DNA of 63,986 nt, counting the filler, from Choristocarpus tenellus KU-1152 (lineage: Eukaryota > Protista > Phaeophyceae), in the NCBI GenBank assembly GCA_964200185.2. It is 10 parts of 10 records of this genome, joined end to end, with 100 filler letters (N's around TTAATTAATTAA, not from the genome) between each part and the next. Parts side by side here need not be neighbours in the genome. Positions count along the whole stretch, not along the records: positions 43,924 to 53,885 come from CAXNAD020003241.1; 9 more parts are not named here. One strand, 5' to 3'. Positions 1-63,986 of this stretch are shown piece after piece. Position numbers and translations under genes: made by a program. Below the pieces are notes generated by a model. That model was not told the DNA's origin, did no database searches, and worked only from the letters and a program-made list of their open reading frames with translations. The first letter of the stretch is position 1; every line of letters begins with the position of its first letter.

Positions 1-944
1 GATGGTTGACAGGCAATTAATAATTCAGTGTGTGCTTTACCATGTAATTCAACTGCTAGCTTCCGGCGACGAGCCTCATGTGCGCCAAGCTTCTCAACAT
101 CGTGGAGGGAAGGCAGGCAATGCGTTGCGTCCCGAGCATGTGGAAGCACTCCATGCGAGGAAGGCCATCTTCTCAAGCCTCGCGAAGCCTGAACCTTGGA
201 ACGACAGGTACTCAACGCGCCGAAACCTATGACACCTTCTTGTTGGGGCATACCCTAAGCTTGTAGAGTGGTGGGAGAAGGGTGACAAATGCGAATTCGA
301 GTCCGCCCACCAATTGAAATGGGTGATCAGTCATTTAAGTTTTTTGTTGAAGTACGGATCGAGTTACAGGTACACTGATTTGTGCATCAGTGTACCTTGC
401 CTTGGTGTCCGACTACCATGTTCATGCACTTTCCATTCGATGGATTATGCATTTAGACAGTGGTATCGGATACATTGCTTCCAGTCAGAGCCATCAGTGT
501 ATCATATGTGATACTCATCTTGAGGATTAGACCTGTGTTATTATTTGTTTAAAAGAGCGTGTCCAAAACAAGGTTTAGACTACTAAATATAAAACATTTT
601 TTTAACAACTCTTCTCCATCTTTTCAACTAAGTTTCCAATCAATTCACCATGGCCTGCGATGGATAACGTTGTCCTTCTGAAAGCCGCTAATTATTCCTT
701 GAACACTACGATGTGCATCCCCCCTGCTTCTCCATGCTCTATGCACAATCTCATGCTTTGTTCAAGTGTCGACAAACTAGAGCCGATCTCGTCCTCCTTC
801 GAATCTTGGAGGATCATATACCGAAGTCCATGCACGATGCTCCTAAGCACAACTCCAACCCAGAACCTCTGGAGGTATATCTTGAAATACTTTCAGAGAA
901 ACATACGAAAATAGACCTTGACCAATATCCATTCGTATACACAT

Positions 945-1691
945 CCAGAATCCGTCCACGCATTACATGAAAGATACAGTACACTAACCCGAAAACAAAA
1001 CCTGACCCTTTTCCCTTCCTTCATACCAACAACTTCAACCCTAACACCCTGAGCGACAACCACGTTTGTGTACATACTATATCCGACACATGCAAGCAAG
1101 TAACGAAGTACTATATTTAAAACAGTACATGATATATGTTTTGGTTTCTCGTGCACACACCGGGAGAACAGACCCTAACTGACAGTCCTCTTTGTGTATA
1201 TACCAGACACGACTCATGCTAGCAAATAAATGAAAAAACTAACCTCGCAACATTCCATAGTCTTTTTTCCAATAATTCCTCATGCTAACACTGGGGAAAC
1301 ACACCCTAACCGACAGCCCTCTTTACGTGCTAACCAAATCCCACTCATGCAACCAAACAGACCAATAACTAGCCCTGAAACAACCAATGGCATATCTCTT
1401 ATTCTTCATCCTAACTGCACGACCAACATACATAAACCAATAAGCCTGTTTGAACAGATTCGTAATCCGACACATGCAAACGTCAAAACTCCTAACCAAA
1501 CCCAAATAAATGGTGGCATATATTCCCATTCCTCTTGCGTACGCAACGACAGAAGGGAACCTAACCAACAGTCTTCTTTTTTTTGTTAACATTTCCAATC
1601 CGACACGTGTGACCAAATCACACCAAAAAGTGAAAATCGAAAAAAGGTTGAAAAACGGACGCCGGCACCCCCCCCCCAGATACTTTGACCC
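945..1691 (+). mobile_element. Right arm of a TIR DNA element: degenerate subterminal repeats ending in the family-B TIR
   Basis: Recurring motifs (A/T)ATCCGACACATGCAA (~1080, 1465, 1597) and CCTAACYRACAGYCYTCTTT (~1173, 1303, 1560). A ~70-bp block is shared by 1160-1230 and 1290-1360. Ends in (C)n-AGATACTTTGACCC at 1691, the same end as at 43974 and, inverted, 2970 and 27553. Confidence 0.55.
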
Positions 1692-2109
1692 CTTTCTATC
1701 TGGGGAACCTTTGCGACTATCCCGAGTTACAGATTTTATTCTGAAACTTTTTAGTAAATCGGAGTTCCACCTTTTGGGATTCCCCACGCGTGTACACTGC
1801 TCGCGTCGGTTAAAGTACAGGAACAAATAACTGACGCTACTCGCCTGGTGTCGCTTGGGAATGATATAATTTTAAAACCGAACAACCTCAAACTCCAAAC
1901 GTTGCTCATCGCGACGGACATCATATGGATCTTGCCACCTCATTTTGGGGGTTCTTTTTTGGGGGGTAGAGTGAAGGACAGTAGTATAATGCAGGTGTAA
2001 GATCCTTATAGTGCTTCCTAGATGGACTTTTGACCATCAAGTTAGAGTTCCGTGAATAGAGAAACCCAGCGTCACAGGGGTTTGAACCCACAAACCCGTT
2101 TTTAAAAGA

Positions 2110-2191
2110 TGATCGCTGTGGGGTTCGAACCCACGAGTACGAATACATGACGACCTGAACGCCACCCCTTAGACCGCTCGGGCAAACGATC
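2110..2191 (-). tRNA. trnL-CAG: tRNA-Leu(CAG)
   Basis: Minus strand GATCGTT-TG-CCCGAGCGGTCTAAGGG-G-TGGCG-TTCAGGT-CGTCA-(long variable arm)-GTGGG-TTCGAAC-CCCAC-AGCGATC-A. All stems pair, anticodon CAG, 82 nt, no intron, and TTTT (Pol III terminator) just downstream. Confidence 0.95.
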
Positions 2192-2969
2192 ACATACTTG
2201 ATGTCAGCACCAATGCAACTTTCAATAATACTGCACAAGAACACTACAAAAAATAATATAGTGTATTATTGGTGAACATCTAATATTTGAAGGTTACCAC
2301 CCGAAAGTGACCACAAAGTCACCAAGAACACATGACATACTGGTAAAGGTACGGGGTCAGGCGTATGAAGAGCGATTTTCGTAGGGGGTCGCTATGATTG
2401 TACATCTAAAAGGTAGAAAGGTGCACAAAATAACATAAACGACTCTCAAGCCTTCTCCAAACCCCTCAAAAGGCAGTCCCTGCACGATTGAAAAACTTTT
2501 CTTCCCCTTCGTGATTATCAATTAATCAATAACCTTGAAAGTAATTAGAAAAAAAACAATCAGAGATTCCAAACTATCTATGTGTCACAACAACGGTACT
2601 GAGCGTCCTCGAGGCTCAGTGGTTAATCTCGTTTCAATTTTCCAATGTCCACATGGCAACCGCCACACATGGTGCACCTGTGCTATCCTATCTGTCGCTA
2701 TGTCACAAAAACTCCGCTCCAATATTGACATGGGAAGGCTTCATCCCTATGTGACGCTGGGGTGGGTCTAGCTCTAGCTCAAGATTCAAGGGAAGAGTTG
2801 TAACAAGAAGTGGTGGAATGTCTGAGTCCAACGAGCGAGAAGGAAGGCAAGAATAGAGGCAGTACAATTAGTTGTAGATAGTGCAACAATTAGTTGCAGT
2901 TAATTAGAATAAACACCCACAGTACCAACTTGCTGAAACTAAGTATACCTTGTATACTACTTGGCATTT

Positions 2970-3121
2970 GGCTCAAAGTATCTGGGGGGGGTGACGGCTG
3001 TCCAGTTGGGGCCAATTTTTTCATATAGCGTTTTTTGGGTGATTTGGTTCCATACGTTGGATGGATAATGAAAATACACTTTTCCTGGTTTTGGTCCAAA
3101 TGGACACTCTGGTGTAGACCC
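2970..3121 (+). mobile_element. MITE family B copy (TIR GGCTCAAAGTATCT-Gn), running into the contig end
   Basis: Closely similar to 27553-27638 and to the reverse complement of 38780-38939. Confidence 0.75.
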
Positions 3122-3153
3122 CACCTTTTCCCCTCACCCCTCTTTTTTTCTTT

Positions 3154-3253
3154 NNNNNNNNNNNNNNNNNNNNNNNNNNNNNNNNNNNNNNNNNNNNTTA
3201 ATTAATTAANNNNNNNNNNNNNNNNNNNNNNNNNNNNNNNNNNNNNNNNNNNN
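3154..3253. other. Artificial contig-joining spacer (N44-TTAATTAATTAA-N44), first of nine
   Basis: Identical 100-nt spacers at 3154-3253, 15867-15966, 22779-22878, 27639-27738, 30993-31092, 37576-37675, 43824-43923, 53886-53985 and 59978-60077. The central 12-mer gives stops in all six frames. Confidence 0.98.
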
Positions 3254-6200
3254 GGATCCGGTGTTTGCTATCAAAAAGATAGGACGTCAATATTGGCGAC
3301 TGAACAGTTGATCGACTACTTTATCCTGATGTTTCTCCCAGGGATAAGGTTGATGAGATGGTGGTGGTGACGAACACCAACTTGAGGCGTGGCAGGCGTC
3401 CTTCAAGTGCCTCTGACATACTGTACATGTTGGGTGCTCTGCCTGGCAAGACAGGTGCCAAGGCACGGATGACAGACAGGCAGGACATTGGGTAATAGAG
3501 GATAACCCAGAATTGATGCTGGGTCCTGACTCCAGTTGTTTGTTGTCCTTCTCTCCCTTCAGGGAGATTGTCTCTGCGTTAGGCTTGGCTAGTAGGACAG
3601 GGGAGGAAGTGGAGGGGACTTGAGGAGCCGAAGATAGGTGAGGTGGGTGGAAGTGATGGATGGGCTTTGTAAATATGTGGAATGGCAATTGGGCTGTGCA
3701 CTGTTTCAGCTGTTACGTGAGCTGACTGTTGATGAATTGGTATCATCTCGGAAGGGAATAGATCGGAATGTAGGAGGTTCTGGTGTGAGACTGTATCACA
3801 GGGATTTCACCAGGCGTGTTGAATGTTCATCGGTCACATGGCAGGACAATCGTGGGACCGAGAACAGGTGTGGCAGCAGGAGTGGTAGCCCTAACCCTAG
3901 ACATCAGGATCGTCACTTTGCAGTTTTTTGATGACCATCCTAGGTACCACCAGGTTACGACTGCATGTGAAGGTGGTTCCAGTAGGGTTGGGAACCAAAG
4001 GCGGAGACTGGTGAAGCGCTGTGGGTGTGGGAGGAGAAACCCTCAGATAAGATTTCCTGTGCAACTTTCTTGACGAGGTGTAAACTGTACTGTTGTGGTC
4101 TATGGTGTACTCTCGAAGGAGGGAGTGCATGTCAAAGCACTGTGCATTCTAATAGGTCTAAGATGCTTATGGTTTCTGTTTAAATGTCTCTCAAAGGGGC
4201 ATGGCTTGGGCATGCTTGGGGATTGATTTGCACTGAGGTTTCCTGTCCGATCTGATGTGCTATTTTTGGGGTGGTTTTCGTGTCTGCCCTGTAGTAAGTG
4301 GTAGTGTGTAACAAACCATATATATATATATATTTTTTTTTGTTTAAGGACGACTTTCTGTTGATGGGGAGTTGTCTCGGCCAGAACCAGAGGAAGTTCA
4401 CAGGTTGGGTTTCTAGGTTGTTATGAGTGTGGGATTTGAACTTTAAATTGTGACATCATGGTATGGTGTGAACCAGGCAATGAACTGCGATATATTGTAT
4501 TTGAGTGTCTGTGAAAGGGCACGGGCTAGGGAGTTTTGGGCATGGACATCTGGGCTTCCTGAATTGCACACTTTTCGGGTAAGGTATGATATACTTGGGA
4601 CCATAAAAATACGTATGTTTTAAATATATAGATGGACGTTATTATGTCGACAACGTAATGTTGCAGGTAGGTTGGCGTATGTCTGTACGCACTATGTTTC
4701 AAGAATATTATTTTGAAATGAAAAAAGAAAATTGTAAAAGAAAACGTGAGAGATGGATGACGACCCGAGAAGAAGAAGTAGGTAACGTCATTTTTGAAGC
4801 TCTCACAAACAAAGAATCAAACACCACCACAAACCAATCCCAACCCCACCACCTGTCACAGTTCGATGAAGTAGATTAGAGGGATTAATGGCAGGGTATC
4901 GCCATCTATAAGATCGGCGCAAGTTGTTACGGACCAGGCCAGATACGTTGACGTGTTTCTTCTGTCATCTCCTGGCATGATTTGATGCCCGTTTTTGGGG
5001 GTAATTCATTCCATACATTCCATACTGTGTGACGAGCTGAAGCGACAAAGGTGGTCAATGCATTCGGTTCCCTTTTGAAATACGCGATGCAAAACTTAGC
5101 CTGTGTGAGGTCGACTAATGATACAAATGTGAAGACATGGTGTGGAACGATGGTCGGGTCGACCCATGAAGTAGGGATAAAGCACGAAGAGTGGGTTGTG
5201 GTCTACACTTAGGATGGCGTGACTTTTGTTGAGTACGTAGCGTCAGCGTCATGATTGATGACCGGTATGTCAGCTGGACATTCGAATCTTTTATGCGATC
5301 GAGAGAGCTCAAGCCCCAGGTCAGGGGTTGCTTGTTAGGAGGTGATCCGAAGGACCAGGGATGAAGATTTGGACGAGAATATGGAAGGTAGAGCGGCGAG
5401 GAGGATTGCTCTAGAGAAACCGACTAGGTTGTCGGGTCAATTCGTTCTCGTTGAAGAGGTTCAGAACAGAACAAGGGGCAAACCTTGAAGGTGTATGAGC
5501 ATGTGTTGGATGCCTCGTGCTACGAGGATTACGACGAAACGTAAGAGAGTTAGGGCGAAATGAAGAGTATTGCTTGCGGGGGAGCTTTTTAATTAAGACT
5601 GAAGCTGCCGAGGCTGATAATGTTAAGCCTTTTTGCCTCTAATTCCGAACTTGGTTTGCATTTCCACTGCGTTTTCTTTCTTTACAATCTGGAGTTGTGC
5701 TGAGGGCGAAGGGTGGCATGCACTTCACATGCTTAATCAAAACGGCACACAAACGTATTCCTGAGGAGTATCTAAACAATATTATGACCCCCAAAAAATT
5801 GGTGATTGTATCGCTGTAGAAGATGAAGTTTAAGGAGCATGAGCTGGGGAGGCCTGGGAATAGATTTTGATGTACTTTTTCTCAACAAACCGGTGTACTC
5901 ATTTTGCCGAGATTTTGTATCTGGTCCAATGGGGTGAGACAGCAAATAGCGATTTCTAGATCTTTTTTTTTTCTGTGACATCTATTTTAGGTTTTGTTGG
6001 ATTGTCTATCTCCACAGTAGTATATGTTATCATATAGACTTCCATGGTGTTTTGAGTGTAGGATTTGTATGTATTTTTCATAATGACTTTGTTGAGGGAC
6101 ACTACAGAGTTAAATATAGTTAGTACAGTTAATGCAGTTAAATATAGGGCGTAGCAAACAAGCATGTGTTTTTTCCGAAAGGTGAATGATGAAATTCATT

Positions 6201-7194
6201 GAATTGCCTGTTGAAAAGGCATTAACTGGGGAGGCTTGTAAGGAACTTCTGTGTGTCTCAGAACAGGTACTTACTGGAATCGCCTCTGTAATGATGTAAT
6301 ACTATAGTAGTTGATCAAGAGCAGTTATTGGACTGATGCTGTTGATTGTTCCAAATGGGGGCAGAAAAGGTGTGTGCGTGTGCTGATGAGGTTTAGGACC
6401 AAAGGGTTTGTTCCCTTTTTTCCTTTTTTGTATTAATATCATCTTAGATGGGGATTAAAGTAGGATATCTAGGTATGCCATTCTGTTACCTGTAGCACAG
6501 CTTATGTTAGAGATAGGTTTAGGGCAAATTATTCTGCTGTGTGTTGATGGTAATGCTATAGTTTGTTACAGGTAGAGTATTTGTTATGTTAGATACAGTA
6601 TAAGTGTAGTTCATGTTTAGGGTTAGGTTATGATCTTGTGTATATATCATCAAATATAGGGTTGGAATGATATGAGACTTACCTTCTTGCCACACTTAGC
6701 CTTGTCCCTTCAATCTTGCCATCATAATGACCATCATCCCAAACTTAACCTTCCCACCTCACATTGCATAATTCCTATCAACCTAACACTCACATTCACA
6801 GGTTACAATGTTAGTGTTTGGGTTAAAACATCAGCAGCTAAGATTGACAGTAGACCAGAGCAAAATCAGTTGCATGCATACTCTCCTCTCTTAATTCCCC
6901 TGCATGAAATAGCACAATTATCTCGTTCACCAAAGTTCCAGTCCTTCTAGCTTGTATTTTATGTGGCCTACTTCTTTCAGTAGTGCTGTAAGTGACTAGG
7001 TGTGTGTTTTACTCAGAACTGAACCCTAACCCTAACGTAACATACCCAAACACAAGATCATTGACTGAGCTCCTGCCCCGGCCCACACCCTTGTCCTCTT
7101 GTTGCTGCTGTTCTTGCACTGTTGCAATTGATATTTAACTGTGCTTCTTTCGGACATGTCTGATTCATTTATGTTAAACGGCCTCCTTACAAAG

Positions 7195-8683
7195 GAACAC
7201 CACTCTGGAAGAGAAAGTAAGCAAATGTAATATAATGTGACATTATGTGCACCTATGTCTGTTCCATGATTATGTGTATGATTTCTTTCTGTGGGGTTAT
7301 GTTGTAATACTTGATCGTGTATATCAACCTCGAGGTATAGTACACCTTGTTCTCCAAAGCCAAGCTAGCCCCAACACCTTCCCTTCCACACGATTTATAC
7401 AAAACTTCAGCACTTGATACATAAAACTTTAACACCCATGATGGTAAGACGATTCTCTACGAATATACATTGATCTTTCACATAATGCTAATAGCTTTGT
7501 GTCTGGAAAACTTGTAACGTGGTTAGATTGAATCGCCAAATTATGAATGTCTACGCTGCAAAGTGTACAAGACCCTAACTCTAAACTTCACTGTTGAAAG
7601 AGTGAAGCCTAGTGTGAGGGATTTGTGCACTCTACTGGGTAGGACAGTTTTATTTTGGTGGTTTAATCTTGACCATGTATCCGGCTTTTCTGTATATACC
7701 ATGGCAACAATCGGAAGACTTGGTTTTCTGTGCAGACAACTTCCAATGTACATTGATTTGTTTATGTCGATACATTTGAGTTCTTGTTTCTTTATCCCCA
7801 AGTCAAACATTTATCCAAATCTCTCTCGTTGTACCACTTGTAATGAACATAATCATACCCATGACCCTATCCGAAATATTTTCACTCCAACATCATTTTG
7901 AGTAATGCTTAGACAACCAGACTTCAAACCTGACAATATAATGCTAGTATTCTTCATTTTTTCTGCTTAATCTCAATGCCACCCCACCATGGTTCATACC
8001 AATGAGGGACCAAAATTTGGTGGTGGTGAGTATCCTGTCCAACCCTACCTTCACTTTCGTTAACCTCAAGCCCTACTAAAGCATATTCCCTTACTCCTGA
8101 ACACAAGCAGTATCAACAAAGTTACTGTGTATATTGATACCCAGTTTCTATTTACAGCATGTACTGTGTGTGTAGAGTGCGAAACAATCTCTGTTGTTTC
8201 TTGTCCTTGTCTGCCATGGCTGTTTCTTGGAGTGAAACCCACTACTAGGAGTAGGGTTGATTTGGAGGATTTGGGTCCATCGGCCTTTATTCCTCAAGAT
8301 CGTTCTGCATTGTACGCCATGGTCCATGCCTAGAATGCTAAAATGCTCCATAGGAGGGTACGGTTGTAGAAGAGAAGATAGGCCGTTTACATAATGTATA
8401 TAGCCCAAAGCACCGCTCTAGAGTGGTCAACACATGCTTCACATTAAGTAGTCATGTGGGTTACTGAACTCAAGGAAATTGCCTCTCTGATTTTATAATC
8501 TTAAGTCTGTTTTTGTTAGTATGTACACGTATGTTCTCTTACGTACATACACATATTTTGGCGTACCTTTGTATGTATGCATGCTATATGGCATCCGTTA
8601 GGAACAGGCCGTTGAAGAAGTTATGACCAAACTGAGCCTCGCTGAAGCAGCAGAGACAATTGTGGGTGACCTCAAGAACCCAG
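7195..8683 (+). CDS. ABCG-type ABC transporter, partial (two internal NBD exons: 7195-7216 and 8602-8683)
   Basis: Spliced peptide (x)NTTLEEK|EQAVEEVMTKLSLAEAAETIVGDLKNP(G) matches the ABCG NBD stretch before the signature motif (EEK..VEEV..LGL...ADT.VG...GISGG). Splice sites aag/gtaagc and tag/gtcagc, phases compatible. No other exons found in this contig. Confidence 0.65.
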
Positions 8684-9759
8684 GTCAGCACCAGAGGACA
8701 GTCGCTTTGTCCCTCTATGTAGCTCATTTAAGGAACGTTGGATATATTTCCCTCCACCTCTGGGAAAAGCCCCCATAGATTACCTTACGTCTACCACCAA
8801 GCACCATGTTAGCTACTGGCCCAAAAAAGTGTCGTGTGGAATGGGTTGTTACTTTTCTTTTTATTCATAGTTCATGACTATACAACCATGCGAACAATCG
8901 ATTATCCCCAACACAGTTCAGAGGAGGGGGAGTGAATTGCGCACTCCCGAAACGTGAGGGCCTTGCACCAGGTCGGCAGTTACATAGAATTGGTCTTTGC
9001 TTGGATCCACTAAAGCATGTCTGAAAGACTTCTGTCTAATGTAGTTTTAAAAAAAAATCTGCTGTGACTGATCCCCCATTTTGACCTGATCGAAACTTTT
9101 GATGGGATGGGTAATGACACTTTTTGTAACCAAGCTGGTTTGGTTGAAACTGATGATATCGATGATGAAACTGCGTGACAGAAAAATAAGAATAAATGCA
9201 TTCGAGAACGATAGTGAGCTTGACAGAAAAATCTCATACACATCAGGTCAACTTATTTAGGTGATGTAAAGGTGCTGCTCATTTTTTTATTTTTTTTCAA
9301 GAGAAATGCCTCAAAAAAGGTGAAACGGCCGGATGGTTTTCTCTTCTGCAGCACATTTGTTTCGTGGGTGGTAAGAGGAGGTATGGGTTTGAACCTCTCA
9401 TTCCATCCAACCTCTATTTTGGAATACAAATTTGAATCGATTTGACCATCCACAATCCATTTACTTGGATGACACAACTGGATTGCGTAAAGCTGGTGAA
9501 TGAGTCAGGTGCTAGGGTATTTATCTTTTGACCTTTTATGTCCCGGGTTGTGGAAGGATTATGAAGTGATGCTATTAAATGGGCTCTCCTGTCCTTGACA
9601 CTCAGCTGTTCTACTCCGCACCTATGAAATTTCGGAAGGCGAGGGAGGGTGGATACGAAATTTCAAAAGGTAACACATTGATCTGCACAAGGTCATACTT
9701 AGAAGCAACTATTTGTGACTTCCTCGAGTTACTGACAAAGTCTCGAATCAGGAAATTGT

Positions 9760-11110
9760 GAGTGGAGCTTTGGGGACCAAGAAAGAATATATATATATTT
9801 CTCAATTTTGAACAATTTTGGAACTCCTCCAAGGTAGGAATGGCACAGATCATCTCATGTCTGGAAAGAATGATGGAATATATGGGCACTATTAAAGATG
9901 ATGCTTCAATCTTCCTGTTGAACTGAACAAGTTTGCCATCTCATTGCTGGTACTGGATCCATAGTACTAACAATGCGCAATGGAGATTTGTTCAAATGTA
10001 CCCCTGCGAAACTCTTCTAGGGCTCAGTGGCAAGGTTCTGAAAGTGAATGTTCAGTGTGGGACGTTGAGGACAGCCTTCGTACAGTAGGCTTACCAAAAC
10101 TCTGTGGCATGTACATGTAAGCCTGACCCCTGAAACTCACCTTCTTAGGGTTGTAGTGAGGAAAGTCGATGTCCAGCTGTGGCTCTGGTTGAGAAAGTGG
10201 GGTTTGCTCTATGTGACCACAGGCGTCCCACTCCTCCTAGTTCCCCAGCTAAAACTTGCCTGGATGACTGGTAGAGCAGTGATTCCCCCCTATGGCAGTA
10301 ATAAAGAAAATGTGAATGGGTTGAATCCTACACAATTGTGTCTTGTTACCCTTTGAACAAATTCAGAATGGCCTGACTGGCTGGAAGTCATGGTGTAGAG
10401 TTCTGTATCGCTAGAAATGCTGTAACACCATCTGTCACCACGTAGCCTTGAGCAATCATCTTTGGGCCCCTGCATATTTTGTGCACATTCTGAATCCGCC
10501 CAATCTAGAGCGGCTTTGGATTAGTCACCCCTCTATTCAAATATGACTTGTTCTGGGCTTGAACTTGAAAATATGGAAGCAAGAGGGAGGGATGACGAAA
10601 TCGATTCTCAGTGAGGAACAATGAGTGAACATAGTAACTCGTAGAGATGGGATATACCTGCAGGACTGAAGGGTCATTGCAGAAGCTCAGGCATGAAATA
10701 TATTGAGAAAATGGCGATCCCAACACCCACAGTTGCATAGTTGCCTAGCTCAATGTATGCCTCCCCTTTAGATTCCTCAAGCTTGTGTTCCAACTCTCTG
10801 TATTTGGGTGTTAGCCTGCACTTTTTGATATCACCACATTATTTGGTTCTACCATTGTTGTACTTCACTGAAGCATAGCCAACAAAACCCCCCTTTGAAG
10901 AACACGGTGTTGTCAACGGGCGTGTGATAGGCGACCACAGCAACATCCCTTAGTTCCGGTATAGTGTATTATTTCAGTGAACCCTGCTCCCATGAAACGT
11001 CTATCGTGAAAGTGGTGCCCATGTAACCGTTAAATTGCACAGGTTCATACATGTAGGAACCTCTTCCAAATCATAAACCCTTCTGGCAAAGGCATGCGCC
11101 GTGTACGACG
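9760..11110 (-). pseudogene. Decayed coding relic, probably an unclassified DNA transposon inside the ABCG intron
   Basis: Long protein-like stretches broken by stops and frameshifts (e.g. GRGSYMYEPVQFNGYMGTTFTIDVSW, KCRLTPKYRELEHKLEESKGEAYIELGNY). No family motif securely recognised. Confidence 0.25.
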
Positions 11111-13110
11111 AGAAACACACAGTGAACTTACGACCAACACCCTCTGTGGCAATCAATGCGGTCTATTGTTTGTTAAGGCTTGGTTCTGGTTCTGCAAGAA
11201 TCTCGATTATATCATCCTTAGGAAAGGAAGTCATTTCAACTCTCTTGCAGGGAGTCTCTACTTTGTAATTCAGGACGTGAATCAGGTTAGGGTTAGAAAG
11301 ACGAAGAGCACCTAAAGCAATTAATAATAATAATTAATAATTAATAATATCAAGAACAGTTTTTTTTTTGTGGTACCACATTTGGTAACTACACTTGTAT
11401 CTTCCATTGATGGAAGTAAGTAAATCCCTTTGAACACCTTTCCCCTCGGTTCTAGAAGTAATCTTATCAATTTGATCTAAAAATGCTCTGCTGTCATTTT
11501 CCACAGGATTCGCAGCATTCAGTATTGTTTTGTCTTCAATATGAGCATTTTGATCTGACTTCAAAAAAAAATTGCTTTGTGAGATGAGGCTTAGGGTTAA
11601 GGAGTCCGATTTTTCCTGTTTAGAGCTTTTGTAAGATAACTTTGGATATTTTTTTTTAGCTTTTTTTTCGTTAAGACATGTCTTGGCAGTTTATTATTTT
11701 TTCGAGTCAATGCTAGATCTTGTTCTTTCGTCTAGTTGTTTTAGTTTATTAGGTGCTTTGTGTTGAAAAGCTAAAAATAATAATAAAATATCCTAACTTC
11801 CAAAGAAAGTTCGATTTTAAATATGTGTTTTTGGTGTTTCAGTGAGTGTGTCATATTATTATAAATTCAAGTAAATTTTTCTTTTTTTTATAATAACAAG
11901 AATAGCTTGACAGATAGTTAACACCCTAACATATCCGGAATATTGCACTTTGGACCTAGAAATTCTGCAAAATTTCGTTGATGTTTGTCAGAAGTGGTTT
12001 CCCCTGCCAAGAACATTTTTTGATAATGTGATGGTGCTTGACGTGATGGGACTATGAATCAAACCCTGAGCATTTGATCGGTGACTCTTCCGGACTCAAC
12101 CTACGGCTGTTGGTAATGCTGATCTTCACCTTGATGGGGTAGGGTGCCCGTTTGCATTTGCAGTCCCACTTCCAACGACCCCTGCTTTCTCAGCTTTTCA
12201 CCTCCTTCACCAAATCTGTGAATAATTGAGATGGGATTTAGGAAACGCCACCTGAACTTTGATGGCCTGTGTGTGGTGATATCTCCCAGAGCTTCTTCCT
12301 CTTTCCCCAACATCACCCCCCATGCACCCACCATGTAATCACCCGGATTGTGTGTGTGGTGTGAAACCTGTGGATGGTTGTGGATACTTCCCCTCCCTAT
12401 CCTTCTCATCTTTCTTGTCTCCCCTGAAGTGAGTAGGCCCCCATCGAATCAGTGTTTTGTCACCCATCTTGCTCAATCTGGCTGGCTGCCTTGATCATAT
12501 GAGCACACCATCCAATAACTAACGAATATGATAGCTTCAATAGGCAGTTCTGCGCTTGCTGATAGTCAAAGCTATGGTCCAATTATTCTGCGCCAATCAA
12601 AGCAAATTCAGCTATTAACTGAAGGATGAGTAATTTGAGAGGATGGCCCTGAAGATGATGGGGTGGAGGGCAGTACAATAACCTTGGTCTCTCTGTTGAT
12701 ATTGATCCACCCTGTCCATATGGTGTCTGGATTGTAGGTAGAGTGAGAGGTAGAAGAAGAATGAGTTGTGATGGAAGGGAAAAAATAAAGAAGAAAGCAC
12801 AGGAAGAGTGGACCCATCTCCAATGGGGGGGGGAGCAAAGTGCCATGGATGTTGCCTTGAGAATGCTGGCAAGAACAATTGGGGTTGTTTTCCACTGTCA
12901 CAAAGTCCCAAAAGAACTTCCTCTGTAAGATGCTTGTTCAGAATGTCACATCCCCCAAATCCCCAAAATGCACTTCTGAGAAGCACTACTTCTTAACCAT
13001 GTATAGATGGTCTCAGGTATATGTATAAATATTGAAGAAAGAGCTAGAAATGTCTTTTTTTGGGGGGGGGGAGGGGGAAATTTTAGATGAACACATATAT
13101 AGTTTTGGTA

Positions 13111-13340
13111 GATATCTTGTAAGATGTATGTATTCAATCATTTTTGCTGTTGCAGAGTGAAGTAACTAACAACCATGAATTTTTCGATCTGGACAAGATA
13201 TTTTAGATATTTTGTAAGATGTATGTATGTATTCAATCATTTTCAATCATTTTCACTGTTGCAGAGTGAAGTAACGACCGTGATTTTTGTTTGTTTGTTT
13301 GTTTGAAGATCTTGAGGAATTTTTCGATTTAAACAAGAAA
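13111..13340 (+). repeat. Imperfect tandem duplication (~90-130 bp x2)
   Basis: GATATYTTGTAAGATGTATGTATTCAATCATTTT...CTGTTGCAGAGTGAAGTAAC...TTTTCGATYT occurs at ~13111 and ~13207. Confidence 0.7.
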
Positions 13341-14049
13341 ATAACGATTGGAACTATGGGGGACTAAAACAAGCCAGATCTCACGAGGTTGGTTTGTTTG
13401 TGGAGCCAGCTGAATGTGGGGACTCAAGATAACATTTTGTTTTAGATCTAGTTTGGAGAAAGTTCTTTAGCCTTCAGAGCAGGCTGGAGGAGTTCACAAA
13501 GCACTTACAATGGTACTACAGGTTGAGTCATCTTCTCAAATAGGAGCGGAGTGAAAGCTGATGTCCTAATGCGTCGATCAACCTATCATAGCAACCTCTG
13601 TTCGCAGTCCGAAATGCAATAGAGTGCATTTTCTAAATATATGGGGACAAATCTCTATTTTTTTGGGGGGGGGGAGTATTTTTGTTATTTATTCTTTCAT
13701 TTTTTTCTACTCTCTTTGTTCTAGAACTTTTTGTGTAGTGTGAGAGTTGCGGCGTTGGAACGCTGATGTACACGGACGGCTCGTATGATACGTTTATGAT
13801 CCAAATCGCTTTGATTGACAGCGTTGAATGCTTACAACAAATGAACATGTGTGGAGTATTGTGATTTTTGATTGGTTGTCTGGTGACGTACGGTACTAAA
13901 TTTATCTCCACAACCAAGTTGCCATTGTTACCATCTTCCACAATGAGTTAGTTCTATCTCACAATCCAACTTCGTGATCTCCTAATCTACTCTACTCTCC
14001 CTTGAAGTATCCATAGCTTTCGTGATGCCGTCCAGAACGTTTTGGTCAG

Positions 14050-15030
14050 GTTGAATGCGTCTCTCTCTGTCCGGCATCTTATTCTCCGTCTTGGTAAACT
14101 TTGTAATCTCCGTGTGGGCATGAGCAAACAGCTTCTCATGATATGGGGGTTTCCATCCCAGTTAGGGTTAGGGTTAGGGTTAGGGTCAACGTACTACCCC
14201 GATCTTGTCTGATCTCTCACTAGGACAATTATTCTCCACTCTGCGTACTGAAAGCTGACATGCTGCTTCCCATGCTGCCAGAACAACTCTATGAGTTGAA
14301 ACCTGGGCATATATAAGGCGGTGTCCAAGTCATATCCCATCCCTTCTCTTTTGTTACTAATAAGAAGCCTTTGCCTACTCAAGGAATTTGTCCTGATAGT
14401 GACTTAAGGAAAATAGCCCTTATAACAGCAGCAACGCCCTCCTTACTCAGGCCGTTCCTGCAGTGAGAATTACCCTTGGGAAAGGTCGCCGCATTTAGCA
14501 CTTCAAAGCTGGTCTCTCTCCCCCCCCCCCTGCCCAACTTCAAGCTGCTTGAACCTCTTAGTTTCACAACAGGTCTGTCTGTGTTGAACCCCTTAAAGGC
14601 GATCGCTAGGGTTAGGGCCTAGGGGACCACTTTGCCTCCTTATCAAAGCCACATGGTGTTACCATGCGTTGATGAGATACAGGACCACCTCGTTCCCAGG
14701 GTTTCCTTGACATGAATGCGTTTTTCAGGTGTTTCACCATCCGCTCCCACCAATATCTCATCGTCCAATAGCGCTTGATTTCCTCCCCTTGTTTGTTCTA
14801 ACTTGCAACAATAATTGTGTTTTGTTCTGCTGTCTCAGTCTCTCGGTGATCTCGGTAAGGAAACTTGGAAATCCACCAGTCGTTGGTGACGGGTACCCCA
14901 TTTCTTCCTCACCACAACCGCCCAGGCCCTTGCCTGATCTCTTCTCGGCGTCCCCCCTCTTCCTTTACATCATTCCGTTGTCTGCAGGTGCCTCCAAGGC
15001 CGGCCTTCTCAAAACGCTTGGGTTTTTTTA
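14050..15030 (-). mobile_element. IS630/Tc1-like DDE transposase pseudogene
   Basis: Minus-strand fragments in the expected order: KRSGKG; YWWERMVKHLKNAF..EVVLYLINAW*HH (DNA.YH motif); GWDMTWTPPYMPRFQLIELFWQHGKQHVSFQY (PPY.P..PIE..W motif). Several frameshifts. Confidence 0.7.
14161..14185 (+). repeat. Interstitial telomeric repeat (TTAGGG)4
   Basis: gttagggttagggttagggttaggg lies within the IS630-like relic. Confidence 0.85.
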
Positions 15031-15300
15031 ATATTCCCCGTTGTGATGTTCTTCTCCTTGCTCTGGGACTGTGGTATCTTATCTCGTTCTGAGATTGGCT
15101 TTGAGTTTCGTACCAAGAACTCTGTCTACTCTTGTCAGATATGCTTGTCTACCCTTGTTCTCCCTGTCCGGCTGACTAATTGTATGGGTCTTCCGTTCCT
15201 TTTTATTTTCTTGTACGAAGTGGAAGAATCGGACAGGTGTATGTGTGGTGTCCAAGAGAGTCCCATGTTTTTTTGCACAAACACCAACAGAATACTTTAC

Positions 15301-15866
15301 AGAATATGAAGATAATACTTATGGGATCTTTATAGAACATTTAGAGAACACTTACAGAATATGAAGAGAATACTTATGGGATCTTTATAGAACGTTTAGA
15401 GAACACTTACAGAATATGAAGAGAATACTTATGGGATCTTTATAGAACGTTTAGAGAACACTTCAAGAATACTTGGAGATTGGGAATGGAGTTTGGGGGA
15501 TCCTTTTAGGGAATATTTAGATAATACTTGGAGAGTACTCAGAGAACACTTAGGGAATATTTCGTAGGGGATATTTGGAGAAAATAGTTAGGGGATATTT
15601 AGATAATATTCAGTGAGTATTTAGAGAATATTTAGTGAGTACTTAGAGAATATTTAGTGAGTACTTGAAGAATATTTAGTGAGTACTTAGAGAATATTTA
15701 GTGAGTACTTAGAGAATATTTAGTGAGTACTTAGAGAATATTTAGTGAGTACTTGAAGAATATTTAGTGAGTACTTAGAGAATATTTAGTGAGTACTTGG
15801 AGAATATTTAGTGAGTACTTAGAGAATATTTAGTGAGTACTTGAAGAATATTTAGTGAGTACTTAG
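15301..15866 (+). repeat. Minisatellite built on an 11-bp unit, with 55-bp (x3) and 22-bp (~12x) higher-order repeats
   Basis: 55-mers at 15301, 15356 and 15411. The 22-mer AGAATATTTAG-TGAGTACTTAG repeats from ~15600 to the gap. Confidence 0.9.
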
Positions 15867-18800
15867 NNNNNNNNNNNNNNNNNNNNNNNNNNNNNNNNNN
15901 NNNNNNNNNNTTAATTAATTAANNNNNNNNNNNNNNNNNNNNNNNNNNNNNNNNNNNNNNNNNNNNCTAATTGATTGTTCCATTACTCCATACATATTTT
16001 ACCGTAACTGTCCGATAGAGTTGAAAGAGTCTAATCGAACAGAGGCTATGTCTAGGTAGCAGGAACGGACTGTGTCTCAAAAATGGGTGGGCTGTGCCGG
16101 TAGGGGGACTGTGTCTGCCAGTGCAAAAATTTATGGGGCTGATCGCACATGGATGTGAGCTGTGGGGTCTGTGGGTAATGTTGATCTTCAAGGTGGGAAT
16201 TCTAAACTTACACTGAAGGCTTCACAGGCGATGGCTCTGCCAGAGCGTAAAAGAAAAACTCCTTGAACCATACCCTCAGAATTGTTCGACAAAATGGTTG
16301 TTAGACCACAGTTGGAAATTAGGGTTAGGTTAAGGGTTAGGGTTACAAGGGGCGGAGAGTAGTGTCTTATGATAATTACAACCATCCACTGCTTCACAGT
16401 GGGGAGTGTGGTCTGTGGTCCATTTGTGTGGCTGTGTTCATGTTAGTTCCTCATACGAACATGTGATGAAGGTGCTCTTCCCTCCTCTCATGGGTGTGTC
16501 TCCTGTGCAACATCCTCTTTCTTTGAGCTTCATCTCTGTAACTCAAGTCGCCATCATCTTTCTTTGCACTTGTCAACCCAGATTTACTCATCAAGAGAAT
16601 CAAATGCACTTAGATGAACATGTCCCAACAATGCTCTTGGGTAATAATCCTGTTGACTACCCCTGTATTCCACTTGCAAGAAGTATAGTGGGCAATTCCC
16701 AACCTTCTATGGACAGGATGGGGTGTTGCAGGGTTCAAAGGAGGTTGTGGCAACAGAGGGGGAGGGGGAAGAGGAGGGGAAGCTCTACTAGTTAGTAACC
16801 ACTGTGCTCCAGCAACACCATAAGGAAAGGAACAGTGGGGTGTGCCTGAACCCATAGGGGCTGTGGTTGGGGGAAAAGAGGACAACATTTGCCACTTAGG
16901 AGCTTGCTCAAGTAGCGCTGGTAGGAAAGCCACAGGGGGGGGGGCTCCGTGTTCTGTGTGAGGGGGGTGAGTATGCAAACCCGTAGGAGCCTGCTGACGC
17001 AAAGAGAAAATGAGATCATCAGACACTAAGTAGTTGCAGTGCTCCAGCAGCTTTAAGAAAAAAGGCGCACAGGAGCAGACTTTGGCCTGTGTGTGAGGGG
17101 AAAGAGAAGGATATGTCGCAGGTTAGGACCATAGCAAGCAGCATAGACGCAGATAATAATGAGCCGATCATTCCCTCAGTAAATTTTAGAACTTGTTGCA
17201 ACTACAGGGCCACCACGAAGCGGGGGGGGGCTTGAAATATTTACAACTGTTCACTGCTTTGTTTCTAGTGATAATTATTGTTAATGTTATAGTACCTTCA
17301 TTTTCTAACTATCCCAAACCATGGTCAGAGGTCCTACACACTACAGTATACTACTTCTCATAATACTCTTGTAGCTACTACGACTAACTGTACTATTTGT
17401 ACCTTGGTTGCTGCGTATTGGGTTCAGTCATCATCGTACCCTCTGCCATGTTTCCTCCCTTGAATCTTGTGTTGGACCTGTCTTGGTGTCGCTCTGCAAG
17501 GAGTCCTTTCAGCGTTGTTTGGATTTACTGCGTTTTTGTGTTAAATCAATAGAATAGTACAGGTGTACAATCTGTAGTTGTTACCACTTGGGCTTAGGAT
17601 ATAATCAAAACCGGACTTCCATGAAAATAAGGCGTTGATAGGGATCTGCGATGTTGACAAAGGTAGTGTCCTCTTGTAACCCTTAAGCTAAGAGAATGCT
17701 CAACGTGTGAGGAGGGGAAGCGTTTTTCCTAAGTTGACTTGTTTTCTTGGGTAGGTGAGGATACTGCTAAATTGCATGAAGCAAGTAATTGCTGTGGTCA
17801 ATAAAACTAATCTTAAGACTGAGGAACCATTGCTGGGACAGAGCAAGGAGGAACGAGATTCCTAAAGGTGGAAGTAAATGTGAATGAGCTATAGCTAGAC
17901 CTTGGTTCCTTACCTTGTAACCTACTAAATACTCTGGAGTATGCAATTATGTATGTGAACATTAACATTGTATGAAGAATAGTAAACTGGGGCTCAATCA
18001 TTTATGTTGCATCCTCTCTTGATTTAATGTTTACGTTACTGAAAATATATGTGTTTTCATCAATGGCAAGTCAACTCTTGACTGTTGATTTGATGTAGTT
18101 AGTATATTTATTTTGAAATTTTTCATTTTGGTGATAGTGATTACGCATTTCTTCATGATGATTTGAAATATTAGTATTGTGTAATGTTTTTCGGATTGAC
18201 AGAAAAGAGAGAGGTTATTGGTGTTGCACATGTCATTATTGTTCATGTATATTGTATACACAGTGACAAGATTGTGCCTCCTGGTGCAAGGTCTCGCCTT
18301 AGAGGTTTGCACATTTATACATCAATTTTGTGTATCTTAACTGCTTTACTCCATTAAAACTTGTTCGGGTTGAGAAATACTATGGAGTCCCTACCTTTTA
18401 TTAATACATGTGGTTCCTTGTCATTTGCATATCTCAGAAGCCCTTGAAAATATATATGTAGGGTCGTGAACAGCGAAAATTTAGCCGTCTCAGTTCAATT
18501 TCATGAGAAATATTCAAGATCATAACCAACCGAAACGTCCCGTCATTCAGTTACATTTCCCCTGTTTTGCATACGTGCTATTCTATCATTGAAGGAAAAT
18601 TAAATATTTTATCGTTAGACGTCGTTTCTTTTTTCGTTGTTGTGGTACATACCGTGAAGTTGTGAAACCAGTCTGTTTTGGTTGTTGTATTGACTGCCCA
18701 TATTTTCTTCTACGTACGCATCCCAATATTTAGAAGAGGGGTACTGATACAATGATAAACCCATCTTCTCTGCTCTTTGCAGTCCAACACTTTCTGGAAC

Positions 18801-19554
18801 TTACTGTTCAGTCTTCTTGAGTGGAACATGAGGATTGAAATTAGTCCATCTCGGATACTACAGGAGATCATGCCTCTTCTGGGGACGGAGAAAGAGCACA
18901 GAGAATAGTGTAGTGAGTGATAATTTCGATCCTGTGGGAGGGTCCCTCACCAGCCTGTGGGCCGCTCTGTGTTTTGTGCGCTCTTTGCACCTCACCTCAT
19001 GTTCCGACAGATCAATCGAGTTAATGGAGTTCATTGAATTCATCAAATAAAAGCTGATGTAACTTCAGCTGTGAATTCTTTTGGTTCATAACACTACTTG
19101 CATACCACATGGGTATTTGCCATCTACTCTCCTAATGAGCCGAACCAATTGAGAGGTTGACAGGTTTACATTGTAAGGATCCCAGGAAGGGTAAGAAAGC
19201 GTCATTTTGTACAATTACAGAAAGAGCCTTACTTGATTGTGGTGATACTTTTTGTGCGAAAGGGGGGAATGTCAATTTTGTGTACACTATTGTGGACATA
19301 AACCAATGAAATAGAGTATTGTACAGGGTAAGAAAGATGGCATGGAATGCACAAGGTCCACAATCCATCCATTTAGAAGTATTTCTCTTCTACAACCGCA
19401 GCCTCCTGAGGGGGTTAGCTACATCTCAGGGATAGGAATAGTATGTCAGATACAAGAACAAAAAAATCCTAAATAATCAAAAGGGTTCAAATAACGCCCT
19501 CTAAGATAGGATGACCCTTCAAGGGTAGAAAAGTAGTAAATCACTTTTTTTTAA

Positions 19555-19644
19555 CAAAGACGATACCCAAATTGCATTAAAATCGCAATGTTGGATTTTG
19601 GCCCCCAAACAGATGCAGCTCTACCCTCTAAGATACTTTGACTC
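19555..19644 (+). mobile_element. MITE family A, partial right end
   Basis: Matches 20135-20224 and ends CTCTACCCTCTAAGATACTTTGACTC. Confidence 0.7.
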
Positions 19645-19957
19645 CAATCTCACCCTTCCTAATCTTTAAAAACTGACAAAAGCATGACGAGATCAGCAAA
19701 ATACAGCCATTTCTCCAGTTGAAGTGGTAAGTTGTATGTTTTTTCTCGGTACATAGTATTAATGGTATGTCTTCCACTTTGACTTAGCCACCTCTAATGG
19801 TTTAAACCCAGCGTTCCAATGAAGTTCAACCTGAGGTCGAGCCTCAGGTGGGATGAGATTTTCACTCCAGAAGAGTCTTCTTTCAATTGGTCATGTGACA
19901 ACGCCATGGAAAAAACCCCATGGTCTTTAGATCCATGGAGCACCTGATGTGCACTTT

Positions 19958-20224
19958 GAGTGAAAGTATCTTAGAGAGTACGAGTTTTACCCTGTTTGTC
20001 CATTTGGTGCTTGCCTTCCAACTGTTTTTTTAATGGCATTTTACCTACTCTGAAATCTGAAATGTTTCAGAGTAGATAAAGTATATACGTTATGAAAAGG
20101 TGTGTCCGGAACACGGATATTGACGCTTCCTATCAAACACGATAGCCAAAATTACATCAAAATCGCGACATGGGATTGTGGCCCCCAAACGGACCCGACT
20201 CTACCCTCTAAGATACTTTGACTC
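19958..20224 (+). mobile_element. MITE family A, full copy (~265 bp)
   Basis: ~25-bp TIRs GAGTGAAAGTATCTTAGAGAGTA / TACCCTCTAAGATACTTTGACTC, flanks TTT/CTT. Homologous to 30578-30838 and 45733-45990. Confidence 0.85.
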
Positions 20225-22878
20225 CTTTGCGGAGTGCTGAAAACACGGTCATTGCATAGATTCATTTTGGAGTAACGCCACAAGATGAGGAAGCACCGGT
20301 GTTCGGCAGAGGAGATATGGTCAATGAACTGTGTGATGACTGAAGCCAATTGCATCAGAAATATGTCAAGCATGGAGGTTTTGCAGAGAGTAGTCCGCTC
20401 TAGTCAGCACAATTGTGGTGCTTCCTTCATTAATAAAACCATAATTCCTATGATGGAAAGTGCTAATATCAAGTATAGACATCTCCAGGAGGACAAAAAG
20501 AAAAAGGAGGCCCAATGAACAGCAACTTCTGACCACGGGTCAGGCTCATCCTAACCTAAAGTACGCAAATAATAGCAGTAATAGTACTAGCACAAAATGC
20601 AACATTTTAGCCATTTGAAACTCAAGTGCACTTTCCCCTGTCATATAGTATCAGCAGTGCACCAAATGCTTCTGCTATTTCATATTAGTAGCAAGATCTA
20701 TCTCTTCCCCCCCTACTCTTTCCTCTCATGTTCCGTAGTGTAACCTCCTTTTTCCTCCCTAAGTCATACGTCTCCTTTGAAACCTGCACAAGCAACCCTA
20801 CTGGAGTGTGCAGCACAGCAGGAAAGCAGCCAAGAATGACAAAAAAATGGAGAAATTGGGGTACACATTAGCAAAGGCAAGAAGCATATTATCATGGAAG
20901 GGAAACTCCACATTTACTGTACGAGGGAAAAAGTTCTATGCAGCAGTTTCACAAAAACCTACATCAGCATATTTTATATGTATTATTTGTCATTTTATTG
21001 TTTCAGACCTAGAGCAGACAATCCCCACCTTAGTTCAGTCTCGAAGGGACGAATCAAAAATAAAGAATTACTGAGGTCTTGAATCCAGAAACTTCTGAAG
21101 CTAGTCTTAAGAGCATCATCTTCTTCAGCATGTTCGGACATCATTACCCAAATAAGGTAGAAATGACTTGCTAGAGCCCAGGTTGCAACATGGAGGTAGG
21201 TCCTACTGAGTCTCAAAATCAGGGTGTGAGATTCAGAGTCTCAGGGGTTAGGGTTGTTTCTAGTTCCACATTGCAAACTGAGCTCTAGTGAGTCCTTCGT
21301 ATCTTGTTTGGGTGATGATGGCCAAAGATGGTTAAGACGATGATGTCCTTAAGATTTGCTTCAAAAGGTTCTGGGCCGAATGGCATGGTTATTCCATAGT
21401 TTTAATTCATAACTTTGAGACGGTATCAAGATGGGGATTGTCTGCTGTGGGATTGAAATAATATAAAGAGTCAGAGAACAAATCTCACTGTGAAAGTTCA
21501 TGAAGGCGTTTATGAAGCTCCTGCCTAGAACTGCAGGAGTTTAAAAGAAGCTCAAGGCTCGCTTCTTACTGATGCATAAAAAATGTTTTCTAAGGTGTTA
21601 TCTCCAGCAACACGTGCTTGGTGAAACGTTTCCCTCTCTCTCTTTTGACCGAAGATCCACAGAAAATCTTTTAGGGTGCTTATATATCTCCTGGCGCTTT
21701 CTATTTCTATACACAGCAGAGAGGTGGCAAGTAGAGTAGCTCCATTTAAGCCTTCCGGGAACATTTCCCAACCTGGCTCCACACCACTTGTCAAGCCCTC
21801 TCTCGCTGACAGGTCAAAACTGTTGCATACCACTTCTCCACTCCAAGTATGGAAGGATGTGTTGCAATTGATTGCCCTTGTTCGAGGTCCCTCCAATGAA
21901 TCTTGAGACTAAAAATAATATGCTATAATCTCTAGGTGTCTACCTAATCTGGTGAGTATGAGTGTGTTTATTCTGTTGCCGTTTTTTGTTCCTTGTGGAG
22001 AGTACACGACTGCAGAGAGACATCAAGGGTGAGAGAGGTCTGGATCAGAGTCATTACTGACACTAACAGCACACATGTCAGATTGCTATGTGATTGCTAG
22101 AGTAGAGTGTCCTCTAGTCCAAAATATCAGTTTCCTTTTGAATTTGTCTCCTGTTGAATATGTCTGCGTACTGGTACTTCCCATTTTCGATTTCTTGTCC
22201 GCCTTTTCGTATAGAGTAGGAGTAAGCGAGACGTGTCTAGGGTTGCATTTCAAGGGTGCTGATAAATCAATGTGGCAAATTCAACTTTTTGTACAAATGT
22301 TTGTGAGGATTTTTCTGAGTTCTGACAAAAAATTTCGAGCAGCAGAGGAATCAGCGCTCTCTAGTCAATCTTATCACTTTATGCATGGAAACAAGGGTGA
22401 ATTGAAAAGGATGAAAATGTTGGCTTAAAGTGTAAAACGACCAAAATCTAGGTACCTATTGTTTAATTTGGCTCACAACGCAGCAGAAAGTTGCTCCAAC
22501 CAACAATGGCAAAGGAACAATACACAATGCAGGGGAAACGCTGATATGCTCACCAATCCCGATCAAGAGACAGTATTTCCCCATCGAGTGTTTATAGATG
22601 GGGCTGCAAAGGGGCATGTGCTGGTCCCAAAGGCTGTGTTGTTCTTGCTACGGATTGGCTCTCCCTCCACCAGACGTTTGCTGGCCGGATGAAGGAAGTC
22701 ATAGAAGATGTTAGATGGGGGTTGGAGGGGGGGGAGGTGGAGGGAGGAAATGGGGTCTCTCTGCCTTTGAATTTCGATNNNNNNNNNNNNNNNNNNNNNN
22801 NNNNNNNNNNNNNNNNNNNNNNTTAATTAATTAANNNNNNNNNNNNNNNNNNNNNNNNNNNNNNNNNNNNNNNNNNNN

Positions 22879-23589
22879 GGTGTTGTCCGCTTGCTCCATG
22901 GTGGAGCGTGCCAGGTGAGGGGGAGTGACCCTCACAAGATAACCTAGCCTGGAGGAGAGGGACCAGGAGTTGAGGATCCAGGCCACCTGCTTGTCCTCCA
23001 TCTCGCTGAGGTGTGTAGCTAAAACTTGTGTCCCAGAGCTCTCTATCACCTCCGCCATGTGAGCTCGAATGAAATCATCTGTTCCTACTGGAGCCCCTAG
23101 AGTTACAAAACCACTGGGGTTCGGGTCTAGGTTGATTCCTGTCGTGGAAAGGAGCTCTAGTTCCGAGGGCGTGGGTTGGTGGCCCTGGGGAGGTGCGGCA
23201 AATGTCTTGTCCATATTTAGGTTGATGCCTACCTCCTGGAGATTGGTTTTTAACTGCTCGAAAGCAGCTATGGTAATAGGATTGATCCCCCTTGCCGAAA
23301 TGGATGTGTCGTCCAAATAGCTCCGGGAGGAAACCCCTTGGGGTCCGAAAACTGATTGGACCTGTTGCAAGGCCTTGTGTGTTGCCATGCAATATAAGAG
23401 GGGGCCTAGTGGGTCTCCCTGTTGGACCCCAGATCTCGATGGTAGAATCTTCGTCCCTCCTTCATCTAGGGGGAAAAGAAGATTCCTTGTATTCCCATAT
23501 ACCTTGGAAACGTAAGGTACGAGGCCTGGTAGGGTCTCTGGGAGGGCCTGGATGAAGACTGAGCGGCCTACGCTGTTGAAAGCATTCAT
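22879..23589 (-). mobile_element. CRE-clade-like non-LTR retrotransposon reverse transcriptase, 5'-truncated, uninterrupted ORF running into the gap
   Basis: NAFNSVGR, SGVQQGDPLGPLLYC, SYLDD, INLNMDKT, LGAPVG: RT motifs typical of CRE/RLE-type elements. Similarity stops abruptly near 23595. Confidence 0.9.
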
Positions 23590-24322
23590 GACGATATGCC
23601 CATTTCTACTATTTTTCGTTTCACTTACAGAGTTAAGTAGTGATAAGAGTTAACATCAACAGTTACGTATTGTGGTTTGTGACTTAGGGGAAAAAATATG
23701 TGGATCGGGAGAAAGAACGTACAATCAATATGGATAACACTTTTTGAAATCAATACGATTGCTTTCTCTCTCAAATCCAAGATCGTCGGTTTACCCACCC
23801 ATTTAATTTAAGCACACAGTGTGGTCCAGGTATCGTGATCCCCCAAAAGACGTCTAGTTCAGGTTTCACAACTGTTGATCAACGAACGTATGGTCGCTTC
23901 CAGGGTCAAATATATCCATGTGCCAATGCAACATCCTCACAAGCGCATTTTACTGTCCCTCACGGAGGAACCGATAGCGACAGAGAAAAGAGTTTGTGCA
24001 AGAGCTACGAAGAAGAACCCCGTGAATCAATCCCTCTAAAATGGAGGTTCGATAGATTACTTGGCCTGGAAGGAGTTGTGGAACATTGTAAATACGCTGG
24101 TAGAGCCTTGAGGTTAACATAGTGAATGTGACCTTGTGCGTAGACTTGGAAGACTGGGAGATGTCTTGGCCTGTCAGTGGAAATTATGGAGGTAATTGTC
24201 TCATTGGGACCCTTCTTACGACATCTAGTGGGTAGGGAACTCAACCATCACAATATTTTGAGATGAAGGATTGGGGACTGGGGTTCAGCAGCTGGAAGAA
24301 ACGTATATGGGTGATCTGACAG

Positions 24323-25227
24323 ACCATGACTGAGGACAAGGGTTGTGCGAGGGTTGAAGAAAACGTTCCCGACATTGTGATCGAAGACACGATCAACTGT
24401 GCTGGGGGTGCTGTACTTGATGGTGTTGAATCTGAAGGACGAAATGTGCTGAGTACTTTGAAGGCAAGTGCGAACAGTACCTCCAAGGAAGGTGAGCACC
24501 ATAGTCCGCTGATATTTTGCATTTGCGTATGTGTGGGGATGTGGGCGTATGAAAGGTAGAGGGGTTGGACAAAAAAAATGGGGTTGTACTTTCTTGTGTA
24601 ACGCACAATCACCTCTCCCCCCCTCCCCTACATCCGTGATTTCAGACAAGAAGGATAGAAGTGAGAGGCGGGGGCGTTCAAGGGTCAAGCGGCCACTTGA
24701 AAGGTCATTGGCCAGAAGATATCGTGCATCAATTTCTCGAGGTGCGTACATTCTTGACTACCAGAGCTGACAAGAATAGTATGGAAGAGGTTTGTCCACC
24801 CACCGTGTAGGGTCAGGAATAGCAGAGGATATCCATATCTATATTCCGTGGACAACCCTCAGTAGCCATTCAAAAAAACGCAACACGTTGCATGTGGCAC
24901 CTGAGCCCCCCTGCGTGCAGGTTGGTTTTCCTGCAGTGCTAGTTATGTATGAAACAGTCCATCTCGGATTGAACATGCCTCTTCTAAGCATGTGCTGCTT
25001 TGCACTACTATTGTGCTTGGGTTTAGGTATGGTGGGTGTTACTTTATGTTGGTGTGGGTAATTTTTCTATTCATCCCGAAGCGTACGACCTGCCAACCCC
25101 AATATTTATCGGATCTCGAACAAGATCAGGATCTGATGGTGCAGCACTTATCACACTGTTTAGATCTGCAGACTATTGGCAACAACATCATTGTGTAGAA
25201 ACCTCAACTCCACCTTGCAATAGATAA
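24323..25227 (+). CDS. Putative exons of an unknown gene (24323-24491, 24646-24741, possibly 25082-25227)
   Basis: Splice sites cag/gtgagc and polypyrimidine-ttcag/gtgcgt. Phase-1 junctions keep one frame open (MTEDKGCARVEENVPD...TSKE-D-KKDRSERRGRSR...ISR-A-YDLPTPIF...CNR*). No domain recognised. Confidence 0.35.
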
Positions 25228-25789
25228 TACTCCGGAGAATTATTCTTCATTCGGGTTACTATTAAAGTGTGCTTTTTATGAGATCTGAGCTGGTGAGTGT
25301 GGTTGCTGCATATATCCTCAAACCAAAGGAGGCAATGGGCATCAAAGGTAATGCAGCTAGTGATGGCCCTGCCAACCAATGTCAATAACATGGCATCTGT
25401 ATACATGCAGCCCATTCAGTGGTTGGAAGCTATCCTGAGAAGTACTGCCACCTCCTACACGAAAGGTTTTCTGCCAGGAGGGTGCAGTTTGCAGTGCAAG
25501 TGACCCAGCCCCAAGCAAAGTTCCTGGATGCCTGGGAGGACCAGGAAAGGGCATGAGGGAACAAATTCACACAGATTCCCATATCGTCATTCTTGATAAG
25601 GCGTTAATGATTACTGGCAAGCAGCTCGAACAGGTGAGGGTATTTGCGTTACGGGAGTAGGAATTTTATTGACAACACCTACACCAGAAAGAATGGAAAA
25701 TTTGTTCACCGTGGCTGGGACTAAGCTAGCCTTTATCAATACCTCATTTTCAAAGGGTTCAAGGTGGGCAGAACCAGGCAGAGAGAGTG

Positions 25790-27135
25790 CCTCTTGACAA
25801 ATCTGTCAGGTTGCTGAGAGAGCAAGCACTCATCATCATCATGGAACACGTTACCGTGGAAGGGGTACTTCAAAGTCCTCCTTAATGATAAGTCGATCAA
25901 CCTTAACTCTCATACATGCTGCTGAAGTCCTTGACCAACGATCCACAACTATAGCGCTCACCGGTGTATCATCACTCCTACTGGTGGATGTGGCTGAAGC
26001 AATACGAGCAATGGAAAATCATGTAGTGGGAAGGCTATCACAAGTCAAGATATTATTTGAGCTGAGATCATGTGCCTTGGTGTAAAGGAGGACGAGGGTA
26101 TTCTCCAGTGTTTCTACGAGAAGGTTGTGCGGGCTGTGTGGGACCAGGAAGTTGTGCTGCAGGTTTGGAGGAATGCAGTAATCACAATAGTCAAAGAAGA
26201 TGGAATAGACAGATCGTGGTAACTGCAAGGGCATCTCATTGTAACACACGCTGCAAATGTGCTTTGTAAGGTTGTCGCACAGTGTCTGGGAACCTATACC
26301 TGGAACTGGAGAGCTTCTTCATGACGAACAGTATGATGGTGGTAGCATGGTTTCCCACCCTGACACTCCACAGTGGACATGATGTACACCCGACTTGCCC
26401 TCCAAGAGCTCAGTTGAGAAAACCATGTACCTCTATACATCTTGTGTTTTACTTCAAAATATAGACATACATGCAGAACGTATTGACATGAATCTCTTTA
26501 ACACAATCTCTGGTGGGTATGGTGCTTGCCAAATTTGGAGTGCCTGAGTATATTATTTCAGTCATCTGACAATTCCATGATGAAAATTGTACAGACTGGT
26601 TTGAGGTTGGACAGGGCCTTCAACAAGGGTGTGTTCTTGCTCCCATCTCCTTCAATGTCTTCTTTGCTGTAGCGTGAAGTGTAGCAGCTAAAGAGTTCAC
26701 CTCTGACCCGACCATCCAGAGATCTTGTTGATATCATGAGAAGGACCACCAAAATCCAGGATAGGGGTGGAGAAGTAACTAGGAGCAGAATGACACTTTC
26801 TTACTTGAGTGGATCCTGTGGGGTATGTTTTATGCTGACGATGAAAATTCTGTGCCTAAGACCCAACAAGGTTTGGTGATGATGATAACAGTGATTGATT
26901 TGTGAAGGTGGCTAGGTCATTGTGCTGACTTTGTTGGAGTTGAAGATGAGATGTATGTGCCTTCACCCTCCCAACAAGGCTGCAGACATCATCAGATCTA
27001 GGTGTGGGGCCAAAATTCTGAGCTTGCTGACAAAAAAATTTACCTTGGATGCACCTTTGTCAGAGATGAAGCTGCTATCACCACCAAGATCAGCAGCACG
27101 ATCCAAAAAACTTGGAGCTGTTTCTTCAAATGCAT
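25790..27135 (+). mobile_element. RTE-clade LINE reverse transcriptase relic (heavily decayed)
   Basis: Fragments DVAEAIRAMEN, VWRNAVIT..GNCKGISL, WFEVGQGLQQGCVLAP, LWGMFYADD, YLG..TTKISSTIQKTW. Homologous to 50560-52400. Confidence 0.8.
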
Positions 27136-27504
27136 TCAATGTAACAGTCAATTGCTCTATGGGCACAATTCAACATTCATCAGCATGCTTTTTATCATGA
27201 GTTGCATTTGTGGGAAACTATAGATTCAGTGGTTCTTTCTGACATCTGCCTAATTTGATACTTGTGGGATTCTCCAATTGTCAAAAATATGTTGTGATGA
27301 TTCCTATACTAATAGTGAGTGATTTATGATGCTATGGGACAAAGAAATTAAATAAAAAATAATTGGAGTGTTTTTTGCTTTGCTTTGGTGTAAAATGAAA
27401 TTCTACACAGTACAAAACACACCATGAAAACAGAAACTCGGGTGTATCACTAGGGTTTAAGATCGAATGCTCAAGGTTGAAGCGCTTGAGGTTATGTTAA
27501 TTAT

Positions 27505-27506
<2 letters not shown>

Positions 27507-27552
<46 letters not shown>
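27507..27552 (+). repeat. (CT)23 microsatellite
   Basis: Direct read; abuts the family-B TIR at 27553. Confidence 0.95.
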
Positions 27553-27554
<2 letters not shown>

Positions 27555-27638
27555 CTCAAAGTATCTGGGGGGGGTGACGGCTGTCCATTTGGGGTCAATT
27601 TTTTGATGACTCAATTTTTGGGTGATTTGGTTGCATAC
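27553..27638 (+). mobile_element. MITE family B left end, truncated by the gap
   Basis: GGCTCAAAGTATCTGGGGGGGGTGACGGCTGTCCA..., as at 2970. Confidence 0.8.
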
Positions 27639-27799
27639 NNNNNNNNNNNNNNNNNNNNNNNNNNNNNNNNNNNNNNNNNNNNTTAATTAATTAANNNNNN
27701 NNNNNNNNNNNNNNNNNNNNNNNNNNNNNNNNNNNNNNCCCGTTTGTTAACCCCCCCCCCCCCCCCCCCAGATACTTTGGGTAAGTTGTAACTCTAATG

Positions 27800-28620
27800 A
27801 TGTCATTATACTCGTAAGCTCTATTCTTGGCAGTACCTGGAGCATTGTGAGTAAATAATCACCAATACTGCATTTGTTAGGGGTATCCTTCCTCCTTGTG
27901 CTTCTGTGCACTTGTGTCCTATTGTTCAAGAAGTATTTGCTCAAGGAGATTTTTGTCACATATCTGTTCGTCTGGACTGTTTTGATACATTTTTGTCCAA
28001 AGGCCATCATAGGTAACCTGGCCATCAAACAGCCAATTTTGTAGTGGAAGAAACACCCCATAGAGCATGGCATTGTATCACACCAATGCAGGAAGCAATA
28101 ACCTGTCTCTTTGATTTTGTATCATACATGTGGTAACACTGTTCCCAGCAAAATCTCAGGCTAGTCACCACTGCTGATGCAACCAAGGAGGTATAGACAC
28201 AAGAGAACAGTGTTTTGGAGTTCAGTTAGAAGCTGAAACATAGTAACTTGCAGAGAAGTGTCATCGATCAATTGCACCATCTTGATCTCATCATAGCGAT
28301 TGTAAACTCTGCCCATTTACTATCCCACGTCTCCGTTCATTTTGCTTCAAGAGAAAGGTGCTTACCAAGTTTTGTTGCTATCCCTGCATTCCATGTTTGC
28401 TTCTCAGCACGAGTACCTTTTCTAGTGGAGCACCACATGGAACAAGCTTCCTGGTGGCAAACACGACTGATTCAGGACAACAAAACAGAGGAAAGTTGAC
28501 CGCATGTCCTGTTCTCATTCACCTTGTCCTGAACTCTACTTGTTCAGGTAGGCAATCACTACAGAGAGGTCGGTTAGCCCTTATCACTTATCGCTTCTAC
28601 CAAACGCCGTTCATTCTCCT
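27800..28620 (-). pseudogene. Decayed coding relic, possibly a transposase; unclassified
   Basis: Protein-like minus-strand segments with stops (NFPLFCCPESVVFATRKLVPCGAPL; SKTLFSCVYTSLV..FCWEQCYH; YNAMLYGVFLPLQNWLFDGQVTYDGL). Confidence 0.2.
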
Positions 28621-29688
28621 CCCCCCCATCTCCAAGTGAAGGTGGCCCTGTGGTACTCTTGCTCAGTGCATGCTGTCTCATTGTTTCCACTGTCCGACTG
28701 GATACCCCTCCTTTTACACTTGAACGTGGCGGGGCATTCTTAATCGATGTTTGAGGTATTGCCACATCTTGCGCATTTGCGTTGTAGGAGGTGGCAGTTG
28801 TATTGATGATGTCAGAACTAAGCCTGCGTACTATATTACTCTTGATTAGAGAGTGGTGTGGTCCTCTGGTGCCTGAAAGCCGGTAGAAAACAACAAAGAA
28901 GTCTTTAGGGTCCACCACTCCCCTGTCATCCTGTGGAATGGAATATATGATAGGATGACAGGCAGGAGTGGTACAATGAGAGGGAGGGCGCAAGGTTTCC
29001 GGTGAAATGGATACTGTAAAGGTTTTGGCATATTGAGTATGATAGGTTTATTGGAGGCAGAGGAAAGGAGGGGGAGGAGAGAGGTGGAGTTGGCATGTAT
29101 GGGGAGATCGTGAGTTAATGGATGAGCATTCAGAGCAAGTTAACTCAGAAAGATGGATAAGAGGAGATGAGCAGAAAAGAATAACTTAAAAGAGGGTGCT
29201 AGGTATGTGTTTTGCAAGTAGAGTCTTACTCCGGAAGAAGTTTGAAATGTCGAGCGAAATCGGGTTTTTTTGCTAGAAACCGATGCCTCAAGCTGAATCC
29301 TTAGCAAGTATTCTTCATAGTGCGGCCGATCCATGGAGACACCGGTCCACACCTGAAATGTCGTCCTTCTCCAAGGCATTACACTGCCTTGTCTTTTGAG
29401 AAATTTGCTACTTTTTGTGCGTCCCGCAATATTTGATCAATCTAATGTTGTGAGGAGAGTTGCCTATATTCCTGTTCAATCTGCAAACCGCAACACAAAA
29501 AATTGTCAAAACACGTTGCATCGCTCAACTAACTGATGTAGGGGTAGTGTGCCACAGTTCAAGGGACAGAAATCACAGTAAATACCCAGTAATATATGTA
29601 ATAGTATGGAAATGGTAATTAAACAGGGGAGAATTTGTAAAGGACTAGGTAATCCTCTCCGTGCTTGTTTCACCCCATCTCCATGACA

Positions 29689-29720
<32 letters not shown>

Positions 29721-29927
29721 TTGAAGCCAAGAACAAAATTCTCCAACTCTTGTTAGGCATCAAAGGCCCAACTCCAACTGCACACCATTTTCAACTAACA
29801 AAGGTACTCCCTTCCTTCTTATCTTGGCTGTAATCGATATCTGATTTTTTTTAAATAAATGCATAGTGGCCAGTCTATCCCCAACCCCAAATTGTCAACC
29901 ATACAAATAACCAAATCTCTAAGTTAC

Positions 29928-30038
29928 CTTGTCAAAGAAAGCCATCAATGATGCCAGTTCCGACCTATCTATCTTCATGTTGAACCGTTGACACAGCAGC
30001 TCCTTGAATATCCGAGCATCCATGAGTCCAGTATCAAC
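29928..30038 (-). CDS. Internal exon of an EF-hand-like protein
   Basis: cag|...|gtaact, 111 nt, phase 0/0: VDTGLMDARIFKELLCQRFNMKIDRSELASLMAFFDK, an E-helix ending in FD at the start of an EF loop. Neighbouring exons not identified. Confidence 0.6.
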
Positions 30039-30577
30039 CTGATTCAGGTCAGGTAGTCTGACATCAATCCAACACCGCCACAAGTAATAAAACACGTTCA
30101 ACAAATCAGGCATTGCAGAGTGTGGAACCTCAACTTAGTTATGACTAGGCAAGGTCGTCTCTGTTTCTATGGTAAGAGCTAAATATAGTGGGTTGCGTAT
30201 AATAGCAAGAAGGATAGGAAAATATTTGGGGGCACATTGATCTACTGTATAGCACAAAAATTTCCTGCCCAATCCTGCATCTTCAAATCACTGGGTCAAC
30301 CTGAGTATGTAGGTGTGTTTTGGGAGCTGTGAATCAATTTTAGCTAAGGAAAGGCGGTTTTGGGATGCCTTACTCATACACCACTGCTACTGGTTAATGT
30401 GGCAGATTAGGAGTTGTGTGGTTTGAACTAACCCCAATCAGGACGGGGGGAGCAATCTGTGTCCCTTGGGTTGATCTATATTGTATAGAGCAACATATGC
30501 CTGGAATTAGGAACAACAACAGAAACATAAGACTAAGGAAGTTGAGAAGTTCTACAATCCAATTTAGTGTTAGCTCT

Positions 30578-30838
30578 GAGTCAAAGTATCTTAGAGGGTA
30601 GGGCCATGTCCATTTGGAGGTCAAAATCCATTGTTGCGAGTTTGATGTAATTTTGGCTATCGTGATCGTTAAGAAGTGTCAGTATCCTTGTTGCAGACAC
30701 ACCTTTTCATAACATTTATACATTTTACCTACTCGGAAATATTTTGGAGTAGAAAAATGTCATAAAAATGAACACGAGAAGTCAAGCCCCAAATGGACAA
30801 ACAGGGCAAAACTCATACCCTCTAAGACACTTTTACTC
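30578..30838 (-). mobile_element. MITE family A, full copy with TCT target-site duplication
   Basis: TCT|GAGTCAAAGTATCTTAGAGGGTA...TACCCTCTAAGACACTTTTACTC|TCT. Confidence 0.85.
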
Positions 30839-30922
30839 TCTGAAATGTTGACCTCCTTGGCTACATACCAACCGGAAAGGATTGGCAACAACAGGGATGT
30901 GATACTTCCCAAAGCAAAGAAT

Positions 30923-30992
30923 GAGCCAAAGTATCTTAGAGGGTAGAGCCGCGTCCATTCAGGGGTCAAAATACAATGTTGTGATTTTGATG
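30923..30992 (-). mobile_element. MITE family A end, truncated by the gap
   Basis: GAGCCAAAGTATCTTAGAGGGTAGAGCC... repeats the start of the 30578 copy. Confidence 0.75.
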
Positions 30993-32084
30993 NNNNNNNN
31001 NNNNNNNNNNNNNNNNNNNNNNNNNNNNNNNNNNNNTTAATTAATTAANNNNNNNNNNNNNNNNNNNNNNNNNNNNNNNNNNNNNNNNNNNNGGGAGGGT
31101 GTTTTAAAAAAGAACGTGGGGAGGCACAAATTGGTGGGGAGGGGGGGGGGGGGGGGGGTGAGGGTTAGAGGGACAATGGAGGATAATGAGAGGTCAGTGT
31201 GTGGGTGGGAGGATGCACTCCATAGTAAAATGTATCGATATATGCCTGTTCAAAAGCAAAAATAAGTTGCTCAACAAAGAGAAAAATCTACATAGATTAA
31301 CTACAATAATCCAGAATGCTTTGGATTAAAGAAATTTGTAGTGCAGGTGTGGTGCACAACCCTGTCCTGGATGAAGGCAAGGCAGTCCGTATGCAACTCT
31401 TTGAGGTTTACTAAATCGTTTGTTGAGGGCATGGTGTCTGATGAGGAGAGAAGGAGGACAATGTATCTTAGTTTATGGGAGGCATTTTACGTGTCCAATA
31501 CAGCTCCCCAGAACACTACTGATGCAATTCATGTGGTCAAACGAGGGAGGGGGGGAGAGAGCAATAAACGAAGGCAGACAATCCATTGGATAGAGAGGTC
31601 GGAGGGGTCGACATTTGTTGCAACAGATGGTGTTCCTTGTGAAACTTGAGAAGTCCATCAGGATATCAGCTTTCTACAGAGGGCATCATGTCACAAAGAA
31701 GGACTAGTCTTCATGCATGGAGTTGGGTTGAAAGGAAGGCCTTCATCCATAGGAATCAGCAGTGAGGATTGTCTATTGAATGGAATGTAAGTTATATAGT
31801 GGGCCATGGTCAGTGGTATGGTTTTCTCAAAAGAAATATAACAAGAAATGGAGGGTTGACTCATCAGGCATACAATGGAAGTCCCAACTTCTTTCCTCCC
31901 TAGGCAAGGAACGGGGGAAGGGGGGCAGGTGGACATCAGTCTCCCCTAATGGAAAAAAAAGCTTAAATATTCAGTTTAGAAAGTTTACACTTTCCATTAA
32001 GTATGTTATCTTCTCCTTCGCTTCTTCGACACGCAATAACACATTGTACTCCACGTCAAGGACAGAATCAAATGGTGCAAAAGA

Positions 32085-34191
32085 TCAGACTGGACTCAGG
32101 ATTTTTTCCCAGTCGAAAATAATGCCGATATGTGATGTTGTTTGTTCAGATATAAGGCTACACATTAGAATTCGAGCATTGGAGGAGAGGTCAGGAGAAG
32201 GAGTTGGGAGAAGCGTCGACATCTCAAGTCTACAGTGCCACAGTGGGCAGTGAGTGTAGTAATCATCGTTGGCAAGCGTGGACTAGTATGACAGGGGATA
32301 CACTGTAGGTCGAGGGTAGAGGGAGGAGGGGAAAGGCTGCGTTCTCACTGCATGCCCTTGCGTAGATTCTTGGCCATGAACACGTCTCCGTCTTTCAATG
32401 CCATGCGTGCACCACATACCCCTTGTGTGCCCTTGATCCCCCTGAATAACAAAATGGAGAACAGGTTTGGTTGCTTGCTTTGGAATGGAAGTGGGGTCTC
32501 AGTTTGCACTTCTCCATTGACCTGGGGATCTTCTACAGGTACTCTTCCCCAAGAACAAAGACCAAGAGGTTAGCTTCAAGACCTCGAATCTTTCCGTTTG
32601 TCGACGATATCGAGACAGAGAGACCATGGCCCTTAAGGAATTAAGTTCTACAACCATAGCAAATACTAATAAATGCACATTGCCATGGAAGAACGAGCTC
32701 ACACAAAAACATACACCACTTTCAACAACTTTGTCAGTCCTTCAGTCAGGTTCTGCCCTATGCCCTCTCGGTGCTTCGTTCACCCAACACCAACTCGTTA
32801 CCAGAAGACTCTGGAACTAGTGGGCACCCGACGTTGAGTCAAAGGGTAGTTCAATATTGAAGAGCCATTCCACATTGAAGGAACTTTCAATATTGAATCA
32901 CAATCATGGGACAGCAAGCGAGAGGAAACATGCTTCGAAGTAGGCATTACAACGCATTGTCTCTCAACTCCTTTTCAACATTTGTGACAACTCTATACCG
33001 CGCAAGGTACACACCAGTTGAACAATGATTGAATTGTAGCTTATCATCTTCATATATAATCATGGGAAGGAGGGGTGTGTGCTTGATACAGATGGACAAC
33101 ACAGCGCCAACGAGCGTTCCTTCACCTGTTGGTGCTGGTAAGACCTGGACTGGACAGAACAGAAGACCCTGTTAGTCCGAATCCACCAATTTGTAGTGGT
33201 TTCAATAAAAAAATTAATCCCATGCATGCGATGGTTGCCTTCATGGCGCTTCAGAGGACCCTACAACAGGATACTTGAAACACCTTGAACACCCTAAGTG
33301 GCACACTGGATAATTAGGTCAATGATATATCCAGTGTATCAGAACATCGAACTCACGACAGTTTGTCGCGAGGGATTAGTGTTAGTTATATCTGACACGT
33401 CCACTTAATTGCCGTAGATTGACCAGTGTACGCGACTCACAGTAGTAATGCACGACCTCCTCTGGTTTAAGGTGGTGCAGGTTGGAAGGAGTTCCAACAT
33501 GTCTCTAAACGTCGGCTAGTATTTTTCAACTCAAAAATTTGGACTTTGCTAAAGAGTCCATTGTTCAAAAACAAATAGTCCATGTGAAGGGAGTGGAGTG
33601 CAAAGTGTGTATAAGACCTTTCCTTCCCAGGCCAAGACCTCTGCAGTGCATATTTTCAAAGTGAGGAGGTGAGTTGTGGCGTTGTGTTCCTCTTCAGTAT
33701 CAATCAAACCCTCTCTTCTTTCAGGACGAGAACTTTCATAACAGTCACGCAATCTCCAGTTGCGGGGTCACGTCCTGTCGATCTAAACATGACAGGCGCG
33801 GGAAAGTTGTAGAAACTACGGTAATATTTTGGATTGGTAATGTTAACATGGATATATAGCTGCCCCATCCACTGCCCTCACGCCCCTACATCTATGTGCT
33901 TGCGAGGACGATGACATTCTCTGGTATGCCTTGAGTCAATGTTTGTAAACTTGAATTTGGACAAGGTCCCACTTCCTGGTTGAGTTTGGAATGTGTCGCC
34001 CTCTACTGTTTTTTCCTTTAAATCTTCGAATAACTGAATGATTTTTCCGGTTCAGGTATCATTCCCCTCTTCTCTCATGTCGAAAATGGTGCATGCTAAG
34101 ATCAATCTCTGTCCCGATCTCACCAGCACAATCCTGTGTAGAGACCATCTTCCAGATTATCCTTCCTCACTGTGAAATCTACTGCTCTCAT
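32085..34191 (-). CDS. Unknown ~170-aa protein, 7-exon model
   Basis: Exons 34191-34124, 33815-33710, 33144-33126, 32816-32784, 32631-32583, 32441-32349, 32229-32085 (513 nt, all GT-AG, phases consistent). Product MRAVDFTVRKDNLEDGLYTGLCCFYNFPAPVMFRSTGRDPATGDCVTVMKVLVLKEERVLPAPT...GIKGTQGVCGARMALKDGDVFMAKNLRKGMQLEM...IIFDWEKILSPV*. The exon 2 and exon 5 donors (gtttga, gtcttg) are weak. Confidence 0.5.
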
Positions 34192-34267
34192 GATCACGCT
34201 CTCACAGGAAATATAGTTTCGAAACCTTCTCGCTGACATCAAGAGTTGGCAATTGATCCCAAACGCC
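34192..34267. promoter_or_regulatory. Candidate bidirectional promoter with a palindromic CHR-like site (GTTTCGAAAC, 34216-34225)
   Basis: 76 bp between divergent ATGs in a CpG-rich context; contains TTCGAA. Confidence 0.35.
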
Positions 34268-37027
34268 ATGGAGTTGCCCACTGTCGGTACTCCACAGTTC
34301 CGCAGGAAACGACCGGCGTCTGCATCAGGAGATGAAGGACAAGGCGGTCCTGTACCCAAGGCACTCATGAGGACCCCAGAGGGTAAACGTACTAACGGTA
34401 CCTCCCAAGGCGTTTTCACTCCCCGTACTACCACTGCTCATGTCCTGCTCCAGCTACGGAGCGACGGTCGAGCCGCCCTGGGATCGCTCGATACCCAGAC
34501 GCCACGATTTCGGGAGCTAGTTGCAACAGGGGTAGGGGGAGGAGTAGGTGATAAGGAAGGATCGGGACAAGAGAAACGGGTAGATGCAAGAACGGTGGGG
34601 ACTGGGAGCGGACCATGTTCTAGTAGGGCAGAGAGAGGAGTGGTTGCCGCTCTGGCAGCAGCATCTCAGGAAAATACAGGGCTTGGGCATGGGGGTGTGC
34701 CTGGGATCGGCGCTGGATCTCCTCCACCTCCAGGAAGCCCTCTGCAGGCTGTCCCAATTGGAGGAAACACTTGGGTGAGGGTTGGCACATGGCCGACACC
34801 TGTGGAATTGAATTGATCAATTCTTTCTGTGATATCATAAACCATGTATGGACTTGCGAGGTGTTAGTCGTTTCTCCCTGCTGCAGGTTGAAGATATTTC
34901 TGTTTGAAAGCAACTAGTGTTTCATGGGGAGGTGCAAAATTCCATGAACTCAGACATTGCTCTGACTTTGTTTTCACACACCTGCCCGTAAGGTCTGCAT
35001 ATCCTCAAGATGGTTCTCTTTTTGCCTGTCCTCTCCCTGCCTTCCGTTGAAGCCAGTGACTCAACTCTGTGGAGTACAGACTGACCTGGTCTCAAAACTA
35101 AGACAACATCCTTGTCACCCCTTCCCCTGCCAACCCCAACTGCAGAGCAATAACTTATCGGTTGTTGCACCATTGGAGGGGTGCAAGTGCAAGAAGTCTC
35201 GATGTCTCAAGCTGTGAGTGTAAACCCAAATCTGCAGCTTCACTCCATTTACCATTGCAGCTATGTGTTCGTGTTATTTGTATGTACATTGCGCCTACCT
35301 TGTTTTGAGAGTGGTGCGTCACACACCTGTCTCATAAATCCAGTTTTTCCGATGCTTCCTGAGTCGCACACTTCTAGCACTACTCCCCCTTCTTCACCTG
35401 CACATCTCACCCCACTACCCTATTGCCTGTCCCCTTCCCATGTGCTTGTTAAGGTACTGCCAGTGCTTTGCTGGACAGGCACCCTGCTCCACGGCATGCA
35501 ACTGCCTGAATTGCCACAATACATTGGCTCACAGTAGGGAGCGCCAAAGAGCCATGACTGGGCTGCTAGTGCGAAATCCCAATGCATTTGCTACAAAGTT
35601 CAAGACTGAGGTAAGGACCCGTTCTCCCAAGATGTTGAACTGTTGAAACGTGCATGACCCTAAGCCTGTAGGTATACACATTTGTTTCTGTGGGGGGTGG
35701 TTTGTGCGATCCTGTGGTAAATTGCGCATTGCCCTTGGATCTTTTTGTTTTCGATGGTGAGATTGAGGGGTCTTTGCACACCGATGTGATTTACTTTCTA
35801 TTTATCTTTCTGTTCCATGTCCTGTACATGTGGTGTTAATGGCACCCACGGGCGTTCAAGCAAGTGGATTAGGGTTAGTAGGTATTGACTGCGCAGTGGT
35901 TGATGGGAGAACCATGGCAAGCGTGAAAACAAATCCTGACAACTTGACGACACCTTTGCAATATCGGTCAAGACGATGTTTTCAAGCCCGAAATATCGTC
36001 TCACCGTGTGTGGATCTCATTTTGCATTGTTCAAGACTCGCAAGAATTGAGCAGATCAACTTTTTTTTCCACTTCGCCTGGACTGCACAGCGCCGCCGCC
36101 TAGAGCGACATGCACATGCAAAGAAACGTACTCTTTGGCTTCTTGTTTTTTCCTGACCTAGGGAGGGAACTCAAAGTACAAGTTTGTGTTATTCGATGTT
36201 CCACCTGACTTGGCTGCTCTGTTCCGGGAATGATGCCTACTGCTGCTTCTCAATAGAACATAGTCTTCCTGTTCACTTCTACGTTCAAGCCTTTTCATTG
36301 CCTCTGCTTGACACATGACCAAAGTAAGAGCTGAGCTGCAGGCAAATGGAGCATTCTCCTCCTTGAAGGTCATGATGGCTCGTGGAGTGTACACCGAGTA
36401 CACTCATCTCGATCGTTCCGAATGATTCGCACACAGGCTTACCTATCCACCCCATGCCCCTCTGCAAAATCCCCGTGCAGTGATTGTCATCCCCCACTTG
36501 TCGCATTTCTCTCAGGATGTAATGCCACCATCTTCGCCCTTTCCTCTGCATCTCCAACGCAAAATAAATATATAGTACCTCAACCCATCAGTCATCAATC
36601 ATTATCCTCAGCCGCATCAACACCCCCCCATCACTAAACTTCTCTTATCCCCCCCACACCCCTCTCACTACATCCTTTCACCCGGCCTGTGGTTTGCATG
36701 CTTGCCTGGCTGCTTGTAAAATAGGAATCTGACCTCTCTGGATCATCCTCAAAGGCTGTGGTGCACAAGACTGGGTGTGGATGCCGGAAATCGGCTTGCC
36801 TGAAGAAGTACTGTGAATGCTTTAACCAGGGAGTTCGCTGCTCCCAGAACTGCCACTGCCGATCCTGCAAGAACACCTCATCGAGTGCATTGCAAGAGCT
36901 GCAGAGAATGGGAGTGGGACGTGCCGAGGGCGGGGGGCGGGGGAGCATGGCAGTGGGCAATGGTAGCAACATCCGAGGACTTGGGGGAGGAGGTGCTTCC
37001 AGTCCCAGGTTTCCAAACTGGGGCTGA
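34268..37027 (+). CDS. LIN54-like: Tesmin/TSO1/LIN54-like protein with two CRC (CXC) domains, ~344 aa, 4 exons
   Basis: Exons 34268-34774, 35146-35213, 35454-35610, 36725-37027, phases 0/2/0. CRC1 [34 protein letters not shown], hinge [12 protein letters not shown]2 [37 protein letters not shown]. Confidence 0.92.
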
Positions 37028-38479
37028 GAACAAGACTGCCTCCCCACACCGTTCACCCATTCACCCTTCCCAAGTCTCCTTCACACCCGTCCCCACAGAG
37101 TTTCTTCCAACACCTGCCAACGCTTGACCTCGAGGCTGCCATGTCATCTTAGAGAGGCCTTGACTCTGCTATTCTGCAGCTCAAGAGAGAGCTTTCAGCA
37201 TGCATGCTTTTGAGATTTGCATTGGTTGGATGTTGGGTGTTGCTGCTTATGTCTTGTTAACTCGCTTTTAGTTGGGGAAGTAGAGCCTGACCCCTGCCCT
37301 TGCCCTGTTGTTACCCATCATATTGCCTCCAGCAAATTGGGTCGGTTTCTGGCATGTACTTCTTTTGTCAGGCCTGTCAAGTGGGGGTGCGGTGACTGGA
37401 ATTCCTTTACAAGCTAACAGGGCAATGGCTTATCGAAATTTTGAACAGGTTGTTGCCAGAATATGTGTTGTCATGGGACACACGGAAGCTCAGTTTTTTG
37501 TTCCCTGCCACTTGTCTTGCTGGGGGGGGGGGGGAAAGGTGTGACGGGGGGTTGGGAAAGGGTGTATTGAGGTAGNNNNNNNNNNNNNNNNNNNNNNNNN
37601 NNNNNNNNNNNNNNNNNNNTTAATTAATTAANNNNNNNNNNNNNNNNNNNNNNNNNNNNNNNNNNNNNNNNNNNNAGATTCACTTTCTATTCTTGTGTTT
37701 CATATTGTATTCTATGCCTTATGTGTTGCTTCTTGTCCTCCCCCTTGACAAAACCTGCTAAAATGGGAACGGGAGTACTAGCATATACAGGTCACACAAT
37801 CAGTTTGTGACTAATCGGACGCACTGTAGTACCACAATACTTCGGGGATCCTTCATGATACGCAAATGCATATGTGCGCATTCGTATATGTCATTCCCAT
37901 GTTCTCAAGAAAATTAAAAGCAGAGATTATTACAAGTTGCCTTACCCTGGCAATCTACTCATTTCTACTAAGATTTGTTTTCTTAGTGGGTAGTTCGCAT
38001 TTGGTGATAACCCTTTTTATAAGAGAACAAAACAAGAAATGATTAGTCTACCAAATATGTACCACCACTATTACTGCTGCTACTACTTCTACAGTTAATG
38101 CGTTCAGGTCATAAATCAGACCGTACGCTGTAAAGATTGATGAACCCTCGTATGGTCAAAAGGCAGCACGACTTTGACCTAATGTCCACAAGGTAAAAAT
38201 ATTGGGAGATCGATATCTACTTGTAGTCTATAGTAGTGGGTGTTCCGCATGATGGAAACCATTCCATTGCCACCCTTTCCCAGATACTCTGAACCTGGGA
38301 ACTACGCTGTGTCAGGTGAAGAACATGCTGCCAACATTATACAGCATTGAGTAACGCTTACGATAGATGAAAAGGCACTAAATGTGAGGTAAAATGAGAT
38401 TGTCGAAAACTCTACGACCAGACGAAAGGAGCTGGGAATGATTATCGAGTGAGATGTGGAGGGTGTACAACCTATGCTA

Positions 38480-39320
38480 TGCCTTTAAAGTAGGGAAGGA
38501 ATGTCAGTTCCTATAGAAAATACGGCTTTTGTAAATTTGACCATCTTCTGGAAGGGGAGGAAGAAATCATTGAGGCAATCAAAGATGGCAGGAAGGGGCG
38601 ACTTTGTCCTAGAAACCCACCCAGCCAGTCAACTCATCTGACGCCAACGTCAATTAATTAGGATCCTTTTATTCCACCCAGCAACAAAAGGAAGACGTGG
38701 GGGGATCAACAACGAGGAACTGGTGGTGGCCTTAGGTATCTGGGGGGGGCTCCCCCCTCCAGTCAACATCTGGTAGGGCGGGGATCTATACCATGGTGTT
38801 CATATGGGTCACGACCAGGAAAAGTGCACTTATATTATCCATTCGGTGTATGCAACCAAATCACACAAAAGTCGCGACATGAAAAAATTGACCCCAAATG
38901 GACACCCGCCACCACCACTTCCACCAGATGCTTGGAGTGATAATGGCGGCGTTCGATGTGTTTCCGCAAGGGGGACTGGGGCGAATCTTGTAGATTCTCT
39001 TTTGGAAATTGAAGGTGATAGTGCTGGGGCCGAATGGTGACAATGTCTTCAAAATTATGGGGATATTGAGTAGGAAAAGCTTGGGAAGGCAGGCAAGCTC
39101 CACCCAAATGGTTTGGTGAATGTGGCGAAATACTTAACTGGAATGTAGTTTTGGACGGTTTTGGGGGGTGGAATCGAATAGTGTAGGCAGCCCCATTTTG
39201 GTTGAGATTTTCTTGGGCAACGTTTTAGTGTTTGCACAATAAACCCATAAAATATGAACTTGCGAAAAAAATCTGCTTCTTCATCAGGGTTGCAAAGGTC
39301 ATGTATGTTTAAATTCATCT
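38480..39320 (+). mobile_element. Mariner (DD39D-type) 3' relic, interrupted by a MITE
   Basis: ETHPASQ/NSSDANVN*LGSFYSTQQQKEDVG...ELVVA|IMAAFDV...GDNVFK aligns with 56370-56760. Confidence 0.7.
38728..38939 (-). mobile_element. MITE family B, diverged full copy nested in the mariner relic
   Basis: Degenerate TIRs GGCCTTAGGTATCTGGGG / CCAGATGCTTGGAGTG. The interior matches the reverse complement of 2970-3121. Confidence 0.7.
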
Positions 39321-42207
39321 CTCATCTCTCCCTGTTTTGTTATGAGTGGACAAGTATGCACTAGTGAAGAGATGGTCAAATCACCGGGTAGATCGTACCT
39401 ATGAGCGCTGAAGTGCCTGTTCATTACAAAATATATCCTTTTCACGAAATGTGTTTCATTGATCATGAAATGAGTGACCTCAACAAGAGCAAAGATTCAC
39501 CACTAAATAAGCGGTAGAGATTTAAGCTGAGTCATATTTGTTCTTCATTTTGAGTTACATCATCCCCCAACCTGATGCATTGACCGTACCATCACCCTGT
39601 ATCTCATTAAAATATAGATACTGCACACCTTCAAATGCTAAGAGACTGAATAAATACACACACAACAGAAGATTAGGGCTCATTTCGACAAACTTGTCAC
39701 CACATGCACACTACGCTACGCATGAGAAAATTCCGACATTTCCTCTAACAAAAGCTCTGAATGATGACGAAAATAACAGTTTCCGCAAATTATCCACTCT
39801 GTTTTGTTAGTAACTCCAATTTTAAAAATTCTTCGTTATCTCTGGTGAGAATGCTCTTCAAAAGAGGCTCATTTCCAGCCAAATTCGTTGAGACCCTCCT
39901 CATAAATCAGGCATCTCAAATTGTTTCGAACCACAGCTTCTACCTCATGTGATTAAACTCTTCCTGTCGGATTATGTAACAGGAAGTTTTTTCTGGAAGG
40001 TTTGACTACACGCATATTTTCCAATATACAAAAGAGCACCTTTACCTTGTCAAATACCTTGAGCCCATTTTCGGAAATTCGGCTATTCTCAAGCGAAATT
40101 CTTGCAAGTAATTGCCGTTAATCCCAAACTATGTTTGGACAGGGTACATGGCAGCATGGGGATGGTTCTTTCTTGGATCGAACCTATTGAAGGAGTTCCC
40201 AGAAAATTTAAACAGCAGACAATGCCTAGTCCTCTTCTCATCTTTATCTACGTACATGTCATTCTCACTAATGTTGCACAGTCGGTTGTTGATCTGACAC
40301 CAGAGTTCCAGTAACAAGAAAGCAAAAAAAAGTGATATTTGTCATCTGTGTTCTTAGCCACAACCAATGCTACCATGCTGTATCTATACAGCATGCTTTG
40401 AACTACTACAACAGGCTCTATCCAGAATACCTAAGAACAAAGAAAGTTATTTCCTCATACTGCATAACAGCATGTTATTGGCAGTTTGCACATGGAGGCA
40501 ACTGATGCTATTCGGTAATTACAGAACTCTCCCAATGCTACGTGGAATATGGATACGCATTAGTAGATGTGACTATACACACATAGCACAGTTGGTCACC
40601 CGTAATTTTCATAGTTTGTTTCTCAGTTGGAATTCCAGTAACAATATTGCACCCTTCGATTGAAGAGCTTATATATGCAACAATACACAGAGAAGCGGTA
40701 GGTAGAGCTCAAAGAAAGAACAGGCAACAACAGGAAGCGACAAATTTAAGGCATAGGAACCGTAACATTTGCTCTATCGGCCACAATCCACCAGCATAGA
40801 CATAGGACTATCACTGGACCACAAAAATTACATATAGTTTACTTTGCATACAGTCAATACACCCAAACACACACACAAATCCCACTCGCACAGTAGAGCA
40901 TGTGACTTCATTCTGAAGCAGGAAAAACTTGTACCGAGTCAATTACAGAAGTTACCCCTTAACCAACACCTTGAACCAAATCATATGAAAGGGAGACCAG
41001 CTGCAAATGGTGATAATCCTCACGTGACTTAGGAGTCATCCTGAGAGCTACAAAATGCTGTAAATCAAAATTATCAGTTCATCAACTGACTGGAGCAATC
41101 CAATCATGCATGCCAAAGTTTATAGGAATGGCAGATTGTGCTGGAGAGGGCTCATAGAAGTTGCGAGCATAGACCCGGCAGTCCGCCTGTTTTGATACAG
41201 CAAGCAGAAGAATAATGAGTATCTACAGCTTGTACCTGTACATGAATCTGCCACACTTATACAGTGTGAGTGTGTATGTGTATGTGCTTGCATGGGGTAC
41301 AAATCAAAGAAACTTCAAGCCTACAGGATGAAGAACTCATTTCCCAGTACATCGATAAGATTGAATATGTACGTGCCAAAGTCTAGCAGAGAACAAGTTC
41401 AGCAACACCACCCAACTCCTACAGCACCTGAGGCAACACCACGACTTGGAGGTTGTCTGATAGGGAGACAGTCAATAGCTGCATTTTGCACAGGCTTAAA
41501 ACTCCACCCCCTGCTGCAACTTTTCCACCCCCTAAATCTAGGAAGGCTCAACCAACCACAATCCTCAATACAAAGCCAGATATGTCTCCCTACCATATGT
41601 CATGCAAACCTTCCAATCATGTCTTCAGAGGAAATCATATGTTCCCAAGCAAGCAGTGTATTTATATCTCCCAACAGAGAAAGATTCAGCAAGGAAACCA
41701 AGGCCAACAGTGTTGTATCTCTACCAAGACGTACCTTTGCCTCAATATCTTCTTACAACCCCACACACTACCGGAAATAGTACCTAGGGATGATGTACGT
41801 TCTGTATCAATCTGTCTTTAAATTGAACCTTGCAATTTCTTAGCCTACGGTTTACCCCACAGCATTATTATTGCCTTCATACTGCTCACTACTATGCCAC
41901 GAATTCTGGAACGTTCCTGCAAGCTCTTGTCTTCACCTGGAGATTCAAAGAGGTCAACAAATCATGGTGGTGTCACAAGCAATCCTAGAGAGAACATAGG
42001 AAGTAAGGAGATTAAATAAATTTGACGTTTTACTTGTATCCAATTTACTTTACTGATCTCTAGATCAATATTTTGGTACCACCATGTCATGTAACTCCAT
42101 TGTAGTAGTAGTTTTTTTGTTGTGGCAGACGGTCCTTTGACGCAACATTAAAAAAACCTTCACACACTCTGAGACACCTGACTTGTTCCAATTTGGGGGC
42201 AAATTCA

Positions 42208-43823
42208 TCATGGTGGCAACAACAGTGCGTGCCTAGAGGTGTGCCGCGCTGCCTCCTCAGGGGAGGAAGGGAATAACTCCACGTAGCGGCTACCCATGTG
42301 GTTTCCATTGCGCTGCATAGCCGCCTGAAAAGTTGGTTTGGTCAAATGTGAAGATACACCAGAGGGAAAGGTAATCTGGTGATCAGGAATGGCATCAAGA
42401 GGCCAAAGGCACAAGGACAATGTTTACAGTGCAAATTTCCGGAATAGCGGCCGCTACAACTGGTTGCACTAATGATGATCATACCCAAGGGAAGCACACA
42501 AAGCTTACATAATGAAGGTTTGGACTTGTATCACCACATCAATACACAGTCAATCATTAGAAGAAAAATTATGTGCATATCTCACAAAATCACACCGTCC
42601 ACAAAAATGAGTTCCAACTTCACACTACATGATTCAGGGTAATAACATGCATGAAACAACAGCAAGATGACAAAAATAATCCTAACAACTCAGTCTTGTG
42701 ATACGTTTACAGACACCATCTACTCCTACAAAAAAAAGAGGTCAAGATCTCTGTTCCCCCAACAACCGAGGCTCCTTTGCACTTCACAAAACATAGCCAC
42801 CACGCCATGTCTACCTATCCCCATGTCATAGAAAAAACACCACACAAATAAACATATTTTCTTTCCATTATAAAACTCATTAAAATCACAAATATTTTTA
42901 AAATAACATGTGATACCATATGACAGTGCAAAATCAACATGTACAAAAATTTAGTACATCCCATTCAGCACTAGCGTGCCTCCTTCACTTGCCATGTGAC
43001 TTCCCCTGCCCCATACATTTATTTGGAGTCAGGTCAAGTCTGAGGACCTGGAAAAGTAGACCAACAGAAAAGTTCGAAAAGAAAGAAGAGCCATTTGAAT
43101 GCCTCCATATGTAATCATCATACCTCAGCATCTTGGGGTGTGGCCATAGAAACAAACGCCTCCCCAGTCACTCTCCCATCACTCCTCACTACAAACTGGA
43201 TAGTCTCCTCCAACGGTGATAGACCTGCATTGGTTAGGGTTAGGGTAAGAAATGGACAAAGAAATGATCAATTTTGTGTCATAGAAAAGTAGGTGGTGCG
43301 ACGAGCAACACTTGCATCAAAAAAAGTGATCTCACCTTCAGTACATAAAATATATATACCTCATAAATACTTACTGTCCTATCAACCTTGTTACAATGTT
43401 GTATTAAGATTACTATTTAATCTTGGCCTCCGCAGTTTCATCTGGCACATATCTCTCAACTAAGGCAAGTATCAATTAGGGCAAGTTGCAAACTACAAAA
43501 TATACTCACAATTCAAACTTGATCAATTAAATTTCTAAGGACAAACAGTGTCCTTCAACAGCACATAACCTCAACCTGTTGTGACAAAAGTATCCACATG
43601 AGACAGAAATGTCAAAACAAAAGTGTACAAGGTAAGTACAACCAATGCCTACTATTTTTACCTTGGAAGAAATTGATGACATCCTGCTTGGTAGCTGAGA
43701 ACGGCAGACCCCTCATGCGAAGCACCCCTGTGTGAACAGCAGGCATGGCATTGCCCATGGCATCCACACCCATGCCTCCCCCCCCAATGCCATTCGGACC
43801 ACCAATGCCACTTCCCATTCCCC
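42208..43823 (-). CDS. hnRNP F/H / ESRP-type quasi-RRM RNA-binding protein, 3' part (5' end lost in the gap)
   Basis: Exons 43823-43662, 43224-43124, 42324-42208. Spliced product VLRMRGLPFSATKQDVINFFQGLSPLEETIQFVVRSDGRVTGEAFVSMATPQDAEAAMQRNGNHMGSRYVELF carries the hallmark motifs RGLPF, GEAFV and RYVELF. Confidence 0.9.
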
Positions 43824-43923
43824 NNNNNNNNNNNNNNNNNNNNNNNNNNNNNNNNNNNNNNNNNNNNTTAATTAATTAANNNNNNNNNNNNNNNNNNNNN
43901 NNNNNNNNNNNNNNNNNNNNNNN

Positions 43924-43974
43924 ATGGATACCCTGGTGCAGCCCCCCCCTCCCCCCCCCCAGATACTTTGAGCC
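43924..43974 (+). mobile_element. MITE family B right end at a contig start
   Basis: (C)n-AGATACTTTGAGCC is the exact reverse complement of GGCTCAAAGTATCT. A similar end occurs at 27739-27783. Confidence 0.7.
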
Positions 43975-44264
43975 ACAAGGATGCAGTAACATCCCTTCAA
44001 TATTGAGGGATACAGACCATTCTGCCTGTGACAAAATCACCGTATTTGCCATCGATTGGAATCTAAGAATAAAAATGCGTTCTTCCAGATTCTGAAATGA
44101 AACAATATACTACCTCTGTGCCAAAAGTCTGTGTTGCGAAACTTCTGGGCTCGCTGAGCGAGAAATGTGCCAAATCAAACGATAACCCCACAGAATGAAA
44201 TCGGGTTGACAATCTCAGCTTTCAGAAATGGTGGGGGTCGAGGATCATCAGGTACAAACTCGAG

Positions 44265-45440
44265 GTGCTTCAAGTCATCAAAGTAGGGGTCTTTTGGGGT
44301 GATGTTGAGGCCATAGCTGGGCACGTCGAGGGTCAGAACGTCGGCATAGCAACCCCCTCGTCGACCCCCCCGCGTAGGAAGGGTGCCCAAGTGTCCCTCA
44401 ATACCAGGGTTGCACTTGCAGTGTGGCACGCCTTCGCGATGGCCCCTGGTGAGCATACACTGCCGCGACACATTGAGTTGGCCGTCGTACTGGAGTTGGG
44501 AGTGTCCGAGCGTTACATGCGAGGGCTCTGGGAGGACATCGCCGATCAGCTCGCCAACGGCCACATGCTTGACCTAGGGCTGGCAGCACGTAGTGGGCGA
44601 CCTTCGGAGCTCACACCAACCAAGATGAATGCAATACCTAGTATCAACTCCGATGATCAGTCATCCACAGTGCGTCAGGTGACAATGAGGATGGCCACCA
44701 AGGGGCTCAATTATAGCACGAGCACCATAAACAGGTGGTTGGATTATATGACACGGATGCCGAATCGCCGCTGGATCAAACCCAAGCTTAAGTCGTGGCA
44801 AAAGGTATAGAGAATGGACTTTGTTTGCATTTAAGTGGACTGGAAACGTGGTGTGTACGCCTTCATAGCAAACACGATCCATGTGGCTGAAACATGGTTT
44901 TACATGATGGCTGATGGGGGAAGGGTTAGGACATTTCTGTATGAGGATGATAGTGACCTTCCAGGGTCCCCTACTGTGCAGTACAAGAGTCATATCCCCA
45001 AAACCATGATCATTGCAGTCAACGTTTGCCCAGATTCCGCTCACAGCTTTGATGGAAAGCTTGGCGTGTGTGCGCGCCAAAAATGGCAGACAGGACAAGC
45101 AAAAACCATAAAAAGGGGGATGTGTATGAGCAGGACTGTACTTTAGACCATTTGTTGTACAGGAAGTGGTACACAGGGGAGTTACTGCCTGCAATCAAGA
45201 CCAAAATTCCTTGGTTCCAGGGAAGCATATTGTTGTTCAGCAAAACGGTGCCACCCCCCACACAGGGAAGGGCAACTCGGAAATCTGGAAGACTGAAGGG
45301 TGGTTGATTAGACTTGTGACGCAGCCATCTAGCCCTTTTAGGGGTCTGTTTAAGAGGTACAATCAGGTGTTAAGGGCGCTGGGGGGGAACGATTTTGAGG
45401 TAGAGCATAACGGGACCAAAAGAAGGCAGTAGTGGGAGGG
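44265..45440 (+). mobile_element. Mariner-like (DD39D-type) transposase pseudogene
   Basis: SGRP..., RWIKPKL, IHVAETWFY (HIDEKWFY), KSHIPKTMIIAV..FDGKLG, RTSKNHKKG, LLPAIK, IVVQQNGATPHTG (QQDNA.PH), IRLVTQP, GGNDFEVEH. Stops, frameshifts and an internal deletion. Confidence 0.85.
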
Positions 45441-45732
45441 CAGGTTGGCAAGATCAGTCGAAGTAGGCCAAGCAACCACGGCGGCCCTGGATTGATGGGT
45501 TGATGGTGTCGAAAAATGGCAAGACATGGTCTTTTTATGTTAAATATTCCAAAGAATCCAATGCAAAGGTCCGTTTTGTAATCGGAGGTCATCCGAAAGA
45601 GCTACAACGTAACAGCCTAGACATATGGGATAGAGGGAGTACATAATAATATCAGTGGTGTGAAATACTTCGAAGCAATATACTCTGTGTTGTTGGATAA
45701 GAATATTACTTCGTTTGAGGATATGGAGAAAA

Positions 45733-45990
45733 GAGTAAAAGCATCTTAGAGAGTAGAGCCTGGTCCATTTGGGGACCAAAATCCAATGTTGCGATTTTGA
45801 TGTAATTTTGACTGTATCATGTTTGTTCGGTAGTGTCAATATCCTTGTTGTCACACCTTATCATAACATACACATTTAAGGTACTCCGAAACATTTCGGA
45901 GTAGGTAAAATGTCTTTAAAAACCCGTGGGACTCCAAGTCCCAAACGGATAAACAGGGCAAAACTCGTACCCTCTAAGATACTTTCACCC
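45733..45990 (-). mobile_element. MITE family A, full copy with AAA target-site duplication
   Basis: AAA|GAGTAAAAGCATCTTAGAGAGTA...TACCCTCTAAGATACTTTCACCC|AAA. Confidence 0.85.
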
Positions 45991-47751
45991 AAAGACACAA
46001 CATTATAAATCTGTACACCTATTAGAAATATATTAACATATCAAAATATAGCTCTTGGTTTGTACTTTATATAGTGCTATTCCAAAGTATACTGTACATA
46101 TATGGTACATAAAAATAGTAGTAGTAGTATTTGGACTCTGCATTATAGGTGTTCTAATAAGGATATGTCTGTATAATGAACCGAACATGAGGCAGCGTCA
46201 TTCTTGGTTGTTCCCATTCGGTTCCCTATATATTATACTTAGGAATATATAATGGAAACACTGACAGAGAATCGTATGACCACCAAAAAACGTGGGTGCT
46301 GCATTTCTGCATATCACAAAAAGCAAAGGGTATAAAAATCAAAACACAGGAAATCTCCTCCTTTTACCCTCCAAAGAAAATATTGCTCTAATTCTCAGGT
46401 AGTGCGTAGTACCTAATCAAGTCAGGTCATGCCAAAATGATGTCTATGGGACTCCTCTTGGTCTGGTTTTCACCTCATTCATCAACACTGGACATGATAG
46501 TTCATCAACCTTCACACCGCATAGTAGTATTGTAGCAGTAGTAGTGTAACATACATATTTCAAATATATGAAGCAAATAAGGCATTGACTCTTCGTCCAT
46601 ACCATCTATCTACCATATTGCCATCACACGGGAGCCACCCTTGACGGGAGAACCCTCCCCTCTACTATGGCAGCCATTACCACCCCCCTTTTAATTTGTT
46701 TTTTTGGCACATTGACAACAGATCTATCATATTGTGCTTGAAGTGAAGGGTGAAAGGCAAAAGCTGGGGCACTTTAACAGGCATGTTTACCCCATAATCC
46801 CCACACGAATTCTAAGCCATACAAACTCTAGCCGTTTTGTATAATATTATAGAACTCTTGACCTGTTGTTAAAAGTTGTAGTTGCAGCAGTGTGAGGTAG
46901 TCATTTACCACTATGCAGTTCATTCATGCTGCCATGAAATTGATGTATGTAGTTTTGCACAACCACCTAAATGATGACAGTTTGAATGGGAAGTGTATAG
47001 TTAGAGGCGATATGTTACCCCAAATGCAGTGCATACTCTGCAAAGCATCAATCTTTGAACAAAGGCTACATGATGGTGCAGATGAGAGTATCACACACTT
47101 TCTATTGTAAGTGCAACGTCAATAGAGAGGTCAAACATTTGGTAACTTATTGCAAAAAACGGTAGAGTCCTGTCAAAGTGCCCTGACTTGCACCTGCAAT
47201 CCTTCACTTCATGTAAAAAGAAGGATGAATCGGTTAGTCAATGCGCCACAAAAACAGATGGAAAAAATGGGGGGGGTTCAATCCTTAAATAGGAGGTGGG
47301 GGAATGGCACCCCCCTCCCCAAAAAGAAGAAAAGCACTTGCAAAATCAAACATGTATATATGCAACTTTTGCCTAGCTTGCATCTTCTCTTCACGGTAAA
47401 TCGACAAGAGAGATCAATCAATTCATGAACATGCCAACCTGTATCTACGAAGATTTACATTGATCAACCTCGACCAAAGCTCTGCTATCAATAGTTAGCA
47501 TACGATGCACAGCAAGGGCGCAGGAGAACACATAAAGTATGCGGCAGCAACCCCCACATGTGCAATAGGTACACTTTCCACAAGATCGGGACTAACACAT
47601 ACTGGAATGACGCAGTACTCCACATGTCAACATGTCAATAGCATGAGCGGCACACTTCATCCAGAAGTCTATCGGTAGCTATATCCTTCCCAGCATCACC
47701 AATTCTGCAAAGAAGGTCTCCTTCAAACGATAGGTGTTGCATATAGCATAC

Positions 47752-49978
47752 TCAAACCACAAGCCTTAGTGGAACGGTTTCAATCATGTTGTACATCGAT
47801 TCCAGGAACCCTCCTCCACCACCGCCCACCTCTTCCCTAAGTGGGGGAAATAACTCCTCTAAGGCTGAAACGAGTGCGGACTCGCTTTCAAAAACTCGCA
47901 CATGCGCCCCTGTAAACCCCAGGTGTGGGCGTGAATGTGAATCAAACAAGAGCCACGGCTCAGGGCAAGAATAGGCTGGGAAGCCTTGTACACTGCCAGA
48001 TGACTTGGTCTTTGGAGGTAAAAAAGCAACAACCTAATGTGACCCCAAAAGGGTTCAAGTTATCACAGAAGGCGGGACAGGAGGGGGGAATGTGGTGACA
48101 ATTAGCAAAGTGGATCATTGGCAATGCAACCTCTCTTTTGAACCACCACAATGATAGCAAAAACACAGTACACACAATCTTTCAGATGATCAAAATCTAC
48201 AACGAATATATATATATATATGAAAACAACTTAGCACATGCCCATTGTTCAAAGCAATATCAAATCAAGGTCATACATTGCAAAAACAAAAACTAGTCAT
48301 ACTCCTCTCACTGTCTCCGGTGGTTTAGTTATGGTGACTGCAGTATGAAAAGCATCCCCTCCGGCTCCTTCTCGGCAGTTATGCAGTAAAGTGGTGAACG
48401 AATTTGAGGAGCCTAGAACACCTTGGTAGACCCCAATACCAAGGGCACGTCTTAATCCCTCCTTGTACCTGTTGAATATGAGATCATTCAACATAAACAG
48501 GTTAGGATTTGGAATATGAAAACAAGAGTAAAGCGAACACAGAAACCCTGTTTGAGACGGAGATTATATTGAGGAAACATTCCCACAATACCTGGAATCA
48601 TGAACCCCAACACACAGCAGTAAAGGTCACAACAACCCTCAGTAGCAGAAGAGTAGATTGTTTGTGATCTGTTGTAAGTGTTGACATGTTCTAGAGTAGT
48701 GACCAACAGAACAAGTCGCCATGATGAGCTAAGTGATAAAAAATACTCTTTTTTAGTAGATACTAATATAATTTCATCTCCACAGATTTATCACACAACC
48801 AGGTTGGGTGATGGCAGGCAGCATAAACTTTCAAGATACAGTGGTACAGCTCTTTATCAATCACACAAAGGAATTCCTGTTCCCCATCAGTGGAAATGAG
48901 ATGATACATCACTAAAAGAAAGGTCTGTGTATGACCTTGTTTCAACCTCACTCAACCGTGTGCTTCACGAATATGAATGGATGTAACCAGTACACCTCGA
49001 TTGGTGCAAGGTTTATCTCCCATCAGGAATACACAGAGTATGCCAAGAGCAACAGAATGAGGGAGGCATCCCACACCCACGAGAACACATATTCAATTCT
49101 GTAAAATACGTGGGAGTATAACCTGTCTCTGTGATAGTAAATAACCAACACAGCAACTATTCAATATTATTGACACCTGGTTACACAGTCAAGCAGTTCT
49201 GGAACAGAAGTATGTTCTGCTTCAACCAGGCCACCAGCCACCACTGCTTCGTAGGTAATGACTCCTACCTCGACAATGCTCTAGGAATGGATGGGGGAGA
49301 TATGGAGAAGAGTGGAGGAGTCAACATTTTCGTACCGTATGCGTGTATTAGGCTTTGAGAAAGTACGCGTCTGATGCGATTGTTTTGATTTACACACAGT
49401 ATCAATAAGCTCCTGAACATATGAGACTTCATTTGAGTCTTCTCAGTTCACACTGGAATGCATCACCGCTACTATGCGTCGAATAGGGTGAAAGTAATCA
49501 CCGATATGGCGTCTGGTGTTGTGATGTCATCTGTGACCTCTTCCAAGGTTTGAGGTCTGTCTTGCAGTCGAGATAGCATCGCCATTGAAGCTTCGAGACA
49601 TATGCATGTGCATGCTGATCTTCCGTGCGGCAGGTCGTATTGACTTATCGATCCTTGGATAGCCTGGGATACGAACGATAGTTCAACGAGAGAAAAGAAA
49701 GACTTGGGGGTTGGGGTCCGTCCACAAAAGACTATTCATGTGCAAGCTGTCGTATACTCCAACACGTGCTACCACATTGAAGCACGTCTCAAGCTCTAAC
49801 ATTGACCCATAGGAGAAGCGCTCACCCGATAAGTTGTTTGTGGTGTGTTGTCGGCAGTACCTTGGAAGAGAAGGCTGTCGCAGGCTGCCTGGACATTCCC
49901 ATCATGCGCTTTTAACGCTGCCTTGGAGAGCTCTTTATCGAACCCCATACCTATCAGCATCTCAAGTTCCTCCGACAT
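47752..49978 (-). CDS. UBA domain + viral-tegument-like (VTD / peptidase C76-like) cysteine protease, putative deubiquitinase, 285 aa, 5 exons
   Basis: Exons 49978-49826, 49663-49502, 49280-49177, 48468-48312, 48033-47752, all GT-AG, phases 0/0/2/0, one open frame. N-terminal UBA (LIGMGFDKELSKAALKAHDGNVQAACDSLL), then QGSISQY..GRSACTCI (Q59, C69), EHTSVPELL, ITKPPETVV and LLFDSHSRP (D223, H225). Confidence 0.85.
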
Positions 49979-50559
49979 TTCCTATAGGTCTTTGTTGAAG
50001 GAGTAGGGGCGAGGAACATGAGTGGAAGAGGAATACGGTGAGGGTGGTTGACTATCGTACCAAGAGTAGATTATGCAGGTCTGCCAAGGCGCTACTACAC
50101 TTCTATTGTCGACTAACAAACGAAGAAAGTCATACTAAAGGCCGAGTAAGTAGAGGACAGGACGACCTCAACATGTGGGTATCAAGTAGCAACAATTGAG
50201 ATAAAATCAAACGCAAAGGGGACAACAACTGCGCTTACAATAGCAACTTTTCATCGTAGAAAATCAGAGGGGGAAGGGATGTCAAAGAGAGAGGTGATGC
50301 AATGAAAGAGAGCACCATCACATGGCTATGGCTGAAACTCCAAGTCGTTGAGGTAGGAAGGAAGGTGATTTAAACCTTCAAGTTTTATTCACTTAATTGG
50401 CATTATTTTTACTTCGACATCTTAAACTTTATTTTTATGATAACTCCATCACCGTGTTGAAGGTTGGTGAGAAACAGGTTAACCGAGCAAACCTCATCCG
50501 TCCCTGGGAATCAACCTGGTTTCTACCTACACCTGAAAGGGTTCGATGTGAAGAGGACC

Positions 50560-52400
50560 AGAGAGAGAAGCTACCAGAGCATCCGTGACCACTCTGGACA
50601 GATGCTCAGGGAATAAGCATCCGTCATGGAAAAGTGGAGGAGATACGTTACAGTGCTCCTCAATACCAAGTCGGTTGGTGTCTACCCAAGCAGTGCTGAG
50701 GCCCTCAATCAACTACCCACATTAATGGACTTCCTTACTTTACCAACAATGATGGAAGTGGGAAGGTTACGGGTTCCGAAAATCTTCCAGTTGGGCTCTC
50801 ATGACTTGTCCTACAGAAGGACGTGAAAATCCTACAGGGTTTCCATTGGACTGTTTAGGCTGTGCAGCGTCAGGAAGTTGTGCTACGAGCCTGGAAAGAT
50901 GTGGTCATCACCTTTGTTCCATATGAAGAAGTGCCACAATGATTGTGGCTACTATGGGCACCTCATTGGTGGCATGTGCTGGCAAAGTCCACCTCGAAGT
51001 TTTTGCACAGCAATTGGGGATTATCTGGAGAACATCCTTCGTCAGGAGCAGTGTGGTTTCCAGCTGCGGCGCTCTACACCGGACATGATGTCAACTGTAC
51101 GAGCCCGTCAAGAGGTTTGCTGGGAAAAGCATGTGCCCCAATTCATGTGTTCGTCGAAATATATGAAGCATACGACTCTATTGATGGTGACCTCCTGTGG
51201 GTTGTGGTGGCCAAATTTGAAATATCTCTGGAGATGATTGTTGTCATCAGCCAACCCCACGATGAAATGGTTGAATGTGTTCGCATAGATGATGTTGAGA
51301 GCACTGACTGGTTGGACAGGGCCTTTGGCAGGGGTGTGTTCTTTCTCCAATCCTCTTCAAATCTTCTTCACTGCAGGTCTAAGCGTGTTAGTTAAGGAGC
51401 ACAACTCTGACCCAGCCATCTTCAAGGACCTTGTTGTCATCAAGAGAGCGGTTGCAAACAACCAGATCAGAGGGGGATCACGAGGGAGTGGGACAACACT
51501 TAAGTGGCCTTTGTGGGGTATGCTATATGCAGATGATGCAGGCATTGTCTCCAAGACCCAAGGAGGTTTGACCAATGATTGACAGTGCTTGTGAAGGTGC
51601 CCAGACCATTCGATCTGACTGCATCAGAGTTAAAGACAGAAATAATGTGTCTTTGACCTCCTGATCAGGCTGTGGAAATCATGCAGATCCAGGCACAAAA
51701 CCAGACCAATAGGTGGACTGATAAGTCTATTTTACCTTGAGGAAACCATCAGTGATGATGCCACTACTATTGCTGAGACCAACTGGAAGATTCAGAAAGC
51801 ATGGAGTTGTTATTGTGAATATGACCAAGTGCTGTGTAACAGGACCTCAGGTGTCTCACTAGAGCTTGAGATTCAAATGGTTAGAGAGGAAGTGCTTCAA
51901 AGTTCTGTTGTATGGATATATGACATGTACACTCCACCAGGCTCATTATCTTCAGCTCCATTCTGTCACCACAATTTCCTCCTCCACTACATAGGTTTAG
52001 GCAAAGGGGAATACACTGATAATGTCCTATCATACAACGATGCACTTATGAAGAGTGGGTGTGAGAGTATCAAGGCAGTGGTGCCCAAGCGGAAGGCACC
52101 TATTTGCTGGGTCAGTTGCTTGTATGGGGGATGAACAACTTCCTCAGGTCTTAATGTTTGGGGACCTTGTGGATGGAAAATGGAATGAAGGTGAGCAGGA
52201 GAAGAACTGGTGGACATACCTCCAATATGACCTTGAGATCCTGAGGATTTTAGAATTGAGGGTTAGAGCACCAAGTGTCTAACCAACAGGGGTGGCATGA
52301 TTGTTTGACTGACAGCACAATAAACTTCATGGCTGAATGGCATACCAAGGAGTCTGTGACAGCCACTGTACATCGCACCAAAGCACCAGGTAAGGCTACA
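50560..52400 (+). mobile_element. RTE-clade LINE RT relic including the 3' coding end
   Basis: KWRRYVTVLLNTK, CGYYGHLI, ILRQEQCGFQLRRSTPDMM, FVEIYEAYDSID..LLW, LWGMLYADDAGIVSKT, LSYNDALMKSGCESI, QLPQVLMFGDL..GEQEKNWWTYL. Many frameshifts. Confidence 0.9.
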
Positions 52401-53499
52401 GAAGTCACCATCATTGCCACCATCACTGTGTGCTGTTTGCTGTTTTCTTTGTCCACTGATTTCCCTTCCATCCTTCTTTGTCGACTATCCTTTCTTTTCC
52501 CCATTCCATTTGTTCATTGGGTCATGGTGTTTTTCTTCTGCAGGTTCTATTCCTCCTCATTCTCTCATTAATAGTCCTGTTGCCTTTTCTCATGTAGTGT
52601 GTCTTTGGACTTCGTTTTCATCCTCGGGTCTGGGATTCCTCAGACTAATGTATTTAATGATACTGATGATTATAATTGAGACCTATTGGAGAAAAGACCC
52701 AAAACGTCCTTCTAGATAGCTTCCAAAATATAACATCTACTCAATTTCACTATCAATATTTGGTATAATCACAGAAGAACGAACAAAAGATCATCTCAAG
52801 CACCTCCTTGTTTAGTGGTGCTATGGAAGTTTGGTTCCAAGGCTCGGCAACTCACCTAACCAGAATCACACCTTTAGATGCCAAGTGAGGGAACACTTTT
52901 GTCAGCTCTGGCTTCAGCTGGGTCAATTTCGGGGAGATAGTAGGAGGTCCCATTCCTTACCACAAGAAAAGAACGGAAAAGGGTTCATCTGAAGGTCCCT
53001 CAGTTTAGGTTGTTGAGGGAGTGAAGGTAGACCCAACAAGGGGAGAAGGGGAAGAAAAGTTTACTCCGAAGAGAGACAATTGCATCACGATGCACATATG
53101 GGGCCTAACCAGGAATTACTTAACAATAACATTGAAGGTCATGAGGACAACCGAGACAAGATAAAATCAGTTAAGCTTCCAAAGTAGAGCTCGAATGGAA
53201 TGGGCTGCAAAAGAAAGCGAAAATGTGTAAGGATTGGAGGAGGAGAAGGTGGACTTCTTGCAAGTACCGCTGTTATGATTATTGTTACAAGGAGCCAAAG
53301 AAATGTTCCCCTGAGCTGTCGCTGAGGTGGCTCCAAGCCCCCGTTAGCTAAAGACAAGGATCACCCAACAGACGTTTGGTTGAGATAATGCAGGATCTCA
53401 TCTGTGCAGTGTATTAAGTTGAAAAATGACAACTTTGATTAAAATAGCAGAAAAATTGAATCGTAATTTCTTTCACAAACGTTGTTTTGCTTTTCCTTT

Positions 53500-53885
53500 C
53501 AGAATTTAATGTAACATAATGTTTGCAGTCCCAACGAAGAAGCAAGATTTTTTTCACATGTTCATATTTTATGGTGAAATCGATCACACAGTAAAAGGAC
53601 GCCCACCAAAATCTCAACAAAATGGAGCAGCGTACACCTATCTACGATTCCGCCCTGAAGCCCTGCAATACTCCATTCCAGCATGGTATTTTGCCGAATC
53701 CACTGAGGCATTCAGGTGGAGCTTGCTCGCCTTCTCAGTCTTTGCTTGTTGAGATGGGTAATTTTGAAGACATTGTCACCCTTCGACCCCAGCACTTGAC
53801 CATAGACTGTGAAGAGGCTTTGCCAGACGCGCTCTAGTGCCTCCTGGGGGTATACATCAAATGCCTCCATTATGGCCTCTACCAG
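53500..53885 (-). mobile_element. Mariner 3' end relic, truncated by the gap
   Basis: Reverse complement matches 38940-39320 and 56490-56760 (GGTGACAATGTCTTCAAAATT..., GGCAAAATACCATGCTGGAATG...). Confidence 0.75.
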
Positions 53886-54269
53886 NNNNNNNNNNNNNNN
53901 NNNNNNNNNNNNNNNNNNNNNNNNNNNNNTTAATTAATTAANNNNNNNNNNNNNNNNNNNNNNNNNNNNNNNNNNNNNNNNNNNNGGTATCTATTACTGG
54001 AGCAGGGTTAATCCCTCCACCTATATTCGGTCCTTGCCCTTGCCTGTCTCGTGTGCCGTCGTCGCCTTCCTCCATCACCTCCACAACCCCACCCTCTCCT
54101 CCCTTTTAATATTTATATATTCTATTATTATGCCGTCCAACATTTTACAGATGTGTTACAGGTACATCGGATTACAAATAAAAGCATATTCATGATGCCC
54201 GTCACAATGCCCTCTAGAGTACGGGCTTCGTTTTTTTTTTCGCCATATTTCTCTATTTTTGAAGAAAGA

Positions 54270-54335
54270 GCGCCCATATTGGGGTTCGAACCCTGGATTG
54301 TAGGTCACCAAGAGTGGCAACAAATATACCATTAC
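54270..54335 (-). other. tRNA-derived fragment (SINE head or pseudo-tRNA)
   Basis: B-box/T-arm CCAGGGTTCGAACCCC...GGGCGC on the minus strand; no complete cloverleaf. Confidence 0.3.
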
Positions 54336-54380
54336 TTGATTAAAATATAGGGTTGTGACAGGAAAGGGATAAAAGATCCC

Positions 54381-54900
54381 TTATAGTGGGAACACTTTCG
54401 GCTGCAACAACAGCTGCACCATTGCTGGTGGGTGTTGCAAGTGGCAGGCTACTTGGACTTCTGCAAAAGCATCCAGATGGAGATCTTTGTCCTGGTAGGT
54501 ATCGTCTGGAAGTGCCCCGACATGGAACACAACATCTCTATGGATGTTCCTGTCCATTGTAAACAGGCTGCTATTCTCCAGAGTGCAAGGGATTCTAATT
54601 CCCCTGCAGAGATGGCCAAGGCATTCCACCATAGGCGTGTGCTGGCGTACTTGTCTTCCTGCCTTAGGACAGGTGCGGGCATGTCAGGTGTCAACCTTGT
54701 GATTCCTACACTGGGCCACCAGGTACCTATAGGATAGGGTCTCCTCCCTCCCTAGAGATCTGCTGGTGGCAAGTTCTAAGCTCCACAGGAGGAATCCAGC
54801 GTGCTGGTTCTAAGGGTTGTGTTGAGGCCCATGCATTGACCCCTTGCCCATATTAGGTCTGGTGGCAGGCTAGCGCTAGAAATGGACTTCCCCTCCCTTG
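54381..54900 (-). mobile_element. CRE-like non-LTR relic: zinc-knuckle and restriction-like endonuclease region
   Basis: HARTCPKAGRQVRQHTPMVECLGHLCRGIRIPCTLENSSLFTMDRNIHRDVVFHVGAL...KDLHLD resembles the H..C......QH / R.D / LD region of RLE-type elements. Confidence 0.65.
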
Positions 54901-55599
54901 TTCCTCTGCATCATTTGGAAGGTTGGCCAGTTGCATTAAAAAGGAGTGGAATTGGTTCCTGTTCAGGAGGGAGATGTCTATATACTTCAATGTATGTTTT
55001 GTCCTCTAATGACATGTTTCAGGTATGTGTCAAGGAAAAATAAAGAGCAAAACTATATTACAACCACAACATTTTTTCGTGATATATATGCAAAATGTTA
55101 AGAGGGTGTCTATGGTGACATATGTTAGAAGGACTACATTATATAGCTCTCTCGTTCGGAATGAAAGGTAACATAATTCCTTCAAGCTCTGCTTTAGCCC
55201 AGGAACGACCCACGTGATAAACCCTCTAGCCTAGGCTTAGTTCTTATATAGATTGGGAGGCGTGCAAAGTTTGAGATGGTGGGCTGTCATGATTGTGGAG
55301 GATCAGCAGTGCAAAGTCGACCAAGTCGCATTTGGTGGAGTTCAAAAGCTTTGTGAAACTGTCAAAGCAAGTGTTATTGGATGAGTACGATGAAGGCCCC
55401 CCATCGTTCGAGCGTCTTGCTCATCCTTTCGTCGTTTGTCAGTTCCAATTATTTGACGCAGAAGTCTGTCCAGGGTCCAGACTCAGACACCCCGATGAAG
55501 AACAGCATGGTGGCATGATGTTTGGAGAAAGGGTGTGAGATTCGTATGCCCTGAGGGACAGCAGCGACCATCGTGGAGGACTTAAAAATTTCCCGAATC

Positions 55600-56760
55600 A
55601 CTGTGTTCCACAATCTGAAGAAGTATGACAGCTAGATCGCACGAGGTAAATGCATGGGCATTGTATGACATCAAAAGGGGTGATGTGGCCACCATAAAGG
55701 TATCCTCGACATTTGGGATGTCCCATCACACATCCTTCCGCAAATGGGTGGCCAAGACTGGGGTCTCCCTTGCCTCGTTGCAGGATCTGCACAAGCGCGA
55801 GAAGATGAAGAAGGTAAAGTGGTGGATTAAGCCAGTCCTCTCAGACCAGTAGAGAGTCGACAGGGTGGGCCTCGTCATCAGCCACACACAAAGGAGGGGG
55901 GAAAGGGGGTAGTGGTGGGCGATCTATATGACTTGGGGCATGAGGGCAAAGCGGTTTTACATCTTCAAAGATGGGTAAGGTGTGTACCTGCACCCCACTG
56001 AGGACCCCCCGCGGACCCCTGCAGACACAAAATAAGTGTTTCATTGTGAAGGTAATGTTCCGTGCAGCTGTGGCTCACCCTAAGAAGATCTCCAGTGGGG
56101 TGTGGTTTGATGGGAAAAATCGGTATCTGGTCAATCATGGACAATAAGGTCCCTCAGCACTCGAGCAAACACAGTCCCAAAGGCACCAAGGTCCTTGTGC
56201 CAGCCATGGTGGACGGGGAGAGCTATAAAAAGTTCATGATTGAGGATGCCATCCCGACAATCAAGGCACACATACCTAAGTCGGACGGATAAACCATCTT
56301 CGTGGAAGAAGACAGTTCAAACACAACAAAAGAGGGATCATGGAGGCAGTCAAGGAGACAGCGGGGGACGGCATTGTCATAGAGACGCAGCCAGCCAACT
56401 CAACTGACCTGAACGCCAACAACCTGGGATTATTTTGTTCCATCCAGCAACTGAAGGAAGACGTGGGGGTGGCCGACACAGAGAAGCTGATGAAGGCCAC
56501 AATGAATGCGTTCAATGTCTACCACTAGAGTGTGTCTGGCAGAGCCTCTTTGCAGTCTACAGTGAAGTGCTGGGGTCCAAGGGGTGACAACGTCTTCAAA
56601 ATTCCCCATTATAGAAGGTTGAGCATGCAGGCAAGCTCCCCTCGAATGCCTTGGTGGATGCGGCAAAATACCATACTGGAATGAAGTTTTGGAGGGTTTC
56701 AGATAGGTGTAGGATGCCCCACTTTTCTTGAGATGTTTTGAGCAACCTTTTAGTGTCTAC
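55600..56760 (+). mobile_element. Mariner-like (DD39D-type) transposase pseudogene, second subfamily
   Basis: WWIKPVLSDQ, KVMFRAAVAHP..WFDG, KIGIWSI..HSSKHSPKGT, YKKFMIEDAIPTIK, IETQPANSTDLNANNLGLFCSIQQL, GDNVFKIPH. Confidence 0.85.
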
Positions 56761-57106
56761 AGAATACATCCATAAGATATCCAAGAGTTATTTTACATTT
56801 AATTCCGAACGTAGGAAGTATCTTATTTATGTTACATAATACAATGATTTTTGGATATGTTGAGAAACCAACACCAAATATCCAATCTACAAGGAATGTG
56901 AAAATGATTATTGCAGGTAATAATGTATATTCACTACTCCAATCTGATTTTTTTTTTAACAAGCAAATATCACATTTCAACTGTATCGCATGATTTGAAT
57001 ATTGTATTTTACAGATCACTACACCTAGTGCCAGTAGTAGGACCAGGTTGTTAACAAAACGCACACCTTAAGTAAGCGAGCGACGGAAGTTCGTCTGGAG
57101 GCCGCC

Positions 57107-59977
57107 ATGTCTAATGCTGCTGTATTCTCGCAGCTACGAACTTTCGCGGTAGGTCTGGAGGTCAATGCGCGGGCAATTAGACAACTGCTTGAACGTGACG
57201 ATAAAAACAACAACGGCAATGATGAGGATACAGGCCTCATCGAGGGTGAGGTTCTGCTCGAAGTCGAGGTTCGGCCTATTGATCGGCCATCCAATGAGAT
57301 CACTGTCTACAAAAAAAATGTAAAACCTTTTTTGGGCCTCGCTGCCTGATTCTCTGGTATTCCTGTACCCACCTTCCATCGTGTAGACCTTCGCTACACC
57401 ATACTCATTGTTGTGTACAATACATGGAAGAAAGCTATTCCAGCCTCGAGACAAGAATACCTCATTTTATTTGCGCCAAGACGAGTCTATAGTAAACACC
57501 GTCTTACGTATCTCTCGTGTTAAGGTGCAAGTCCAGAGGACACCGCAAAGGAGATGATTAGCGAGGTGGCCGAGCAAGACACTCTCTTGAGGAGAATTGA
57601 AGAAACTATGGAAGCTCAACAACCTCGTCAAGAGGTAAGCGATGCCCAGGATGAAGAAGCTTATGTGGGCAATCGAGTGAGCAATATTTCCTTGGTGTAA
57701 CTGTCCCAGTGGGATCCTGGCAGGGAGATACTGCTCGCTACAACCAACAAACTCCGCCAGGTCATAGACCAAAGCGAAGCGGGTGCAAATGCCAGAATTT
57801 GTGCTTCATCATCGGCAACATTGCTCGTTCCCAGAATTGCATGCACCTTCTGGTAACATCTGTTACAACGAGTCGTTTCCCTTCTACCCAATGCTTTTCC
57901 TATCCATTTTCTTACGCCTTAAACTACTCACTGTAATCAGATGCGAGAGCGCCTTGGACGATTGTGTGAGTACAACAGAATTGCCTTTGAGGACCTTGAG
58001 GAGCGACTTGCTGAGGTGATCATTTTTTGCCATCCATACTTTCCGTATATATTCAACCGCCTCTCTCTGGGTACGCTTTGCTGCAGACTATCCCCACCCA
58101 TTCTGCATGGCATCCTTTCTAGTAGTGCAACATTTGATCGCTATTCTCACTTGATCTCTTTGACCCATGCATTGAATACTCCGTGCTAACCATTCTGAGC
58201 AGAACTGTCATGATCCATTGCCTATAGCTAGTCCCCCAAATTTTGATACCTCTGCGCCCCCCGTTGTCTCTCCCACGTCTCGTTTACCTATCCAGTGTGA
58301 GGCAGCTTTGCAGATTGTAGTTTCTCCCTCCAAAGAACAGCCTGTATTCACTGGCTTCTAATAGCTGACTCCTACCTTAAGAGTCTTATCTTGCCTCCCT
58401 CAATATTTGTTGCTGTTTGTTGTAGTTTGGGTACACGGTGCAGCCAAAGACCCGCCAGGAACCCATCCACAGGCAAACACCTCCAAAAGATGTTCTTGGG
58501 AAGGAGCGTTCTCACCGTGGTCAGTTATGGCTAGATATTTTGATTGAGACTTCTCGTAGTGGAAGGGATCAGGTGATCGGGGAGGAGACGTTGACTGTCA
58601 GCATTGGCTGTTATCCTTAGCAGTGTCTACTATGACGTCACTACTGGATAAGAGGCTCACTGACAGAGTGATTCCCACAATAAAACACTCTGACTTGGGT
58701 TTGGTAGGAACACCTATTCTCTTTCAAGAATCTTTTGTGATGGTTGAGTGGGAAGCAATGAAGGCAGCCCATGTAGCAGTTGAGATTCCATCTCGCCTAT
58801 TGGTTTTCTCCCCAAGCAGCCATTTGACCACTACCGCCTACCTCTACCTGGGTGTGTATGATTTGGACACAGAGTAAGAACACGCGTAAGATTTGTTTGA
58901 TGGGCAAGAAAAGGCAGGGATCTTGAGCACCCTTTTTTTTTTCCTTGTGACGGTTTTCTGCATGTGCAAACAGGTTGACTTGAGTTCAATTGTTAAGCTA
59001 ATGTTCCGCTCTTCCCCCAGGCTAATTGATCTTCACTCCTATTTTATTTTTTCCCTTTCTCCATCCCCCCAGTCACAACAACATCTCCACCAGTGCCAGC
59101 TCAAGCAGACAAGGATCCAGTAGAAGATTTTAGTGGGAGGGAAGAGCCCAAAGGTTTGGAGGCAAAGGAGGGTTGCACAGGAACAGAGCCGGAGCTGGCT
59201 TCCTTGGTTGCTGAAGCAGAAGGCGTTGCCGATGCCTGTGCAAAAGAAAAAAAGTCTTGCCCCACAACCACCGTCGCGGCAGCTACATCTCTTCCAGGTG
59301 TGAAGGAGGAGGAAGCAATGGGAGGGGAAGGGGAGGAGGACATTGAGTGTGTTGAAGGGCGTAAGGACAATGTTGTCGACAACGGTGATCCTCCAACTCC
59401 AACCATGGCCGACTGGGAAATCTCACAGGTGAGGAGAAGGGCATTGCTTGGAGAAAACAAGTCAGAGGGTGGCGGGTAGATTGATCACTGTTGTCCAACT
59501 ATGTTTTAGTCCATATCCCTGCTCAAAATAGTTAACCCTAACACTTTCCTCTGAATGTTGCTGAGGAGTGATGAAATAGACGGTGCTGTAGGAGAGGGGA
59601 ATTCAGTCTTTGGGACTGTGTAGTAGTGAGTTATTAGAAATGGTTCTAAGTTTCGTTCGGCACAAAACACCCACCTTCAACCTCACTTCCCACTTCATAC
59701 TTCTCCATGTGCATTGTGCTGAAGAGATGATCAACCCCACCAATACTCCCCCTTTTCCCCATCACTCCTTCTCTTCTGTCCCCCCTCCTCCCCCCGGCAT
59801 TCCATCTACTCTGTGTATGCTGGCAGGCAACCCGTGACATCCTTTTTCCAAGAACTAAGGGAGGAGAATGGGAAATTGATGAGGAGGGTAAGGGGGGGGG
59901 GGGGGGGGGCAGAAGACGCCCCCCGGTTGGTCCATCTCAGGCCGTTGGCGCCGCCTGGGGGGGGGGAGGGGCTGATC
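57107..59977 (+). CDS. SKA3-like: SKA3-like spindle/kinetochore protein, 5' part (3' end lost in the gap)
   Basis: Exons 57107-57245, 57525-57634, 57941-58015, 58426-58519, 59073-59428, 59827->, phases 1/0/0/1/0. N-terminal helical region MSNAAVFSQLRTFAVGLE...LCEYNRIAFEDLEERLAEFGY (Ska3 N..LE..L..YGY motif), a disordered acidic linker, then PPTPTMADWEIS (cf. Ska3 SPQLSDFGL). Confidence 0.7.
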
Positions 59978-60451
59978 NNNNNNNNNNNNNNNNNNNNNNN
60001 NNNNNNNNNNNNNNNNNNNNNTTAATTAATTAANNNNNNNNNNNNNNNNNNNNNNNNNNNNNNNNNNNNNNNNNNNNCCCCCCTCGCAGGCACCCTTAGC
60101 ACAGGGTTTTTCCCCTTCTTGGGGCAGGAAAGGGGAGGTCAGGGGAGGGGGGTGAGGGGGGAGGGCAGAACAAGAGGTTTTGCATGGGTTGGTCCCAAGA
60201 AATCACTCTAGACATGGCATGTGATATGCTGACGGAATTATCACTCAAGAAAAAAACAGATCAGAGTTATGAGCCACATGACTGAGTGCGTCCGTCCACT
60301 CACTCACTGCTCCTACTCTAACATATATTAGCTGGGTCACACACTCTTCAAAGGCAACCCACAACGACCCAGATAGTGTGATATGACTTCGATCAGGTGC
60401 ATGTATTGTGGCAGCTGAGCACGGGATGTACAAAAACAACGGTATTCTCAC

Positions 60452-61777
60452 CTGGAAAAAGATCAACTCGAGCTCCATGGATGGTCCGCTTCCTGCGAGA
60501 CCTTGGAAGTGACGGATGAGATGCATGTCCATTTTGCTGCATGTCAAACATGGGTTGTGGCGTAGTCAAAGAAGGTTGGGTAGACATGGCCAGGAATAAT
60601 GTCCAATTGCAGATGTGCTAGATGATAAATTCATCTGCACCCGTACAAGTGAAAATGTGATGAAGGGGGTGGACGATTCACATTAGTCCCTCACATTTCT
60701 GGACCCTAGTGTCGGGAAAAAGAAGATCAACATCAAAGTCAACTTGACCCAGAAATACATGGTCTGAACAAAAAGAGTGGGTTGCTTTCATCCACAATAA
60801 CTCTTCATCCCTCTTGTCACAGTTAACTAGCTCCAGAATTTTACAGCCTACCACGTTTTCCCTGTCACAGCCAATAATGGACGGTACACTGCACCAGGGG
60901 GGTCTGCCTCCAGTTGCTTAGTAGGCTCAAGCCATCTCTCTAAGGAGCACCTAAATTTCGAGCAAAATACCGCTGTACATACACTACAGCAGCAACCCTT
61001 GCAGCAACAAAATAATACTATATGCAGAAGATTTCTTCACAAACTACAGGTGTCATCTGGCATGCAAGTTCTCATCACATGAAGCAAGTCTTAAATGGCA
61101 CACCCCCATAACAGGGATTGGGAATACTCATATCGTATTCCCAAACGCCTTGAGCCCTCAATACCGACAAGATTTTGACAAAGAATTTCAAGCTACGATC
61201 TTGACTTTGGCAAAATATATGCCCAGAGAATTGACTCTAATGTACGGGGACTCACCGCCCTCCCCTGGCCATGAGTATGGCACTCCTAGGATCGTTCTGG
61301 TCGTCGTTCGTCCAGCCCAGCATGGCTGGCGCAGTGTTACAGCCATCCAGCCTGCTCAGGGCCTTCACCTCACCTTCCACGCCATTACCAACTCCATCCG
61401 CAATCTTCAATACCTGCGCGTTGACATTGGACTAAGTGAGAAGCGTCGATTGAATTGAGGATGATAAGAAAAAAATTCGAGCGAGTAGTACGACTACTGT
61501 ACAAAAGGGTCGGGTAGTACTACGGAAAGGACGGGGACCTACGATAGAGCAGAGGGAGGGTCATGGATTCTAACGCTTTATCCAACCTTTATCTACACCT
61601 GGTCTAAGCCTTCCGACACAAACATAGCTCTGCTCGCTTCCCTCTCGCATTCCTTCCATTGGAGCATATCCCCATTTGTTTTACCTTCAGCGCAAACGGT
61701 GGGGATTTTCCTCACAGAGTCGATGAGGGCGAGAATTTTGGCTGATGGGGGCATCATCATGTCCTGTCTACGCTGTC
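60452..61777 (-). CDS. Protein-kinase-like gene, partial (exons 61777-61599, 61431-61256, 60950-60852, 60536-60452)
   Basis: Phases 0/2/2 give QVLKIADG..GVEGEVKALSRLDGCNTAPAMLGW..AILMARGGRCSLERWL...ELELIFFQ, resembling subdomains II-VIa. HRD/DFG exons are not seen before the gap. Possible further upstream exons near 61971-62091, 62450-62517 and 63609-63859 are not phase-resolved. Confidence 0.55.
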
Positions 61778-62599
61778 CTGGCAAGGAGAAGGGAAAAACT
61801 GAATCAGCGCCTTGGAATCCTACTCCAACGGTTTCATTTCTCAAATATGTCCAAAAATTCAAGTTTAGAACTTTCGAGAAGCATTGACATCTTCGCCCCT
61901 CACCAATCCAAGTTCGCAGTCTCTCCAACCAGTCCAAATCCAGGTACTGATCCTAGTCACTAGCCATCCTCCCTGCTTGTTGAATCTTTGGAGGTCAGCC
62001 TCTGGAGGTCTTCCACGATCCCACGCGTCGGATACTTATCAGTGTCGTTCACGATACGGTCAAGGGGAAGGGCAGAACTCTTTGCGAGATCCTGTAGATA
62101 TCTATTGGATATCTATTTGATATTGTCATGACATCAGACATGTTTTGGTTTGAACAAAAATTAGAACCATAAACAGATCGAAAATTGTATCTCCACCGGA
62201 GGCGCAAACAGGTGGAAGATCAAACAACTAGTATTATTTGTAGTAGTGAGATTTTCCAGGCGAAAAACCAATGAAAACTACTACTCACATATCAGAAAAA
62301 TTATCGTAAAAGTACCAGTGATCATAAATGTGAAAAAATTTTCTCTATTTACTATTTAACTACCACCTATCCTATCCCACTCCTTTCTCGTCTCCAACGT
62401 AGCTCAGTCCTGCGGCCTAGGGAATGGAAAGAGTCTTACAAGTCCGTCCTTGTCCATCTCCCTGGTGTCTCGAGCTTAAAACGTGTAACACGTCTAGACA
62501 GGGCCACCTGCGTTGTAACAGAGACAATTTGTAATAGGTTGGATTTGACTGCGCCTTTCCTGCAGCATTGTGGTGCCATGTGGTCAGGTCCTGTGTGAT

Positions 62600-63250
62600 G
62601 GGGGGTGATAACAACTACCAGAGACTAGGTGTCGGAAAGAAGTGAGAGGTGGGACTGAGGTATACTGGGGGTGGGTTATAGCATGTTCCTCAATCCCAAT
62701 TCTGATTGGCTGCAGCCAGTCCGAAGAGAAAATAAAACTATACCCATGTTTCCTGGTTGAAATCACCGTTCATCTCAGGATCACAGCGAGCTGGTCGTGC
62801 ATTTCACCCAAATCACATCACCTTCACTACCCTCATTGGCAAAAAATGGCGCGCGTAATGGTTATGACTACACGCCGTGTATCATATCAATGTGTTGGGC
62901 AACACAACTGCGACCTGTCCCTCACATTACCCCCCTCCCCAATTTAGGTTCTATCCAACATGAACACAAAAGGGGCTGGCCAGCACTTCATGCCAGACAG
63001 GTCCTTGAGAGGAAAACTCCTGTTTCTTGAAACAACTCCACGGAAACAGATAATCAACCCTAGTGGTCACACTCCAGTTCAGGGTATGAATGTCTGCGAC
63101 AACGGGTGGAAATCATGGAATAGTTTTGTGGATATGCCTGCCCTGTCTCTTACATACAGCTGGGAATCCCAGGAGATAACTCTCAGTATCACCACAGCTT
63201 CGATATCTTCAAGTAACCCATTGGGATTATTGCAGGGACAGTGCCAAGAG
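62600..63250 (-). mobile_element. Possible Ty1/copia protease/GAG-pre-integrase relic
   Basis: Weak, frameshifted fragments only (HIDMIHGV.., TWV*FYF). Confidence 0.2.
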
Positions 63251-63986
63251 TGATTTTGAAAACAAATGATCTCTTTGTGTCACCTGGTCCAACCTATTGT
63301 CAACCAAGGTGCTAGAGTACCAGAGTAAATCTTGAATTGTAAAAATATGGTTTTGTATGCACATGTGGAAATACTTGGAAAATATTCAACGTTTGATGAA
63401 CGCTACGCAACCTTTTTGACAGGTAGGACCAACCTGTGTAAATTTATCTCGAGTTGAGGTTAACCTTTCTACCCCACAAGCCTGAGTCGTCTGATAAGCT
63501 GAAAGAAATGCCATCCTATGCCATGGTATGGTCTTCAAGAACAATCAGTTTCACTTCCAAGGTCTTGGAAATGATAAATATATATACATATATATGAGAT
63601 AAATGTACCTTCTCGATCTCTGGACTCTTGCAGCAACTTATCGGGCTTTTAACCGACCGACTAGTACAGAGGACTTTGTTGCAAATACCGGTCCCAAGGA
63701 GAGAGAAGCCGGAGATCCTTGTAGGTGGACGCCCCGTCATCAGCAAATCAATTTCTTCTGGTGTTTTAGGGGCAACAGCATCCTTACCATTATGGCTAGT
63801 CATTTGATCAGCGGCTCTTACATCAGGCATGCCCAACTTGTTCTTCTCCCTATATCCGTCTAAAGGCTGCGATCATCTTTGTGCATTAAGGTATTTCAGC
63901 GGGTTTATGCCAAACATTACTATCCAGTGAATATCTGCGAAAGCAAAGACAGGATATGAAAGCTCATTTTTTTTTTTTTTCATATA

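Follow-up and report, generated by a model that had tools for sequence, protein, structure and literature searches.

The window analysed here is a stretch of 63,986 nucleotides, filler included, assembled from 10 parts of the genome of the brown alga Choristocarpus tenellus. On its minus strand it carries a gene of five coding exons separated by GT-AG introns, which join into an 858-nt coding sequence for a protein of 285 amino acids (Table 1). The spliced product is identical letter for letter to an NCBI protein of the same length labelled as an unnamed protein of C. tenellus (P0006), which was found with exon 5 as the query as one protein among 50 candidates. It contains Q59, C69, the motifs EHTSV (127-131) and TKPPET (187-192), and FDSH with D223 and H225. 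Three public sequencing runs of one study (X1, X2 and X3) cover the stretch. In X1, possibly the run from which the window derives, the whole stretch lies unspliced on one contig and X3 is without joints; X2 contigs skip all four coding introns exactly at the predicted sites and, in addition, one intron in the 5' UTR. The spliced joints and the high depth of the exon contigs suggest that X2 is RNA, though it is not recorded as such, and splicing support comes from this single run of a single study. The start codon is fixed by an in-frame TAG two codons 5' of the ATG. A preliminary description of the locus, made from the sequence alone, had given five exons in phase within 47752-49978, the resulting 285 residues and the places of the EHTSV, TKPPET and FDSH motifs, and the X2 joints bear out its four coding junctions. 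Its exon model, called complete, had missed the 5'-UTR intron and the exon upstream of it, which an X2 joint discloses.

Table 1. Exons, introns and encoded features of the gene, in positions of the window
Feature	Position	Strand	Content and basis
Upstream non-coding exon (extends to at least 50268)	50239..50268	(-)	X2 joint 49989/50239, 30 letters on the exon side
5'-UTR intron, 249 nt, GT-AG	49990..50238	(-)	X2 joint; intron ends read in the sequence
Coding exon 1, aa 1-51	49826..49989	(-)	11 nt of UTR, in-frame TAG, ATG at 49978
Exon 1 content: UBA domain (2-39), then linker	49978-49826 (CDS part)		MGF and LL motifs in the UBA
Intron, 162 nt, phase 0	49664..49825	(-)	Reading frame and X2 joint
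Coding exon 2, aa 52-105	49502..49663	(-)	Q59, Y60, R66, catalytic C69
Intron, 221 nt, phase 0	49281..49501	(-)	Reading frame and X2 joint
Coding exon 3, aa 106-140	49177..49280	(-)	H128 (invariant), P132, E133
Intron, 708 nt, phase 2	48469..49176	(-)	Reading frame and X2 joint
Coding exon 4, aa 140-192	48312..48468	(-)	L145, Q155-G156, TKPPET
Intron, 278 nt, phase 0	48034..48311	(-)	Reading frame and X2 joint
Coding exon 5, aa 193-285 and stop	47752..48033	(-)	D223-x-H225, predicted helix 267-273 with Y273, N274
Likely 3' UTR, about 600 nt (end approximate)	47154..47751	(-)	X2 contig 47154-48033

The gene is present as a single copy within the window, at a depth of 17.8 in X1. A high-copy element is situated about 1.1 kb beyond its 3' end, and on the upstream side of the gene there is a remnant that is also repeated. 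The high-copy region (43950-45990), in which X1 depth rises to about 200,000 compared with 18 and many loose ends occur, has inverted arms of 21 nt (45735-45755 and 45968-45988), copies of which occur near 20.0-20.2 kb and near 30.6-30.8 kb, and includes an ORF (44202-44807) with a weak match to HTH_32 (E 0.025); it is likely a decayed DNA transposon together with a MITE-like element. The stretch 50350-52760 (+) faces the gene head to head at a distance of about 80 nt from the upstream exon and resembles 26605-27002; in X2 it has contigs reaching 52761 and, at about 50352-50463, a GT-AG joint. It has no Pfam match, and its broken motifs are presumably reverse-transcriptase-like; it may be what is left of a LINE, transcribed from a bidirectional promoter common to it and the gene. 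At E<=0.001 Pfam gave no match in any of the long ORFs of the window (63/63), a scan that short exons would escape, and no Helitron domain was found with it in or near the gene. A Helitron-borne protease of the VTD family, lying inside a RepHel ORF, was considered and rejected, the gene being a stand-alone spliced one of 285 aa.

Fold and active site of the catalytic domain

Pfam gives no match on the catalytic domain of P0006, whether searched whole or exon by exon. Among PDB sequences the top match is 8ADB (Wc-VTD1 of Waddlia), with E 1.5e-4 for the single P0006 sequence, 5.8e-16 for a 9-sequence profile and 5.6e-29, over chain residues 9-214, for a 136-sequence profile; neither 8ADD nor 2J7Q occurs among the 52 matches to E 1 with the smaller profile or among the best 60 of the 79 with the larger. 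AlphaFold2 models of P0006 reach pLDDT 80.2 with 9 sequences and pLDDT 89.5 (pTM 0.83) with 136, and for both models Foldseek returns only six matches at E<=0.001, all of them chains of Wc-VTD1, M48 and DrT1-VTD2; with the 136-sequence model 8ADC ranks first and the VTD/M48 matches span E 1e-9 to 6e-6. VIA-align yields Z scores of 21.2 for 8ADC (rmsd 2.6, 187 aligned residues, 28% identity), 20.3 for 8ADD, 19.5 for 2J7Q and 19.1 for 8ADB, with rmsd 2.5-2.8 over 182-187 residues for the VTD set, and the next folds follow at 11.3 (AvrPphB) and about 7 (UfSP and Josephin). A structure search without Foldseek, run with the first model, places the same three entries on top, 8ADD (19.5) ahead of 8ADB (18.3). 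These fold scores do not separate subfamilies, 8ADC and 8ADD lying within 1 Z of each other in VIA-align. In the predicted models, residues 50-283 of P0006 adopt the VTD fold (peptidase family C76), an M48-like papain alpha-beta-alpha arrangement, as had been anticipated from the sequence, and the protein almost certainly belongs to the VTD family.

In the profile alignment C69, D223 and H225 of P0006 align to C313, D440 and H442 of Wc-VTD1, and the structural alignment over the full length suggests that the triad C69/H225/D223 is juxtaposed in three dimensions. All four of Q59, C69, D223 and H225 are present in 194 of 196 family domains, a set from which 8 near-duplicates or fragments were removed and to which the second domain of P0097 was added; in the remaining two a gap stands at the Gln position. 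In an alignment of 148 sequences (from 156, 8 having been dropped for length) C69, H128, K188, P190, E191, D223 and H225 are invariant and Q59 occurs in 147, and across the domain set H128 and R227, both outside the triad, are found in 196/196 and 193/196 domains, respectively. In M48, a second His is able to partly replace the catalytic one (PMC9741609). The intact active-site signature read in the preliminary description is a property of the family, though of its wider pattern G-S-x-S-Q-x(9)-C, in which Q59 and C69 are in place, only S58-Q59 of G-S-x-S-Q is family-conserved. On its own the D-x-H order is no distinguishing mark, being used by UFSP2 and ATG4 as well (PMC9741609). P0006 is likely an active DUB.

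Relatives and the UBA domain

At E<=0.001 the 9-sequence profile matches 1032 cluster representatives, 149 of them at 1e-30, and the best 150 of the 1032 were considered; because this profile includes the UBA, the selection leans towards UBA carriers, and some of its weakest matches may be to the UBA alone. The catalytic domain is covered to at least 70% in 203 of 214 sequences, and in this UBA-biased search 176 of the 203 have an upstream UBA by a profile of our own, while the other 27 include fragments, UBA_4 proteins and RanBP2-type zinc finger proteins. Pfam finds PF00627 in 116 of 136 relatives. The orthologue search proposed at the outset returned named relatives in brown algae (Ascophyllum, Ectocarpus spp., Scytosiphon, Pylaiella and Hapterophycus), diatoms (Detonula, Thalassiosira and Cyclotella) and Epipyxis, presumably a chrysophyte, and the Atlas holds two UBA-bearing clusters, at 0.97 and 0.96, in which diatoms are the commonest phylum. 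In a tree with a weak backbone and an arbitrary root, which left out fungal, bacterial, Helitron and other reference VTDs, a support of 0.86 joins the brown algal proteins with one further sequence, and a 22-member clade (0.998) contains the named diatom proteins. This would fit vertical inheritance in ochrophytes and is silent on the first arrival of the family.

Several relatives have unusual architectures. P0097 (2018 aa) has two VTD domains, P0063 two UBAs, P0207 a RanBP2-type zinc finger, and P0108, P0142 and P0198 a UBA_4 for the UBA; P0206 is a thiolase fusion or a gene-call artefact. The sole match among bacterial and archaeal genomes is a UBA-VTD gene on a contig filed in an Alphaproteobacteria bin (L002:2938-3840 (+)); it was rejected as a bacterial member, since it has the UBA and groups with algal-type sequences, and is probably misbinned eukaryotic DNA. 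A giant-virus bin, GVMAG-M-3300023179-49 (L001:79-4140 (+), also L003), contains an ORF of at least 1353 aa with a VTD domain in which the Gln, Cys and D-x-H are present, the Gln being misaligned by MAFFT and aligned by hhalign. Other parts of this ORF hold a USP (UCH) domain, a histidine-phosphatase domain, a weak match to an NBR1 Ig-like domain and a CxxC...CxxC finger that is RanBP2/NZF-like by eye, so that two DUB classes occur in one protein of a putative viral contig. Scanning viral contigs with its VTD domain returned the same contig and no further viral copy, and a literature search returned no paper on a giant-virus VTD, PMC13365592 dealing, in the part available, with another DUB type.

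Residues 2-39 of P0006 match the UBA family PF00627 with 30.7 bits (Pfam cut-off 22.4), which confirms the N-terminal UBA claimed earlier, and the AlphaFold2 model predicts helices at 3-10, 15-24 and 29-39, a three-helix bundle. The MGF loop and the LL motif form the face by which UBA domains bind the Ile44 region of ubiquitin, and in the 148 aligned sequences these residues are kept in 130 (M11), 141 (G12), 135 (F13), 122 (L36) and 122 (L37). Among single-sequence matches to this UBA are NUB1 UBA domains, weakly (E 0.008-0.012) and with other UBAs ranking higher when profiles are used. In the 172 relatives measured, the spacing between the UBA and Q59 ranges between 6 and 85 residues, with a median of 32, which favours the UBA as a tethered targeting module. 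In the seven brown-algal-clade proteins listed the UBA ends 14-19 residues before Q59, and the UBA-VTD linker shows little conservation within the brown algae (0-27% identity). The UBA_4 or RanBP2-type zinc finger found in place of the UBA in some relatives suggests, in turn, that the targeting module is exchangeable.

Chain preference and competing explanations

The VTD family, its K6-specific subfamily and stramenopile members were already described by Erven et al. 2022 (PMC9741609), so that the earlier idea of an undescribed system is not supported. In the protist/fungal/bacterial group, tested members prefer K6 chains and have a C-terminal alpha9 helix, and K6-type VTDs are considered to have entered the alveolate and stramenopile ancestor (PMC9741609). 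The eukaryotic K6-specific VTDs assayed come from mushroom-forming fungi and an amoeba (PMC9741609, PMC10643670), and, as far as the accessible parts of PMC9741609 describe them, the VTDs assayed there include no stramenopile member. Nf-, Si- and Sl-VTD do not react with Ub-PA and yet cleave K6 di-ubiquitin (PMC9741609), as holds for SnVTD (PMC10643670), and the accessible text of both papers gives no reaction of these four with the NEDD8-PA probe either; the probe labelling proposed in the preliminary description is therefore an unsafe test, since a missing label would be no argument against activity. The feature that appears new is the UBA-VTD fusion, which was not found in the literature searched. 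A word search of PMC9741609, main text and three supplements, gives 0 occurrences of 'UBA', a point on which its figures, among them the domain cartoons of Fig. 1b, and its source data may bear, and literature searches, with most subscription journals outside their coverage, turned up no publication that treats a VTD of algae or one with a UBA.

With the K6-specific VTDs (Wc-VTD1 8ADB/8ADC, SnVTD, Nf-, Si- and Sl-VTD) P0006 shares the fold, the order Q...C / D-x-H, the EHTSV motif, aromatic residues at the Y301 and F483 positions, a basic one at K310 and a predicted C-terminal helix, but it has an N-terminal UBA where SnVTD has a transmembrane segment and the fungal proteins an RBR ligase. The herpesvirus tegument DUBs (M48 2J7Q, UL36, BPLF1; PF04843) and the Helitron DrT1-VTD2 (8ADD) have the same fold (Z 19.5-20.3) and the mirror-image Cys / Asp-x-His site in common with P0006. 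In contrast to it, they show K48/K63/K11 and NEDD8 activity, are without alpha9 helix, lie in a viral or transposon context and give no profile match at the sequence level in the matches listed; PF04843 matches one of 136 relatives and not P0006. In structural alignment identity is 26-28% to Wc-VTD1 as against 14-18% to the viral/Helitron VTDs, to which P0006 is by this measure less close in sequence than to Wc-VTD1. The tegument enzymes, chosen in the preliminary description as the closest frame, thus give way to the K6-specific Wc-VTD1 as the nearest solved relative, in place of K48-type viral enzymes. A UBA likewise accompanies a cysteine DUB in TgOTU9 and Cezanne/OTUD7B (PMC10038098) and in USP5 and USP13 (PDB matches), although their catalytic families (OTU, USP) are unrelated to VTD, and YopT/AvrPphB-like proteases and UFSP/ATG4 share a papain-like core at the far lower fold scores given above.

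Residues linked to K6 cleavage can be followed through the alignment, in which 8ADB chain position + 278 equals the numbering of PMC9741609 (the catalytic Cys of Wc-VTD1 being C313 in its legend and Cys319 once in its text). Mutation of Y301, D306, K310, F384, A392, Y472, L481 or F483 of Wc-VTD1 impairs K6 cleavage, E363 and L481 are essential, and E363A inactivates the enzyme (PMC9741609). In P0006, Y301 corresponds to Y60 (Y/F in 192/196 domains), K310 to R66 (R/K in 134/196), F483 to Y273 (Y in 189/196), F384 to L145 and N364 to E133. Unlike in Wc-VTD1, D306 is replaced by P63, L481 by S271, A392 by Q155 and E363 by P132, a position acidic in 173/196 relatives, and Y472, likewise not conserved, falls on a poorly aligned stretch near E259. 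Of the acidic pair contacting the RxR tail of ubiquitin (D376/E377 in DrT1-VTD2, E363/N364 in Wc-VTD1; PMC9741609), P0006 therefore retains the second position as E133. At the place of the K6-type alpha9, both AlphaFold2 models predict a helix (267-273) of 7 residues compared with 13, sitting behind a Gly run, and the structural alignment extends to Wc-VTD1 residue 493; alpha9 itself has little sequence conservation (PMC9741609). The best structural neighbour of P0006 in the Atlas is a Basidiomycete RBR-ligase cluster (TM 0.74), in agreement with the published K6-specific VTD-RBR architecture, and by Atlas features the clusters ranked highest (0.96) are dominated by arthropods. On the basis of the Wc-VTD1 sequence match, the counterparts of K6-linked residues and the C-terminal helix, P0006 would somewhat probably prefer K6 chains.

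The reading we prefer, with a probability of roughly 0.55, is that the spliced gene encodes an N-terminal UBA joined to a VTD cysteine protease that is likely a DUB, probably K6-preferring, with the UBA serving avidity or targeting. By analogy with Wc-VTD1, C69 would attack the isopeptide bond after Gly76 of ubiquitin, with H225 and D223 completing the mirror-image triad and Q59 forming the oxyanion hole, while L145/Q155, E133 and helix 267-273 at the C-terminus would carry the distal ubiquitin and Y60/R66 and Y273 the proximal, K6-linked one. With its MGF loop and LL motif the UBA may bind another ubiquitin and, tethered by a linker that varies in length, keep the enzyme on polyubiquitinated substrates, contributing avidity and targeting and not linkage choice. 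Because the protein opens at Met1 with the UBA, a cytosolic or nuclear location is likely.

It is possible, though unlikely, that the UBA of an active VTD DUB sets or changes linkage instead, either as an extra ubiquitin site that cleavage requires or as one that steers the DUB towards chains of the K48, K63 or mixed type. TgOTU9, in which UBA removal abolishes K48 di-ubiquitin cleavage (PMC10038098), offers a precedent, the short brown algal spacing sets the UBA next to a segment that in Wc-VTD1 is the proximal site, and L481, D306 and Y472 are not conserved; against this stand the conserved Y60 and Y273, the variable length (6-85 residues) and low identity of the linker, and the UBA_4 or zinc finger replacements, which suggest a swappable module. 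It is improbable that P0006 is a protease for NEDD8/RUB1 or another ubiquitin-like modifier, or that it acts broadly on ubiquitin and NEDD8 as viral and Helitron VTDs do. BPLF1 and the DrT1-VTDs cleave NEDD8 (PMC9741609), the fold is equally close to 8ADD and 8ADC, and NUB1 is among the UBA matches, but among solved VTDs the sequence resembles only Wc-VTD1 in the matches listed, the NUB1 match is weak and outranked, and, in the accessible text of PMC9741609 and PMC10643670, NEDD8 substrates give no reaction with any tested protist/fungal/bacterial VTD.

That the enzyme is weakened or inactive in C. tenellus and acts mainly as a ubiquitin-binding adaptor is very improbable. P132, at the position whose mutation E363A inactivates Wc-VTD1 (PMC9741609), and S271 in place of L481 speak for it, but Q59, C69, H128, D223 and H225 are all intact, E133 is retained at the position that matters more in DrT1-VTD2 (E377; PMC9741609), and the acid at 132 is also missing in five other named brown algal orthologues that keep the triad. 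It is extremely unlikely that the gene is a passenger of a transposon or endogenous virus. The VTD family has been proposed to have spread through transposons, the non-viral VTDs of Erven et al. lie mostly in Helitrons (PMC9741609), the repeats at ~43950-45990 and ~50.4-52.8 kb flank the gene, and one giant-virus bin has a related domain. However, the gene has five spliced introns, occurs once in the window and lies in X1 on one contig at a depth of 17.8, compared with thousands for the element beside it; none of the long ORFs of the window has a Pfam match at E<=0.001; brown algal and diatom proteins form their groups (0.86, with one further sequence, and 0.998), and the neighbours of relatives at other loci are ordinary eukaryotic genes. 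The gene looks like an old resident of ochrophyte algae. Its splicing, its algal relatives and the lack of a Helitron match in or near it support the resident gene of the preliminary description, but repeats lie on both sides, and introns speak for residence today, not for origin.

Possible implications for K6 ubiquitin signalling

The role of K6-specific VTDs has been called enigmatic and few K6-specific DUBs exist, while K6 chains have been linked to DNA damage, mitophagy and xenophagy (PMC9741609); literature also exists on atypical ubiquitin chains in RNA-protein crosslink repair. None of the present results connects the gene with any of these processes. The gene described here extends a known enzyme family and is no new kind of system. 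Its conservation as a small spliced VTD in brown algae (Ectocarpus spp. included) and diatoms would make K6 signalling testable by knockout in algae for which genetic tools exist. The UBA fusion would also allow a clean distinction, for VTD DUBs, between avidity and linkage choice as the contribution of an accessory domain. A stronger version, in which the VTD cuts only K6 linkages and the UBA is itself K6-selective, making the protein an ochrophyte reader-eraser of K6-linked ubiquitin, is rather unlikely; if true, it would bring to light an old algal pathway of K6 signalling and provide a K6-specific enzyme working on long chains together with a natural K6-binding module.
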